Counted from the first letter of the stretch, positions 1 through 64,000 are shown. The stretch is DNA of 64,000 nucleotides from IMGVR_UViG_3300045970_000794:298103-362102; one strand, 5' to 3'. Notes: generated from the sequence alone by a model not told the origin. Numbers and translations are program-made.

Positions 1-83
1 TTAATCGGGTGGAAGTGGTATAACTAATGTCCCTAATGAAAAAACAATTGCTAATACTAATAGAAATAATATAAGTCCCATGA

Positions 84-452
84 TTAAAGAATATTAGTTG
101 AAATAAAAATTGCGGCTGGTTTAACATCTAAATAGATTACTAATCCATTACCACGTTTAATACCATACTTAGCATATGGCATATTAACAACACGCACCAA
201 TGGCTTTCTTACACCACTTGCTCTCCAAATGGCTTCGAGGTCTTCTTGAGAAAGAACATGGAATGTATTTCTACCTTCGGTTCTGAATATAGGTTTACCC
301 CTTTCAGCATCTTTAATTATCCTTAATTCAATTGATAACTTATTTGCTTTATTAGCATTAGATTTCCATTTAAAAGAATCCACTGTTAACTTTTCCCTTT
401 TCTTATCGAGTGCCTTTATTTCAGCAGTCAATTCATCAATGTTCTTTTTCAT
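84..452 (-). CDS. hypothetical protein
   Basis: ORF track 84..548; ATG at 452 (MKKNIDEL) preferred because the upstream part overlaps a 57-aa ORF. Confidence 0.6.
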   Translation of the reverse strand: MKKNIDELTAEIKALDKKREKLTVDSFKWKSNANKANKLSIELRIIKDAERGKPIFRTEGRNTFHVLSQEDLEAIWRASGVRKPLVRVVNMPYAKYGIKRGNGLVIYLDVKPAAIFISTNIL

Positions 453-456
453 ACCT

Positions 457-630
457 TTATGTTGTTTTAAAATTACCACACGATTTACATCCATTTTTAC
501 GACCATCACCTGGTGCATATAAACACCCTCGACATTCATACCAATCAATCACTCTAGGATTTTTTTTAGGTTTGATTTTAATACCCTTTATATTTGCTAC
601 AATGCTTGGTTTAATTATAATACCTTCCAT
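457..630 (-). CDS. small Cys-rich hypothetical protein (57 aa, not in ORF track)
   Basis: Read manually: MEGIIIKPS...YECRGCLY...GCKSCGNFKTT*; tiles between neighbours. Confidence 0.55.
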   Translation of the reverse strand: MEGIIIKPSIVANIKGIKIKPKKNPRVIDWYECRGCLYAPGDGRKNGCKSCGNFKTT

Positions 631-635
631 GATTT

Positions 636-1103
636 CTATTTTTTAAGTAATTGAATATAACCAACCCAATATTCCATAACATCAAATTTTTCGCTTGGTT
701 CTGTATCATCGTCAGTATCATTACACAAATCTTGAAAATCATTTAATGAGTATACATCAACTATACAATTAAATGCACTATGAACATCTTTTAATGTATT
801 GAACTTTTCATTTGCATATGTTTCAACAATCTTACGACCACTACGATTATCTCTAATTGGAACTAAAGCAATATGTGTTTCATATACCTTTTCTTTTTCA
901 TCAATGGTAATACCATGTCTATTAAGAAAAGTAGTCCATTGATGATATAATAAAGGGTGACAAGCTGTAGCCCCAACAAATTTACCGTCTTTAAGACGAA
1001 TTTCACCCATTGAATCCCCAACTTTGAATCCAGTTCCTTCTAACTCGACATCACCTTTTTCAGCGAAGGCAACTATTTTTGTTTTGGTTGTTTTGAATTT
1101 CAT
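636..1103 (-). CDS. hypothetical protein
   Basis: 155-aa ORF directly downstream of promoter at 1135. Confidence 0.7.
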   Translation of the reverse strand: MKFKTTKTKIVAFAEKGDVELEGTGFKVGDSMGEIRLKDGKFVGATACHPLLYHQWTTFLNRHGITIDEKEKVYETHIALVPIRDNRSGRKIVETYANEKFNTLKDVHSAFNCIVDVYSLNDFQDLCNDTDDDTEPSEKFDVMEYWVGYIQLLKK

Positions 1104-1134
1104 AACAATTTAGTTTAATTGGTTAATAATACTA

Positions 1135-1166
1135 CAAAGATAATAAATTAAATTGACATTACCAAA
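1135..1166 (-). promoter_or_regulatory. Bacteroidota primary-sigma promoter (TTTG -33 / TAnnTTTG -7); representative of ~20 copies
   Basis: Minus strand TTTG..N20..TATCTTTG. Further minus-strand -7 boxes start at + coordinates 2034, 2450, 3850, 4608, 6459, 9134, 11886, 15241, 21405, 26020, 30343, 33129, 36485, 40510, 44674, 54459, 55050, 59950, almost all just upstream of a minus-strand gene. Confidence 0.85.
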
Positions 1167-1189
1167 TATTATTTAATATATTTTAATTA

Positions 1190-1387
1190 TTATTTTAATT
1201 CTTTTACATCCTTTGATATCACTACATATTCTTTAAGAAGCTCCTCATATAATGCCTCATCTTGCTCATGCAGCTTATTAAATAATACGCCAATGTTGCT
1301 ATCTTTGGGGGTTAATGATTTATTTTTAATTGCTCCCATTTTACCCCGAATAAGGAATTCCAGTTTTTTAAGGTCTTTACTACTCAT
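1190..1387 (-). CDS. hypothetical protein
   Basis: 65-aa ORF, co-oriented. Confidence 0.6.
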   Translation of the reverse strand: MSSKDLKKLEFLIRGKMGAIKNKSLTPKDSNIGVLFNKLHEQDEALYEELLKEYVVISKDVKELK

Positions 1388-1399
1388 CGCTAATAATAT

Positions 1400-2005
1400 T
1401 TAAACGTTATCAATTTTCTTTAACTCATTATCAATGTAATCATATACCTCCTTGGCAATGTCACCTGTAACTTCTGAATAAACGCCAGTTCTGAACCGCT
1501 CTTCTGTAGCATTAACATGAACCTCAAGCTTTTTTCCATTATAATCCACATCGTAAATCTCAATCTTAGTGGTAAGAGTCATTGAACTATTTTTAGCTTT
1601 CTTTTCTTTTACCCTAGCCAAGACATCCATAACACCTCGCTTTGCGATATAATTAACATCCATTACCGTGAAACCATTAGCATACATTAAAATGATTTCT
1701 GATATTGGAACGGAGGTTACAATTAATTTATCTGGATTTCTCCAATCTGAACCCATTATTAACGTTTGTCCATCATCCTCTGGATTAGGAATCAAATTCA
1801 CATATTGGAAATTGTATGTTACTGTGTCACCACTCATGTCGTCATCAATCTGAACATCAAATAACGGCTCATCATTCATATCGTTAACCGTGTCCCAATC
1901 CGAAAAACTTTCGAACTCTATAACTTGAACAGGTAAGTTGGTACCCACTACTAAATATTGTTTCTCCTTAACATTTAGGTATACTTTATCAATTGTTGCA
2001 TCCAT
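1400..2005 (-). CDS. hypothetical protein
   Basis: 201-aa ORF after promoter at 2034. Confidence 0.7.
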   Translation of the reverse strand: MDATIDKVYLNVKEKQYLVVGTNLPVQVIEFESFSDWDTVNDMNDEPLFDVQIDDDMSGDTVTYNFQYVNLIPNPEDDGQTLIMGSDWRNPDKLIVTSVPISEIILMYANGFTVMDVNYIAKRGVMDVLARVKEKKAKNSSMTLTTKIEIYDVDYNGKKLEVHVNATEERFRTGVYSEVTGDIAKEVYDYIDNELKKIDNV

Positions 2006-2057
2006 GGTTTATATTGTTTTAAATGATTAATTACAAAGGTATGTAAAATAATTCTTA

Positions 2058-2417
2058 TTACCAAATCTTATTTAATATATTATCAGTTTTTTCCACGGGC
2101 TTCTTTATGCTATTCAACTCAATTCTTTTTGGTTCAATTGTTACCTTTACATATTCACCAATAATTAATGTATTCTGGTTTTTAACATATGCATTAACAC
2201 CATTACGAATATATTTTTCGGCACTATCCAATTGAACTACATTGGTACAACTGTCCACAACCTTTTTAATCCGTAAGGAATAACGCTTGAGGAATTCATC
2301 CAATTCAATTTTATACTTCGCTTGTCTGACCTCAGAATCAAAACTATTAAATGTATCGCTAATTGTTTTAATTACACTATCAAACGTATCATTCGCTTTA
2401 TTAAGAAGACTTTCCAT
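2058..2417 (-). CDS. hypothetical protein
   Basis: 119-aa ORF after promoter at 2450. Confidence 0.7.
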   Translation of the reverse strand: MESLLNKANDTFDSVIKTISDTFNSFDSEVRQAKYKIELDEFLKRYSLRIKKVVDSCTNVVQLDSAEKYIRNGVNAYVKNQNTLIIGEYVKVTIEPKRIELNSIKKPVEKTDNILNKIW

Positions 2418-2610
2418 AGTGTAAAAAAGGTTAATTGGTTAATATGATGCAAAGATAAAACAAATAAATGACAATTCCAAATATTATTTGATATATTTTT
2501 TATAATGTGAAAATTATTAAATTTCCCTAGGGGACAAAACTCTTACATCCCTTGATAACCCATTATATACATTTTATCTATATCCTTCTGAAAGCCCATA
2601 TGAAAATAAA

Positions 2611-2719
2611 TTGAAAATAATTCACTTTTTATTTGGTAGTTTAATTTATTTTTTGTACCTTTGTTCTGTCATTATAAGACATGTTGGTACCACCACAGTA
2701 CCAAGAGGTATACTCCAAC
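2611..2719 (+). repeat. copy 1 of ~110-bp imperfect duplicate (plus-strand promoter + hairpin + AGGTATACTCCAAC); candidate sRNA unit
   Basis: 29 nt identical to 4767-4795; TACCTTTG at 2656; TTGGTAC/GTACCAA stem; no ORF downstream. Confidence 0.6.
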
Positions 2720-2838
2720 CTACACCATATTTTTTTTACCATATATTTAGATATATACATAACCTACATACGTATCAATAACAAAAAGGGAATGAGTATT
2801 ACACCCACCCCCTTAAAGAAAATAATATTAACTAAAAA

Positions 2839-3819
2839 CTATCTTAATACATAATCATTTTGACCTGTAACTTCTAATGCAAAATTAAATGATTGCATAT
2901 TAGTTCTATAATTAGTACCAACACTTAAACTTTCAAGTTGACCATTCTCACGTTTTGGGTGTGATTTAGCATGATTAGTCCAACTAGTTACCCCATTGTG
3001 TAATCCAAAAATTGTATTACCTTTTTGGTTCATTTCTTTTTTAATGTGGGAATATAATGTGTCCATTGCATTTAAAGTTTTACCACTATCAACACCAACC
3101 TTAGCAGTCAATCTATCAACACCTAATAATTCTCTTACTAAACCATCAACTAAATTTTGTGTACAGGCTGTTGAGTGGAATTTATTATAAATCTCAATTT
3201 GTTTCATACTTTCGTTTAATGCTAAACGAATTAAACTTGGTAACTCAACCATTTTACCCTCTAACGACGCACTATGTTTTAACTTCATTTCACCCCTTTT
3301 ATAAAAACGAAAAAATTGATTTGAACAGCTCATTACCATATCTGAAATTCCTACACCTAATCCAGTGCTACCATCATTAGAATCAATAATGGTAATGTAC
3401 TTTTTAATGCTATCATTACCAACTTTTGAAAATCCATCAATAGCTAACTGAATAAACGTTTTACGCCCACCATTCAAACAACCAGCTTTGCTTACATTTA
3501 ACTCACCAAAACCATTCATACCACGTAACACCAATTCAACAACATCATCATTTTGGCTCACATGATAACTAGCTTTGGTAGTGTTAATGATTTCCATACT
3601 TTGAGTATTTAATAACCCAAAATATGTGGTGCGAATTGATTTCTGTTTTTTAGCTTTACCAAATAAGCCAACCATTGGAACTTTCTCAATACGAAAATTT
3701 AAACCATTGTCAACCAAGATTTTTTTCACTTGATTTTTAAGTGCTCTTTCTTGCTTTTTAGCATTATTAGTTTTTTGTGCCATAGCTTCTTTTTCAAAAT
3801 TTACGATTTCTGTTTTCAT
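2839..3819 (-). CDS. DUF932/DUF945-like phage/plasmid protein (TIGR03299-like)
   Basis: Y..SQN, AGCLNGGRKTF, DSNDGS, CSNQF, LKHS, GT.FGLHNGVT.W motifs; start moved to 3819 because 3852 overlaps the promoter. Confidence 0.75.
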   Translation of the reverse strand: MKTEIVNFEKEAMAQKTNNAKKQERALKNQVKKILVDNGLNFRIEKVPMVGLFGKAKKQKSIRTTYFGLLNTQSMEIINTTKASYHVSQNDDVVELVLRGMNGFGELNVSKAGCLNGGRKTFIQLAIDGFSKVGNDSIKKYITIIDSNDGSTGLGVGISDMVMSCSNQFFRFYKRGEMKLKHSASLEGKMVELPSLIRLALNESMKQIEIYNKFHSTACTQNLVDGLVRELLGVDRLTAKVGVDSGKTLNAMDTLYSHIKKEMNQKGNTIFGLHNGVTSWTNHAKSHPKRENGQLESLSVGTNYRTNMQSFNFALEVTGQNDYVLR

Positions 3820-3911
3820 GATATATAGTTTTAATTGATTAATATAATGCAAAGGTAAGTAAAATATTTTAATCTACCAAATATTATTTAATATATTTTC
3901 AAATTATTTTA

Positions 3912-4574
3912 CTAATGTTGTACGAAACACACGTTATTCTTAGTTATACAGTAAGTACACTCCAAACCACATTTAATGTTTTTACTACTTGTAACAGGGC
4001 AAATAAATGATTTATGATTTGCTTTTAACTCATTGCAATACTCAATACTACCAAAATTCAATTTACCATTGATGAAACTACTTATTAAATTGAAATTGCT
4101 ATTAGTCTTAATAACACTAAAATCTAATAAACTTTCTACCTTGGTATATACATAAAATTTAATATGTGGAAATAAACCAATAATATCATTCCAAAAATCA
4201 ATATATGATTGACTGAAAAAGTCACCACTAGAATGAATCCTTACCACAGTCCTTTTTGTTTCACTTAATTGTGTTACAATTAATTCCTTTAATAAACTTG
4301 GATTGTTTAAAAACAATTCATGATTAACAGTACGATACAATTCAGTATCTACATATTGAACCTCAGCCTTTTTTGCATAGCAACTTGCTTTGCAGTCCAC
4401 ACAATTTAAACAAGTTTTTACACTTGGTAAATCAAAGATAAGAATATTATGTAACTTGCTATTACCATTAACTAATCTATTCTTATTAATATAGATGTAA
4501 TTAAATAGTAATTCACGAGTATTGGTTTGTTTGCTGTAATCTCTGAATGTCCTAGATAAATCAAAATTGTTCAT
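3912..4574 (-). CDS. GP88-family protein (Cys cluster + RIHxSGDF)
   Basis: GNSKL, FDLP..TC..C..C...CYA, VRIHSSGDFFSQSYIDFW, FYVYTK. Confidence 0.75.
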   Translation of the reverse strand: MNNFDLSRTFRDYSKQTNTRELLFNYIYINKNRLVNGNSKLHNILIFDLPSVKTCLNCVDCKASCYAKKAEVQYVDTELYRTVNHELFLNNPSLLKELIVTQLSETKRTVVRIHSSGDFFSQSYIDFWNDIIGLFPHIKFYVYTKVESLLDFSVIKTNSNFNLISSFINGKLNFGSIEYCNELKANHKSFICPVTSSKNIKCGLECTYCITKNNVCFVQH

Positions 4575-4661
4575 AGTGTTTCGGTTTAAGTGATTAATAA
4601 CATATTGCAAAACTACAAAAAATATTTCATATAAACAAATATTATTTAATATATTTTTCAT

Positions 4662-5548
4662 ATACTATATAAGATATTAATTGTTGGCTCAAACCCTCTG
4701 AAACCCCTATGGCAACTCAAAAACATTCTTATTCCGTGAATAAGAATGATAGCAAATTAAAATATTTTGAAAATAATTCACTTTTTATTTGGTAGATTAA
4801 ATTATTTTCACTACCTTTGTATTGTCATTAAGACGTGACGATACCCACAACGGTCTCGGAAGGTATACTCCAACATGCAATGTTGTCGGTGGAACACTCC
4901 AATATGCCCGCTATTTTCCTATGGGGAAATATTTGGAATTGTAAATTATTATTTGTAAGTTTGCATATGATTTAAATGGGACTGCGGTCCCACTGAATTT
5001 GCTCGCTCATTAAATAAATGGGTTAGCCTTGCCATTCCTATTACTGAATATATCAGCGATACGGATTCCTATACCCATTTTTTTGCGAATTTGGGCATCG
5101 GCATAGCTATTTCCAAAAATTTCTGGCGAAAAATATTAACAAAAATTTTTGCACAAGTCCGATTCCTATTAGAATATACTATGGAATCTACTGTGGAATA
5201 TACTATGGAATATATTGTAAATTCCCTATAGGTGTAGGTAATTTTCTTAGGGGCTATAAAGGTGATTTTATATCATTTTTATGGGGAGTTATAGCTATGG
5301 GAAAAATAAAACGATGAAGCATATACACAATTGTGTACTTATGCTGGCATAGAGGCTCTTAGGAATCTCCATTTTTTACCACATTTTCCCACAAAGCCCC
5401 ATACTTACCCCCATATAGTAAGGGGAACGTGGTTTAGAATGTATAGGGGCATATCTTATTATATTAGGCTATATAAAGCTCTGTAATGGATTAAAAAGTA
5501 TATGGTGGGGCAGAAGTATAAAGATACACATTTGTGTATTAGAGGGGC
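4662..5548. other. long non-coding region with plus-strand promoters, short direct repeats and palindromes
   Basis: No ORF >=60 aa; (T)ACT(A/G)TGGAAT repeats at 5176-5215; TACACA(A/T)TTGTGTA palindromes. Confidence 0.55.
4767..4874 (+). repeat. copy 2 of duplicated promoter/hairpin unit
   Basis: TACCTTTG at 4812; CGATACC/GGTCTCG stem; AGGTATACTCCAAC at 4861. Confidence 0.6.
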
Positions 5549-5830
5549 TTAAAATGAGTTAGTATTATCTAGTTCATTTTGTATAAATTGTATGGCTTCC
5601 ATGGGTGACAATTTATTAATATCTCTATATAGCAGTTCATGAGATTGTCTAAGGAGGTGTTTTTGTATAGTTGATTCATCGAATGATTTGGATATAGATT
5701 TAATGGACTCCAAGTACCTTACCCAATTAGAGTTGTTATTATAGTAGCCTAAATTTTCAGAGAATGTTTTAGCTATTCTATCATACTCGATATATTTGAA
5801 TAGATTATATTGTTTATCTTCAAGTGCCAT
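5549..5830 (-). CDS. hypothetical protein
   Basis: 93-aa ORF. Confidence 0.6.
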   Translation of the reverse strand: MALEDKQYNLFKYIEYDRIAKTFSENLGYYNNNSNWVRYLESIKSISKSFDESTIQKHLLRQSHELLYRDINKLSPMEAIQFIQNELDNTNSF

Positions 5831-6493
5831 AATAATTTTTTATTGAATAAGTACACATTTGTGTACCATGGGATGGGTATTATTCGGTAATATATATACC
5901 ATCAAATTCTTCATCACAAATACAATCATAGTCTTTAATAAATCTTTTTGATTGTGCTATTATTTTATGACCATTGACGACCATTGAAAATTCTATGTAG
6001 TAATACATTTTTCTTCTCTAAGAACTTTAATTTCGAAAAATTCTTGGGTTTTTCTTTGACCTTCTTCTGAGTCAAGGAACTTTTTTAATTCATCTATATA
6101 GCTCATAATATTTATTTATTTTCGATATGATTATGCATTAATTTCAATACCCAAGCGTTTTCAAACTCATACAGTCCACATTCTTCATTAGCTTTTTCTT
6201 CGGTATCATAATATTTTATTTTACCTTCTTTATTTTTCATGAAGTCCATATTTCTAAGGTCTATTATTACAAATTGTCCTTTCATTATAATAATTCTTCA
6301 TTTTTATGTACATTCAATCTAAGAAAATCATTACAAACTCTTTCACCTTCATCGTTATAATAAAGTAAATGAATATAGTCATCAGTTTTAAGTGCTTTCA
6401 AGTCACTCATTTTTAAAACTTCACCTTTTCTCATAAGATTATGTATTTGATTAGAGCACAAATTTACAACAAATAATTTAAATAACCAAATTT

Positions 6494-6862
6494 TTATTCA
6501 ACTATTTTAATTTGCCCTCTCATTTCATTGAGTTTATCGTAATGTTCTATCATAATTTTACAGCTATGCGTATGATTGAGCTCACAATTATAATGTATGT
6601 CATCCCAATGGTCTTTTTTATTAATTGTGCATGTGGTACATGGGTTATTTTTCTCATGCCATTCTTGTATTGGTTTATGTGCAATAGCCCACTTTTCATT
6701 ATAAGCATCACGTTTATCCCATGAATCGGTTAATGATACTCTGGTTTCATCATTACCAACATTCGTGATATCAATCTTAATGTATTTGAGCATTTGTTCT
6801 AGAAAATTCAAATTATTTTCTTTTTCGATTACTTCTATGATTTTATCTTTATAACTTCCCAT
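6494..6862 (-). CDS. hypothetical protein
   Basis: 122-aa ORF, Cys/His-rich C-terminal half. Confidence 0.65.
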   Translation of the reverse strand: MGSYKDKIIEVIEKENNLNFLEQMLKYIKIDITNVGNDETRVSLTDSWDKRDAYNEKWAIAHKPIQEWHEKNNPCTTCTINKKDHWDDIHYNCELNHTHSCKIMIEHYDKLNEMRGQIKIVE

Positions 6863-7292
6863 TTTCCATTAGTTTTTCGATTAATATTTTACCTTCATTA
6901 AAGGTAGTATCTTTTAGTGTGTCACAGATTTCAGCATAGAACTTTTTGATATAGATGATAGCTTCATCAAAAGGAAGGTTGAACATATCTTTAAGCTCTT
7001 CTGTTGCTGCTACGACATATAAATACTCATGTTCAATTGGTTTTTCTGCATTTACTATATTATCGTATATTGTATCGATAGTAGATTTAAATAAATCATT
7101 ATCACCATGGACTTGAGTGGTTAAATAATTGAATAGATAGTTATAAAACCAAGTTAATTCGGTTTGTCTGAACAATTGATATTGTTTATCATCAATCAAT
7201 TTAGCATCTTCTGGAAAATTAAACATAGGTTGCCAATCAGTTCTGATACAACCATACTTCATTCTCATTCCCTCACCATTAAAATCTCTCAT
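6849..7292 (-). CDS. hypothetical protein
   Basis: 147-aa ORF overlapping next gene. Confidence 0.65.
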   Translation of the reverse strand: MRDFNGEGMRMKYGCIRTDWQPMFNFPEDAKLIDDKQYQLFRQTELTWFYNYLFNYLTTQVHGDNDLFKSTIDTIYDNIVNAEKPIEHEYLYVVAATEELKDMFNLPFDEAIIYIKKFYAEICDTLKDTTFNEGKILIEKLMENGKL

Positions 7293-7294
7293 GG

Positions 7295-9594
7295 TTATTG
7301 TTCTTTATGGAAGACAGTATTGCCGATGATGATAATATTATAACCATATTCTCTCATTCGATAGTCAGAGATACCCATAGCGGTTCTGAGTTGGTCGAAT
7401 TCGTCTTTAGTTAGTTGATGCACTTCACCTTCGAAAAATTTTGAAGGAAGTAGCTCCAATATTGGCATGCTTAATGCTTTTTGTAATGCTTCGTCTTTAG
7501 TCATATTGTTTAGTATTTAAGATTTTCTTTGAAAATTTAGTGAACCACTGGCAACGCAACCCCATACATGATATTTTTTACCATAAAATAGCGTAATATC
7601 ATCAATTAATGACCAATCCATATCGCAACCATTAACATTTCCTAGGATATTTGTACTAGAAGTTTTGGAACCGATTATCATATCCAATACCGCATCAATT
7701 GTATATGGTGCAATTTCACTATGGTAATGATAGTATTCACCCATTTTCAAGTGAACCAATTCAGTCATTATGTCATTCCTAATAATCTCATATTTTTTCT
7801 TCTCTTCACTAGTCATAGTCTATAGTATTTACCATTTACGTTTAAATTTATCAATAGCTTCACCGATACGATTAAAATTACCTAGTCGTTTGCCATCTGA
7901 ATCATCATATACACCACCACCACCATAATGATATGTTCTATTAGCGTCCTTATATTGTTGGGTGAACTCTTTAAATCCGAATAATTTTTCAAACCAATTG
8001 GGTGTAAATGTTACCTCAAAAATCAGTCGATTTGATGGTCTAACCTCCACTACTTGTTTAACATTAGTTATTTTCATTAGATTTCAGTTAATAATTGATT
8101 AATAGTCTCATCAATATCTTTACGAATACCTATGTTTTCTTCTAACATAGATTTAAAAAACTCTCTATAAACAACATCTGTCATTATGTTTTCTACGTTT
8201 ACCTCTGAGTAACCAAATTCTTTTAGGTTTTTTACACCACCCTCTAACAAATGTTTTCTAATACCTTTGCTTGTTGTTAAATCCATAATATTATTACTTT
8301 ACGATTTCTTTTAATCTTTTTAATTCAGCACGCAATGTTGCTTCCCATTGTGTAATATGATGTTTTTGCAATCTTATTGCTTCATCCTTATTGAGGGTGA
8401 ACCATTTATTTATTTTAGTAGGACCATAAAGAAAGACATATAATACATTTTCACTATCATCATAGTTATTATGATAATTCCAGCTACCGTTATTAGCTAT
8501 CAATCCTTTACATTCAATAATTTCCAAGTCATCATCTAAAGTGAAAACTGGGTATTCAGTATTAGCTTTCAATACTTTAAGATAGTCTTCAACTATTTGA
8601 CCTCTATTAGAGGGTAATATTACTTTATGTTTTAATTCCATTGGTATTATTTTATTTTAAGTAAATAATTTAATATTTAATCTCTTGGAATATTCTTTAA
8701 AATGAATGCTTTGTTTTCCTGTTGGCAGTGAGGACAATCAAGCCCGATATATGCATAAGGTCCATTAGGACATCCACATGGCATGTCACAATCGCATACG
8801 AAGTAATCAGTTCTAAATTCAGCATCGCCAGTGAATGGTTGACCACATTTGGAACATTCAAGTTCAAGAGTTATTTTTGTTATTTTATTTGCCATCGCTA
8901 TTTTTTTTAAAAGATAATTTACCAATCTTTTTAACTGGTGTACATACATCACACCTAGTATATTGTGTTTGTTCTAGGTCACCAGTATTATTAGGCTCAT
9001 GATTACCTTTACGTCCAATACCAATTGAGTAATTCTCACTTATTTTAATGAAAATATTTCCATTTGGTGACTCCCAAACATCATAAATGTCTAAATCTTT
9101 TTCTAGTTTCATGGCTATAGTATTAATTTTTTACAAAGATATATAAAATAAATTAAAAAACCTAATAAAATTATTTTTTTCTTGTGAAAAAATGTTGTAT
9201 TATTTGTAATGGGAATACCCAAGGGCCAATAAGTGCTAACCACCCATCATTTTTAGATGGTGGTGATTTAGTTTTGCTAGATAATCTATAATAATAGATA
9301 AAATAGATAGAAACAATTAAACCTATTAGGTAATAAGAAATTAAGTAAATCATAATTTTAAAACTTTAAATTGTTAATATTTTAAACGGTACCTAATGTA
9401 TCACCACAATCATTTACAATCCATATAACACCATTTTGATTATCATCAATGTATTTGATTCGATTTCTACACGGTTTATCAGTAAAGCCATCGGCGAACA
9501 TAAGCCCAAAGAAGAATAGGAATGCAATTGTTATTATCATTATTTTACCAGTTAATGTTAATCCATCACCGATATCAAAGCTTGATTTCTTCAC
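7295..9594 (-). other. run of short co-oriented hypothetical phage genes (7295-7504, 7517-7816, 7829-8077, 8077-8286, 8294-8641, 8677-8895, 8885-9112, 9171-9353, 9382-9594)
   Basis: Tightly tiled 60-115 aa minus-strand ORFs; no recognised families. Confidence 0.65.
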
Positions 9595-10048
9595 GTTCTT
9601 TTAGTCTTTTTTTATGTTTTAACATTCGTCTATATAATTCTTCAACAATATCGAATGATACCTGAGTACATCCAATAATAAACTTATCAATACCAAGGTT
9701 TACAATATGTTCACCAATTTTAATTGGAAGGTCTGGTACTTCATAACCTTCTGGCATATCTGATAATTCTAGATTTTTTACAGAATAACTTACGTTTGCA
9801 AGGTCATCAGTAGTTTTAACATCAGCATAATCAACTGGGTATGCACTGAAAAAGCCAAGTCTTCTTAACTCATCATGAGCTGATTCAATAGCATTTTGGC
9901 AAAGGTATATTTTTTTATGTTCAACATCATTGAAGATTAAACCATCTATCATCTTTGACCGATACATAGCAGTAAAATAGGTACCACTGGGTACTTTATC
10001 CCAATGTATCACATGAACAGTTTCTTCTGTTAAATATTTTTTATCCAT
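9575..10048 (-). CDS. hypothetical protein, tandem paralog of 10053-10496
   Basis: IHWDKVPSGT..GLIFND..LCQ..PDLPIKIG..IGCT. Confidence 0.7.
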   Translation of the reverse strand: MDKKYLTEETVHVIHWDKVPSGTYFTAMYRSKMIDGLIFNDVEHKKIYLCQNAIESAHDELRRLGFFSAYPVDYADVKTTDDLANVSYSVKNLELSDMPEGYEVPDLPIKIGEHIVNLGIDKFIIGCTQVSFDIVEELYRRMLKHKKRLKEREEIKL

Positions 10049-10052
10049 GGGA

Positions 10053-10496
10053 TTAATCTTTTTTATCAATTAAGTTATCAGCGATTTTACGTACCAAATC
10101 ATTGTCAATAGTTGTACAACCAACTTTGATGTGACCTTCCTTTATTTCAAGTTTATAGTCACCAATTCTTATTGGTAAGTCTGGTGTAACAAAACCTTCT
10201 TGTACATCAAGAATTTCAATATTTCTCATACTACCATAACCACCAAATTCCAATTCAGCAACAGTTCTTATAGTGTTATAATTTAAAGTGAATCCAAATT
10301 TATACCCTAAATTGTTTGGTGCATCTGAACCTTGAGCAAAATCTTGGCATAAAATTATCTTTTTATCATCTACATTATTAAATATAAGACCAGATATTGG
10401 GTTTTCGTTATAAATCGCTCTAAATTCAGTACCAGTTGGTACATTTTCCCATCTGATATATTCAGTAACTTGTTTTCTAATACAATTTTCATTCAT
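10053..10496 (-). CDS. hypothetical protein, tandem paralog of 9575-10048
   Basis: IRWENVPTGT..GLIFNN..LCQ..PDLPIRIG..VGCT. Confidence 0.7.
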   Translation of the reverse strand: MNENCIRKQVTEYIRWENVPTGTEFRAIYNENPISGLIFNNVDDKKIILCQDFAQGSDAPNNLGYKFGFTLNYNTIRTVAELEFGGYGSMRNIEILDVQEGFVTPDLPIRIGDYKLEIKEGHIKVGCTTIDNDLVRKIADNLIDKKD

Positions 10497-10508
10497 AATA
10501 TTATAGTT

Positions 10509-10721
10509 TTAAAGGTTAACGTATTTGTTAATAAATTTCATGTTGCACGTTATATTGGCTAATGCAAAACAAACTGGAATTGATATTAACATAAGGAACA
10601 TCCAGTTTGGATTCTCAGTAATTAACATAAGGATTGCTGGTGCAACTCCAATGATAAATGGTGTTAAAATACAAAATAATATCCAATAAAAAGAAACCAC
10701 TCCTAATAAAAATTTTTTCAT
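10509..10721 (-). CDS. small membrane protein
   Basis: Two hydrophobic stretches. Confidence 0.6.
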   Translation of the reverse strand: MKKFLLGVVSFYWILFCILTPFIIGVAPAILMLITENPNWMFLMLISIPVCFALANITCNMKFINKYVNL

Positions 10722-10723
10722 AA

Positions 10724-11122
10724 TTATTTTTTAAAGGTTAATAATATTACTTCAAGTATATGAATTCTTTTTAGAATATCTTCACTAGTATATGATGGAA
10801 ACCAGAAGCATGAGCTATTGAAGTGTGGGTCATAGTAATTAACATATGGTTTATAAGCCATTAGTTCAATGAGCCAGCAATCGTTACTCTCTAGGTCAAA
10901 TCTATTCTCATTAGCATCCCGCCAATTTACTATTGGTCTGGCACCGTATAGAATACCATTACAAAATCCTTCACCAAATACATCATTCTCTTTAAGTTTC
11001 ACTATAAGATATTTGAGCATTGCTTTATAGATTCGTTTCCTTAAAGCTGGAGTATTTTTAGTGCTTTTAGTTAGTCGTATCATTGCAAACGGCTTTATCT
11101 TTAAGTTGAAAATCCATTTCAT
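10724..11122 (-). CDS. hypothetical protein
   Basis: ORF with YKP..Y..FWF..KRI.IL motif shared with the adjacent frameshifted gene. Confidence 0.6.
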   Translation of the reverse strand: MKWIFNLKIKPFAMIRLTKSTKNTPALRKRIYKAMLKYLIVKLKENDVFGEGFCNGILYGARPIVNWRDANENRFDLESNDCWLIELMAYKPYVNYYDPHFNSSCFWFPSYTSEDILKRIHILEVILLTFKK

Positions 11123-11269
11123 TAATGATGGTTTTCAATATTTTAATTCTTTTTGTCATACCACGCTTATTATCATTGAACCAGTATCCAAAATAACCAC
11201 CATAATTATTTTTTGGCTTATATTTAAGAAGCCCAGTAAAAATAATACTCTTGATAAAAAATTTTTCAT
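11067..11269 (-). pseudogene. paralog of 10724-11122 with apparent 1-nt deletion in the A-run after ATG
   Basis: ATG-A5-T6; one extra A gives MKKFFIKS...KYKP..YWF..KRIKIL. Confidence 0.45.
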
Positions 11270-11271
11270 AA

Positions 11272-11508
11272 TTATTTAGTTTTATTACGTTTAGCACAGA
11301 ATTTACAATTACCTTTGTGAGCGGCCCAGTCATTGTTTTGACCATAAATAGAGCCAACATACTCACAGCCATCAATGACATATGTATTGATAGGAGTATA
11401 GTTAACAGAATAGCCACTAGGCTTTGTAGCCACATTATCCTCTTGCCGTTTTGGTAAACAAGATGTGATTAAGATTGATATAAGAATCAATGGAATGTAT
11501 CTTTTCAT
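11272..11508 (-). CDS. putative lipoprotein
   Basis: Signal peptide with lipobox LITSC. Confidence 0.65.
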   Translation of the reverse strand: MKRYIPLILISILITSCLPKRQEDNVATKPSGYSVNYTPINTYVIDGCEYVGSIYGQNNDWAAHKGNCKFCAKRNKTK

Positions 11509-11509
11509 A

Positions 11510-11854
11510 TTAGTTTACGATTTGTGATTTCTTTGCTACGATGATACTATCATTTTCTGATATGATGGATTCAATATTAATAACCTTACCAGTGTTTTGG
11601 TTATTGATGATAATAGTTGATTGGTGGCTTTTACCAACGCTATAGGTTGTTGAGTTAACAGCTCCATTAAGTACAGCAACTTTAACATAACTACCGCTAC
11701 CAGTTGACATATCATAAATTTTAAGACCTTTTAATTCTTGAGAAAGCTTTTCTTCAGCACCATTTAATGTATTTCTAGTGGTACCAGCATCTTCACAAGA
11801 AGAGAAAGCGATTGCTAATAATAATACACCTAAAACTAATGTAATTTTTTTCAT
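11510..11854 (-). CDS. putative lipoprotein
   Basis: MKK + hydrophobic core + AFSSC; start follows promoter at 11886. Confidence 0.7.
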   Translation of the reverse strand: MKKITLVLGVLLLAIAFSSCEDAGTTRNTLNGAEEKLSQELKGLKIYDMSTGSGSYVKVAVLNGAVNSTTYSVGKSHQSTIIINNQNTGKVINIESIISENDSIIVAKKSQIVN

Positions 11855-11863
11855 AGGATATAA

Positions 11864-11894
11864 GATTTTAAGTATTAATTTGATGCAAAGATAA
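11864..11894 (-). repeat. 31-bp exact repeat (promoter -7 box + leader), second copy at 15219-15249
   Basis: gattttaagtattaatttgatgcaaagataa identical at both sites. Confidence 0.85.
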
Positions 11895-11945
11895 ATAAAA
11901 TATTTTAATCTACCAAATAAAAATGCAATTATTTTTATAGCTATA

Positions 11946-12317
11946 TTATTTTTTATGTTTAACTTCACTTGCTCTACGTTTAATATCAGCATCAAGCCAT
12001 ATCATATTAGTATGTTTTATAATTGCCTCATTAACCCATTTAAGGACATCAGTTGGGTTATAATAATGCACATGATTAATATATTCGGATTCTATTTTAT
12101 CTTCAAACATTGCATTAGTACCAATTAAATAATCATCACACCAATCAACAACTTTAATTTTAAACCATAATATCTTAACGATTTTATACGCTTTTAGATT
12201 AACATAATGGCTTGTTGACCAATCTCTAGTCCAAAACTTACTACGCATGTGAGCTTTATAAAGAACACCATCAATTGTTGTGGTGAACGTCTTATTTTCT
12301 TCAATTAGTTCTTTCAT
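11946..12317 (-). CDS. hypothetical protein
   Basis: 123-aa ORF. Confidence 0.6.
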   Translation of the reverse strand: MKELIEENKTFTTTIDGVLYKAHMRSKFWTRDWSTSHYVNLKAYKIVKILWFKIKVVDWCDDYLIGTNAMFEDKIESEYINHVHYYNPTDVLKWVNEAIIKHTNMIWLDADIKRRASEVKHKK

Positions 12318-12318
12318 A

Positions 12319-12531
12319 TTAGCAATGTAGTACTAGACAAGATACCATCCAATAAATTAAAAAACAAATAGCTAAACATGCCGCAATACCAAACCAGCAT
12401 AATATACCAAACAAGGTATTTATAATGCGTTCCTCTAAATCTTCATCAAATGTATGTAATACACCGTTACCCATATAATAGGCCCCAACAAAGAATATTG
12501 CAATGCCTATAAACGTTAAAATTGCTACCAT
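12319..12531 (-). CDS. small membrane protein
   Basis: Two TM-like segments. Confidence 0.55.
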   Translation of the reverse strand: MVAILTFIGIAIFFVGAYYMGNGVLHTFDEDLEERIINTLFGILCWFGIAACLAICFLIYWMVSCLVLHC

Positions 12532-12542
12532 AGTTTTAATTT

Positions 12543-13460
12543 TTAAATTTTATTATTTCTTACTGAATCTTTTATTTCGATATAAATGGTTGATGCCATT
12601 GGATATTTCTTCGTGACATCAAGTTTGATTTGCTCAATAGTATCTTCAATATCATAAGCTACTTCATCATCTTCAATATCCAATGATAATAATAACATGA
12701 ACTGGTTTTTACCTATGAACATTGTTTGAATCTTATTGATATGTTTTACCATATGATATTGCCCGATAATATGTTTAATATCATTTCTTATTTCCCTCGG
12801 GGCACTCTCACCAATAATTAACTTTCTGAGCTCATTAGAGAGCGTATAAGCGATTATCATCAGAATTAGACCTACAACTATGGAACCGATTGCATCGAAC
12901 ACTGGAGAGACTGTAACAGCTAAAATTGTGGTGATGGCTACAACGATTAATCCGAATAATGCAACCATATCTTCTAGGATAATAACCAATAGGTTTGTAT
13001 CACTAGTATCAATGATTTTACGGAAGAATGAATCCTTACTGATTGTTTTGAATTGATTATAAGCAACTCTGAATGAGTTGAACTCTAAAATGATACCAAT
13101 ACCAAGAACGATGAAGGACCAATAAACATGATGTATTGGTTCTGGCTTTGATAGTTTTTCAATTCCCTCATAAAGCGAATAGAATCCACCAACAAAGAAT
13201 AATAGTATTGCTACCATGAATCCCCAGAAATATTCTTCCTTACCATAACCGAATGAATGTAGTTCGGTTGGAGCTTTAGATGTTCTTTTATTACCAATCA
13301 ACAAGAACACTTGATTGCAACAATCAGCTGTTGAGTGAATGGCTTCGGCCAACATAGCAGTACTAGTAGTAACGACAGCTACAACGAATTTTATGGCTGC
13401 GATGATTGCATTACCAATAAGTGCGACCATAACGGCCTTCATTGAATTAGGTTTAGACAT
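12543..13460 (-). CDS. cation diffusion facilitator (CDF) family transporter
   Basis: AMLAEAIHSTAD, HSFGYGKEEY, ILED, FDAIGS; 6 TM segments plus C-terminal domain. Confidence 0.9.
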   Translation of the reverse strand: MSKPNSMKAVMVALIGNAIIAAIKFVVAVVTTSTAMLAEAIHSTADCCNQVFLLIGNKRTSKAPTELHSFGYGKEEYFWGFMVAILLFFVGGFYSLYEGIEKLSKPEPIHHVYWSFIVLGIGIILEFNSFRVAYNQFKTISKDSFFRKIIDTSDTNLLVIILEDMVALFGLIVVAITTILAVTVSPVFDAIGSIVVGLILMIIAYTLSNELRKLIIGESAPREIRNDIKHIIGQYHMVKHINKIQTMFIGKNQFMLLLSLDIEDDEVAYDIEDTIEQIKLDVTKKYPMASTIYIEIKDSVRNNKI

Positions 13461-13764
13461 TTTGTTTAAGTATTTCTATTAGTTTAATACGCTTAGCTAG
13501 GAACCAAAGGCCACCTTGATTAGTAGGTCTTTTAAATTCTTCGAACTCTTCAATTTCAAGTTTAATCCAGACTCTACCTTTTTCGGATAGATGTGGTGCC
13601 ACTGGCTCTGATGTACAATGCCAAAACGGTCTCACTTTATAACCATTTGTTGGATGACATTCAGCTTCCATCCATTCATTAAATGGAAGGACCTTTGATT
13701 TATTAATGAAGAGTGGTGTTATATCACCATTCTTTTTTACTCTACAAAGTTTATATGCTAGCAT
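13453..13764 (-). CDS. hypothetical phage protein
   Basis: 103-aa ORF, translationally coupled. Confidence 0.65.
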   Translation of the reverse strand: MLAYKLCRVKKNGDITPLFINKSKVLPFNEWMEAECHPTNGYKVRPFWHCTSEPVAPHLSEKGRVWIKLEIEEFEEFKRPTNQGGLWFLAKRIKLIEILKQNV

Positions 13765-14102
13765 TATCTATATATTTTTCTAGTTTGACTATTAATACAT
13801 TTTGGGTTGATGCATTTGTATTCACCGAATATCCCTAGGAATCCGCTACGAACAACTGATGAGCCACATCTAATACAACATTTAGTACTACCTTCACGTT
13901 CCATTCTACTTAATGGTGGTTGTGGTGGTGGAGGTGCAACAATAAATGGTTTAATAACAATTGGTGTCTCTTGTGCCAGTTCTTTTTCAGCTGATTCAAT
14001 ATGTGCGCATAATGCGTAATACCCATTACATTTGGTACTGAAATCGCTTTGAATTTGAAAAGCGAACTGAATGAATTTTAGTGTTTCTAGGTGTAGTTTC
14101 AT
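13764..14102 (-). CDS. hypothetical protein with C-terminal zinc ribbon
   Basis: CIRC...CINPKC. Confidence 0.6.
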   Translation of the reverse strand: MKLHLETLKFIQFAFQIQSDFSTKCNGYYALCAHIESAEKELAQETPIVIKPFIVAPPPPQPPLSRMEREGSTKCCIRCGSSVVRSGFLGIFGEYKCINPKCINSQTRKIYR

Positions 14103-14285
14103 AATATTAGAGTAAAATTAATGAGTAAATGGTCCACATACTTAGTGATTGATAAATTAGTATTGTCCACATATGCTTCTTTATAAAATTATCATTATCC
14201 CCATATAGCATGAAGAGGCCATAAATCCAGCCAACTAACGGTATCAAATAGATTAATTTATTCATTTTATTTAGATTTTTAGTTA

Positions 14286-14615
14286 TTACTTTCTTGGAAT
14301 ATACTCACAATATGAGGTGTGTATACCATTGACACAACCACAATATTTACAATGGGTTTCAGCTTCAACCTCTTTAATAACATCGAATATTGTTAATTGA
14401 TTAGTTGGTTCTTCAGTGTTCTTTTTACAAGTACAATCACTGAATTTAAAGCTTTTAACCAAATTAACTTCACCGCCATTTAATACGTGTTCACTTAGGT
14501 TTTCCTTCCAGATAGTATCAGTATAACAATCTGGCTCACGACATGCGGCAAATGTTGCCCCACAATGACATTTCATTACTTGAATTCGATTCATGTTAAA
14601 GCTTTTTGTAGTCAT
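14286..14615 (-). CDS. Cys-rich hypothetical protein
   Basis: 109-aa ORF with several CxC/CxxC. Confidence 0.55.
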   Translation of the reverse strand: MTTKSFNMNRIQVMKCHCGATFAACREPDCYTDTIWKENLSEHVLNGGEVNLVKSFKFSDCTCKKNTEEPTNQLTIFDVIKEVEAETHCKYCGCVNGIHTSYCEYIPRK

Positions 14616-14796
14616 TTATACCAGTGACCATGAAGTATATCCCAAATAATATAGTTATGACCCATCTATGGGGTTCAACTGTTACATCAGTATTAAGTGT
14701 ACTATATATATATATACGCACCTAGTGTGATACATGATAAGCATCCTAGAAGGATTGAGCCTATTGCAAATATTTTATCTCTCATAATTTATTTAT

Positions 14797-15000
14797 TTAT
14801 TGAAGTTTACCTTTACAAATAACCATATCCAATTCATAGTTAGGTGGAAATTCACCTCGCCAATCACCATCAACGTTATGTTGACCTATATCAAAGCGAA
14901 CTGAATCGGCTATGATACCTTTGATTCTAAGATGGTCTTTAATTATATCAGAAATTTCTTCTGGAGTTAATCTAACTGTTATTTCTTTTTCGATTTCCAT
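14797..15000 (-). CDS. hypothetical protein
   Basis: 67-aa ORF. Confidence 0.55.
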   Translation of the reverse strand: MEIEKEITVRLTPEEISDIIKDHLRIKGIIADSVRFDIGQHNVDGDWRGEFPPNYELDMVICKGKLQ

Positions 15001-15035
15001 GACTATTTTGCTATTGATGTGTCTTTATCTTTAAG

Positions 15036-15218
15036 TTAAAAGATTTTGTTTTTAATATCACTTATAACATATAAAACAAGGCCAATGGCCATAGCAATTA
15101 AGAATATGACTGACTTAGTGTAGAAAATTTCAAAGTCATTGGCGTTAGCATTAACTAATGCTTGGATATAAAACCCAATAAAGAATGCCATTATGAATTT
15201 TGCGATATGTCTTAACAT
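15036..15218 (-). CDS. small membrane protein
   Basis: Two TM segments; follows promoter at 15241. Confidence 0.55.
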   Translation of the reverse strand: MLRHIAKFIMAFFIGFYIQALVNANANDFEIFYTKSVIFLIAMAIGLVLYVISDIKNKIF

Positions 15219-15289
15219 GATTTTAAGTATTAATTTGATGCAAAGATAATACAAATATTTTTAATAACCAAATTTTTTGTGAATTATTT

Positions 15290-15472
15290 TTAAAATGGTA
15301 ATATTTCTTTTGATTGTTCTTTTTCGTATTCCTTTTTGAATCGTTCAAATTCAGCATCAAATCCATTTCTAATAATGACAGCTGGATTGAAATTCTTAGT
15401 TTTCAACCAAGCAATTTTTCCCATTTGCTCAGCTGAAAACCTAATTGATTGAACTTGAGATTTTTGTTTCAT
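15290..15472 (-). CDS. putative ribbon-helix-helix DNA-binding protein at head of cassette array
   Basis: VQSIRFS (strand) + helix + NPAVIIR helix pattern. Confidence 0.5.
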   Translation of the reverse strand: MKQKSQVQSIRFSAEQMGKIAWLKTKNFNPAVIIRNGFDAEFERFKKEYEKEQSKEILPF

Positions 15473-15516
15473 ATTTGTAATACAATTATAACAGCAATAA
15501 GTAAGTTAGTGAGCAT

Positions 15517-15780
15517 TTAAGCATCACTATATTTAATAAACATAGTATCCATGAATTTTTTAACATCATTTAATTCACCTTGATAACATCTTCCCATACC
15601 ACAAATCGTATAAATTGGAAATTCGTTATCTTTTACATTTTCAAATATATTCAAGTTATGCTCTATTACAATCTTATAATCCCTATATGTTTCAATTTCT
15701 TCAATTTTCCCTTTAACAAAACGCTCACTAACATCGTGTATAGCACATTGCTGTTCATTTTTCAAATTATCTTTTTCCAT
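15517..15780 (-). CDS. cassette 1 hypothetical protein
   Basis: Starts inside site 1 (QCAIHDVS encoded by the arm). Confidence 0.7.
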   Translation of the reverse strand: MEKDNLKNEQQCAIHDVSERFVKGKIEEIETYRDYKIVIEHNLNIFENVKDNEFPIYTICGMGRCYQGELNDVKKFMDTMFIKYSDA

Positions 15781-15843
15781 ATTATTAAATTTAGTATTTC
15801 AAATTAAGTTCTCGTTGGCAACGTGCTATACACGCAGCCGTTA
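15729..15843 (+). repeat. attC-like site 1
   Basis: TAAC-at-CGTGTATAGCACATTGC ... GCAACGTGCTATACACG-cagcc-GTTA. Confidence 0.85.
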
Positions 15844-15851
15844 TGTTTAAT

Positions 15852-16016
15852 TTAATTTTTTAACCGCAATTTATCTCCCACCCATTCAAGTTCTATCATT
15901 TCATCATGTTTTCCCTTGTTAATAATATCCAGTGCTGTATCAACATCAGATAAATTGCTAACTACTTTCACCATTTCATCAAGAGTCATACATTTTAACA
16001 TTTCAAGTTTTTCCAT
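15852..16016 (-). CDS. cassette 2 hypothetical protein (54 aa, not in ORF track)
   Basis: MEKLEMLKC...GDKLRLKN*; fills the cassette. Confidence 0.6.
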   Translation of the reverse strand: MEKLEMLKCMTLDEMVKVVSNLSDVDTALDIINKGKHDEMIELEWVGDKLRLKN

Positions 16017-16047
16017 AAGTTTATCTATTAAAAATTAAACTAAAACA

Positions 16048-16160
16048 TAACAACAAATATAAGTTATTATTTTCAGTGTTCCAAATTAAATTATCTGTTT
16101 ATTTATACGTTTGTTTTTTAATTAAGTTTCAGTTATAACAACTTATATTTGCAACCGTTA
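16048..16160 (+). repeat. attC-like site 2
   Basis: TAAC-aa-CAAATATAAGTTATTAT ... ATAACAACTTATATTTG-caacc-GTTA. Confidence 0.85.
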
Positions 16161-16196
16161 GCAGCTATTAAAACAGTACGCTCGTTCCTCGCCTGC

Positions 16197-16457
16197 TAAC
16201 ATCGAATAAGAAAAATAAAAATTACTACTGTTGTGGTTCATCGAGTGGTGGTGGTTTTAAATACCATTTTCCGTTATCATCAACAAAAAAACTTTCAGGC
16301 TTCATCTGTTCATATCCCCAAGAACAAAAACCTTTGCAGTTTTTATTTTCGCATACATTATTAAATTCTCCCCATTCCTGTCCACACAATACACATATAA
16401 GTTTTTTTTCGTGTTCCATATACCGTAATTTTTACATTTTCTTATTCGCAGCCGTTA
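16197..16457 (+). repeat. attC-like site 3 (loop contains a whole gene)
   Basis: TAAC-at-CGAATAAGAAAAATAAAAATTAC ... GTAATTTTTACATTTTCTTATTCG-cagcc-GTTA. Confidence 0.8.
16225..16419 (-). CDS. small zinc-finger-like protein nested in site 3
   Basis: CVLC...CENKNC. Confidence 0.65.
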   Translation of the reverse strand: MEHEKKLICVLCGQEWGEFNNVCENKNCKGFCSWGYEQMKPESFFVDDNGKWYLKPPPLDEPQQ

Positions 16458-16670
16458 GGCGTAATTAAAAGTAATCCTAACTTTAGCCTTAAATTCTCTA
16501 TATCCGTTTTCGTTTTCAATAGTCATTTCTTGTAATATGTCCTGAATGAATATCAGTGCATCATCTGTTATTTCAGTTCCTTTAGGGTAAGTCTTTGAAT
16601 AACTACGCCTAACACCACCTATATTTAATTGCTGGCTATCTGCGTTATTAAAGGTCTGTTCGTTGTTCAT
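16455..16670 (-). CDS. cassette 4 hypothetical protein
   Basis: Starts in site 4 loop (QLNIGGVR); its stop TAA is the TTA of the cassette's GTTA. Confidence 0.7.
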   Translation of the reverse strand: MNNEQTFNNADSQQLNIGGVRRSYSKTYPKGTEITDDALIFIQDILQEMTIENENGYREFKAKVRITFNYA

Positions 16671-16734
16671 AATTTCGTGTAATTTGATAGTTTAGTATTT
16701 CAAAATCAGCAACTAAACATAGCTGTAACCGTTA
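16610..16734 (+). repeat. attC-like site 4
   Basis: TAAC-ac-CACCTATATTTAATTGCTG ... CAGCAACTAAACATAGCTG-taacc-GTTA. Confidence 0.85.
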
Positions 16735-16741
16735 GCAACAA

Positions 16742-16951
16742 TTAGTGCTGCCCATACCTCAAATGAATGTTATCATAATCTGTATCGTGATAAGCACCGT
16801 TCTCTTGTTTATGTTTCTTTATACATTGATATAAGTATATTTCGGTTAATCCTACCAAAGAACAATCACCTTTATCCCAACTATTATACAGTTGTTTAAT
16901 CTCATCATCGTTCAAATCTAATAAACTTTCTATTGTGTTCTTTTCATCCAT
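16742..16951 (-). CDS. cassette 5 hypothetical protein
   Basis: ATG at 16951 (MDEKNT). Confidence 0.6.
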   Translation of the reverse strand: MDEKNTIESLLDLNDDEIKQLYNSWDKGDCSLVGLTEIYLYQCIKKHKQENGAYHDTDYDNIHLRYGQH

Positions 16952-16966
16952 AAATCTAACTGTTGC

Positions 16967-17052
16967 TAACAAGCAATATATGTAATTGCCTATTAAGGTT
17001 TGTAAAATTTTTAAATTTTGTGCAAGGCAACTACATATATTGCCAACCGTTA
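16967..17052 (+). repeat. attC-like site 5
   Basis: TAAC-aa-GCAATATATGTAATTGCC ... GGCAACTACATATATTGC-caacc-GTTA. Confidence 0.85.
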
Positions 17053-17059
17053 GGTTCAA

Positions 17060-17353
17060 TTAAATTATTGTTTTGATTTTATTTAGATAATCAATATATC
17101 GAGAAGATGAACCGCTACCATACAATTTTTCAGCTTTCTCAGACATACCATATAAAGATATTAAAAAATAATCACCATATTCAGATGCTTTGTTCCTAAA
17201 TCCCCACATTTCATGTTGTCTTATCTGAAATTCATCTTCAGTGAGGTTATCCATATCAATAAATAATTTATCGTATGCTTCCCAAAATTGTGTCATCACA
17301 ATTCTAACTTCTTCTTTTAATTCTTGTGAAGTTGTTTGTTCTCTTATATTCAT
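17060..17353 (-). CDS. cassette 6 hypothetical protein
   Basis: 97-aa ORF filling the cassette. Confidence 0.7.
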   Translation of the reverse strand: MNIREQTTSQELKEEVRIVMTQFWEAYDKLFIDMDNLTEDEFQIRQHEMWGFRNKASEYGDYFLISLYGMSEKAEKLYGSGSSSRYIDYLNKIKTII

Positions 17354-17389
17354 ATTTTTTAATTTGTAAAATAATTATTTAACTAAACC

Positions 17390-17437
17390 TAACAAATGAT
17401 AAACAACATTAAAACGATTGTTTATCATCGGACGTTA
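17390..17437 (+). repeat. attC-like site 6 (minimal, 48 bp)
   Basis: TAAC-aa-ATGATAAACAA-cattaaaacga-TTGTTTATCAT-cggac-GTTA. Confidence 0.8.
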
Positions 17438-17458
17438 TGGCTCATTAAAACGAAGCCA

Positions 17459-17950
17459 TAACAGCAAATATAACCAATGCTGTCAGTGCTTCGATTTAAG
17501 TTTTGCGATTAAAAGTTTTTAAAAATTGCCATCGCACTTAAAAAGTTTCAAGTATTTTTCCTGTTGGTTCAACAAAATCAATTACACTTGTTTCACCATT
17601 TTCTTTTTCTACACCTATTTGCCCAGTTAACCTAGAATTAATAGTTTCAAATTTATGCAATTCGCATCTAAAAGAAAATGTATCTTTTAACTTGGTTTGC
17701 AACTCAACATTCCAACCGTCATTGGATTGGTCAAACAAATGGTTCAATGCAAATTCTTTAACAATCAATTTAACCATTTTCATTCTTAATGATTTTTTAC
17801 TTTTTACTTTCATACTTTTAATTTTAAATTTATATAAATATAATGTTTTTATTTAAGATAATCAATATTTTCTCACGCTATTTTTAAAAACTTTTTTGCG
17901 GTGTTTCAATTAAGCATTAGTGTTAGCACTGGTTATATTTGCAGCCGTTA
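17459..17950 (+). repeat. attC-like site 7 (loop contains a whole gene and an inner 16-bp inverted repeat)
   Basis: TAAC-ag-CAAATATAACCAATGCT ... AGCACTGGTTATATTTG-cagcc-GTTA. Confidence 0.8.
17538..17813 (-). CDS. hypothetical protein nested in site 7
   Basis: 91-aa ORF. Confidence 0.65.
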   Translation of the reverse strand: MKVKSKKSLRMKMVKLIVKEFALNHLFDQSNDGWNVELQTKLKDTFSFRCELHKFETINSRLTGQIGVEKENGETSVIDFVEPTGKILETF

Positions 17951-17953
17951 TGG

Positions 17954-18223
17954 TTAATTACCAATTCCAGCTTTGCATTTTGGACATTTAATATAACTAT
18001 CATGATTGTATCCGCAAAATGAACACTTACGTAATGGTAACTCAACCATAACATTAGATAAATCCAATTTTTTGATGTCATTAATTAAGCACAAAACTTC
18101 GTCTGCCCTTATATTATACGTTAGTGCATGGATATAATTATTTGCTTCGCTATTTATTTTTTCGTTATCTTTATAGTCACGAAGTTTTTTTTCCAATTCA
18201 TTAATTATTTAGTCTTTTTTCAT
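17954..18223 (-). pseudogene. cassette 8 gene with C-terminal zinc ribbon; in-frame TAA at codon 5
   Basis: ATG AAA AAA GAC TAA ATA ATT AAT GAA TTG...; could alternatively initiate at TTG 18196. Confidence 0.5.
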
Positions 18224-18261
18224 ATAATTCATTTTAAACTGTATTTATCTGAGTACCGTTA
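18049..18261 (+). repeat. attC-like site 8 (degenerate arms)
   Basis: TAAC-at-TAGATAAATCCAATTT ... AAACTGTATTTATCTG-agtacc-GTTA. Confidence 0.7.
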
Positions 18262-18543
18262 GTGGCAATTTTCTATGAACAGTCTAAACTTCTTACCATC
18301 TTTGGAAATAAATTCGATTGAGTTAGTATTTTGTTGTAAATTATCGTCTAACTCTTTTTGCTGTTGCATTTCTATTATAATTTTTCCGTAATCATGAATT
18401 GTCGCACATTCTTGTGGCTCATCGTTATCGAATTTAAACATAAGCCTTCCAGTTTGGTTAGCAAGTTTAAAACTGCCACTAACATCAGCTATATTCAATG
18501 CCGAGTTCTGTGGCGTAATTGAGTTTTGTTCTTCGTTTTTCAT
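18259..18543 (-). CDS. cassette 9 hypothetical protein
   Basis: Starts in site 9 loop (ALNIADVS); stop within GTTA. Confidence 0.7.
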   Translation of the reverse strand: MKNEEQNSITPQNSALNIADVSGSFKLANQTGRLMFKFDNDEPQECATIHDYGKIIIEMQQQKELDDNLQQNTNSIEFISKDGKKFRLFIENCH

Positions 18544-18603
18544 TTTATCTGTTTATTAAATTTTGAAATACAAAATTGGCACTAAATATAGCTGTAAACA
18601 TTA
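18480..18603 (+). repeat. attC-like site 9 (core G replaced by A)
   Basis: TAAC-at-CAGCTATATTCAATGCC ... GGCACTAAATATAGCTG-taaac-ATTA. Confidence 0.8.
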
Positions 18604-19575
18604 TACCCCATTTAAGAGCGACCCGAAAATGTGAGCGATTATATCAACAGTCCATCCGTTTCCGAGCATTTTTTTTGATTGGCTTTCTGAAACAATATCA
18701 GTAAAGTAATTTTCGGGAACTGTTTGTAATCTGCAATACTCTTTCAAAGTGTAATATCTAAATGGTAGCTTGTTTTTAAAAGCGTCCTTATGCCTACCTA
18801 TTGGCATTGTAGTTAAAACATTGTCTTTTTCAACAGTAGTTAGGCAGTTGCTTTTATTAGTGTTAGTTGCTCTTACTTCCAAGCATTGCGTAATCGGTAC
18901 ATCTTTGTTGTAGTCATCTCTTACACCTCGCTCATTCAATCTTCTACCTAAAATAGTAGCTTTATTCAACCTTCGCCCTCTTATTGCACTTGGGTTAATA
19001 AAATCGTCAGTTTCAAGTATATCAATAAGGTTTATTGCTTTGTCGGTTGGCTGTGTAATTTCAAAGTTTGCCCAATACAAACGAACCCTATTTTGTGCAG
19101 TAACTAAGCTACTGTTAATCGCAACAGGTTCAACCCCTAAATACTCGCTAATTACTTGCTCATATTCTTTTTTCATTACTACATTTTCAAGTAACCAGTA
19201 TTTAGGTTTCAATTCTTTAACCAATCTAACAAACTCAAAAAATAGTTTGCTTCGAGGGTCATCAAAGTTTAACTGTTTGCCACTAAAACTAAATCCTTGG
19301 CATGGGCTACCTCCAATCAATAAATCAACTTTAGGTAAGTCTTTTGCAAATACTTTAGTTACATCGCCTAATTGTATTGTTTTCGGGTAGTTGGTTTGTG
19401 TTACTTTAATAGCGTGTTTATCAATCTCACTCGCAAAGTAGTTATCATATTCAATCCCAACTCTATTAAGTGCTATTTGTCCACAACTCATTCCATCAAA
19501 AAGAGAAAGAACAGAAGAAAAACGGGGCATAACACCGTGTATAGGTAATGTGGGGTTTTGTGGTAATTCAATCAT
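18601..19575 (-). CDS. dcm: DNA (cytosine-5)-methyltransferase (cassette 10)
   Basis: LSLFDGM, EID, GGSPCQGFS, LENV, QNRVR, LGNGW motifs. Confidence 0.92.
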   Translation of the reverse strand: MIELPQNPTLPIHGVMPRFSSVLSLFDGMSCGQIALNRVGIEYDNYFASEIDKHAIKVTQTNYPKTIQLGDVTKVFAKDLPKVDLLIGGSPCQGFSFSGKQLNFDDPRSKLFFEFVRLVKELKPKYWLLENVVMKKEYEQVISEYLGVEPVAINSSLVTAQNRVRLYWANFEITQPTDKAINLIDILETDDFINPSAIRGRRLNKATILGRRLNERGVRDDYNKDVPITQCLEVRATNTNKSNCLTTVEKDNVLTTMPIGRHKDAFKNKLPFRYYTLKEYCRLQTVPENYFTDIVSESQSKKMLGNGWTVDIIAHIFGSLLNGV

Positions 19576-19653
19576 TTGTTCTCGTATTTAAGTTATTACT
19601 ATTTTGACAGGGTAGTGCTTCGTATTCCCACACTACCCATACACGAAACGTTA
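19530..19653 (+). repeat. attC-like site 10
   Basis: TAAC-ac-CGTGTATAGGTAATGTGGG ... CCCACACTACCCATACACG-aaac-GTTA. Confidence 0.85.
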
Positions 19654-19664
19654 TAAGTAATTTA

Positions 19665-19946
19665 CTAAATGTTTGGATGATTAGTAAAACATTTATTGCA
19701 TTGTTGATTATTTCTACTTATTTGAATTAATTCACCACCACAATCACATTTATTAAACATACTTATAACAGTAGGTATATTCAAATTTTTAACTCGTTCT
19801 TGTTCGTATTTAATACCTTCATCAAATGCTTCCAAAAACCAACCAAACCATTCGTCTTTAGCCATTTCACCACGCATATCTTTTGTTGGTAAATCGTCAA
19901 TTATCTTATTAATTATTTTATTTTTATCCATTTTAATTTCCTCCAT
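19665..19946 (-). CDS. cassette 11 protein with C-terminal zinc ribbon
   Basis: NLNIPTVI motif across half-site at 19766; CDCGG...CNKC. Confidence 0.65.
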   Translation of the reverse strand: MEEIKMDKNKIINKIIDDLPTKDMRGEMAKDEWFGWFLEAFDEGIKYEQERVKNLNIPTVISMFNKCDCGGELIQISRNNQQCNKCFTNHPNI

Positions 19947-22900
19947 TGTTAAGTAATGATTTTATGCCCTCATCTTTTAAAAGTAAGAGCATAATATCTA
20001 ATTCATTTTCTGTTATTGTTTCTTCGTCAAGTTCTGCTAATGACAAATACAATCTACGTTTTAAATCTAAAATTTCATCCATGTTAAATATCACCTTTAA
20101 GCCACAATTTATAATCATCTTCTGTCATTCCCAAATATGCTGATAAACTTAAAGTACTATCAGAATTATGCCATTCATCAATCTTATCATCAATGGTATC
20201 ACCAATGGTTTTAACATATTTAATTTTTAGATTCATTTCAATGGTGTGTTCTACCTGAGTAATCGCCCAGTCAATTTTATCAACATCCATTTGGTCAACA
20301 GCATCATTAATTGGTAAATCCAAATAATAATTAGAATACATTCTTTTAAACATTAAATGCTGCTCTTCAGTGCATTTAGCTAGAAGGTCTTTTAGAATAG
20401 TCTTAGCAGCTTTTATTAAAGTTTCGTTTTTCATATTATTTAAATAAAAGATTAAATAAATAATAGACTGGAGTTAGGAATGCGGGTGTTACATACAACC
20501 ACAATAAAACAGATACCCACCCTTCTTTATTGAATTTATACCTATCAAAAATATTAATATTTTTATTTTCGTCTTCTAGTGCCCACATAATTACGAAGCA
20601 ACTAACTACTAATGTATATCCCCACATATTATTTTATATTAAATTATTAAATATCATTTTCATCATCAATCACCCACCACATGAAACCACAGGCCAATCC
20701 AATTACCACTACTTGTATAAAAATTTCCATCATTATTTTATATTAACCAAAGTTTGTTAAAGTAATATATCTGATTATCAGTCAGATTCTTAACCCATTC
20801 ATCAAAATAGATATGATACTTAATCGAATTGTTTTCATACCATTCATATCTCAAATATTGATATAGCCTATCATTCATACTAATACAAATCAAAATCATC
20901 ACCAACAATTATCCACCATAGGACAATCAATACACCCATAAACATCATTAATTCCATGAGTTAAACTGTATTAATATTAAATTTAATAAGAATTACCATC
21001 TTCAACCAATCGTAAAACATTTCATCAGTGAACGATGCAGTCTTATCATCATTAGTTCTATAAACCGATTGACCATTTACTCTATAGAATAGGTCATAAT
21101 AGATTTTTAGAGTAACACCATCTTTACTGAAAACAACGTTGTTGAACTCACCGTCAGTTGGTGAATACGCTATACCGTATTTCTCTAAGGTAGTAACCAA
21201 TTTATTTATTGTATGCTCAAGTTTAGTAATTGGTGCCATTTTTATATATAATAAAGGTGAATATATTGTTTTTTATATGTTACCATTCCACTGCTATAGT
21301 GATGAAAATGAAATTCTCTAGTTATATCATCCTTATAAAGTTGATATGCGTAATCGACATCCATTAATTCTTTAGTTCCCATAATAAGATTAAATTAATT
21401 TCTACAAAGATAATACAAATAAGTTAATAAAACAAATTTTCTATCAAATATTTTTCATCTAAAATTTTGCGTGGGATTCCATGGCAGTCTAACCAATAAT
21501 GTATGATAATGTCAGTGAAGGGACTAATATTCCCAAACTCACCTTGCATTCTTCCATTTTTATCTGGAACCCTACCCATAAGTTGGTCATCTGTTAGTAA
21601 ATTCTTACGTTCTTCCCACGTCAATTCTCTATAATAATCCTCTTCATTCACTGAACTTATGACTTAACCTCAAATAAATCTTCGATATCATCATCATAAA
21701 TCCAATTAAGGGCTTCTTCAGCTCCACGATAGATAAGGTTATCTTCATCCATTTCTTCCCAATCACCTTCATTAATGTCCTCAAGGTTAGTTGAACCATC
21801 AAGAATTGATATCTTAGCATCAATGATTAAATGGTTAGGGTTACGAAATGTACTATACTCTGGTAGCCAAGTTTTCATGGCGGTTAAGCCATCAATTTGT
21901 CTTTGAATTGCTGCTTCTGTTCTCATTTTTGAAACGTTTATTAATAATACTTAAAACTTTATATAATATGAACAATACTAAAACTGAATCTACTATTGGC
22001 CATAAAATTGATAATATAATATAAGGTGTGACTCCATCGTCTTCATAATCATCTACATCGTAAGTGCTTTTAGCATTACTATTACCAATATTAATACTCC
22101 TAATAACCATTAGGAATATAAAGGTAACTACGAACCCGATAATATATGTTACTATGTATGTCATCACTCATTTAATTCTTCAATTATTGTATATTGTACT
22201 GGCGTTGATAATTCGATTTTATAACCATTAGTATTTCCACCATCGAATGTGTAAATGTTATCATAAAATAAATATGCGCCATCATCGATTTTGCAATCAT
22301 CACAATTAATTATTTCATCAAAAAGAAACCAACTGGTAGCACCACCAGTTAGCATTACTCTAACACGAAAAATCTTCTTTCTTCGATTCAAATATTCCGT
22401 TCGGAAGAAACCATTCATTACATGGGATTTGATTTGGTCAGCAGTTAAGCTTTCCTCACGATTTTCGGAACGATATAAACCATCATCACCTTTAAGCCAT
22501 AGTGAATCCCCATTCCTAGTTTTTGTAATGTCACGATATCCTATTTTATCCATATTTCCCATAATTTAATATTTTTATTATAATTTTTTCCAAGTAGAAT
22601 CTGGAATTTCATCTGGTTTTCTAAGATTATTGATAATTCCAACTTTACCATTATCCAATTCAAACCAAATAAATTTATTTTCTATGAATATACGAACAAT
22701 TTTATTAACGCCACTATCATATCCATATGAATATGTTCCACCCCATTCTATAGTATCACCAACACATATTTTACCATAAACAATGTGATTAGCTTCATTA
22801 ATACTATCTATACCCATTATTTTCCAATCTAATTTATCTTTCATAATTAAATTTTTACCAAACAAACCAAATAAAATACAAAGGTCCACCTATTACCATC

Positions 22901-25900
22901 AAACCTAATAGAGTCCAACTAGCTGATGCTACCTTATACCATAAGTCTTCTCTTACAGTATCATAGTCCATCAAGGACCAAGTAGCCGATGCTATTAATA
23001 AAAGAGTAAGTGTAATTGTTGAATATATTTTAAATTCTAACATGATTTTTCTTTTAAATAGTTTTTAAATTTGATTCTATCCTTTGCTTTTAATTCCTTA
23101 CCATTCCTTCCAACGTGAAATTTAAAGCACTTATAGCATTTATATGCAACAACTTTATGAATAATATGTGGTTTTGAATTAACATGCTTAGCGCATATAA
23201 TAGCTTCTTCCAATGTATTAAACTTCTTCTTTGGTTTCATCAGTGGAATACCAGTTTTAAAATCATAATGAATAATTGTTTCACATTCCATAACCTATTC
23301 TTTATTAATAGCCACCATTTGATTCTTCAAACCAACAATTGCTTTAGTTCTCATTGCTCTACTTAATAAAGCACCGCCAGAGGCAAACATTGTAATGCTA
23401 CAACTGTCTTTATTCCATTCTTCCATGGATTTAGTACCAGTCTTTTCCATTTCATTAATTAAGTCAAGGAATAAGTCTTCTAACTCTTCCCTTGTATAGT
23501 TTATGAGGTCTGTTCTTTCCATGAGTTAAATTTCCCCTCTATATTTTATTAATAATTTACTGAGAGACCTTCTTGTCTGATATTCTTTATCATCTTCACC
23601 ATCTAACCTATGGTTTGGTGAACCAATGAAGAATTCAATTTGCTCTGGTGAAAGATTCAATTGTCTCAACATATTAAGCTTATTTGGTGCTCCATTAATA
23701 TAATCCATATCAATAGTATCCAAGTAATCTCTATGATAATTACGAATCAACATCGGTTCTGGTTCACCAATAGGTCTTCCATTTAGAAAGTTACCATTAG
23801 CTTTAAGTTCATTGATAGCACCCTCATCCAGAGGTCTAACAACACCTTTATCAACACCATAAGCTTGATTACCATCACCAACAATAATAACATTATCTTG
23901 GTCCTTCAAGTGTTCAGCCGCCCTTAAAACCATTTCTGGGATATTATCATGTGGTGGAACAACAAGCACACCAATATTTTCGGGTTGTATTCCGATATAA
24001 CCACCGCCAATAAGGGAAGGGCCAGCAACACCAATTTTTTTTATTCTATTTTTAGCAATTTCCATGATTAATCTTTTGTTAATAGTAAACTAATAGCATT
24101 CATAGCTAAACCGAAATGATTATTAAACTCTTGGTTTGTCACTTCAACATATTCACCTGGTGCTATATCAATTTCAACACAATCATTTGTATCAATCATA
24201 ACATTACTATTGTTTTTACGGACATCAATTATAATACCGTCAACAGCTGCATGTGTTAAACTATAAATGTGTCTAATTTTAGTAATTTTGATTAGCTTCG
24301 TATTATTTAATTTATAACATTGACCAATAATATTGGGGAATGTCTTCATTAATTCTTTAGTTTCATCTTCATCAAGCTTTAATATTGCTTCATGAAGCTT
24401 TCGTCTTTCAGCTGAATAGTCCATTTAGTTATAAATTTTCAATTTCAGCTTTAACACCATACCAAAACACTTTACCAGTTTCAGCAATCATTTCGTCAGC
24501 AACAGCTGTTGCAGCTGCTTTAACTATTGCATTAGCTTTTTCAAAATCGGTTATTGGTTCTGGGAATATTATCCCAGCAAATTTAGCAAATAATTGCTTA
24601 GCTTTATCTCCCATCTTGTTTAATATTTAAATTTTATTAATGTAAAAGTTATTTTCACAGAGTCTATTGCCTTTACCTAGCTCAACGTTCTGTTCAACTA
24701 TGTCACGAATCATGGACTCTGTGATTATGAATTCTTTCTCGTCTTGATTCTGATATTCTTCATCAGTCATCTTATCATTTTCAATGAAAAATTGGACTTT
24801 AAGTACTGGCTTCATGTTAATTAACGTTTTCTCTTGTTGATAATATTTCTTTAATCTTATTATAGTAATAAGTTAAACCATTGAATTCTCTATAATCATC
24901 AATAACAGCAATAAGCTTATGGTCAATAACATTACCTTGGTCATAATCCCAAACAATTAGTTTAGCAACATCAAATGGATGCGTTATTGGCAACGACTCT
25001 ATGTTTCGATTAAACAGTGCCGATTGTTTAGCGGTTACTGACCTCTTCAAAGCTAAAAGCCTTTTAGTATCAAGCTTATTTAATTGAGCTTCATTTAAAA
25101 ATGTAATCTCTTTTTTCTGTGACATGATAATTTTATTTAAAGTTTAACAATAAAGCATCCATTTTTTAATTTGGTTAATTGTTTCAACATCTTCAACTAG
25201 CTTAACAGTTTTAATCATTAGTATGTGTAAATCGAAATTAATTTTAGTTTCAATACCATTACGTTTACCAACTTCAACAGCCACTACCTTATAAGCTAAC
25301 CTATCAAGGTAAATCTCTTTGATTTGGAAATAGTGTACACCATCATCCAATGGTCCCATTTCAACTATTTGGTCTATATTACATAACCAATTTGGTCTGA
25401 ATTCAATTATACAACCATTTAACCCATTTTTATTACCACTCTTAATGGTAACATTAGTGATTTCGCAAGCCATGATATTATTTAATTAAGTCTTTAAACA
25501 TTTTATCCGAAATTTTCTGATATGTAGCAGCCAATTTAGTCTGTAAGAATTTGAATGAACGTACAATTGGGTCATGAACTACAAACCATACTGCTGAAAA
25601 AGGCCAGTAACTCATCCAAACAAGGATTCTACTCTTATTACGCCAGAAGCTTATCTGTTCAGCATATACTTTATTACCATTTTCTTTACATTTAGCTCTT
25701 AAATCATTCAAAAATAGATACCATTTAACGAATGACCATACTACACCTAGTAATAAGTAACCTAAAAATACACCTATAATAGTAAATGGATTATCAATTA
25801 TCCAACTACCAGCGGATAAATAATCTTCTTTACCACCAAAAACACCAGTAAAAACAAGAAAACCAATAAGGAGTATGGTAGCTCCAGTTCCACTTTGTTC

Positions 25901-26613
25901 TTCTTTTTCAATAAAAGCAATCATTGCGATTACTACTGCGGTTAATAATAACCAAAACCATAAGGTACCTACTGCAAATAACATAATTTTTAAGTTTATA
26001 ATTTATTTAATTGAGACTACAAAGATATAAAAATATTTTAATAAAACAAATTTTTATTAAGATATTTTATAATGTGGTCCAGATTCCTTCACATTAACCA
26101 ATATATGTGGTGGTGTTGGAGCTAAACACATAGCATTATTAATTGATAATAGTATTTTAACATATTCAGCTTCTGAATAATTAAGATGCTTTAATGTCTG
26201 GCTAAATTTTATACCATTACCATCATCAAACATGGTCATGAACTTTTCATTCCTAATATGTTCACTCCAAATGTTAGAGTCTGATGCGAATATTGAGTAC
26301 TCAGTACCCTTTTTCTTTTCAGTAACAATAATAACATACTCGACATTGCCATCTTCATCTTTAGTGATGAATTTTTGAGGTTCTTTCATTGTAAATAATT
26401 TTTAATTTTAATTTTTGCTTGTTCAAACGTGAGTCCACCGAACTCATATATTAATTCTTGATTGAATCTTAATATAAATAACCTAGCAATTTCACCTTCA
26501 TACCCAAATAAATCATATATTAATGTAAAAGATAATGGATATCGCTCTTTAAGATATTCAATAGTTGAACCATATTCAACTTCCCAATCATTTTTATATG
26601 CAAACATTAGCAA
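19933..26613 (-). other. run of short hypothetical phage genes (19933-20082, 20084-20434, 20436-20627, 20961-21239, 21424-21651, 21657-21926, 21892-22167, 22164-22562, 22578-22844, 22855-23043, 23037-23291, 23295-23522, 23526-24065, 24068-24424, 24429-24614, 24627-24815, 24817-25125, 25144-25473, 25478-25984, 26057-26389, 26386-26613)
   Basis: Tiled co-oriented ORFs; several are membrane proteins (e.g. 25478-25984); 23037-23291 has a CxxCxxxH motif. Confidence 0.65.
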
Positions 26614-26704
26614 ATCCCACCTACTTGAATCAAGTTGGTTAATGGTTGTATGTATGAATAGTTCTTTAAACCGTTCTTTAGCATATAATTGGTAATGTTT
26701 TTCA

Positions 26705-28714
26705 TTAATTTCTTGCGTTGTCTAAAGGTTGGTATCTCATAACCAATACAGAGTGAGCTTTAAAAAATCCAATAATATTTTCATCCAACTCTCTGTAAGA
26801 TTCTTGAAAAACCCTAATAAAATTATCACTAAGTGTATATGAATATTTTTTATTAACTTTCCTCGGGTAATTATTAGCGTACTTGATTTCCATGGTACGT
26901 AAATCGAATTCATTACGATATATGTAATCATTACCAACAGTAGTTTTCTTAGTGAAAAAATAATATACATATTCACGGTCACTATGATATAGTGTGACAT
27001 CAGTATTATGATTAATAAATTCTAATGTTTCACTCATTCGTAGGAACGAATTAATCATATCTGTTCTACCATTAACATTACCTTTCTTCTTATCAGTCGA
27101 TGACATATTATCAGCTATTAGATTCGCATGTTCAATACTAATATTAGCAATTTCATCATCAAAGTTAATGCGTGTTAATATTGGATGATATAAGCTATGA
27201 ATACATGACCTAATATCTAATTCAATTGGGGTATTATTAACATCACACATTATTATTGCACCATACTTAGTCAATTTCTTTGCTTGCACTACATGTATAA
27301 CTGCTGAATTATTGAATTTAAATTTATCAAAATTAGGGTGATACGATAATATACCCATTAATCGCATTCTAACGTTATAATTAGTTAACTTTGAAGTGCC
27401 CTCAAATACAGAATCGATAAACTCGTAAGTATTAGTTTTTGGCGTATTTAGCAAAATATTTCTAATAGTATCAGTAATAACTAATTCTTCATCGGCAACA
27501 ATAACATTTCTAGTTGTATTAGATATTTCCGATATTTCATTTAATACTATATTAGTATCAGTACTCGGTAAGTTAATTGGGTTATTACTTTGGGTATACA
27601 CTATATGCATTAATTTAGCTTTATCATCCCATTTAGTAATACTTTCAACTTCCTTATATGTATTAATTGTATTACATAAGTAATGGTATTTAGCATTTAG
27701 ATACGATAATCTAGCACCATATTCAGTTTTACAGCGAGATAATCGCAATTTAGTGGCACTTAATTTAGTGTCATTATTGGGTATACATATAATTGGTACA
27801 TATGATTTAATATTTTGTGAGAAACCAATTGGGTCAGCTTTACCACCTCTTGGGATATATTTATTAGCCATTTCATTTGAAAATTCACTATCAGATACTT
27901 CATGGATTAATTCATCAAGATATCTGAATTGTCTAGATGCTGGGTTCATAACATCTGACGTAAATCCAAATCTTGATAGATTAATTTTAGCACCGTTTGA
28001 TTTACCAATCGATGATAAGTCCGATTTTAACTTCTTTAATAGTAAATCAGATTTATTCACCTTTATCTGAGTTGTGGGTAGTACATTATTAATTAATGGA
28101 TTCTGTTCAACAACTGGAATAATGTCAGCACTATTCATTTTATTTTGAATTCTAACTTTAGTGTCACGATTCAATTTAATACTAGCCATTATTGTTGCAT
28201 AGTAATTTAAGAAATTACCATTCATTAACTCTCTATGGGCTATATCATAAGCAGTCGAAGCTTCATTAGAGCTGTTAAATACACCTAAATTATATGCATC
28301 ATTTTCGAACATGATTCTAGACCTCCATTTTCCATTAGGCAATTCAGTACCACCTCTATTAGATTTAGTAGATACTAGTTCAACTTTAGCTACTGGTTCT
28401 GCAATATGTTCAACCACAGCAACAGGTTTAATTGATTTAATTAAATTCGCTGGGTCTGCCTTATACTCAACCTTTGAATTATCAATCGATATTGTATAAT
28501 CCTCAGTTTCAGCAATATTATATAAATCAAGACACTTTACAATCTCATTTTTTACATATTTGCTGAATCTAATCGATGAGAATAACGAATACTTATCATC
28601 GTAATGACTAACAATATTATTTTTTTTCTTATTAACAACTTTATAGCTAAGAGCTACTGTTGCTACTTCTTTTTCACCAAATAATTTTTTTGTTAATTTT
28701 TTAAATAGTCCCAT
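26705..28714 (-). CDS. large protein with AP2-like DNA-binding domain
   Basis: GKWRSRI....YNLGVF....EA..AYD.A. Confidence 0.7.
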   Translation of the reverse strand: MGLFKKLTKKLFGEKEVATVALSYKVVNKKKNNIVSHYDDKYSLFSSIRFSKYVKNEIVKCLDLYNIAETEDYTISIDNSKVEYKADPANLIKSIKPVAVVEHIAEPVAKVELVSTKSNRGGTELPNGKWRSRIMFENDAYNLGVFNSSNEASTAYDIAHRELMNGNFLNYYATIMASIKLNRDTKVRIQNKMNSADIIPVVEQNPLINNVLPTTQIKVNKSDLLLKKLKSDLSSIGKSNGAKINLSRFGFTSDVMNPASRQFRYLDELIHEVSDSEFSNEMANKYIPRGGKADPIGFSQNIKSYVPIICIPNNDTKLSATKLRLSRCKTEYGARLSYLNAKYHYLCNTINTYKEVESITKWDDKAKLMHIVYTQSNNPINLPSTDTNIVLNEISEISNTTRNVIVADEELVITDTIRNILLNTPKTNTYEFIDSVFEGTSKLTNYNVRMRLMGILSYHPNFDKFKFNNSAVIHVVQAKKLTKYGAIIMCDVNNTPIELDIRSCIHSLYHPILTRINFDDEIANISIEHANLIADNMSSTDKKKGNVNGRTDMINSFLRMSETLEFINHNTDVTLYHSDREYVYYFFTKKTTVGNDYIYRNEFDLRTMEIKYANNYPRKVNKKYSYTLSDNFIRVFQESYRELDENIIGFFKAHSVLVMRYQPLDNARN

Positions 28715-28743
28715 AATTTCTAGTTTTTAATTTTATTAATTTA

Positions 28744-29436
28744 TTATTCTCTTTCTGGATTGATAATCATACCCCCTACCGATGTATTCGCCAAATCAAA
28801 TCCATTGGCCTTTAGCAAGGTCTTTAGTTCGCTAATGTACCATGAAAATTCATGAGTCCCGACCTTTTTATGACCAACTTCATTAATATCATCCAGTAAC
28901 CGATACAATTTTGACAATGGTAGATTATGCCAAGTATACTTACTCGATGGTGATAGTATCTCATTCATTGTATTTATTGCTTGTTCAATACCAGCTTGTT
29001 TAGAATCATCATAACCACCTTTCACGGCTTTCTCTCTACCTTCATTAAGATATTCAACAATAGCATCAGCTATATCATGTTCAATTAATCCTAATGCACG
29101 ATTATATATTTCTAAATTACCATTTTGAACTAATTTAGTTAGTCTTTTCACCACAATATCAGCAATCAACCTAGCTTGAACCACTTCAATCAAAGAGGAA
29201 ATGGTTGGTAATTCTGAAACACATAATGATTTCATGCTATGACTGTGTTCGGTTTTTTGAACCAACCATATACCTGGGTACAAATCAATATCAGTATCTA
29301 TTCCAACTGGAACATACTTTCTACCTACTTTTTTATATAAAGTTTCACCATTATACATTTTTACTGGTATTCCATTTGTTAATAGCTTGCATAACTGCAT
29401 ATGTAAAATTAGCGAAATCACTATAATAATCAACAT
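28744..29436 (-). CDS. hypothetical protein (true start probably downstream, MYNGETL)
   Basis: 230-aa ORF; N-terminus overlaps the upstream gene. Confidence 0.6.
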   Translation of the reverse strand: MLIIIVISLILHMQLCKLLTNGIPVKMYNGETLYKKVGRKYVPVGIDTDIDLYPGIWLVQKTEHSHSMKSLCVSELPTISSLIEVVQARLIADIVVKRLTKLVQNGNLEIYNRALGLIEHDIADAIVEYLNEGREKAVKGGYDDSKQAGIEQAINTMNEILSPSSKYTWHNLPLSKLYRLLDDINEVGHKKVGTHEFSWYISELKTLLKANGFDLANTSVGGMIINPERE

Positions 29437-29830
29437 CTGGCCTAGCTAATGATGTTTGAATTATAACGTCCGATTTTCGTGTATAACCTTCTTCAATACC
29501 AATAACCATAGGCTTATTAGTAGTACTATACTTACCTAGTTCGTACAAGGTAATTGGACAATTAGTTGCATTAGTGAACCAGAAAACAATAATATCAGCT
29601 TTCGCCAATTTATCATGTTCCCAGCATATCTGCTCCATTTCAGTGTCTTTATTGAAGTCATCACGTCTAGGATTGTATACAGTTAATTTAGGTATCTTAC
29701 CTAACCTATTCACTAATTGTTCTTGCCAATCTGGACAGTTAGATATACCACCAGCAAGGAACAATTTACAGTTCTCGTTAATGGTTTCGATTGAATAATC
29801 TTCGTTGGGTGCTATTACTATTTTAGCCAT
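29351..29830 (-). CDS. nucleoside 2-deoxyribosyltransferase-like protein
   Basis: LFLAGGI..CPDWQ, YNPRR, QICWE, VFWF, PITLYELG. Confidence 0.85.
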   Translation of the reverse strand: MAKIVIAPNEDYSIETINENCKLFLAGGISNCPDWQEQLVNRLGKIPKLTVYNPRRDDFNKDTEMEQICWEHDKLAKADIIVFWFTNATNCPITLYELGKYSTTNKPMVIGIEEGYTRKSDVIIQTSLARPDVDYYSDFANFTYAVMQAINKWNTSKNV

Positions 29831-30312
29831 TATATCATGTGTTTAATTTTATTGTGAGCATAATCATTTAATTTATGACGAATTAAACGTTGCCCCAATG
29901 AATTGAAGAATGGGTAAATTACGATATCATTTGTTAATTTGCTAATATGGTCGCTAATTTCAGCCATATGACTATCAACATCACCAGTCATAAGATATTC
30001 TAACAGATGCTCTGGTACTGCTGTTGAGTGAAATTTTTCGAAATCAACTTCGGTTCTAACAAAGTTTTCATATATTTTAATAACATCAGCACAGAACTCA
30101 TCATAACTAGTGAAAAATAATTCCTTCTGATTAAGTCTCGTTAGGATAAAATAAGGCAATGTACATATCACTCTATTGAACGACATCATTTGTTCTTTAT
30201 AGGGTTTATACATTTCAACAAACGTATTTTCAATGTATTTCTTTACATTGTCGATAGTTTCTTCAGTAAACTGGTCACGTTTCTCAACGTATTCTTCATG
30301 ACTAGCAATCAT
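29830..30312 (-). CDS. hypothetical protein
   Basis: 160-aa ORF after promoter at 30343. Confidence 0.7.
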   Translation of the reverse strand: MIASHEEYVEKRDQFTEETIDNVKKYIENTFVEMYKPYKEQMMSFNRVICTLPYFILTRLNQKELFFTSYDEFCADVIKIYENFVRTEVDFEKFHSTAVPEHLLEYLMTGDVDSHMAEISDHISKLTNDIVIYPFFNSLGQRLIRHKLNDYAHNKIKHMI

Positions 30313-30392
30313 AATTTTTTATTTAATGGTTAATATTTTATGCAAAGATATAAAAAATATTTTAATCTACCAAATAAATTTACAACTATTTT

Positions 30393-30890
30393 TTACTTTC
30401 TTTTTAAAGCTTCCATTTTTAGTGCTAAATCAGCTAATCTATCTTGCGCTTTCTTCGCTGAAGAGATAGCATTTGAATGTGCTGTTCCTAAATTAGACTG
30501 CGCTTTCTCTAAATCCCTTTGAGCTCTTTTTATTTGATACTCTAACTCTCTTCGTTCTTTAGTAATCTTAGCACTTTCAACTCGAACGGATTCATCAACA
30601 ATCCGACACTCTCTGATTGGTAAAACACCAAGCATTGGCATTGGCATATCTGGTATATTACTAGAATACCAAGTTATAGTTGAGCGGGCTGGACCTATTT
30701 TAGTATAGATTTTAGCTTTCTTAATATCATCAGTCCAAGAAGTGTCATTATAATCTCTATTGCGACAATACTGCCCTTTATGATTAATAACAACAAACAT
30801 TTCAAGATTAACAGGTGCCGTTCTAATTAGAACAGCATCCTTATGCAAAATAGTTTTACTCATATAATTTATAGGTTGGGCTAGTTTCAC
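30393..30890 (-). CDS. hypothetical protein with coiled-coil C-terminus
   Basis: ORF track. Confidence 0.65.
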   Translation of the reverse strand: MKLAQPINYMSKTILHKDAVLIRTAPVNLEMFVVINHKGQYCRNRDYNDTSWTDDIKKAKIYTKIGPARSTITWYSSNIPDMPMPMLGVLPIRECRIVDESVRVESAKITKERRELEYQIKRAQRDLEKAQSNLGTAHSNAISSAKKAQDRLADLALKMEALKRK

Positions 30891-31410
30891 TTATTTTAAA
30901 AATTGATGGGTCTGCGGGGCTTAAATTAATTGACATTATCCAAACGGCATCCTCATCCCAGAACATTTTACCATTATGAATAAAGACACTAACTTGTGAT
31001 ATTTCAATAAGCATTCTCAATATCAATTGGTCAACAACTTCTGATTTAGATAAATTAGTTGAATTCCTTATAAAAAATTGTTTGAAGAATACTTCATCTT
31101 CAACCTTTTCAATGATACTATCATACGAATTACCTTCATACGATGGTTTAGATGTGATAGTTCGTAAGCAATCCTTAATTTTATGATAAATTATCCCTTG
31201 ACTAACATCTGGAAACCCGCTGTAATGCTGTTTAAATATTGATTGAATACATGTTTTATATTCTTCATCTGTTTCCCAATTATAATGACGTTTAGCCATC
31301 AAAATGATATGCGTTTCCAAATGCTCTGGTGTCCAGCAATTGCCATCGTCATATATTGGCTTTTTATTTTCTAAAAATTCACCAATTTGTTTAAGTGTTG
31401 TTGATTTCAT
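30856..31410 (-). CDS. hypothetical protein
   Basis: 184-aa ORF. Confidence 0.65.
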   Translation of the reverse strand: MKSTTLKQIGEFLENKKPIYDDGNCWTPEHLETHIILMAKRHYNWETDEEYKTCIQSIFKQHYSGFPDVSQGIIYHKIKDCLRTITSKPSYEGNSYDSIIEKVEDEVFFKQFFIRNSTNLSKSEVVDQLILRMLIEISQVSVFIHNGKMFWDEDAVWIMSINLSPADPSIFKISETSPTYKLYE

Positions 31411-31422
31411 ATTATTTATTTA

Positions 31423-31881
31423 TTAGATGTATAAACTACTTGAAAAAACTGTATTACCATAGGTAATCGTACCAAAACTATTAATAACATAGACCCTAGC
31501 TGAATACCAATTTTGTGGTAATGTGATATCAGTTGAGTAAACACCTAACCCAGTACCACATAATACATTGTTATTAGTTATATCAGGCATTGTTGGGTTA
31601 AATATACTAATTAGTTTATAGCAAATGCCTCGCTGTATTTGATGATTACCACCATCAGTCAATACTTTACCGAATAACGTTACATCAGTACTATGAATAC
31701 CATAAATCGTTGGTGCGCATGTGTAAACTGACTCTTTAATATACTGATTATTTGCATTAGTATTATACTCAGAATACCTTGAAGTTGAATCAACAGTACT
31801 TTTAATGACTGGTGAATCATCTTTTTTACATGAAACTAATGACAGAACTACTAGTACTAATAATATTTTTTCATATCCCAT
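31423..31881 (-). CDS. putative lipoprotein with FN3-like domain
   Basis: LVSCKKD lipobox; DGG...RGICY...Y.ARVY.INS.G..YG. Confidence 0.7.
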   Translation of the reverse strand: MGYEKILLVLVVLSLVSCKKDDSPVIKSTVDSTSRYSEYNTNANNQYIKESVYTCAPTIYGIHSTDVTLFGKVLTDGGNHQIQRGICYKLISIFNPTMPDITNNNVLCGTGLGVYSTDITLPQNWYSARVYVINSFGTITYGNTVFSSSLYI

Positions 31882-32230
31882 TTAATTTTTTAGTTATCCA
31901 TTCTTGAATTTTACCATCCAACACTTCTTTAATTACATCAGCATGACACGATTGGGGTGCGCAATAACAAACTAAATTAATATCACCTTTCTTCGCATGT
32001 TTATACATATTGTTTAATATATTGCAAATCTCTTCATCCTTATTAGCTATCTTATCCAGCAAATATTCCCTATACGATTCAATAGCTTCATCCCTTGTCG
32101 AACAATGGAACTCGGCTTTTGTTTGATTCAATGGTTTAATCGTAAACGGACATCCTAATACGGAACCACGACCAACATAATAATCATTTGATGTTTGAGG
32201 ATGTGTACGTTTATTAACAACCGTTATCAT
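31871..32230 (-). CDS. DUF4326 domain protein
   Basis: YVGRGS.LG.PF, R.EAI..Y, LVCYCAPQSCHADV. Confidence 0.85.
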   Translation of the reverse strand: MITVVNKRTHPQTSNDYYVGRGSVLGCPFTIKPLNQTKAEFHCSTRDEAIESYREYLLDKIANKDEEICNILNNMYKHAKKGDINLVCYCAPQSCHADVIKEVLDGKIQEWITKKLNGI

Positions 32231-32619
32231 ACAAATAAACCCTTTTCAACCAAATATGTTACATTCATTGATGTTGCAACAACCCAAAATGTATGCGTTT
32301 TTCTTGGTTCAAACATTGGTGGTTCTGGTTCACTATACCCAGTGGCACCGTAATTATAAGCCGATGAACCTGGTGTATACCAACCTTCAATCTTTTTGGT
32401 TTGACCAATTATAATACCATCCATTGTTTTATGTGGTTGAAAGAGAAGTTTCCTGTAAGCACACCCATACTTTGGTCCATCAATAGTTTCTTTCGGTTTA
32501 ACAATATCAAGCACCATACCTTCGTATGTCCTGTCAGACATTTCATTTTTAATGTATACAGCTCTAGAGAAGCTAACATCAAATTGAATCGCTCTACCAA
32601 ATAATTTATGTTGTTTCAT
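32227..32619 (-). CDS. hypothetical protein
   Basis: 130-aa ORF, coupled. Confidence 0.65.
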   Translation of the reverse strand: MKQHKLFGRAIQFDVSFSRAVYIKNEMSDRTYEGMVLDIVKPKETIDGPKYGCAYRKLLFQPHKTMDGIIIGQTKKIEGWYTPGSSAYNYGATGYSEPEPPMFEPRKTHTFWVVATSMNVTYLVEKGLFV

Positions 32620-32837
32620 AACATCGATTTTGATTTCATTAATATATCCCGACTATTTGTTGGGACCGCACCAGCATTCATTGCTTTGCTTCTAATCCAC
32701 TTATTTGTTAAATCATAGTGTGGGTGACCTTTTCTTACTCCGTGGAAGTAAATACGCTTTAAACCGATGCTACTGGCAAATGCATGTAACTCAGCTAGTG
32801 AATCAGCAACCATATGTACTCCATCAGTATAAATCAT
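32616..32837 (-). CDS. DUF4031 domain protein
   Basis: HMVADSLAELHAFA..IGL, HYDL. Confidence 0.85.
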   Translation of the reverse strand: MIYTDGVHMVADSLAELHAFASSIGLKRIYFHGVRKGHPHYDLTNKWIRSKAMNAGAVPTNSRDILMKSKSML

Positions 32838-32840
32838 AAT

Positions 32841-33107
32841 TTATTTATTTTCCTCACCTCTCAGTGCATTAGCAATTTCTTGAAACTGGTTCGCATGTGT
32901 TGAATCTAGAACGATTTCATCCCAGTTTCCAAACCTACAGCGATAGCCAAATATGTATTTAATCCCATACCATAATCGTTTCCAAAATGGTCTAGTAGCT
33001 AGGTATACGTGAATATATACCTCCCTTTCATCTGGCCATCTATGTATAATCCATTGATGTTCATCTGAATTACAAACACATAAAATAATATCTACTTCTT
33101 TTTCCAT
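32841..33107 (-). CDS. hypothetical protein
   Basis: FWKRLWYGIKYIFG; follows promoter at 33129. Confidence 0.65.
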   Translation of the reverse strand: MEKEVDIILCVCNSDEHQWIIHRWPDEREVYIHVYLATRPFWKRLWYGIKYIFGYRCRFGNWDEIVLDSTHANQFQEIANALRGEENK

Positions 33108-33182
33108 TAGTGTTTATGTTTTAAAATGCAAAGATATATAAAATTTACTTAAAATGCAAATATTTATAATAAAAAATATATA

Positions 33183-34154
33183 GTGTATATAAAAAATTCT
33201 TCAATAGCCAGTAAATTCAGTCATTTAATTAGAGAATATGACAATAATCAAGTAACCATTGATGGTGAACTTGATGATTATATATTCCCATATCTAAAAT
33301 ACGGTGAACGTGATGGTGCTATTAACTATATAATAAATAAACTACCTACTAGTGAAAGAACACTGTTTATTAACCTACTGGAGATATGTGACGAGTTAAG
33401 AAAGTATCGTATAGATACTTCAGAAATATTAAATACTGGTAATTGGGGTGTAAAACCTAATGGTAAGGTAGCATTATTCGATATAGGGTTCGGAAATTGG
33501 TTTGAAATGTTCGATGAAGAGCCTCAAGAACTAAATCTTGATGAAGTTTCTGATACCTATATACAAAAATATACCAATATAGCACAAAAAGTAACCCAAA
33601 AATTAAATTTTAATGATTTAAAGTACCTTGGAAGTGGTGCTAATGGGTCAGCATTCCAAGTTAATAATGATAAAGTGTTAAAAATTACAGCCGATAGGTC
33701 TGAAGCAGTCAATTCAAACAAGATTATAGGTAATAATTTGGACTCTATTGCTGATATATACGGTATATATTCATTAAAAATAGATGAAAAACCATATTAT
33801 GTTATAATTTTAGAGGAATTGGACCGAAGTAACATCAAAAACATCTTGAGGGTGTACAATAAATTAGAGAAATGGTTCACAAAACGGATGAATAGACACT
33901 ATGACCCTAAGATTTTGGGTGTAATAGGTAAAAAACACCCTATGGTGAGTGCTTTTCTAATGGATTTAATTAATACGGGGTATACTCCCGCATGGGAAAA
34001 ATGGGTAGATAAGCTTAGAACTAACGATACATATGATTGGAATCGTATAAGTGAACTATCAGAGTGGTTTAAAGGGTCAAAAACCAATGATAACTATATA
34101 ACTGATACACCCCCAGAGGATATACAAGCACTTATATCATCATTATATAGGTAA
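33183..34154 (+). CDS. protein-kinase-like protein with rearranged motif order
   Basis: GNWG..LFDIG precedes YLGSGANGSAF..VLKIT. Confidence 0.55.
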   Translation: MYIKNSSIASKFSHLIREYDNNQVTIDGELDDYIFPYLKYGERDGAINYIINKLPTSERTLFINLLEICDELRKYRIDTSEILNTGNWGVKPNGKVALFDIGFGNWFEMFDEEPQELNLDEVSDTYIQKYTNIAQKVTQKLNFNDLKYLGSGANGSAFQVNNDKVLKITADRSEAVNSNKIIGNNLDSIADIYGIYSLKIDEKPYYVIILEELDRSNIKNILRVYNKLEKWFTKRMNRHYDPKILGVIGKKHPMVSAFLMDLINTGYTPAWEKWVDKLRTNDTYDWNRISELSEWFKGSKTNDNYITDTPPEDIQALISSLYR

Positions 34155-34158
34155 TATA

Positions 34159-35235
34159 CTATATAGTTTCACCCAAATCCCTATATTTAAACTCCACAAC
34201 CTTATCAACTAGAACCGACATTCTATTTAATGTGGATGTCATCATTAAAAATCCATGATTTTTAAGGTTTAGTACGATTGATTCTGGAGGGTGACCAATA
34301 CTAGCAGTTAATTTATCCATATAATCACAGATAACATCAAATTCACGCATATCACCACATGGGTAATACTTATCCAAGGTTATTGCTATATCAATATATG
34401 CGTGTCCGTGAATCATAAAATTGAATTGTGGGTATCTTTCATACAATTTTAACTGAACTGGTGTGTCAATTGATGGTTTCTGTTCTTTTACACCATAATA
34501 TTGAACATCACCATTAACTAATTTAGTTGGAACAAAGTCAGTTACTTGTAGCTTATCCTTTGGGGTTGAACGTGCTGTAACTAACACACCATCATCCAAT
34601 TTAAACGATGGGAACATAGATGCACATCTAGTAGATGCATTGCCGAAGTAACGACCACCTCTTTCATTCTCAACCATTTTACTCACTTTATGAATGATTT
34701 TAATGAAATCATTTAACCCATTCATTTCATGTTCATGTGATGTATCTACTGATATTAGTAGCGTTTCATCAGAGTATCTAGCTGGAACTCTTATTGATTC
34801 ATTAGTCCACTTACATAATTTAAATATGGCAACGGATAACTCATTAATATAATATGTATCAACCCAAGCATTACCTAGGGCATCAATTAATTTAAACTTA
34901 AATAATTTACCTTTATCGATACTGATAACTGAGTTAGCATGCATTTTGAATATGCGGGCAACAGCTTCACCTTCATTACGGTCTTCTCTAAGAACTTTAG
35001 ATACGATTAATACTGACCCAACTTTCTTTATTGGGTATATTTTATCAACAGCATTATCAACATTAGGCATCCAGATAACTAAATCATAGATTTCAGCTAA
35101 CTTAGCAGCATTTTGTAGGTCTTCAATTGACCCACCGTTAATTAAATCAGCATTCAATAATGTCTCATCCATTTGGCTAACAATATTAGATGCTTTCGGT
35201 GTACCAAAATCACCACCAACGATTAATACTTTCAT
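34159..35235 (-). CDS. class II aldolase/adducin-domain protein
   Basis: GNAS.R, PSIDT, IHGH, LKNHG. Confidence 0.75.
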   Translation of the reverse strand: MKVLIVGGDFGTPKASNIVSQMDETLLNADLINGGSIEDLQNAAKLAEIYDLVIWMPNVDNAVDKIYPIKKVGSVLIVSKVLREDRNEGEAVARIFKMHANSVISIDKGKLFKFKLIDALGNAWVDTYYINELSVAIFKLCKWTNESIRVPARYSDETLLISVDTSHEHEMNGLNDFIKIIHKVSKMVENERGGRYFGNASTRCASMFPSFKLDDGVLVTARSTPKDKLQVTDFVPTKLVNGDVQYYGVKEQKPSIDTPVQLKLYERYPQFNFMIHGHAYIDIAITLDKYYPCGDMREFDVICDYMDKLTASIGHPPESIVLNLKNHGFLMMTSTLNRMSVLVDKVVEFKYRDLGETI

Positions 35236-35252
35236 ATTATTTAATATTTAAA

Positions 35253-35483
35253 TTAATATTCTAAAGCTTTAAGTTTATATTCAACAACTGTTATAACTTC
35301 TTCCATTCTAGCACATCTTTCAATCCACCGTTCTTCATCAGCCTCTCTTTCTGAGTTCACCCCATGAAACATAGCATCATGCAACATTCTAGTTGTTGGA
35401 ACTACTGTTTCGTAATACGTTAATATCGACTGTAAATCAGTAATCGATAATTTCTTTAATTTTTCTTTATTGAAGTGTGCCAT
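35253..35483 (-). CDS. hypothetical protein
   Basis: 76-aa ORF. Confidence 0.55.
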   Translation of the reverse strand: MAHFNKEKLKKLSITDLQSILTYYETVVPTTRMLHDAMFHGVNSEREADEERWIERCARMEEVITVVEYKLKALEY

Positions 35484-35486
35484 AGT

Positions 35487-35939
35487 TTAGTTTTTTAATT
35501 GAAGTTTACCACATATTGTACATATAAACACACCAGCACCATTATCCATAAAATTATGTTTACCATCAACGCATGGACTATAATTTGGTTCCACCGAACC
35601 ACATAATTGACATAATCTAGGACGTGGTTCATTAATTCCTCTGCTGTAGATGTGACTAGGACAAGTTTGTGGTGTATACTGATATGCTTTTTTAGTACTC
35701 AATGAGTCTAACACAGCTTCAGCGATGTCACATAGTTTACTTTCAAGCTTTTCATAGTCTTTTGAACCATGTTCGAATTCACATTGCAACCCGCCAAAGT
35801 AGCGATATTGGTCTTTATATTCGTCTTTAACAATATCATTTGCTGGTGTGTAACAGAAATCAAATGTTTTAGATTTAATGAAGATGGTATTACCAGCCAC
35901 ATCAATTGTTATGTTCTTAAAATAGTGTTGTAGATTCAT
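35487..35939 (-). CDS. hypothetical protein with C-terminal Cys/His motifs
   Basis: H..C..CG repeats. Confidence 0.6.
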   Translation of the reverse strand: MNLQHYFKNITIDVAGNTIFIKSKTFDFCYTPANDIVKDEYKDQYRYFGGLQCEFEHGSKDYEKLESKLCDIAEAVLDSLSTKKAYQYTPQTCPSHIYSRGINEPRPRLCQLCGSVEPNYSPCVDGKHNFMDNGAGVFICTICGKLQLKN

Positions 35940-35942
35940 AGA

Positions 35943-36464
35943 TTATTTCTTGATTGATTTAGGTAATTCACCTTTGCTTAATATTTCATTAGCCTTATCA
36001 AGCTTATCTTGGAATATCGGAGCATCCTTATATTTTTCTAGTGAATCATCAATTTGGATATTTGATAATTTATGAATAAAACGTCTAGGTAGTTTAACAT
36101 TTGATAAGTTAATAGCGACCTCGAATAATGGTGCCACTTCTTTTGGTTTTAGACCCGCAAGACCACAACCAATTTCTGTCACAAGAAATGTTAATTCTGG
36201 ATGGTTAATAGCACATTGAATGAATCTATCAACATATGGTTTAATTTCATCAATACTTAATGTTCTTCTGATTGAGTGGTCTTTTGTTGGAATACCGTAA
36301 GTCCTTCCTTGCAAACCATCGGCTTGCCCCCATTTTGCACCAAAGCCAAGTGCTTGTTTTGCAGCACCAGCACCATGTTTCCCACCTTGATTAGAACCGA
36401 AAACAAATATTTCATTTTCAGCTAATTTAGTGATATATTCTGGTGATGAATCTAAAATATCCAT
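35943..36464 (-). CDS. macrodomain-like phage protein (A1S_2505-like family)
   Basis: IFVFGSN..G.HGAGAA, G..YGIPT, FLVTEIGCGLAG. Confidence 0.75.
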   Translation of the reverse strand: MDILDSSPEYITKLAENEIFVFGSNQGGKHGAGAAKQALGFGAKWGQADGLQGRTYGIPTKDHSIRRTLSIDEIKPYVDRFIQCAINHPELTFLVTEIGCGLAGLKPKEVAPLFEVAINLSNVKLPRRFIHKLSNIQIDDSLEKYKDAPIFQDKLDKANEILSKGELPKSIKK

Positions 36465-36570
36465 AATTATTTTAATTTAAAATGCAAAGATATAAAATTT
36501 ATATTAAAAAAACAAGTTTTTTATTGACTATTTTAAAAAAAAATACGTATTTTTGGTAAAAATCAAACGT

Positions 36571-37242
36571 ATGGAAAGAAATATAAATTTTAATGTTAAT
36601 TTAACTATGTCCCTAGAGGATATAAAACTATTAGTAACCCTTGAAAAATATAATTATAGAGGTTTTACTGGTGCTGATATCAATGATGAAACTAGACCAA
36701 TACTGCATGGCTTCATTGCTAAGGGTATCGTATTCAATTCACAAAATGATGCTGGTGATGTTGCGTTATTCTTAACACCACTTGGTGAACAAATTTTAGA
36801 TAAATATCTTACTAGTATTAAAATTTTACATCATAGAAAAGAAATTTTAGATGAAATTAGTGAAGATATTGCAAAACTTAAAAATGAGAAAACTATCGAT
36901 GAATTAATGATTCATGATTATTACAAAATAAATCAAAAAATGTATCAACTCACTAGTGATAATGAGAGATTAAGTAATTCATCTTTAATCCAAATTTTAA
37001 ATCCTAACCCTATTGAATTTGAAAGTGATGGTGAAATGGAAGAATGTGTTATGGTGGGATGTAATGACGGAGTTCTTATTACTGGCCGTCAAGGTTATGG
37101 AGGACCAGACAAGTATACAGTACATAACCCATTGGCATATGAACCTACTAGTAAACTTAATATTAATATTGATGGTACTGTTGGTCTGGGTGACACAACA
37201 CCAAATGCTTTACTACAAGTAAAACGTAGTTCATTAGATTAA
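36571..37242 (+). CDS. hypothetical protein
   Basis: ATG 36571 after plus-strand TATTTTTG box; ends at terminator. Confidence 0.65.
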   Translation: MERNINFNVNLTMSLEDIKLLVTLEKYNYRGFTGADINDETRPILHGFIAKGIVFNSQNDAGDVALFLTPLGEQILDKYLTSIKILHHRKEILDEISEDIAKLKNEKTIDELMIHDYYKINQKMYQLTSDNERLSNSSLIQILNPNPIEFESDGEMEECVMVGCNDGVLITGRQGYGGPDKYTVHNPLAYEPTSKLNINIDGTVGLGDTTPNALLQVKRSSLD

Positions 37243-37246
37243 AAAG

Positions 37247-37273
37247 AAAAGGAGGTAATTTACCTCCTTTTTT
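37247..37273. terminator. bidirectional intrinsic terminator
   Basis: AAAAGGAGGTA-att-TACCTCCTTTT(TT). Confidence 0.8.
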
Positions 37274-37280
37274 ATTACTT

Positions 37281-37304
37281 AACCGTAGCGTTCTTACTCC
37301 AGAA
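37281..37304 (-). repeat. 24-bp duplicate of the DUF3228 gene 3' end (other copy 38432-38455)
   Basis: aaccgtagc(g/a)ttcttactccagaa; reads FWSKNATVK* vs FWSKNATVL*. Confidence 0.85.
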
Positions 37305-37344
37305 CGATTTTTTTTAAATTAACTGATATTTATAATTAAATATT

Positions 37345-38439
37345 ATGATAACTAAAACACAAAATTTCATATTAAAAGCAAAGCATATTCATGAAGATAA
37401 GTACGATTATTCATTAGTTGAGTATAATGGTTCTTATTACAAAGTTAGTATAATATGTAAAATACATGGAATATTTAAGCAATCACCAAATAATCATTTA
37501 AATGGGCAAGGCTGTGCTATTTGTGGTCGAATTAAAACACAAGCTAAACAAATGTCTAATGTTAATGATGTTATAGCTAAAGCAAAATATATTCATAAAA
37601 ATAAATATGATTATTCATTAGTTCAATATAAAAATGAAAAAAGTAAAATAAAAATAATATGCCCAACGCATGGTATTTTTGAACAAACACCTGATAATCA
37701 TATTAATAATAAAACTGGGTGTCCAAGTTGTAGTTGTAATAAAAAATTAACACCATTAGAGTATATTACAAAAGTAAATTTAATTCATAAATCCAAATAT
37801 AATTATTTAATTATGAATTATTGTGGTGTGAATAAGAAAATAAAAATAATATGCCCAATTCATGGTGTGTTTGAAATTAAAGCCTCTCACCACGCTAGCG
37901 GTGTTGGTTGCTCTAAATGTTCAAATAAACATAAATATACTACCAATGAATTTATCATTGAGGCTAGTAAAATTCATGGAAGTAAATATAGTTATAAATT
38001 GTCTGAGTATTTAAATGCGAAAACTAAAATAATTATTACTTGTCCAATGCATGGTGATTTCATGCAATCACCAACATCACATTTAAGTGGTAAAGGATGT
38101 CCAACATGTAATGAAAGTAAAGGTGAAAAAGCGATTAGAAATTACTTAAATAAACATAATATTAGCTTTATTCCTCAACATAAATTTAATGATTGTAAAA
38201 ATATTAAACCATTGCCGTTTGATTTCTATCTTCCAGATTATAATACATGCATTGAATACCAAGGTGAACAACATTATAGACCAATTAAACGTTTTGGTGG
38301 TGTTAATGCTCATGAAAAATTAAAAGAAAACGATAACATTAAAAAAGAATACTGCGAATCACACAATATTCTTTTGATTGTCATATCAAATATAAATGAA
38401 GTGATTTATAATTTAAAAAAATTAATCATAAAACCGTAG
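37345..38439 (+). CDS. putative homing endonuclease: DUF723-like zinc repeats + PD-(D/E)xK/Vsr-like nuclease domain
   Basis: Repeats of YDYS..Y...K..IIC..HG.F.Q.P..H..G.GC..C; FDFYLP...IEYQGEQH. Confidence 0.8.
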   Translation: MITKTQNFILKAKHIHEDKYDYSLVEYNGSYYKVSIICKIHGIFKQSPNNHLNGQGCAICGRIKTQAKQMSNVNDVIAKAKYIHKNKYDYSLVQYKNEKSKIKIICPTHGIFEQTPDNHINNKTGCPSCSCNKKLTPLEYITKVNLIHKSKYNYLIMNYCGVNKKIKIICPIHGVFEIKASHHASGVGCSKCSNKHKYTTNEFIIEASKIHGSKYSYKLSEYLNAKTKIIITCPMHGDFMQSPTSHLSGKGCPTCNESKGEKAIRNYLNKHNISFIPQHKFNDCKNIKPLPFDFYLPDYNTCIEYQGEQHYRPIKRFGGVNAHEKLKENDNIKKEYCESHNILLIVISNINEVIYNLKKLIIKP

Positions 38440-39220
38440 CATTCTTACTCCAGAAATCTACTGATGCCAAATACTTTTCTTTATTCAATGGAACTCCAGA
38501 ACCACCACACATCACACCTTGAAGACTTAATATTTCTCGAATATCTTTATTGCATACACCTTCGTCTGGCACTTCTATTAAATTAGCAATTTCATCAACA
38601 CCTTTTTCTATTAACCCCATTATCTGTTCAACAGCTATCTTTTGAAATTCTTCAGTGTTATATCCAGCATTCCTAATCATAGTCTCTGGCTTCATATGCT
38701 CTTCATTAGGATGAGATTGACCAAGAATGGCAACAATACCCCAATCAGCATCAAAACCGAATATTTCAGTAGCATTATCCTTACCTTTAGATTCAATTTC
38801 AATTTGTTCTTTTGAATAAAGGACCAGTACCAACCACTCAGCTATTGGTTTACCAAGAGGTAATTCCAACCAGCGAGAGAATATTGGTAATTCATCATCA
38901 GTTCTAGGTGAATAACCACTTCTTAAATACTGATAATTCTCAAGGGTAATAGGCATTGAACCGACCTTGACATCTGTAAAATTTGGTACAACTAATAATT
39001 TACAAAATGGAGCATATCCCTCTATAATTCTTGCATTACCAAGAATCGTTTTAAAATGATTATCACCATTTAATTTAATAATAGTATTCATATCTTCAAG
39101 GCATCCAAATCCAGTAGTTAGTATCGCTGTAAATTCTTCAATAGTCATATTCAATACCTTAGTACCACCAAAGTTTTTATCAAAATGTCTGTATGCGAAA
39201 TCGGTTACTTTAATATTCAT
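38426..39220 (-). CDS. DUF3228 family protein
   Basis: GYAPFCK, LRSGY..R...ELP...RW, LYSKEQI, GGSGVPL. Confidence 0.8.
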   Translation of the reverse strand: MNIKVTDFAYRHFDKNFGGTKVLNMTIEEFTAILTTGFGCLEDMNTIIKLNGDNHFKTILGNARIIEGYAPFCKLLVVPNFTDVKVGSMPITLENYQYLRSGYSPRTDDELPIFSRWLELPLGKPIAEWLVLVLYSKEQIEIESKGKDNATEIFGFDADWGIVAILGQSHPNEEHMKPETMIRNAGYNTEEFQKIAVEQIMGLIEKGVDEIANLIEVPDEGVCNKDIREILSLQGVMCGGSGVPLNKEKYLASVDFWSKNATVL

Positions 39221-39345
39221 TTGTTTAAGTTTTTATAACAGTTTTTAATTTACGAAAATCACAATCATCACACCACTTATCATCAAAAGGCGAACATTTT
39301 TGTAATGATGTTGCAGTACATTCAGTTTTATCTAAAAATTCATAT

Positions 39346-39710
39346 TTAGCTAATGTTAATTTCTGAATCAGTAATATTTTCATTGCGGATTACATCACCT
39401 TTATACTTTTTTATTTTCACTTTGCTATTAAAAATGCCTTTATTATATGATTTTCCATCCCTGTAATATTTTCTACTACTACCACTACTACCAGCACCTA
39501 ACGATATACCAGCAAATAGACCACCATAGATGATGATTGCTGCAACAAATTCTCTTCCAATGATGATAAGTAAATCCCAAAAGAATTGACCGAATGTTAA
39601 CGTGCTAAAGTTATGTACTATGTCCCAAAGGCCATATACCAACATATATACTCCCAAAAAAAACCCACTAATGATAGCGACTGCAATGATTAAAATACCT
39701 AAAATTTGTC

Positions 39711-39714
<4 letters not shown>
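39346..39714 (-). CDS. membrane protein
   Basis: Two hydrophobic segments. Confidence 0.6.
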
Positions 39715-39976
<262 letters not shown>

Positions 39977-39977
<1 letters not shown>

Positions 39978-40486
39978 TATTTTTTATTTAATATTGGTAA
40001 TAATTTTCTTTTAACGATGTCAATGGTTGCAATAACATTACGAGCATCCTCATCAGTAAATAGACTTTGTTTACCCTTATTATGGATTCTAGCTACAATA
40101 TTCTTCAATTCATTACCAGCAAGCATGGCACGCTCATTCTCGGTCATTTTACCCCTACTCTCAATCTGCTTTTTAAGTTCAGACATCGGAATGCGTCTCT
40201 TAACATTCTTATACCTTTCAACCTTATTCTTAGGTTTAGTAATTAAATTATTATACTCTTCAATGTAATTATCATCAGCTTTAATGATATCATTGAATAT
40301 TGATTCGACATAATTAGTTGCCTCATCACCAAACATATTTTGTTTAATTAATAAGAAATACTTCTTGAAATCATCACCATATTCATTAGTGAAAATAACA
40401 CCAATTCGCTTATTCTCTTGGATAAGCAACATGGTAGTGAATAAATCAAATTCATTTATTTTTACTTCATTATCGATTATTGCCAT
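39977..40486 (-). CDS. hypothetical protein
   Basis: 169-aa ORF after promoter at 40510. Confidence 0.7.
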
Positions 40487-40582
40487 TATCTTTAAATTTT
40501 AATTTGATGCAAAGATAATACAATTTATTTAAAAAACCAAACTTTTTTACATAAAAAAAGCCCCATTATTTTGGGTCCTATC

Positions 40583-41005
40583 TTATTGGGCTACTGCCAT
40601 CGCTTTTCCAGCTTTATTTACAATGTTTTTAATTTTAATTAATTCATCCAGTGTAAATTCATAATGACCTTCACCATTAGACATTTTTTCTCTATTTAAT
40701 TTTTTTCTGAACAATGACCTTGCCGATGCATTATCAGAATCTGACCATAATTGGCGAATAACTTCAGCATGATTAATCATAGGATTGTTCAATACTGAGG
40801 AAACTGAAGCATATAAAGCTTTTCCACCCTTTTCATCAGAATTAAGAGCTACACCAACATCAGAATCCTTTTGTGGTTCCTCAGTTTCTGGTTTCTTAAT
40901 ATGTGGCTCTGGTTTCCTAGGAGCTGGATTATTATTAGTTTCTTCCTTTTCTTCTAAAAAGCTTTCTCTTAACTTTAGTCTTAATTTTTCTTGAATATCT
41001 TTCAT
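40583..41005 (-). CDS. hypothetical protein
   Basis: 140-aa ORF. Confidence 0.65.
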   Translation of the reverse strand: MKDIQEKLRLKLRESFLEEKEETNNNPAPRKPEPHIKKPETEEPQKDSDVGVALNSDEKGGKALYASVSSVLNNPMINHAEVIRQLWSDSDNASARSLFRKKLNREKMSNGEGHYEFTLDELIKIKNIVNKAGKAMAVAQ

Positions 41006-41047
41006 GGCAATATCATTTTCATATAAATATCCAAAAAAATAGTAAAA

Positions 41048-41455
41048 TTAATCCTCAGAGTCGAATAATTCATTTAAACGTCTAACTCTATCATCTGGGT
41101 TTAATAGCAATAACCAATCAATTGATGACATGTAAGCTGAAAAATTACTAAATGCCAATGGTTCAGAAGCTTCAGCTATTCTTAATGCTGGCTCTTTCTT
41201 CAATTCAGAATACATATCATATTGTAAATCAACAATCTTATTCTGAATCTTAATTACTTCATCATTAAACCACGGATATATTATTTCATATACTTCATCT
41301 GCATTTAAATTACCGAATATTGATATTAGCTCAGAAATTAAATCACCAGGGTTTAACTTCTTACCATTCGCTAGGTCAAAAATGAAGATACTAGTTAATC
41401 CAGTAAGGATAAACCGATAATTTCGTTTAACATATTTTAATATAATCTCTTCCAT
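41048..41455 (-). CDS. hypothetical protein (resembles 44220-44663)
   Basis: ILKY..R.Y N-terminal motif. Confidence 0.65.
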   Translation of the reverse strand: MEEIILKYVKRNYRFILTGLTSIFIFDLANGKKLNPGDLISELISIFGNLNADEVYEIIYPWFNDEVIKIQNKIVDLQYDMYSELKKEPALRIAEASEPLAFSNFSAYMSSIDWLLLLNPDDRVRRLNELFDSED

Positions 41456-41460
41456 TGAAT

Positions 41461-41865
41461 TTATTCGATATCAATATAAGTATCTGGTAATGTTATGAAA
41501 TCCCAGTACTTTGCAGCGTTTTCAGTCATTCGAGTGTATATTACTTTTTCTCTAATCCATTCACTGTATATAGTATGAGCTAACATTTTGTCCAATCCGA
41601 ATGTTTCACTTAATAATGCAGTAATTTTATCCGAATCAAAATATTTTGTTTTACTAGTATCAGAATCGTGTAAACCTAAATCATTCTTCTTGAAAATATA
41701 AACCATCGAACCTTTTACCACAACATATGAATGCCGTTCAATCAGTCGAACCGCTTTATAATATAATTGAGCTGGGATGCCTAGACATTCCAACTCAATA
41801 TATCTTTTTTTAATTAATAAATTTCGCTCATCTTGTTTCATTATTCTTGGTAATGAACAGCCCAA
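41461..41865 (-). CDS. hypothetical protein
   Basis: 134-aa ORF. Confidence 0.6.
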   Translation of the reverse strand: MGCSLPRIMKQDERNLLIKKRYIELECLGIPAQLYYKAVRLIERHSYVVVKGSMVYIFKKNDLGLHDSDTSKTKYFDSDKITALLSETFGLDKMLAHTIYSEWIREKVIYTRMTENAAKYWDFITLPDTYIDIE

Positions 41866-42716
41866 TTATTAGAAATGGCTTTACGTTGAAGTATCTTAAT
41901 TGAATTATCCCTTATCTGTCTGATTCTCTCACGACTTCTTTCTAAGATTACACCAATCTCAGCCAATGTTTTTGGCTTTTCACCAGTTAAACCATATGAT
42001 AGTATGATTACCTCACGCTGAACTGGTGATAATACACTAAGCATTTTCTTAATTTTTTCAGTTTCATCTTCGGAAGTTAAGATGTAATCAGTTAATTCGC
42101 AGTTATTATCTGCTGTGATATCAACCAATGTACTACCATCCTCATCAAGTTTAAAGTCTAATGATTTAACTTTAGTTTGATTGATTTCATAGATTTGCTG
42201 AAGCTTATCTAATGTGATAGTACCTTCCAACAATTCGAAAAGTTCATCTTCACTTGGTTCACGATTAAATTTAATCTCAAATTTATTTTGAGCATTTCTA
42301 ACCTTATTAGCATCCATCAGTTTATTATTAGGAATCCTAATTAAACGGCCGTAATTGCTTTTATAAACCATAATACTTTGTCTAATCCACCATACCGCAT
42401 ACGAAATGAATTTAAATCCAGTGCTTGGGTCAAACTTTTTAGTTGCACTGATTAAACCCTCATTTCCTTCATTTACCAAATCTTCTAATTTACACCTATC
42501 ATCCACAAATAATTTTGCAACACTTACCACAAATCGTAAGTTAGATGTAATTAATATTTCATGCGCTACTTTATCACCATTAATTGCTCTTTCAGCATAC
42601 ATTAATTCTTCTTTAGGTGTTAATAATGGATATTTACTGATATCTTGTAAATATCTTTTAAATGCCTCTGAATCGTGCACTGTTATTTTAGGTGTAATAA
42701 CCAAAGTTTTCATCAT
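41841..42716 (-). CDS. RpoD/SigA-like sigma-70 factor (no region 1.1)
   Basis: YLQDI..YPLLT..EE, SNLRFVVSVAK, DLVNEGN.GL, GFKFISYAVWWIRQSI, TLAEIG..L.RSRERIRQI. Confidence 0.92.
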   Translation of the reverse strand: MMKTLVITPKITVHDSEAFKRYLQDISKYPLLTPKEELMYAERAINGDKVAHEILITSNLRFVVSVAKLFVDDRCKLEDLVNEGNEGLISATKKFDPSTGFKFISYAVWWIRQSIMVYKSNYGRLIRIPNNKLMDANKVRNAQNKFEIKFNREPSEDELFELLEGTITLDKLQQIYEINQTKVKSLDFKLDEDGSTLVDITADNNCELTDYILTSEDETEKIKKMLSVLSPVQREVIILSYGLTGEKPKTLAEIGVILERSRERIRQIRDNSIKILQRKAISNNWAVHYQE

Positions 42717-42798
42717 AATTATTTCGTTTTAATATTTAGTTCTCTATTTAGGTCTCGTTTTTTAATTGTGTTATAAACTAATGAATATAGCGTCAAGA

Positions 42799-43260
42799 TT
42801 ATAAATTTAAATTTTTAACACTTTTTAATAAATCTTTTTCTAATAAACTAATTCTTTTGTCATATAGTTTCTTACCTTTAACTAATGCGATTTTAATTTT
42901 AACCAATCCCTTTTTATTAATGAATAGTGAGAGTGGTACGATAGTTAAGCCACCAATTTTAATCTCATTGGTTAATTTGCTTAGCTCACGTTTAGTTAAT
43001 AGTAGTTTCCTATCTCTTAATGATTCAACATTGTTATATGTACCTTCTTTATATTCAGAAATGTGCATATTTTTAATGAATAACTCATTTTTAGTAAATT
43101 GACAATATGATTCTTTGATTGATACTTTGGTATTCCTAATGGATTTAACCTCTGGACCAACCAATTGAATGCCAGCAATAAATTCCTCGATTATATGATA
43201 CTCATACTTAACTTTCCTATTTTCAGAAATAGTTTTATTATTTTCACTAACAATTTTCAT
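42799..43260 (-). CDS. smpB: SsrA-binding protein
   Basis: NRK..YEY.I.E...AGI.L.G.EVKSIR, RKLLL.K.E, GLTIVPL, KGKKLYDKR. Confidence 0.93.
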   Translation of the reverse strand: MKIVSENNKTISENRKVKYEYHIIEEFIAGIQLVGPEVKSIRNTKVSIKESYCQFTKNELFIKNMHISEYKEGTYNNVESLRDRKLLLTKRELSKLTNEIKIGGLTIVPLSLFINKKGLVKIKIALVKGKKLYDKRISLLEKDLLKSVKNLNL

Positions 43261-43754
43261 ATCAATTTTAATTTATTATTAATTTCAAACCAATCTACCA
43301 TTGTCACACCACCAAAAGTAAACTCAGTTCTTAATTTTAAGATTTGCGTTTCTGTTATCATATTATGGTTTTTTTATTGGCTTCGCCTTTGTGGGTTATT
43401 AAAATGTTGCTCTTTTTTTAATTTTTTCATTTTGTTTATCTTCTTTCTCTTTGTCTAAAATTAATAATAATTGATGAGCTATCAAATATAAAAGATATAT
43501 TAGAAATTATTTAACTCGTGGAAAGCTTTTTTATTCGTCAATAATAGTTTATCAGTGTCCATTTAATTCAAATTCTTTTTAAACACGTCATCATATTTTT
43601 CTTTTGCACTACTGCTGAATAATTTCCAAACAATATACATTAAAAATACTAATGACAGTACAATTAATACTAGTTTCCATAAGAAACAAAATAACATTAT
43701 TAAAATTGCCATGGCCAATGCGGCCCAAAATAAAGTTTTCATAATTAATTTAAT

Positions 43755-44204
43755 TTAAGGTTTTATTAAATAAGCTAGTACCGAATCCCAATCTGGAAAT
43801 CGTTTACTACCAAAGAAAATTTGTTCCCACTCGGGTTTTAATAACCCTTTTTGTACACAATCATCAATCAAATACCTACCACGTGAAAGCGTTTTATCTA
43901 CACATATATGTAATTTATCACATTCAGCCAAACCAAGATGCTTTTCAACCCATAACCTTTTTTCCATATAACATAATGGATTATTAACTGAGGGTGCCGT
44001 CAGCAGAATAACATTGTATTGTTCTTTAAGCTTAAAATAAGCCTCAACAGCACCATCAATCGGTTCCAGATTTTCAAAAAACTTTAATTGAGATTGTGGG
44101 TAACTGATATTTGGGTTTTTATACCTAGCTAAAATGAATGCATGATAATAATCACACATAGTATCATCTAAATCAATATTACAAATCTCTTTCTCTAATT
44201 TCAT
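43755..44204 (-). CDS. 5'(3')-deoxyribonucleotidase (HAD, NT5C-like)
   Basis: IDLDDT, FF..LEPIDGA, LTAP, EKRLWV..HLG, LIDD. Confidence 0.85.
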   Translation of the reverse strand: MKLEKEICNIDLDDTMCDYYHAFILARYKNPNISYPQSQLKFFENLEPIDGAVEAYFKLKEQYNVILLTAPSVNNPLCYMEKRLWVEKHLGLAECDKLHICVDKTLSRGRYLIDDCVQKGLLKPEWEQIFFGSKRFPDWDSVLAYLIKP

Positions 44205-44219
44205 TTATATAATTATAAG

Positions 44220-44663
44220 TTAATATTCAGTATTAAGCAGTGAACTATACATAGTTCTTTCAGTTGCTTCAACAATTTTATCCTCTCTCCATTCCTCGTA
44301 AAAGGCCCGAATAATTGCTTCAGTATCATAGCACATTATTAGTGCTCTATAAAGTTGTTCCCAAGTTAATTCAGTGCCATAAGCATCAACCACTTTCCAA
44401 TCAACCATTGTTAATATAACATCACAATTTTTTAAAAAATCGTAAACATGACGGGCCAAATCTCTTCTAAGCCTATAGTACCAATCTTTAACGATTTCAT
44501 ACGTATTGCAGAAATTAAAAACATTTAAAACTTCGTAATAAACATCAGAATAAACATCAGAATATTGCTCACTAAACCTATTAAAAATTACAGTTCTAGC
44601 ACCATCAATACGAACATCGTAATGTCTATACAAATATTTTAAAATATATTGTTCCTCAGTCAT
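44220..44663 (-). CDS. hypothetical protein
   Basis: 147-aa ORF after promoter at 44674; contains a 12-bp tandem duplication (YSDVYSDV). Confidence 0.65.
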   Translation of the reverse strand: MTEEQYILKYLYRHYDVRIDGARTVIFNRFSEQYSDVYSDVYYEVLNVFNFCNTYEIVKDWYYRLRRDLARHVYDFLKNCDVILTMVDWKVVDAYGTELTWEQLYRALIMCYDTEAIIRAFYEEWREDKIVEATERTMYSSLLNTEY

Positions 44664-44710
44664 GTTCCAATTGCAAAACTATAAAAAAAAATTGACAATT
44701 CCTAATAAAA

Positions 44711-45307
44711 TTACAACTTTATCTTATTATCCTCAAACTCAGCGATTAATTTAATCCTACTCCTACGATGAATACCACGTATGGTTGATGCCTTCATCTT
44801 CAATTCAACAGCAATATCCTTCAATTGAATGGAATCAATTACGTGTCTATTGAAAATAGTCCGTTCCAAATCATTCAATTTAGTATCAATTAATTTCAAC
44901 ATCAATTCAGCATCTACTTGTTGACTATCCTCAAGTTCTTTCTCATTATAGTAACTTAATGATTTATTAGCAATGTCAACCTGACATTCATCACAATAAT
45001 TTAATGCAATATTCTTTTTAACACTCTTACGCCTATATTTATCAATGCAAAAGCATTTGAATAACATATAAGCCCAAGTGATAAATGCACCTTTTTCTGG
45101 GTCAAATTTATCTAAATTATTGAATAATTTAATATAAGCTTCTTGGCACCAATCACTAGCTTCATGAGAATCATTCGCATATTTGTAACATACGATGAAT
45201 AATGTACTATATGTCTTACGATATAATTCATAAAATGCTGAATGTTCACCAGCAATAGCTGATTTAATTACAGAATAGTCAATTAATATAGTGTTTTTAT
45301 ATTCCAT
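44711..45307 (-). CDS. ECF-type sigma factor
   Basis: AF.ELY, A.D..QE.YIKLF..L.KF, F.TW, region-4 HTH (LKDIA.EL). Confidence 0.85.
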   Translation of the reverse strand: MEYKNTILIDYSVIKSAIAGEHSAFYELYRKTYSTLFIVCYKYANDSHEASDWCQEAYIKLFNNLDKFDPEKGAFITWAYMLFKCFCIDKYRRKSVKKNIALNYCDECQVDIANKSLSYYNEKELEDSQQVDAELMLKLIDTKLNDLERTIFNRHVIDSIQLKDIAVELKMKASTIRGIHRRSRIKLIAEFEDNKIKL

Positions 45308-45308
45308 A

Positions 45309-47234
45309 TTAATTATATTTAGATAATTCGAACGCCCTTCTATCCAAAGAAACGCTCTTAACTTTAACCATTATCTCATCACCGAGTTTTAATTTATACC
45401 CACTACTACCAACAACGCAATAGTTTGATACATCTGATGTGAATTGTTCATCGGGAATGATATCACCCAATCTCATCAATCCCTCACATTTAGAATCAGC
45501 TAATTCAACAAATACACCGCTTTCAATTATACCAGTTACCACACCCATGAATATCTTACCAACTTTATCAGCCATATATTCAGTTTGTTTGTATTTAATT
45601 GATTCACGTTCGGCTTTCTGAGCTTTACGTTCTCTTTCAGATAAGTGAGAACATTTACCTTCTAATCGATTACCATTAACATTAAACTTGCTATCTAAGT
45701 ACCTAGTTAATAATCTATGTACCATTATGTCTGGATAACGTCTAATTGGTGATGTGAAATGACAATAATCTTGAAACCCTAAACCATAGTGACCAACATT
45801 ATGTGTTGTGTAGGTTGCTTTAGACATTGTACGAACGATTAATCGGTTAACCATATTTTCCAATGGTTTACCCTCAAGCTCTTTAATTATTTTTTTAAAA
45901 CTAGCTTTAGTATCAGCTGGGTTTTTAGTATTAACTTTTAAATCGAATTGAGCTAAGAATGTTTTTAATTCTTCAATCTTTTCATCATCTGGTAACTCAT
46001 GAGCTCTGTTCACCATCGGTAAACCATTCAATCTAGCGTATTCAGCTACTTTTCTATTAGCTAATAACATATATTCCTCAATCAAATTATTAGAATCCAA
46101 TGATTCCTTCACAATAATTTTAACTGGTTTCTTGTTTTCATCTAATTCGAATTTAAAGCTAGGGCTTTTCATTTCAATAGCACCTTTACTTATTCTAATA
46201 GCTCTCATTTTCTTAGCTAAATCATTTAGTATTACTAAATAATCACCTAAGAATGCACCTGATGGGTCACTAATAAATCTATTATCATCGCCACGGTCAA
46301 TACATTCTTGTGCGCTTTCATATGTAAACCTATGTCTAGAACATATTACAGTTCTACCCATCCAAGTGTTCATAATTTTAGCATCCTTATTCATTGTCAC
46401 AACCACTGAGAAACATAACCTATCTTCAAATGGTTTCAAAGAACAAATGTCATTCGACAAATATTCTGGAATCATTGGTATCACTCTATCAACTAGATAG
46501 ATTGATGTACCACGTGAATATGCCTCAGCATCGATAGATGTTTCTGGTCTTACGTAGTGAGACACATCAGCAATATGAATACCAATTTCATAACAACCCA
46601 TATCAACTTCTCTGAATGATAATGCATCATCAAAGTCTTTAGCATCAACAGGGTCAATCGTGAATGTAGGTACTTTACGGAAATCTCTTCTCTTTTTAAT
46701 TTCACGTTCAGTTATCTCTCTACTGATACCTTCAGCTTCGTCCAATACATCTTGTGGGAATTCGGTTGGTAAACCATATTCTTGGATAATTGCATGCATT
46801 TCAACATCATTATCACCAGCATCACCTAACACTTCAACAATCTTACCTAATGGACATTTATCTTGTGGTCTCCACTCGATTAATTCAGCAATAACTTTCT
46901 GACCATTTGTGGCTCCATTTAAGCGTGTTAGAGGCACGTAAAAGTCAACTGATAGTTTTCTATTATCTGGACGAAAAAATGCGAAATTATCGCTTATATC
47001 AATCCTACCGACAAATTTATCTTTGTATCTCTTAACAACTTTTATAACTTTAGCTTCTAGAGGTCTATCTTGAGACTCTATAACTTTTATTTCAACCGTA
47101 TCTAAATGTAACGCTTGATTAATATTTTCTTTTTGAACATAAAGGTCCTTAGCCATTTCATCCGATTGGAAATATGCTGACCCACTTAAATTCAATGTAA
47201 TTTTACCTTTATAGGTATCCCCTACTTTTATCAT
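45309..47234 (-). CDS. rnr: ribonuclease R
   Basis: FTIDPVDAKDFDDALS, HIADVSHYV, IEEYMLLAN, HFTSPIRRYPD, C-terminal S1. Confidence 0.95.
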   Translation of the reverse strand: MIKVGDTYKGKITLNLSGSAYFQSDEMAKDLYVQKENINQALHLDTVEIKVIESQDRPLEAKVIKVVKRYKDKFVGRIDISDNFAFFRPDNRKLSVDFYVPLTRLNGATNGQKVIAELIEWRPQDKCPLGKIVEVLGDAGDNDVEMHAIIQEYGLPTEFPQDVLDEAEGISREITEREIKKRRDFRKVPTFTIDPVDAKDFDDALSFREVDMGCYEIGIHIADVSHYVRPETSIDAEAYSRGTSIYLVDRVIPMIPEYLSNDICSLKPFEDRLCFSVVVTMNKDAKIMNTWMGRTVICSRHRFTYESAQECIDRGDDNRFISDPSGAFLGDYLVILNDLAKKMRAIRISKGAIEMKSPSFKFELDENKKPVKIIVKESLDSNNLIEEYMLLANRKVAEYARLNGLPMVNRAHELPDDEKIEELKTFLAQFDLKVNTKNPADTKASFKKIIKELEGKPLENMVNRLIVRTMSKATYTTHNVGHYGLGFQDYCHFTSPIRRYPDIMVHRLLTRYLDSKFNVNGNRLEGKCSHLSERERKAQKAERESIKYKQTEYMADKVGKIFMGVVTGIIESGVFVELADSKCEGLMRLGDIIPDEQFTSDVSNYCVVGSSGYKLKLGDEIMVKVKSVSLDRRAFELSKYN

Positions 47235-47285
47235 ACTTTTTTTTTTATTTTAATTCCATTGTTTACCTGATGGTTTTTCAACTGT

Positions 47286-48741
47286 TCACCCAGTATATGC
47301 ATCATATTTATAATAAAGATTATCTATATCATAAAGTCTTCTATTTATCTCTTCAAGTTTAGCTAACTGAAGGTCACGGTTTAATTCTGGCGTTGTTCCG
47401 TTAAATAAACCATTACCATAAGGAGCTTCATCATCATCGTCATCACAAACATCACCTTCTTGATTAACTAATATATCATCTAATGTGATACCACTATCAA
47501 ATGGTTTTGACATTCCAACTATTACTAGTTTATTTTTAAAACATTTAGTATATTCAAATATAAAATACTCAACGATTATATTATGGTTGAATCTAATAGT
47601 TATTTTTTCACTAGCACCATCAATATCCGACCAATCAATGTTATTATCCGTACAAAAAATCAACTAATATAGTTAAATTAGGGTGTACTTCATTAATTTT
47701 ATATTTTAACGTAACTTGATATTCGTTAATATTATTATTAGAGTTAAACACACCCATTTCAACATGTGATACATCTTTAAAAATATTATCACCACCGAAA
47801 TGAATGATACAATCCTCGAATGATATTAAATCAGAACATTGTGCCTTATCAGTCAGTAGTTTAAAACCTTCCCAAAATCTGGTTACACCATGCTTTTCAA
47901 AGATTTCTTTAATACTTTTATCTCTTTCTTCACTAGATGCATTCATTTTCAACTATGTACTTTTTCGCTTCTTCATATGTCATACCTTCTGACATACGTT
48001 TTCTTAGGATGTAAGCACCTAGGCATACGCAGTTTTCACTAGTACCCCATGGTTCACTAGTTTTATGACATGGGCAGAATTCAACGTGGAAATTAGAATT
48101 TTGATTAAGAATTGCATCATCCAATTCCAATCTGATTTGTTCTTTCCTTGCTTTATTTTGTGCTCTAACCATTACAATGCTAGCCATTAATGAATTCAAT
48201 TCATCTTCAGTCATTTTTAAAACGTTAGTAAAACGTTCATTTTGTGATAATATACCAGAATACATTGCTTTTTGGAATTTTAATCCATCAATGATTGATA
48301 ATTTATTTTTACCACCAGTTTCAGCATTACCATCCAATGAGAATTCATCATCAGCGATTGTTGTTAATTTTTTTAATTGAGCATTAACATCTTTTAAATC
48401 ATCAATAGTTTTAGTAGTTTCAGATTCCAAAAAGTTTAGCAATAATTGCAATTTCATTTCCATTCTTAATATTTTTTTTTAATTATGTTATTTTCCGTTA
48501 TGTAAAAATACCTAACGAGTTTTTGAGCAAATATTGGGTTATATCCAAAAGCACCACATAAAAATGAACTTTCAGAAAAAAAACAAGTGTTATTTGATAA
48601 ATTTATCGCAATACATTCGTTATCAGAAACCCAGTTTTCCCATGTCATTTCTGGGTCTACTTCTTTCCACGTATCAATAGCAATAAATTTAATGTACTTA
48701 TAATTTTTTTGATATTCGCTTTCTATTTCACTCATGTACAA
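47286..48741 (-). other. four hypothetical genes (47286-47663, 47644-47952, 47933-48463, 48466-48741)
   Basis: Tiled co-oriented ORFs. Confidence 0.6.
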
Positions 48742-48775
48742 ATATAATAAATTTTAATGTATAATGCAAGGAATA

Positions 48776-49000
48776 TTAAAGATATTTTGAATTGTAATAA
48801 GTTTCTGGCGTATCATTTAATAATATCTTCAAATCACCTAAAATTAATTCATTTATTTCTTTTTTCAATTTTAATTTACACCCCATTAATTTAATTGCTT
48901 CATATGTGCGATTAGGAAATAAACTAATTAATTCATTTTTAGTTGAATTTTTATACGTTTTAATTAATAAATTAATTTCTTTTTGACTCCATTTTATCAT
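48776..49000 (-). pseudogene. truncated homing-endonuclease-like gene
   Basis: WS..EI.LL...Y HTH-like start; ends just after LLNDTPETYY, where a W.G...ADG motif would be expected. Confidence 0.45.
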
Positions 49001-49119
49001 TTTGGTATTTATTTAGATTGTTGTTATCCTTTTAATATACCTTGATATTGAAAAAATCAACTTACTATAAAAATAAATTTGATAATTGAATGAACCCGCA
49101 TATATTCCAATTTTTCTCA

Positions 49120-49653
49120 TTATTCAAAATTTAGTTTAGTTTTACAATACTCAAAAAAGGTTAAACCACTCTTAGTTAAATCATCAAACATAAACTTAGC
49201 ATAACCCATATATTTACCAATAGCGTTCATATCTAACTGCATTGGCGAATCATCAATACGACCATTTAATTTATAAAATGTCATTGTCGCATACTTTTCA
49301 GCAAATCGTTCTTCTTCAATTAAATGATTTAAAAAATCCTCATATACTGTAATAGCACCAACTAAACTATCAATAGCATCAACACCTATTTTACGAATTC
49401 TAAGATAGTGACCAATCTCATGTAAAATAATATGATATTGATTAACCAATGAAACGTATCTGATTTCATTTAAATTTAATATGATACTAATTGGGTTAGT
49501 AGCGGCAAATGCTCTAGAATATGGTGGTGGAAATTTATACGCCTTAATTGGTATGTTCTCTTTATCAATTAAATCCACCAATCCAGTGAAATTTAAATTA
49601 TCAGCATTACCTAATGAAATTAAGTAATCTCTAACTGAAATATCTTCATTCAT
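49120..49653 (-). CDS. zinc metallopeptidase-like protein (HExxH)
   Basis: ILHEIGHY ... EERFAE. Confidence 0.7.
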   Translation of the reverse strand: MNEDISVRDYLISLGNADNLNFTGLVDLIDKENIPIKAYKFPPPYSRAFAATNPISIILNLNEIRYVSLVNQYHIILHEIGHYLRIRKIGVDAIDSLVGAITVYEDFLNHLIEEERFAEKYATMTFYKLNGRIDDSPMQLDMNAIGKYMGYAKFMFDDLTKSGLTFFEYCKTKLNFE

Positions 49654-49757
49654 AATTTAAAACATTAAAAATTTAAGTACCATTAATTCGTTTAATAGCA
49701 CTTTTGCAAAGATACATATATTTATTTAATATAACAAGTATTTTTAAACTTATTTTT

Positions 49758-50540
49758 ATGAAAATTTTTAGTCAAGAAGAAATTAATGAAATTATTAGAT
49801 TATACACTATTGATATGTTAGGTACACCAACGATTGGTAAAAAGTTTAATATCAGTAAAAGAACCATCAATAATTTATTAAATAAAAATAATATTATTAT
49901 TGGTAAATCTGGTGGTAAATTTAAGGGTGGTAAAAAAATATCTGATAAAAAATATCGTGAAAAAAATAAAGAAAAAGCTAAAAAATACCAAGAAAACTAT
50001 CACCCTATATATTATCAAGAAAACAAAGAAATGCTAATTGATAAACATAAAACATATCGTGAAAATAATAAAGAAAAAGAGCAAATACGACATAAAATAT
50101 ATCGTGAAAATAATGCAGATAAAATTAAAATATATCGAATTTCGTATAAAGAAATTAGAAATTTAAAACATATTGAAAAAATGAAAATAAACCCACTTTA
50201 TAAATTAAAACATAATATTCGAGGTTTAATAAAAAATGGATTTAAAAGTAAATATTATATTAAACAATCTAAAACACAAGATATTTTAGGTTGTTCGTTT
50301 GAAGAATTTAAACTACATCTTGAATCACAATTTGAAAATTGGATGAACTGGGATAATTTTGGTAACTCTATTGATGGTATTATTGAACCAAATAAAACTT
50401 GGGATATTGACCATATTATTCCAATATCTTTAGCTAAAACAGAGGAAGATATAATTAAATTAAACCATTTCACTAATTTACAGCCGCTATGTAGTTATGA
50501 AAATCGTTTCATTAAACGAAATAAATTACTAAAAACATAA
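49758..50540 (+). CDS. HNH endonuclease
   Basis: ILGCS.EE.K.HLE.QF, WDIDHIIP, LNHFTNLQPL. Confidence 0.85.
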   Translation: MKIFSQEEINEIIRLYTIDMLGTPTIGKKFNISKRTINNLLNKNNIIIGKSGGKFKGGKKISDKKYREKNKEKAKKYQENYHPIYYQENKEMLIDKHKTYRENNKEKEQIRHKIYRENNADKIKIYRISYKEIRNLKHIEKMKINPLYKLKHNIRGLIKNGFKSKYYIKQSKTQDILGCSFEEFKLHLESQFENWMNWDNFGNSIDGIIEPNKTWDIDHIIPISLAKTEEDIIKLNHFTNLQPLCSYENRFIKRNKLLKT

Positions 50541-50889
50541 ATAATATTACAGTCACACCAATAATAAACCCATTGAAAAAATCAGCTGGGCTAAATTTAA
50601 TAATTGTTTTTTTATTGTAATTATCTAATAGTGAACCATATATCCGTTTGGAGCAGCTTCCAATTAGTTGCATTGTGATGGGTCCATGAGCATTTATCGT
50701 TTGCCTTAGGGCTCCATTAATCTTATTTAATTCAATCTTCTTAACTCTTCTTAACTTCTCAATGGTATTCAAGTTATCCTTTTCATACTCATCGAAAATA
50801 GCTATTAATTGTTCGATATCTTTTTTAGAGAATTCATTAACAAGCTTTTGTTCCAATCTACCTTTTCTGGTTCTTATTACATTAAACAT
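50512..50889 (-). CDS. hypothetical protein with C-terminal TM segment
   Basis: 125-aa ORF. Confidence 0.65.
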   Translation of the reverse strand: MFNVIRTRKGRLEQKLVNEFSKKDIEQLIAIFDEYEKDNLNTIEKLRRVKKIELNKINGALRQTINAHGPITMQLIGSCSKRIYGSLLDNYNKKTIIKFSPADFFNGFIIGVTVILFMFLVIYFV

Positions 50890-50912
50890 TTAGTTCTTTT
50901 ATAATAAATATC

Positions 50913-51311
50913 CTAATCTAATTCTAAATGACTAGTTATTTTATCAATTTCATCAGCCCAAAATGGACCAATTCCAACGCAAGTATTTGTTGGATTACCT
51001 TTAAATTCAGTCAACCCAGCATCAGTGATTAAAATTGATGGGATTTTAGCTGATTGTGCGGCCGCATAAATGCTTAATAGTTCAGCTTCATCTTTACATT
51101 TAACAACAATTTTAGTGAATCGGCCATTTAACCAATTGTCCCAAGCACCACCTTTTTTAAGATGTAATATGAATTTACATGGGTCAAGTGTGCGCATAGC
51201 ATTAACTAATACCGCAACTGAAGCATGGGCAACTTGTGCACCATATTTACCACGTCTAACCTTTAAATCATTCCTCCAAACTAAAACCATTTTTGTTTTC
51301 CTATTTTCCAT
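50913..51311 (-). CDS. pth2: peptidyl-tRNA hydrolase, Pth2 family
   Basis: R.DL...GK..AQVAHA, KIVVK, DAGLTE, TCVGIGP, ID.IT..L. Confidence 0.92.
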   Translation of the reverse strand: MENRKTKMVLVWRNDLKVRRGKYGAQVAHASVAVLVNAMRTLDPCKFILHLKKGGAWDNWLNGRFTKIVVKCKDEAELLSIYAAAQSAKIPSILITDAGLTEFKGNPTNTCVGIGPFWADEIDKITSHLELD

Positions 51312-51318
51312 AATAAAA

Positions 51319-52146
51319 TTAAGATTTATATGTTTGATTATCTTTTAAAATTCGTCTTATCAAATAAATACTAATATTAAACATTTCAGATAATTGTTTA
51401 GTAACTTTAAAACCATTATTTTTATATTCACTAATAATTTCGTTAATGACTGCATTATCAAATTCAACATAATTTGGATTCCCACTTTTCAATTTACTAT
51501 TTGACATTAAAATTCTACCATTTTCAGTAATATCAGTACGCTTACCATTAATATCTAATCTTTTTTTACAACTAGAACTAATTAATTTTTTAAATGAATC
51601 AGTTTTATAATAACTATTTTCTGATTGTTTTTTTTTAATTTCATTAGCTTTAATTTCACCATATCTTTCAACATAATTTAATTTTAATTGCTCAATCATT
51701 TTATTTGCTTTTTCTTCACCCCAACGCTCAACAAGTGTTTTATCTTTTTGAAAATCAGATAATTTTTTACGCTGTTCATTAGTAAGTGGCTTGCGAATTT
51801 GTTCTTTTGATTTTTCACCAATAATTCGTTTAGTTTCTTCACTATGCTTCCAGCCACTACAACCATGACCACCTTTAGTTGAATTATATCCTTCACCAAT
51901 AAAAGTATTGTATTTTTCAATATAATAAATTTCTAAATAATTTAAATCATCAACCGATACAACCCCCTCCAATACTTCCCATTCAAAATTATCAGGTCCA
52001 TATTTTTTAATTGCACGATGAAAATGATATTTTGACCCACGCAATGCATTTTTAATGTGTTGATTTTTACGCTCTTCTAATGTTTTAATGGTCTGACCAA
52101 TATATTTCAATCCATTAATTTTGTTTGTTACTAAATAAATTACCAT
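51319..52146 (-). CDS. GIY-YIG homing endonuclease with NUMOD3-like motif
   Basis: VIY..TN..NG.KYIGQT, GYN.T.GG, HSEETKR.I. Confidence 0.88.
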   Translation of the reverse strand: MVIYLVTNKINGLKYIGQTIKTLEERKNQHIKNALRGSKYHFHRAIKKYGPDNFEWEVLEGVVSVDDLNYLEIYYIEKYNTFIGEGYNSTKGGHGCSGWKHSEETKRIIGEKSKEQIRKPLTNEQRKKLSDFQKDKTLVERWGEEKANKMIEQLKLNYVERYGEIKANEIKKKQSENSYYKTDSFKKLISSSCKKRLDINGKRTDITENGRILMSNSKLKSGNPNYVEFDNAVINEIISEYKNNGFKVTKQLSEMFNISIYLIRRILKDNQTYKS

Positions 52147-52229
52147 ATTTATATGTTTATATATAAATATAATGAATATTCTAAAAAGTCAAAGTATCAT
52201 TACCCCACACAATGACTTGTTTAACTTTT

Positions 52230-52745
52230 TTATTTAAAATAAATATCTTTATATAAATCGATAAAATAATTCCCAATATAATAAGCCAAATCTTCACTTT
52301 TTAAATAAAGGGCCGAGGGAACAATCATATCACTAATATTGTAATCAGTGCTATAACAGGAAAACACACCGCTATTTTTATTAAAATAAGCGAAATATTT
52401 CATTTGAGAGTCATTATCCCAATCTGGATACCAGCCTTCATTTAATGCTTCGATAATTATACTTAATTTATAATAAGCAATTAAATGTTTATCTTTAAGC
52501 AATTTTAAGTCAATTGGTATTATATTAAGTTTAATACAAGCATCTTCAAACGAAGTAACACCCAATTTTTCACCAAAAATATATAAATTAGCTTTTATTA
52601 TTTTATTTCGTTCATTTAAATCGCCAACGCCTAAAATATCAAATATTTCATCTGAGTTTTTAATTGATATATAACTGAACTTTTCTTTAATTGTGGTAAT
52701 CCACCCATCAAAAGTTTGGTGTGGATTATAAAAATCTGGTTTCAT
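52230..52745 (-). CDS. DGR target protein 2
   Basis: Contains VR2; paralog of 53885-54436 (SFEDAC..L, ALNEGWYPD). Confidence 0.9.
   Translation of the reverse strand: MKPDFYNPHQTFDGWITTIKEKFSYISIKNSDEIFDILGVGDLNERNKIIKANLYIFGEKLGVTSFEDACIKLNIIPIDLKLLKDKHLIAYYKLSIIIEALNEGWYPDWDNDSQMKYFAYFNKNSGVFSCYSTDYNISDMIVPSALYLKSEDLAYYIGNYFIDLYKDIYFK
52312..52373 (-). repeat. DGR variable repeat VR2
   Basis: 8 differences from TR, all at TR adenines. Confidence 0.93.
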
Positions 52746-53691
52746 TTATATGTTTTTTAAGTAAATGTTTTCCGTTACAATGTTTAATCCAACCATTATA
52801 TGATGCAAATGACTTTTTATTAGGATTATTTTTCATCATCCGAATGAAATTTATTTTAATACCTTTTCGTAATAATATATGGGTATGATAAAATTTATAC
52901 CCAACAAAATCAACACCTCTATCTTTAACTGGAAATATCTGATAATTAGATTTTATTTTTAATAATAGTTTAGATTCAATATACCACTTAATATCACCTA
53001 ATAATTTATGTAATTCACTTTTACTAGATGAGAATATTACCATATCATCAGCATATCTAAAATAATATTTAACTAATTTTTCTTCTTTTAACCAATGGTC
53101 AAAATATGTTAAATATAAATTAGCAAAATACTGACTAGTATAATTACCTATTGGTAGACCATCCGTTGAATCAATAATCTCATCTAATAACCATAATAAA
53201 TCACTATCTTTTATTTTTCGTCTAATTATTGATTTTAGTATATCATGACTAATACTAGGATAAAATTTACTAATATCTAATTTTAAACAATATTCAGTAT
53301 TTTCAATATCTTTTAATGATTTTTTAACCGCATTAGCGGCACCATGTATTCCCCTACCTTTTATGCAACTATAAGTGTTACTAGTAAATATATTTACAAA
53401 TATCGGTTCCAAAATATTCATAATCGCATGATGGATAATTCTATCTGGATAATATGGTAAGGAAAAAATTAAACGTTCTTTACCCTCATTTATAATAAAG
53501 GTTTTATATTTAGATGTTTTAAATGTTTTATTAATTAATGATTCATGTAATCTTAAAATATTTAAATTTCTATCTTTATCAAATGAAATAACATCACATC
53601 TATTTTTCTTACCTTTTCTAGCTTTAGAATCAGCCAATTCTAAATTTTCAATAGATATTATTTTATCATATAAATTATTAAATCGTTTCAT
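52726..53691 (-). CDS. DGR reverse transcriptase
   Basis: KLDISKFYPSI, GLPIGNYTSQYFAN, RYADD; start MKRFNNLY at 53691. Confidence 0.95.
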   Translation of the reverse strand: MKRFNNLYDKIISIENLELADSKARKGKKNRCDVISFDKDRNLNILRLHESLINKTFKTSKYKTFIINEGKERLIFSLPYYPDRIIHHAIMNILEPIFVNIFTSNTYSCIKGRGIHGAANAVKKSLKDIENTEYCLKLDISKFYPSISHDILKSIIRRKIKDSDLLWLLDEIIDSTDGLPIGNYTSQYFANLYLTYFDHWLKEEKLVKYYFRYADDMVIFSSSKSELHKLLGDIKWYIESKLLLKIKSNYQIFPVKDRGVDFVGYKFYHTHILLRKGIKINFIRMMKNNPNKKSFASYNGWIKHCNGKHLLKKHINETRFL

Positions 53692-53803
53692 CCCTTTGTT
53701 ATTAATAGTTACGGTCTCTAATGATACTAGCACCTATTTAAAATTTAAATTTTTTACCATGTTGGTAAGGTTTATGTTATTAAGTAAGATTTAATAACAA
53801 GTT

Positions 53804-53865
53804 GCTGAGGGAACATTCATATTACTATTATTGTAATTAGTGTTATAATATGAAAACACACCGCT
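53804..53865 (-). ncRNA. DGR template repeat (TR)
   Basis: Intergenic AAY-rich copy: AGCGGTGTGTTTTCATATTATAACACTAATTACAATAATAGTAATATGAATGTTCCCTCAGC. Confidence 0.93.
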
Positions 53866-53884
53866 AATAACATAAACCAGAATT

Positions 53885-54436
53885 TTACATATAAAGTATC
53901 TCATACTCTCTAAGCGCAATTTTAATAGCATGTTTAGCTAATCCTTCGCTTTTTAAATAAAGGGCCGAGGGAACATTCATATTACTAATATTGAAATAAG
54001 TGTAATAATATGAAAACACACCGCTTTTAATTTCAAACCAATTATAATATTTATAATCATTTTTAGTAAAATCTGGATACCAACCTTCATTTAATGCTTT
54101 AATAATCGTTTTTAATTTTTTATATGCAATATCATTTGGTGTATCATATTGTAAACTAAATACTCCGTTCTGGTCTACATTAAGAACATTACAAGCATCC
54201 TCAAATGACTTAACTCGCTCAATAATGTTTTTTTCTTGTTTGAAAAACTTAGATAAAACAATTTTTTGTTTCTCATCTGATGCTGCAAACATTTCATTTA
54301 CTTCATTCTCAGTGAATTCAATGAACTCATCAAAATGATTCCGACTAGCATATTCTTCCAATTTTTTTTTCCAACTAAAACATGCAATGTCATGTATTAA
54401 TTTTAAATTTTTTCTAGATATTTGTTGTGTTTTCAT
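53885..54436 (-). CDS. DGR target protein 1
   Basis: Contains VR1; first gene after promoter at 54459. Confidence 0.9.
   Translation of the reverse strand: MKTQQISRKNLKLIHDIACFSWKKKLEEYASRNHFDEFIEFTENEVNEMFAASDEKQKIVLSKFFKQEKNIIERVKSFEDACNVLNVDQNGVFSLQYDTPNDIAYKKLKTIIKALNEGWYPDFTKNDYKYYNWFEIKSGVFSYYYTYFNISNMNVPSALYLKSEGLAKHAIKIALREYEILYM
53964..54025 (-). repeat. DGR variable repeat VR1
   Basis: 5 differences from TR, all at TR adenines. Confidence 0.93.
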
Positions 54437-54501
54437 AATTTAATTATTTAATTTAATGCAAAGATATAAAAAATATTTTAATCTACCAAATAAAAATACA
54501 A

Positions 54502-55020
54502 CTATTTTTTTGGTATTGGTTTAAGCATAATAATTAATCTAGTACCTTCAAAAACTGGGGTTTTTTCAGCGATACAAACACCAGAGAGTTCATTAATCAC
54601 TTTCTCTAATATTTGATACCCGAATTCTTTATGAGACATTTCACGGCCTTTAAAAAAGACTGAGGTTTTAACTAAATTACCTTTAATTAACCACTCCTTA
54701 GCATGTTTAAGTTTAAAATTTAAATCATTCTCATCGATAGCTGGTCTTAATCTTAATTCTTTAACCTCAACCTTAACTGGTTTCTTCTCAGCTTTTTTCT
54801 TTTCGTAAATATATTTTTCAAAATCAACTACTTTACAGATTGAGATTTCTGGATTATTAGCATTTATTTCTAATAAATCTAGGTCTAGGTCATCAGCAAT
54901 TTTAATAGCTTCTTGAAGTGAGTAAATACCCACAGTTACATTATCACCAACAAGTCTAACTTGTTTAGCTCTAATATCGGAATTGATTTTATACCGATTA
55001 AATTTATTTTTTTCTTTCAT
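54502..55020 (-). CDS. infC: translation initiation factor IF-3
   Basis: IN..IRA..VRLVG, A...DLDL.EI, VKELRLRP.IDE.D..FK, FFKGRE. Confidence 0.93.
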   Translation of the reverse strand: MKEKNKFNRYKINSDIRAKQVRLVGDNVTVGIYSLQEAIKIADDLDLDLLEINANNPEISICKVVDFEKYIYEKKKAEKKPVKVEVKELRLRPAIDENDLNFKLKHAKEWLIKGNLVKTSVFFKGREMSHKEFGYQILEKVINELSGVCIAEKTPVFEGTRLIIMLKPIPKK

Positions 55021-55137
55021 TTAATTTTTTAGAAATTATTATTTAAATACAAAAGTATAAAAATAAATACAATAATGCAAATTATTTATTTTTTTTATAA
55101 TTTTATTATATTTATAAGTATAAACAAATTATAACAT

Positions 55138-55308
55138 ATGGAAAAAAATAGGCAGCGGTCACGTAAAAATGATGAAAATAAAACAGATTCAATGACAATT
55201 AGAATTGAACCTAAATTAAAAGAGCAATATTTGAAATTTTGTGAAGATAATGGATATTCATATGGAAAACGGTTGAGATTATTAATTAAAAAAGATTTAG
55301 ATAAATGA
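55138..55308 (+). CDS. small ribbon-helix-helix protein (56 aa, not in ORF track)
   Basis: MTIRIEPKLKEQY..FC..NG.S...RLR.LI; ATGA overlap with next gene. Confidence 0.65.
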   Translation: MEKNRQRSRKNDENKTDSMTIRIEPKLKEQYLKFCEDNGYSYGKRLRLLIKKDLDK

Positions 55309-56177
55309 GTAAAAAATTAACAATTGATGAGATAATTAATAAAATTATTGATAATGATTACGATTTTTCACAATCAAATTATGTATCATTAGATAAAAAA
55401 ATAATCGTAATTGATATTGACGGGTTTGAGCATTTAATAAGACCAGATAGTTTATTAGTTGGAAATAAATTAAATATTAAAAGTGTTATCAATAAAGAAA
55501 ATTATTTAATTAAAAAATTTAATAAAATTCACAAAAATTTATTTGATTATTCTAAATTCACATATATAAATTCTGACACTAAAATTGATATCATATGTCA
55601 GACCCACGGTATTTTTAAACAAACTATTAATAATCATTTAAGAGGTAAAGGATGTCCTAAATGTAATGGTAAAAATAAAAGTAATAATGATATTATCAAT
55701 GAGTTTAAATCAACTCATGGTAATAAATACAATTATTCAAAAGTAACATATAGTGGGATTAAAAATAAAGTAATTATTATATGTCCAAAACATGGTGAAT
55801 TTAAACAATCACCAGAGGAACATATTAAAGGTTGTGGATGTCCAATCTGTAAAGAATCTAATGGTGAACGTAAAATTAGGTTATTTTTAGAATCAAATAA
55901 TGTTTCATATATACCACAACATAAATTTAATGATTGTAAAAATATATTAAGTTTACCATTTGACTTCTATTTACCTGATTATAATACATGTATCGAATAT
56001 CAAGGTGAACAGCATTATAGACCTATCGAATATTTTGGTGGTATTAAACAATTCAATAAACAAATAATTAATGATAAAATAAAAATGGAATATTGCCAAA
56101 ACAACAATATTCCATTAATAATGATTAAATATGGTGAAAACATATTTGAAACATTAAAAAAATTTTCTAATATTTAA
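55305..56177 (+). CDS. putative homing endonuclease (DUF723-like repeats + nuclease domain)
   Basis: Same architecture as 37345-38439. Confidence 0.8.
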   Translation: MSKKLTIDEIINKIIDNDYDFSQSNYVSLDKKIIVIDIDGFEHLIRPDSLLVGNKLNIKSVINKENYLIKKFNKIHKNLFDYSKFTYINSDTKIDIICQTHGIFKQTINNHLRGKGCPKCNGKNKSNNDIINEFKSTHGNKYNYSKVTYSGIKNKVIIICPKHGEFKQSPEEHIKGCGCPICKESNGERKIRLFLESNNVSYIPQHKFNDCKNILSLPFDFYLPDYNTCIEYQGEQHYRPIEYFGGIKQFNKQIINDKIKMEYCQNNNIPLIMIKYGENIFETLKKFSNI

Positions 56178-57741
56178 ATGTTGTGAAATCGCCATTGGAA
56201 AATGTGATTAATTGAGCCTTACCATCTTGATGTATTATACAATGTGTTTGAGACCAACTACTTGGGCCTTCATTATACCCCACTCTAAGGTTTGTTGATG
56301 TTCCAACTTGTAGAACACCATCCTTTCTACCGCAACTATGGCTATGTCCAATAATCATCTTAGTATTTAATCTTCTAAATTGTTCTAATGAACCCCTAGA
56401 ACCATTAGCACCTACATCACCATGTTGAGCTAATTCCCATTTTTTAACTACATAACTATCTGAGCGATTTAACGTCTTAATTTTAGGGTAGTGTTTCTTA
56501 ATTATCCATGGAATTACACCATCTTTAGCTTCACCACTCAATATCGCAGCACTATATTGCATATATTCCAATGAATTTTTTGGGGTATTAGTTTTACGCC
56601 AATCGGTATTGATTAACCAACGGTCAACAAAATCATCATGGTTACTTCTAACAATAACAACATTATAGTTTTTGAATTTATCTAATTCGACTAACATTTC
56701 ATCAACTTCGTTTTTCAATGAATTTTTATTATTCATTTCTTTCTCATATTGAGTGAATGGGTTATCCATTTCATGATGATTAATTGAATGACCATTGAAT
56801 ATATCATGCATAATAACATGTTGTGGCTTTAATCTATTCAATAATTCTAACGTTTTTTCAATAACTTCATTGTCTTGGTCACCAACATGGTAATCACCCA
56901 AAACTATAGCGGCCGCTGAATCAATCGTTGTAACTTCACCTTTATCAACTCTATAAAATAAATCAGTAAAAGCACCAGCTTCATTGGCAGTTACCTGTCT
57001 TGCAAAAAATATTTCATCATCTTTTATTTCAACCACTACAAACCCGTATGTATGATGAAACTCACCCTTTTTACCAGCTTTAGAATCAGTGTAATCCTTA
57101 ATGGTGACAGCACCAGTGGTCATCATCATTTTAGGCTTTTGCGTATGTAACACAGGAATTGACATCATTTGCACTTTAGGTGCACCAAAAATACAAGAAT
57201 TAATACCTGACACACCTTCTAACCCAGACATTGGATTTACAGCTGTTGGTTGAATCTTAAAATCACCCATAATAGAAACGTACTTATGAACATTATGTCT
57301 AGCCGCATCTAAATATGGTAGGACTTCTTTTTCCCAATACTCATAATCTTTATCTGTGAAGATTGATGTTGGGTTTTTGTATCTACCAGCGATGATGTGG
57401 ATATCCGCATCTAAAAACTCAGCATATGCTTCCATATTTCTTAAAAGCCTTGTATGCACAGCGGTATTATTCTGGGCCCAACTAATAAGGAATCTTTTCT
57501 TTTCTTTATTAAAAACTCGCTGTTTAGCAAGTTCATATTGTTCTGAAGGTGTTTCAGTTACTTTTTCTTTAAAATGTAATCGTTCAAACCATTTTCGAAT
57601 AGTTCGTTCCGATACACCTAATTGAAGACCCAAATTAAATGCAATTTTTTCAACAGTTAAATTTGAATCTTTCCGACCATAATAAGCGTTTTTTAATGTT
57701 ATCTTATCTTGTTCAGTTAATTTTTTAAAACTTTTTTTCAT
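56167..57741 (-). CDS. metallophosphoesterase with N-terminal HTH
   Basis: GDYH, HD, SNHD, HGD, GHSH; VSERTIRKW. Confidence 0.8.
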   Translation of the reverse strand: MKKSFKKLTEQDKITLKNAYYGRKDSNLTVEKIAFNLGLQLGVSERTIRKWFERLHFKEKVTETPSEQYELAKQRVFNKEKKRFLISWAQNNTAVHTRLLRNMEAYAEFLDADIHIIAGRYKNPTSIFTDKDYEYWEKEVLPYLDAARHNVHKYVSIMGDFKIQPTAVNPMSGLEGVSGINSCIFGAPKVQMMSIPVLHTQKPKMMMTTGAVTIKDYTDSKAGKKGEFHHTYGFVVVEIKDDEIFFARQVTANEAGAFTDLFYRVDKGEVTTIDSAAAIVLGDYHVGDQDNEVIEKTLELLNRLKPQHVIMHDIFNGHSINHHEMDNPFTQYEKEMNNKNSLKNEVDEMLVELDKFKNYNVVIVRSNHDDFVDRWLINTDWRKTNTPKNSLEYMQYSAAILSGEAKDGVIPWIIKKHYPKIKTLNRSDSYVVKKWELAQHGDVGANGSRGSLEQFRRLNTKMIIGHSHSCGRKDGVLQVGTSTNLRVGYNEGPSSWSQTHCIIHQDGKAQLITFSNGDFTTFKY

Positions 57742-57742
57742 T

Positions 57743-58642
57743 TTAATTTTTTTTTAAAAGACTTATTATTTTATTAGGAATCTCATTATATTTAATTATA
57801 ATTAGATTTATATTATTTTTATCACAATATTTTTTTTTAATCACATCATTTAATTTAACATCAATTAAATACTTTTCACCACCAAAAAATTCAATTGGCT
57901 TATAATGTTGAATTCCGTTAAATTCGATGCATGTATTATAATCTGGTAAATAAAAATCAAATGGTAATGGTAGTTTATTTCTACATTCATTAAATTTATG
58001 TTGCGGAATGAATTTGATATTATTTTCCAATAATAGTAGTCGAATATTATTTTCACCTTTACTTTCTTTACAGATTGGACAACCAACACCTTTCAAATGA
58101 TTATGGGGCGTTTGGATAAATTCACCATGTTTAGGGCAAATAATTGTTATTTTGACATGTGATGTTATGTACTTAATTTTAGAATAGTCATATATTTCAC
58201 CATGAATTAACTTAGCTTTTTCAATAAAACACTTATTACCAACCCTTCTATTAAGAAAAGTACATTTTTCACAACGGCTACCTTTTAAATGATTATTTGG
58301 GGTTTGTTCAAACTCACCATGGGTGGGACATATTATTTTAATATTAGTGTTAAAATTAATATAATTAACCAATGAGTAATCATATTCATCACCATGAATT
58401 AACTTAGCTTTTTCGATAAAACACTTATTACCTAATCTCTGTTTTACATAACTACATTTTTTACATCCATCACCACTTAAATGAGCACTAGCCCTTTGAT
58501 TAAATATACCATGCTCTTTGCAAATAATATTCACATAATTTTTACTTTCAGTATAATTAACTAATGAATAATCATATTTTTCACCATGAATTAACTTAGC
58601 TTTTTCTATAAACTTTAAATTTTTTTCTAACATACTTACCAT
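57743..58642 (-). CDS. putative homing endonuclease (DUF723-like repeats + nuclease domain)
   Basis: FIEKAKLIHG..YDYS x3; FDFYLP...IEFNG.QH. Confidence 0.8.
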   Translation of the reverse strand: MVSMLEKNLKFIEKAKLIHGEKYDYSLVNYTESKNYVNIICKEHGIFNQRASAHLSGDGCKKCSYVKQRLGNKCFIEKAKLIHGDEYDYSLVNYINFNTNIKIICPTHGEFEQTPNNHLKGSRCEKCTFLNRRVGNKCFIEKAKLIHGEIYDYSKIKYITSHVKITIICPKHGEFIQTPHNHLKGVGCPICKESKGENNIRLLLLENNIKFIPQHKFNECRNKLPLPFDFYLPDYNTCIEFNGIQHYKPIEFFGGEKYLIDVKLNDVIKKKYCDKNNINLIIIKYNEIPNKIISLLKKN

Positions 58643-58666
58643 TTTATTATAAATATCCAGTAAAAC

Positions 58667-58822
58667 TTAAAATTCAAAGTTAATATATTTTCTAACTGTT
58701 CTTTCTGACCTTCCAAAGAATTTCATTAACGTTAGCATCCTATCATCCCAAGTTAATTCTTTGTTTATGTAAACGCTTTTTGCGTATTCAATGTCATTCT
58801 CACTTAAATCTTTAAACTTCAT
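58667..58822 (-). pseudogene. relic 5' end of the metallophosphoesterase gene
   Basis: MKFKDLSEND...GRSERTVRK vs MKKSFKKLTEQD...GVSERTIRK. Confidence 0.65.
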
Positions 58823-58891
58823 TATAAAACTGTATTAAACATATGCCAACCATCGTAATAATTAGCATTTTATTTTTAACCCCAATCGGAA

Positions 58892-59932
58892 TTACCCCTT
58901 ACCCTTCAAATCCTCAATACTATAGTTGTTGTTGATAGCTATCAACGCTTTTGCGATATGTTTCGATACGCTAACAACTTCAATTTTTTCTTTTCCTCGT
59001 TGTTCATCAAGATTGATATCATGCTCCATACTAGTAAATGATGCTAAATCATAATTCAATGAATCACTAACAATCAGTTTTTCTAGTTTAGAATTACCAA
59101 TATTGTAATAAGCTTTTCCCGATAATACGCCATGAGTAGCAATCGCTCTAACTGATGCACCACCTTCATCAATGATAAGGTCAGCCGCTTTACATAAAGT
59201 ACCAGCAGTATCAACTATATCATCAACAAGAATAACATGTTTTTCAGCAACATTACCAATAAGAACCATATCATCAATTTCATTGGCTTTAACTCTGGTT
59301 TTGTCAATAACAACATAACCCATTTGTATGGCGAACTTTTCTTTTAATAAATCTCGTAAGTATTTAACTCTTTTAGATGCACCAGCATCTGGAGCACATA
59401 GAACCCATTCTTTACCAGATTTATCTTCTTTTACCATTTCAGCAATGTGATGAGCAAATAAGTATCGACCTTCAATATGTGTTAATGGTATCTTGAAAAA
59501 TCCTTGAATCTGGTCCGCATGTAATTCAAACGTAACTACAGCATCAGCACCACGATTTTCAATCATTTCGGCGATTACCTTAGCACCAATTGGTGCTCTA
59601 GCTCTATCCTTTTTATCTTGACGAGCATATGGGAAATATGGTAATATAACAATAATCTCTTTAGCAGATGCTCTTCTAACAGCATCAATGGCTAGATTAA
59701 GAGCCATTATTTTATCGGATGAATTTGGTGATGTCATTATGTACACCCTAGCACCACGAACACTATCTTTAATATCAACAATTAACTCGCCATCAGAGAA
59801 CTTCTTAACATAAATCCCACCCTTAGTTAATGTACTACTGGTCGAATATTTCTTACATTGAGTTTGGAACTCAGTAATAACATTGAAAACTAAATCTTCT
59901 CTTTGGTCAACGGATAATAAAATTGATTTCAT
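58892..59932 (-). CDS. prs: ribose-phosphate pyrophosphokinase
   Basis: FSDGE, PYFPYARQDKK, ELHADQIQGFF, APDAG, LVDDIVDTAGT, ATHG. Confidence 0.95.
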   Translation of the reverse strand: MKSILLSVDQREDLVFNVITEFQTQCKKYSTSSTLTKGGIYVKKFSDGELIVDIKDSVRGARVYIMTSPNSSDKIMALNLAIDAVRRASAKEIIVILPYFPYARQDKKDRARAPIGAKVIAEMIENRGADAVVTFELHADQIQGFFKIPLTHIEGRYLFAHHIAEMVKEDKSGKEWVLCAPDAGASKRVKYLRDLLKEKFAIQMGYVVIDKTRVKANEIDDMVLIGNVAEKHVILVDDIVDTAGTLCKAADLIIDEGGASVRAIATHGVLSGKAYYNIGNSKLEKLIVSDSLNYDLASFTSMEHDINLDEQRGKEKIEVVSVSKHIAKALIAINNNYSIEDLKGKG

Positions 59933-60175
59933 ATTATTGTTATTTTTTGCAAAGATAGTAATAATTTTTTAATAAAACAACATTTTTTCAATTTTTATCA
60001 CATTAAAATCAATTACTTATACAATTATCACTAAATGGTTTCATAAGTTATTGAAACATAATTAATTACGTTTTGTAAAATTAAAAGATGTTTATGTATG
60101 GGCGTGAAAATGAATATTTATTATTGTAAACATTACATTACAAAATAAAATATAATACAAAAAAAAATTAAAATT

Positions 60176-61462
60176 ATGGCACAATTTATTAAAATTGAAT
60201 GGGATGCAAGTCCATCACCAATTTCGGGATATAATGTATATCGTGGTGGTGCTGACGGCAATGAATCAAATGTACCACTTAATACTTCACCAATTACGGA
60301 TACATTTTATGACGACTATACAATATTTCCTGGTAAGGTATATTGCTATACCGTTACAGCTGTTTTAAACGGTGTGGAAAGTACCAACTCACTAAAAATT
60401 TATACTGAGCCAATTGGATTTATTAATTCACCAGCACAATTAGATTTAGGTGCTTTCGCTGGATTTGGTTTGCTAGCAGCGACTACAATTACTAACGTTC
60501 CTGGAACTGGAACCACATCAGACGTAACTGGTGATGTTGGTGTATTTCCAGGTTCATCAATCACTGGTTTTGAATCAGTTAGAATTTCTGGTTCATACCA
60601 TTTAGCTGATTATGTAGCTGGTTATGCACAAAGTTCATTAACAAATACGTTTCTTACTGGTATGGCATTAACTGGTGCAACCTCAGTTCCAGCCGATTTG
60701 GGTGGCCTTGTTTTAATACCAGGAATTTATTCAGCCGCTACTTCAGCTGCCATTACTGGCGTTTTAGTATTGAATGCTGAAGGTAATCCAGATGCTGTTT
60801 GGGTTTTCCAAATAGGTTCAACATTAACTACTGCTGCTGGCAATAGCACTGTTGTCCTAGTTGGTGGTGCTCAAGCAACAAACGTTACTTGGTTAGTCGG
60901 TTCTTCAGCAACTATGGGTGTTGATACAATTTTCGCTGGTAATGTTATTGCATATGCATCAATCACAGTAAATACTAACGCATCTGTTTGCGGAAGATTA
61001 GGTGCTAGAACAGCTGCAATTACATTAGATAAAAATGCTATTATTATTTACGGTTCTTGTTATGAGCCTTTGCCAGCATCGCCAGCAAATACACCACCAG
61101 AACCACCAAGTGCACCAACAGGTGTTCACGTTGATGATTTAAATGCTGATGGTTTAGTTAATAATATTCCAATATTACCAATTGTTACAACGTCAGTTAT
61201 TAGTATGTTGTCAGAAACTTCCGCAAATGGTGGTGGTAACATAACACATGATGGTTATGATGTTATTATCGCACGTGGAGTTTGTTGGAGTACTAACATC
61301 AATCCATTATTAACTGGAAGCCATACAATTGATGGTTCGGGTGTTGGTGTATTCACATCTTTAATTGCAAATTTATTACCATTCACAACGTATTATGTTA
61401 GAGCTTACGCTGTAAACTCTGCTGGTACTGCTTATGGTGATAACGTAATGTTCATCAATTAA
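60176..61462 (+). CDS. ice-binding-like (DUF3494) protein flanked by FN3-like domains
   Basis: TGDVGV.PG.SITGF, DLGGL.L.PGIY, GNPDAVWVFQIGSTLTTA, GAQATNV.W.VGSSAT; FN3 GYNVYR and TTYYVRAYA. Confidence 0.88.
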   Translation: MAQFIKIEWDASPSPISGYNVYRGGADGNESNVPLNTSPITDTFYDDYTIFPGKVYCYTVTAVLNGVESTNSLKIYTEPIGFINSPAQLDLGAFAGFGLLAATTITNVPGTGTTSDVTGDVGVFPGSSITGFESVRISGSYHLADYVAGYAQSSLTNTFLTGMALTGATSVPADLGGLVLIPGIYSAATSAAITGVLVLNAEGNPDAVWVFQIGSTLTTAAGNSTVVLVGGAQATNVTWLVGSSATMGVDTIFAGNVIAYASITVNTNASVCGRLGARTAAITLDKNAIIIYGSCYEPLPASPANTPPEPPSAPTGVHVDDLNADGLVNNIPILPIVTTSVISMLSETSANGGGNITHDGYDVIIARGVCWSTNINPLLTGSHTIDGSGVGVFTSLIANLLPFTTYYVRAYAVNSAGTAYGDNVMFIN

Positions 61463-61475
61463 AATAATAATGAAT

Positions 61476-61500
61476 TCCCACAAAGGTTATCTTTGTGGGA
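61476..61500 (+). terminator. stem-loop between the two DUF3494 genes
   Basis: TCCCACAAAG-gttat-CTTTGTGGGA; no strong U tract. Confidence 0.5.
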
Positions 61501-61533
61501 GCTTATTAAATAAACATAAATAAACTTAAAATT

Positions 61534-62640
61534 ATGGCCTCAATATTTCAAAGATTAAAAATACCAACTTCAATTTCAACCGTATCAACAGGATTATTTA
61601 ATTCATTAATGGATTATTTTGATAAAGGTATAAGTGGTATATTTTTCACAACACCAATTCGTTATTCTACTAGCTATGGTATAACAGCAAATCCTAATGG
61701 TGGTCAAGCACATGCAACTAGATTGTTAAGTGAAATAAATAATGTAGATATAGTTTCAACAAACGGTGATAGTGTAAAATTAATGACTGCATTACCAGGT
61801 TATTCTATAACTGTAAAAAATAATGGATTAAAAAATTTATTAGTTTACCCATACGAATTGGATAAAATTGATGAAGAACTAGCTGACGTTCCAATAACAA
61901 TGCTACCAGAAGAAACAAGAGTCTTTAAATCAATTAGTGATTCTCGTTGGGAAAGTATGCCAAATAGTCTTCAAACTATTACCTACGTGTTGAGTGGTAA
62001 TTCATTGCCAACAACACCATCAGTTTATGACTTAAAATTAGCGTCTACTTTTGCCATTCTTACTGATGGTGCGATTACAATTAGTAATCCACAATTAATA
62101 ATACCTTATGGACGTTCTGGTGAAGCAAGTTTAACACCAACAACTGGTATAACATTTATCAATGGCTCTGATGCTGGATTAAGCGCTAGTGCTGTGACTG
62201 ATTCAAATACTTTATTTAATGAATTAGTTGTTTTGACTGGTTATACTTTCGGTGCAGTTAATTTAGAAACCGTGAATGTTGGATATGGTGCTGGTACATT
62301 TATGTCTGGCGTTTATATTGGCTCAACTAGTATAGTAACATCAGCCTCTCAAACTATAAAATTAGTTGGTGATGGTGATTATATTTTCATAAGTCAAGGT
62401 GCTATGACATTCGGTGCATCAACAACAATTGAACTAACACATGGTGCGCAAGCTAGTAGAGTATATTGGGTATCTGTAGGTGCTATTACTACTGGTGCAG
62501 TTAATATTCTTAAAGGAAACTTTATCACATCAGCTGCAATTAATATCGGAGCAACAAATGATATTGAAGGTAGACTATTATCAACATTAACCTCTGAAAT
62601 AACAATAGATGGTATAGCAACTAATATTTACTTACCATAA
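61534..62640 (+). CDS. protein with C-terminal DUF3494 ice-binding-like domain
   Basis: FAIL..GAI, F..GVY, YIF...GA.T, L..GAQASRVYW...GA.T, GRLLS. Confidence 0.75.
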   Translation: MASIFQRLKIPTSISTVSTGLFNSLMDYFDKGISGIFFTTPIRYSTSYGITANPNGGQAHATRLLSEINNVDIVSTNGDSVKLMTALPGYSITVKNNGLKNLLVYPYELDKIDEELADVPITMLPEETRVFKSISDSRWESMPNSLQTITYVLSGNSLPTTPSVYDLKLASTFAILTDGAITISNPQLIIPYGRSGEASLTPTTGITFINGSDAGLSASAVTDSNTLFNELVVLTGYTFGAVNLETVNVGYGAGTFMSGVYIGSTSIVTSASQTIKLVGDGDYIFISQGAMTFGASTTIELTHGAQASRVYWVSVGAITTGAVNILKGNFITSAAINIGATNDIEGRLLSTLTSEITIDGIATNIYLP

Positions 62641-62659
62641 TTAAAAATTTCTTAATACA

Positions 62660-62959
62660 ATGAAAAATAAACAACCATTAAAAAAATCAATAGTGATTGA
62701 ACCTATTATTGATGTTAAAAATGATATTGTAGTTTGGTCTTACAACACAAAACGCAATAAATCACAAATAGTTGATGAATCTAACCAATTAATTAATGAA
62801 ATTGGTGATTATAAACTTGAAAATTTAGATTTAATTAAAAAAATGATAAATCTTCATAATGAATATAGGTTCCCAATAGCTCAACTTACTGACACTAGTA
62901 AAAAAAGTGTTGATATAGCACACCAGTTTTTAATTTTCTTAAAAGAAACAAGTAAATAA
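62660..62959 (+). CDS. hypothetical protein
   Basis: 99-aa ORF. Confidence 0.6.
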   Translation: MKNKQPLKKSIVIEPIIDVKNDIVVWSYNTKRNKSQIVDESNQLINEIGDYKLENLDLIKKMINLHNEYRFPIAQLTDTSKKSVDIAHQFLIFLKETSK

Positions 62960-63029
62960 ACAATAATATGATATTAGTAGCCATTTAGTTGGCTATTAAT
63001 ATTGTAATTTGTAAAAAACTATATGAAAA

Positions 63030-64000
63030 ATGAACGATATAATTATTGATTACAAAAAACATCTTAACATAGGGCTAGGCGGTAGTATAATAACAAATGG
63101 ATTACCATGTATCTCCGCATGGGTAACTGTTGGTTCAAAAATACCGAATGTTCTTCGGACTACCTTATCCAATGAGACACCTAAAATAATTATACCAACT
63201 CCAACAATAAATAACAATAGACAATTAAGTTTTTTAAAGGTTAATAATTACGATACAGTTAGTACAATAGTTTTAATTAATGTAAATAGTGGTGATGGTA
63301 CTAGCTATAACATGAATTTAATTAATGTATTATTATCACCACAAGAAACATTATTTTACACCATTTTAGATGGGTTTTACATTATGGATTATAATGGTAA
63401 AACTAAAAATATACAAAATAATATTGAAGTGACACCCGTTACTGGTATTACTATTAGTGGTACGGTTAATTTAGATTTATACTATACAAAAAATGAATCG
63501 AATCTATTATTATTCGATAAATCTAATATCGGCCATACTCATTCACAATATTTAACTGGATATACAACTGGATATACAATTGATTTAAACTCGTATTCAT
63601 TAACTGGACATACACACACAATCGAATCATTAAGTGGTGTTAGTACTACTATTTTCAATAATTACACTGGTGCTACCAACCCACATGGTATTACAATTAG
63701 TCAGTTGAGTGGCGTATCATTGAATACTTTCACAACATATACAGCGACAACATTAAGTGCAGTTATAACAGCTTTAGATTCTGTATTAGCATATGCTTCT
63801 TTATATGAAAACAATGCAAGTGGAACAACTATAAATGTAAGTAACACAGGCCAAACAGGTTGGGTTACAGCTGTACTCGCTGCGAATCATTTAACTACTT
63901 TAACAAAGAATAGTAAATCTGATAGAATCACAATATTAAGTGGTGCTTCTGGAACATTTCAAATTGGATTTACAGCTAATGTTAGCGTATCAAACACAAC
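63030..64000 (+). CDS. partial structural/tail-fibre-like protein (runs off window)
   Basis: ATG 63030; in-frame GHTHSQYLTG and TGHTH motifs; Thr/Ser/Gly-rich. Confidence 0.55.
   Translation, partial: MNDIIIDYKKHLNIGLGGSIITNGLPCISAWVTVGSKIPNVLRTTLSNETPKIIIPTPTINNNRQLSFLKVNNYDTVSTIVLINVNSGDGTSYNMNLINVLLSPQETLFYTILDGFYIMDYNGKTKNIQNNIEVTPVTGITISGTVNLDLYYTKNESNLLLFDKSNIGHTHSQYLTGYTTGYTIDLNSYSLTGHTHTIESLSGVSTTIFNNYTGATNPHGITISQLSGVSLNTFTTYTATTLSAVITALDSVLAYASLYENNASGTTINVSNTGQTGWVTAVLAANHLTTLTKNSKSDRITILSGASGTFQIGFTANVSVSNT

What the first reader, a model, noticed from the sequence alone, without database searches (positions are those of the whole stretch)
60176..64000. Tandem DUF3494 ice-binding-like genes without signal peptides beside a fibre-like gene
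Seen: an FN3-DUF3494-Pro linker-FN3 protein and a second DUF3494 protein, both lacking obvious signal peptides, at the switch to a plus-strand structural-like cluster. Established: DUF3494 beta-solenoids bind ice and are usually secreted. Inference: virion decorations for ice or surface adhesion, or for freeze protection.
Basis: partly seen in the sequence, partly recalled or inferred. Interest (0 to 1): 0.62.

Follow-up and report, generated by a model that had tools for sequence, protein, structure and literature searches.

The report
Ice-binding-fold proteins on a jumbo phage
A 362-kb phage from a pond carries a small conserved gene island whose two main products have the fold of microbial ice-binding proteins but no export signal and fibre-like features, and the same fold is built into tail-sheath and baseplate proteins of other uncultured phages, so it is probably displayed on virus particles, although whether it binds ice or something else is untested.

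Summary
Gene A (60176-61462) is FN3, DUF3494, Pro-rich linker, FN3-like. Gene B (61534-62640) is an N-terminal beta-sandwich plus DUF3494. Neither has a signal peptide or membrane segment.

The "structural-like cluster" does not hold. It is a five-gene plus-strand island (A, B, small C, fibre-like D, AraC-type E) among NAD-salvage and homing-endonuclease genes, more than 100 kb from terminase and sheath. The window ends at an assembly junction, so D and E continue at the genome start.

The island recurs in at least four related phage contigs with differing flanks. Indirect evidence favours particle display:
- B's N-domain resembles tailspike and baseplate domains.
- B is predicted to trimerise, and relatives carry collagen repeats.
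- Among 52 IMG/VR loci, the sampled DUF3494 proteins include tail-sheath and baseplate-wedge fusions.

GenBank phages, PHROGs and BFVD phage entries lack the domain.

A keeps the Thr/Ser-rich face that binds ice in AnpIBP, including both residues whose mutation cuts activity. Streptomyces homologues keep it too, so sequence cannot tell ice from another ligand. Habitat is "pond metagenome", with no cold evidence.

Verdict: a new variant of a known kind.

The parts
59933..60175 (+). AT-rich divergent intergenic region upstream of gene A. It presumably holds the island's promoter. There is no Shine-Dalgarno sequence before the ATG.
   Evidence: ORF map. Alignment of the upstream regions of five related loci shows only weak conservation. 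The sigma-70-like hits are no more frequent than in shuffled sequence.
60176..61462 (+). Gene A, 428 aa, acidic, with no signal peptide. Layout: FN3 (aa 1-80; nt 60176-60415), DUF3494 beta-solenoid (aa ~88-295; nt 60437-61060), Pro-rich linker (aa 296-338; nt 61061-61189), FN3-like domain (aa 339-428; nt 61190-61459).
   Evidence: Pfam. Model and fold matches. PDB sequence matches: 6EIO E 3.8e-33, 7BWX E 3.7e-30. Hydropathy. Face analysis.
61476..61500 (+). Hairpin with a 10-bp stem, 14 nt after A's stop codon and without a T-run. It could be an attenuator or an RNA-stabilising element. It is not conserved in relatives whose A-B spacer is about 25 nt.
   Evidence: gene coordinates of the relatives.
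61534..62640 (+). Gene B, 368 aa, with no signal peptide. Layout: N-terminal helix and viral beta-sandwich module (aa 1-147; nt 61534-61974), short linker (collagen-like G-X-Y repeats in some relatives), DUF3494 solenoid (aa ~160-368; nt 62011-62637).
   Evidence: Pfam. Model. VIA alignments. Family alignment with collagen repeats. Trimer prediction. Profile search of the N-domain.
62660..62959 (+). Gene C, 99 aa, with no known family. It is conserved directly after B in all four relatives examined (37-61% identity; invariant HNEYRFP motif). It may be an assembly factor or partner (inference).
63030..64000 (+). Gene D, fibre-like; the first 323 of 399 codons lie in the window and the rest lies at the genome start (G000 positions ~128-356). 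It has a conserved N-domain (~160 aa), a variable-length repeat shaft with GHTH/HxH-type repeats, and a conserved C-terminal head that resembles C1q/TNF-like domains. Gene E (AraC-type HTH, split by a frameshift) follows outside the window at G000 440-983.
   Evidence: Comparison with the 479- and 561-aa homologues. Weak PF12789 hit, E 0.019. Atlas leads, all viral, with a C1q-like head at TM 0.71 by target. Gene E. An independent contig crosses the junction.

Best explanation
Genes A to D most likely encode surface proteins of the phage particle, and E is a linked regulator.

B is most likely a homotrimeric short fibre. An N-terminal helix and a viral beta-sandwich module hold three chains together, and each chain ends in a DUF3494 solenoid. 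In some relatives a collagen-like stalk separates the two parts.

A is a solenoid held between two FN3-type spacer domains, of the kind that decorate phage capsids and tails. D is a separate fibre with a C1q-like head. C is a small conserved partner.

The working part of A and B would be the flat solenoid face that binds ice in characterised family members. On the particle it would act as an adhesion surface for an ordered, hydroxyl-rich ligand that does not depend on the host species. That ligand could be ice or a common polysaccharide matrix.

Shown: the domain architecture and folds, the absence of export signals, the conservation of the island, the fusions of the domain to sheath and baseplate proteins in other phages, and the intact ice-binding-type face of A.

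Inferred: incorporation into the particle, trimerisation, timing of expression, and the ligand.
For: 1. Fold and architecture.

2. No export route. A and B have no signal peptide. Of the IMG/VR phage DUF3494 ORFs analysed, only two (the identical L024/L025 lipoprotein-like ORFs) reach the leader-like score of 2.5. About 15 of 19 cellular homologues used as calibration do.

3. B residues 44-147 align to phage tail proteins:
- Solidus tailspike, Z 12.6, rmsd 2.3, 87 aa;
- CBA120 TSP4 residues 79-178, Z 10.0;
- T4 gp9, Z 9.0;
- KP1 baseplate cup, Z 8.0-8.4;
- T4 baseplate complex chain 5iv5_AC, Z 7.4.

4. Trimer prediction for B residues 1-165, three copies: median ipSAE 0.74 (runs 0.91, 0.22, 0.74), best of three controls 0.00. 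The runs agree in at least 44% of contacts and the partner pLDDT is at least 70. In the tool's calibration the mark was reached by 20 of 30 solved pairs and 1 of 23 single chains, and that calibration holds only roughly here. Collagen G-X-Y repeats occur in four B relatives.

5. D has conserved ends, a shaft of variable length and a C1q-like head.

6. The order A-B-C is conserved in four related contigs. D is present in two of them and E in three. The flanks differ between contigs.

7. In other phages the domain sits inside:
- tail-sheath proteins: phrog_279 matches beside the DUF3494 insert in L049 and L062;
- giant baseplate-wedge proteins: phrog_6 in L038 and L031.

8. Genes for DUF3494 proteins also lie:
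- between large terminase and portal (L014);
- beside the large terminase, portal or major head protein (L058, L065, L055);
- directly upstream of a holin.

9. A's ice-site-equivalent face is 67% Thr/Ser against 22% domain-wide. It is more conserved than the rest of the domain (0.88 against 0.70; 0 of 10,000 random residue sets reached it). The face is kept across 49 phage domains from contigs of GC 0.24-0.64.
Against: No particle proteome, expression data or microscopy exists for this phage.

The island lies more than 100 kb from the terminase and sheath genes, among metabolic and homing-endonuclease genes.

No PHROG structural family matches A, B or D, and no domain of A, B or D recurs in a recognised tail gene of this genome.

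B's N-domain is a widespread repeat module: 3,417 representative proteins, also found in a giant-virus protein. Its likeness to tailspike adaptor domains therefore does not prove attachment to a tail.

One of the three trimer runs scored only 0.22.

A linked AraC-type regulator is unusual for structural genes.

The conserved Thr/Ser face is a signature of the whole subfamily, including homologues from Streptomyces, so its conservation may be partly structural.
Confidence: 0.55

Rival explanations
1. Ice is the ligand. The particle-borne solenoids bind ice. They either anchor virions to ice surfaces and brine veins, or inhibit recrystallisation around the particle and so protect it through freeze-thaw cycles in a seasonally frozen pond.
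For: The only measured activity of the family is ice binding.

A is 35-38% identical to EfcIBP (6EIO) and AnpIBP (7BWX/7BWY).

S243 and T246 of A align with AnpIBP S153 and T156. Replacing either of those with Tyr cut thermal hysteresis to 17% (PMC7277481). Both residues are invariant in family A.

The face has no bulky or charged outward residue except at one edge.

The face is kept whatever the host GC or the carrier protein. That fits a ligand that does not depend on the host.

A domain placed on the sheath surface cannot reach a host receptor.
Against: Homologues from mesophilic Streptomyces and PEP-CTERM proteins have the same face.

PF11999 occurs in many ice-free habitats (PMC12337378).

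The habitat label is only 'pond metagenome'. No temperature data could be obtained for any sample.

B's face is much less Thr/Ser-rich (41%) and not significantly conserved (P 0.06).
Confidence: 0.25
2. Host-directed cryoprotection gene (auxiliary metabolic gene). The phage makes an ice-binding protein for the benefit of the infected cell, as proposed for PF11999 genes on Arctic viral contigs.
For: Three Arctic viral contigs with PF11999 genes were interpreted in this way (PMC11515562). The island lies among metabolic genes for NAD salvage.
Against: Known microbial ice-binding proteins of this family act outside the cell. A and B have no signal peptide, lipobox, T9SS or PEP-CTERM domain.

They are fused to FN3 and viral beta-sandwich modules, and a fibre gene follows them.

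In other phages the domain is part of sheath and baseplate proteins.

The link that the paper drew to Synechococcus phage S-SKS1 could not be reproduced: PF11999 finds nothing in NC_020851.
Confidence: 0.1
3. Accessory cassette not built into the particle. A to D are soluble proteins released at lysis, or a cassette controlled by the AraC-type protein E. They might modify the surroundings or coat host debris, for example as a decoy or for biofilm binding.
For: The island has its own regulator. It has different flanks in each relative. It lies in a plastic region rich in homing endonucleases. A has no recognisable particle-binding domain.
Against: B's tail-protein-like N-domain and predicted trimer. 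D's fibre layout. The direct fusions of the domain to structural proteins elsewhere.
Confidence: 0.1
4. Specific receptor-binding proteins. The solenoids recognise a particular host surface polysaccharide, as pectate-lyase-type tailspikes do, and so determine host range.
For: Beta-solenoids are the commonest fold of phage receptor-binding proteins. B has a fibre layout. A's C-terminal FN3-like domain is 49-69% identical to repeats of Bacteroidales surface proteins (FISUMP/TIGR02145), which suggests exchange with the presumed host group.
Against: Receptor-binding surfaces usually vary between phages of different hosts. Here the candidate face is the most conserved part of the domain and is kept across contigs of GC 0.24-0.64.

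Sheath-inserted copies cannot contact a receptor.

No catalytic or sugar-binding motif is known for the family.
Confidence: 0.15

Closest known systems
Type-1 (DUF3494) microbial ice-binding proteins: EfcIBP (6EIO), AnpIBP (7BWX), FfIBP (4NU2), ColAFP (3WP9)
   Same: Same Pfam family and fold: a triangular right-handed beta-solenoid with a long helix alongside. A is 35-38% identical to EfcIBP and AnpIBP. [quoted passage not shown]
   Different: The known proteins are secreted, single-domain or cell-anchored proteins of cold-adapted cells. A and B are phage-encoded, have no export signal, and are fused to FN3 or viral beta-sandwich modules. No activity has been measured for them.
Multi-domain bacterial ice-binding proteins (IBPv 5UYT, two DUF3494 domains; SfIBP_1 6BG8, whose depositors name the molecule 'Ig domain protein, group 2 domain protein') and fibrillar adhesins with an Ice_binding tip (Monzon et al., bioRxiv 10.1101/2020.12.07.414375)
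   Same: DUF3494 combined with further domains. In the fibrillar-adhesin scheme, stalk domains project an adhesive tip, and PF11999 is listed among the adhesive domains as one that binds ice.
   Different: Those are cell-surface proteins. Here the stalk is a viral beta-sandwich or collagen module, and the carrier is presumably a virus particle.
Phage tailspike and baseplate adaptor domains: CBA120 TSP4 N-terminal region (7RFO), T4 gp9 (1QEX), Klebsiella phage KP1 baseplate cup (9F4B), Solidus gp83 (24QJ)
   Same: B residues 44-147 share their beta-sandwich fold (Z 8-12.6) and are predicted to trimerise.
   Different: There is no detectable sequence similarity. The module is a widespread tandem repeat that also occurs in a giant-virus protein. 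A role in tail attachment is therefore not established.
Ig-like and FN3 decoration domains of tailed phages, such as T4 Hoc (recalled from the literature, not tested here)
   Same: FN3 domains flank the functional domain. A's N-terminal FN3 matches the FN3 of a Bacillus phage major tail protein at 47% identity.
   Different: No capsid- or tail-binding domain was recognised in A. The displayed domain is a solenoid and not an Ig fold.
PF11999 'cryoprotection AMGs' on Arctic viral contigs (Rahlff et al. 2024, PMC11515562) and the DUF3494 proteins of the giant virus Hyperionvirus (BFVD)
   Same: Virus-encoded PF11999 proteins.
   Different: Those reports rest on annotation alone and assume a benefit to the host. 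Neither noted the missing export signals, the fibre-type architectures, or the fusions to sheath and baseplate proteins.

Membership tests
DUF3494 / PF11999 ice-binding-like fold | Match to the Pfam model above the gathering score | tested here: met
   A scores 162.5 bits and B 48.3 bits against a cut-off of 28.7. The whole-genome scan finds only these two copies.
DUF3494 / PF11999 ice-binding-like fold | Right-handed beta-solenoid with a long alpha-helix packed alongside | tested here: met
   In the models the helix spans 146-163 in A and 218-232 in B. Foldseek TM by target is 0.87-0.92 for A. VIA gives Z 25-28 at rmsd 1.4-2.1 over 189-197 residues for B.
Functional ice-binding protein (type 1) | Flat B-face whose outward residues are small and hydroxylated, including the residues validated in AnpIBP | tested here: inconclusive
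   A: 18 of 27 outward residues are Thr or Ser and 24 of 27 are T/S/A/G. S243 and T246 align with AnpIBP S153 and T156. B: 41% Thr/Ser. Mesophile homologues share A's face, so the feature does not discriminate.
Functional ice-binding protein (type 1) | Measured thermal hysteresis or ice recrystallisation inhibition | not testable with these tools
   This needs recombinant protein and ice assays.
Functional ice-binding protein (type 1) | Export to the cell exterior (signal peptide, T9SS, PEP-CTERM or lipoprotein signal), as in the cellular members examined here | tested here: not met
   Hydropathy scores are 0.01 (A) and 1.49 (B), against 2.5 or more for about 15 of 19 cellular homologues with an obvious leader. 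No sorting domain was found. The 19-residue hydropathy maxima are low.
Phage tail fibre or tailspike (receptor-binding protein) | Homotrimer | tested here: inconclusive
   In silico only: median ipSAE 0.74 against a best control of 0.00, with one run at 0.22. Collagen repeats in relatives imply trimers.
Phage tail fibre or tailspike (receptor-binding protein) | N-terminal domain homologous to a known particle-attachment domain | tested here: inconclusive
   Structural likeness to the CBA120 TSP4, T4 gp9 and T4 baseplate (5iv5_AC) domains at Z 7.4-12.6. The module is a widespread repeat, and no PHROG tail family matches.
Phage tail fibre or tailspike (receptor-binding protein) | Gene located in the tail or baseplate module | tested here: not met
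   Terminase lies at about 251.5 kb and the sheath-like gene at about 167 kb, while the island lies at 358.3-362.1 kb and the first 1 kb. The flanks hold NAD-salvage and homing-endonuclease genes.
Phage tail fibre or tailspike (receptor-binding protein) | Presence in purified particles | not testable with these tools
   There is no isolate and no proteome.
Target of a diversity-generating retroelement | Template/variable repeat pair with adenine-specific mismatches near a reverse transcriptase | tested here: not met
   A reverse transcriptase lies at 52726-53733, but no repeat links it to A, B or D. The paralogous ORFs that flank it differ at all four bases.

The most novel reading that the evidence does not exclude
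Tailed phages of seasonally frozen waters and soils build genuine ice-binding solenoids into their particles, on fibres, on the tail sheath and on the baseplate. The particle itself would then adhere to ice or suppress recrystallisation around it. That would be a structural antifreeze or ice-adhesion system in viruses, spread across many phage lineages.
Probability: 0.25. Interest if true: 0.85.

Novelty: new variant of a known kind. Interest (0 to 1): 0.64.

Why it matters
DUF3494 is the commonest ice-binding fold in microbes, yet it is also frequent where there is no ice, and its role there is unknown. Virus-encoded copies have been read as gifts to the host.

The missing export signals, the fibre-type architectures and the fusions to tail-sheath and baseplate proteins point to a different use, as a surface module of the virus particle. 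This use is absent from the phage reference sets searched here (GenBank phages, PHROGs, BFVD), but was found at 52 loci in IMG/VR with only two search patterns.

If the ligand is ice, this would be a new way for viruses to persist through freezing, and a source of multivalent ice-binding scaffolds. If the ligand is a polysaccharide, it would give the family a second function and explain its presence in ice-free habitats.

Either way the question is now directly testable with two small recombinant proteins.

Tried and rejected
Searches that gave nothing:
- PHROGs gave no hit for A, B or D.
- tblastn of A against 50,697 GenBank phages hit only the FN3 domains.
- A single-protein IMG/VR scan with B found nothing. 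The scan with the family-B alignment found only the two known relatives and one weak hit.
- PF11999 is absent from Synechococcus phage S-SKS1, contrary to the hint in PMC11515562.
- PDB sequence search with D's homologue gave nothing.
- Ten proteins carrying B's N-module have no Pfam match and only two weak PHROG matches of unknown function. None carries a functional name at its source (one JGI copy is labelled only 'hypothetical protein'). The contexts of two were uninformative.

Promoters and expression:
- Footprinting upstream of A across five loci gave no clear shared motif.
- Sigma-70-like sites are at the level of shuffled sequence.
- No RNA run holds the stretch, so expression could not be tested.

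Other tests that led nowhere:
- phmmer of each domain of A-D against all ORFs of the genome found only one FN3-like paralogue.
- The diversity-generating retroelement hypothesis was rejected.
- Full-text searches for the sample and run identifiers found nothing useful, so the habitat of the related samples remains unknown.
- The second pond run is identical wherever it is covered, so microdiversity gives no signal.
- Single-linkage clustering of the phage DUF3494 proteins outside the matched domain merged 30 of them and was not informative.

Steps left out: the full-length D protein spans the assembly junction and has no single reference. It was therefore searched in two parts and through its complete homologues, and no fold of D was made.


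Full report
**Where the window lies.** The window is the last 64 kb of a 362,102-bp viral record with 30% G+C. Its 127-bp terminal direct repeat has the size of an assembler overlap. An independent contig of the source run continues 2.7 kb past the window's end. The record is therefore best read as circular or circularly permuted, and the window's end is an assembly junction and not a biological end. The last open frame of the window (63030 onward) continues at the genome start and is 399 codons long.

**Checking the observation.** Two adjacent plus-strand genes are present as described.
- A (60176-61462, 428 aa) matches Pfam PF11999 at residues 100-289 (E 1.4e-47) and fn3 at 349-418.
- B (61534-62640, 368 aa) matches PF11999 at 217-360 (E 1.2e-12).

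Models built on alignments of 18 and 16 relatives (pLDDT 81 and 77) show the domain layouts.
- A: FN3 domain, solenoid with flanking helix, disordered Pro-rich linker, second FN3-like domain.
- B: weakly modelled N-terminal helix, beta-sandwich (44-147), short linker, and a complete solenoid (160-368). This solenoid is longer than the Pfam match suggested.

Both solenoids match every solved DUF3494 ice-binding protein. For A, Foldseek TM by target is 0.87-0.92 with 35-38% identity to 6EIO and 7BWX/7BWY. For B, Z is 25-28.

Neither protein can be extended upstream. On a hydropathy score calibrated on cellular homologues, about 15 of 19 calibrators, all with an obvious leader, score 2.5 or more. 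A scores 0.01 and B 1.49. The 19-residue hydropathy maxima are low, and no T9SS or PEP-CTERM domain is present. The two solenoids share only about 23% identity, so they are not a recent tandem duplication.

**The surroundings.** The 'plus-strand structural-like cluster' is a five-gene island.
- A and B.
- C (62660-62959, 99 aa, no known family).
- D, which is fibre-like.
- E, an AraC-type HTH gene at genome 440-983.

In this genome E is split by a frameshift. Its N-terminal domain is encoded at genome 440-613 in one frame and its HTH part at 618-947 in the next. This may be a real mutation or an assembly error.

On both sides lie minus-strand genes for PRPP synthetase, nicotinamide phosphoribosyltransferase and an NMN adenylyltransferase/Nudix protein, together with many HNH and GIY-YIG homing endonucleases. 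The large terminase (about 251.5 kb) and a sheath-like gene (about 167 kb) are more than 100 kb away.

**Relatives.** A and B each have relatives at 65-76% identity, and these always occur together on the same contigs. In four contigs whose DNA could be read (340, 66, 29 and 13 kb), the order A-B-C is kept.
- D is present in two contigs, and E in three.
- The flanks differ in each.
- C is 37-61% identical across them, with an invariant HNEYRFP motif.
- E's HTH part is 48-53% identical.
- D's first 160 and last 150 residues are conserved (41-60%), while its repeat-rich middle varies from about 90 to about 250 residues.
- The Atlas places D's homologue only among viral clusters, with a C1q-like C-terminal head (TM 0.71 by target). 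This is a lead, not proof.

Four B relatives carry collagen-like G-X-Y runs between the N-domain and the solenoid.

**Is it part of the particle?** There is no direct evidence, but several indirect lines agree.

First, B residues 44-147 align to domains of phage tail proteins. These rows form a block directly below the ice-binding proteins, interrupted by a pilin and a bactofilin that match B's solenoid.
- Solidus tailspike: Z 12.6.
- CBA120 TSP4 residues 79-178: Z 10.0.
- T4 gp9: Z 9.0.
- KP1 baseplate cup: Z 8.0-8.4.
- T4 baseplate complex chain 5iv5_AC: Z 7.4.
- Pa223 capsid spike: Z 7.4.

Second, three copies of B residues 1-165 are predicted to associate. The median ipSAE is 0.74 (runs 0.91, 0.22, 0.74) and the best of three controls is 0.00. 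Contact agreement is at least 44% and partner pLDDT at least 70. In the tool's calibration the mark was reached by 20 of 30 solved pairs and 1 of 23 single chains, and that calibration holds only roughly here.

Third, the domain sits in structural proteins of other phages. A scan of IMG/VR with only two peptide patterns from family A returned 52 loci. Of the ORFs that carry the domain, only two (the identical L024/L025 lipoprotein-like ORFs) reach the leader-like score of 2.5, and many are 900-2,900 aa long. Family scans of fifteen of them show the domain:
- inside tail-sheath proteins, where phrog_279 matches next to the DUF3494 insert (L049, L062);
- inside giant baseplate-wedge proteins (phrog_6; L038 and L031).

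The N-termini printed suggest about eight sheath-type and about five baseplate-type loci in all.

Fourth, free-standing copies lie in late or morphogenetic contexts:
- between large terminase and portal (L014);
- next to the large terminase, portal or major head protein (L058, L065, L055);
- directly upstream of a holin;
- beside a BclA_C-like fibre gene.

Against this reading, the island is not in a recognised structural module, and no PHROG structural family matches A, B or D. B's N-domain also turns out to be a widespread module that neither Pfam nor PHROGs matched in B. It occurs in 3,417 representative proteins, in up to 11 tandem copies. The protein with 10 copies lies about 4 kb from an NCLDV major capsid gene. 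The module marks large viral surface proteins in general and not tail attachment in particular.

**Does it bind ice?** The ice-binding site of AnpIBP has been defined by structure and mutation. It comprises six six-residue rungs and one four-residue loop segment on the B-face, and S153Y or T156Y reduces activity to 17% (PMC7277481). I carried these positions over through the HMMER alignment.

In A, the 27 outward-pointing residues are 67% Thr/Ser (22% across the domain) and 89% T/S/A/G. None is bulky, and there is a central Thr ladder. S243 and T246 correspond to the two validated residues and are invariant in family A. The face is more conserved than the rest of the domain (0.88 against 0.70; 0 of 10,000 random residue sets reached it). 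B's face is weaker (41% Thr/Ser; P 0.06).

The face persists in 49 phage domains from contigs of G+C 0.24-0.64, whichever protein carries the domain. That argues for a ligand that does not depend on the host.

The control matters, however. Cellular homologues of the same subfamily, including four from Streptomyces, have the same face. The family is also reported from many ice-free habitats (PMC12337378). Sequence therefore shows that A has not lost the ice-binding-type surface, but cannot show that ice is its natural ligand.

The only habitat label obtained is 'pond metagenome', from two studies. The habitats of the related samples could not be retrieved.

**Host.** This is an inference. The spacers before the start codons are A-rich and lack a Shine-Dalgarno sequence. 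A's C-terminal FN3-like domain is 49-69% identical to repeats in surface proteins named from Bacteroidales and Bacteroidia genomes. B's nearest cellular relatives are Bacteroidota proteins with a T9SS sorting domain. A Bacteroidota host is likely.

**Comparison with what is known.** The fold family is known. Virus-borne PF11999 genes have been listed before as presumed cryoprotection genes on three Arctic viral contigs (PMC11515562). Three also occur in a giant virus in BFVD.

The domain is absent from the phage reference sets searched here: 50,697 GenBank phages searched with A, PHROGs and BFVD phage entries. The suggested homologue in phage S-SKS1 could not be found. Full-text searches for DUF3494 or PF11999 together with phage gave no report of a structural role.

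Bacterial fibrillar adhesins with an Ice_binding tip are the closest architectural parallel.

**Verdict.** The particle-display reading is the best supported (about 0.55), but it remains inferred. Ice as the ligand is plausible (about 0.25 overall) and directly testable. The finding is a new variant of a known kind: a signal-less, fibre-type and structural-fusion use of the ice-binding fold by phages.

Noticed in passing
window 52230-54436 (minus strand): A reverse transcriptase gene (52726-53733; PF00078 E 9e-21, phrog_1423 E 4e-123) is flanked by two paralogous small ORFs (52230-52745 and 53885-54436). They share about 330 nt at about 71% identity. The mismatches fall on all four bases, so this is not a diversity-generating retroelement pair. 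The role of this three-gene unit is unknown.
   Followed up: partly
G000 genome 440-983 (just beyond the window's end; L003): The AraC-type gene E is split by a frameshift between its N-terminal domain (440-613) and its HTH domain (618-947). It is intact in relatives L004 and L006. This could be a pseudogene, an assembly error or a programmed shift.
   Followed up: partly
window 58892-59932 (minus); L003 5850-7424 and 7975-8961 (minus): The phage carries an NAD-salvage set: PRPP synthetase, nicotinamide phosphoribosyltransferase and a cytidylyltransferase-like/Nudix protein (probable NMN adenylyltransferase-Nudix). These genes bracket the island.
   Followed up: no
window 55305-58642; L003 1978-4302 and 8971-10503: The region is dense in HNH and GIY-YIG homing endonuclease genes. 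Two HNH paralogues on opposite strands form a 371-nt inverted repeat around a phrog_1745 gene (56167-57741). One HNH gene (57743-58642) contains three tandem 192-nt repeats.
   Followed up: no
window 54502-55020 (minus): A 172-aa protein matches a PHROG annotated as translation initiation factor (phrog_9787, E 4e-38).
   Followed up: no
window 61534-61974 (B residues 1-147); proteins P0264-P0409: B's N-terminal beta-sandwich belongs to a large family with no Pfam match and no functionally annotated PHROG match in the proteins scanned. It has 3,417 representative proteins at E 0.001 or better, often with 2-11 tandem copies in proteins of up to 4,411 aa. One of them lies beside an NCLDV major capsid gene on a 447-kb contig (L073). 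It is a candidate new viral surface-repeat domain.
   Followed up: partly
L006 18083-21281: The 66-kb relative carries a Cas3-like helicase-nuclease and a Cas7fv-like gene about 7 kb downstream of its island. This suggests a phage-borne CRISPR-Cas system.
   Followed up: no
window 31423-31881 (minus): A 152-aa ORF contains a paralogue of A's C-terminal FN3-like domain (phmmer E 1.6e-7). It is the only other copy of any island domain in the genome.
   Followed up: no
protein P0174 (16.9-kb contig labelled Candidatus Saccharimonadales MAG): This 'ice-binding family protein' has the phage-type layout: the FN3 domain starts at residue 1, there is no signal peptide, and the core is 58% identical to A. 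The contig may be a phage or prophage binned into the genome.
   Followed up: no
L049-L052, L054, L062, L063, L066; L031, L036, L038, L047, L056: Tail-sheath proteins of about 920-946 aa with a DUF3494 insert, and baseplate-wedge-type proteins of 1,575-2,919 aa that mostly carry two DUF3494 copies (L031 and the truncated L036 show one), recur in several IMG/VR samples. Some contigs hold both kinds, for example 3300029922_000007 and 3300037231_000119.
   Followed up: partly
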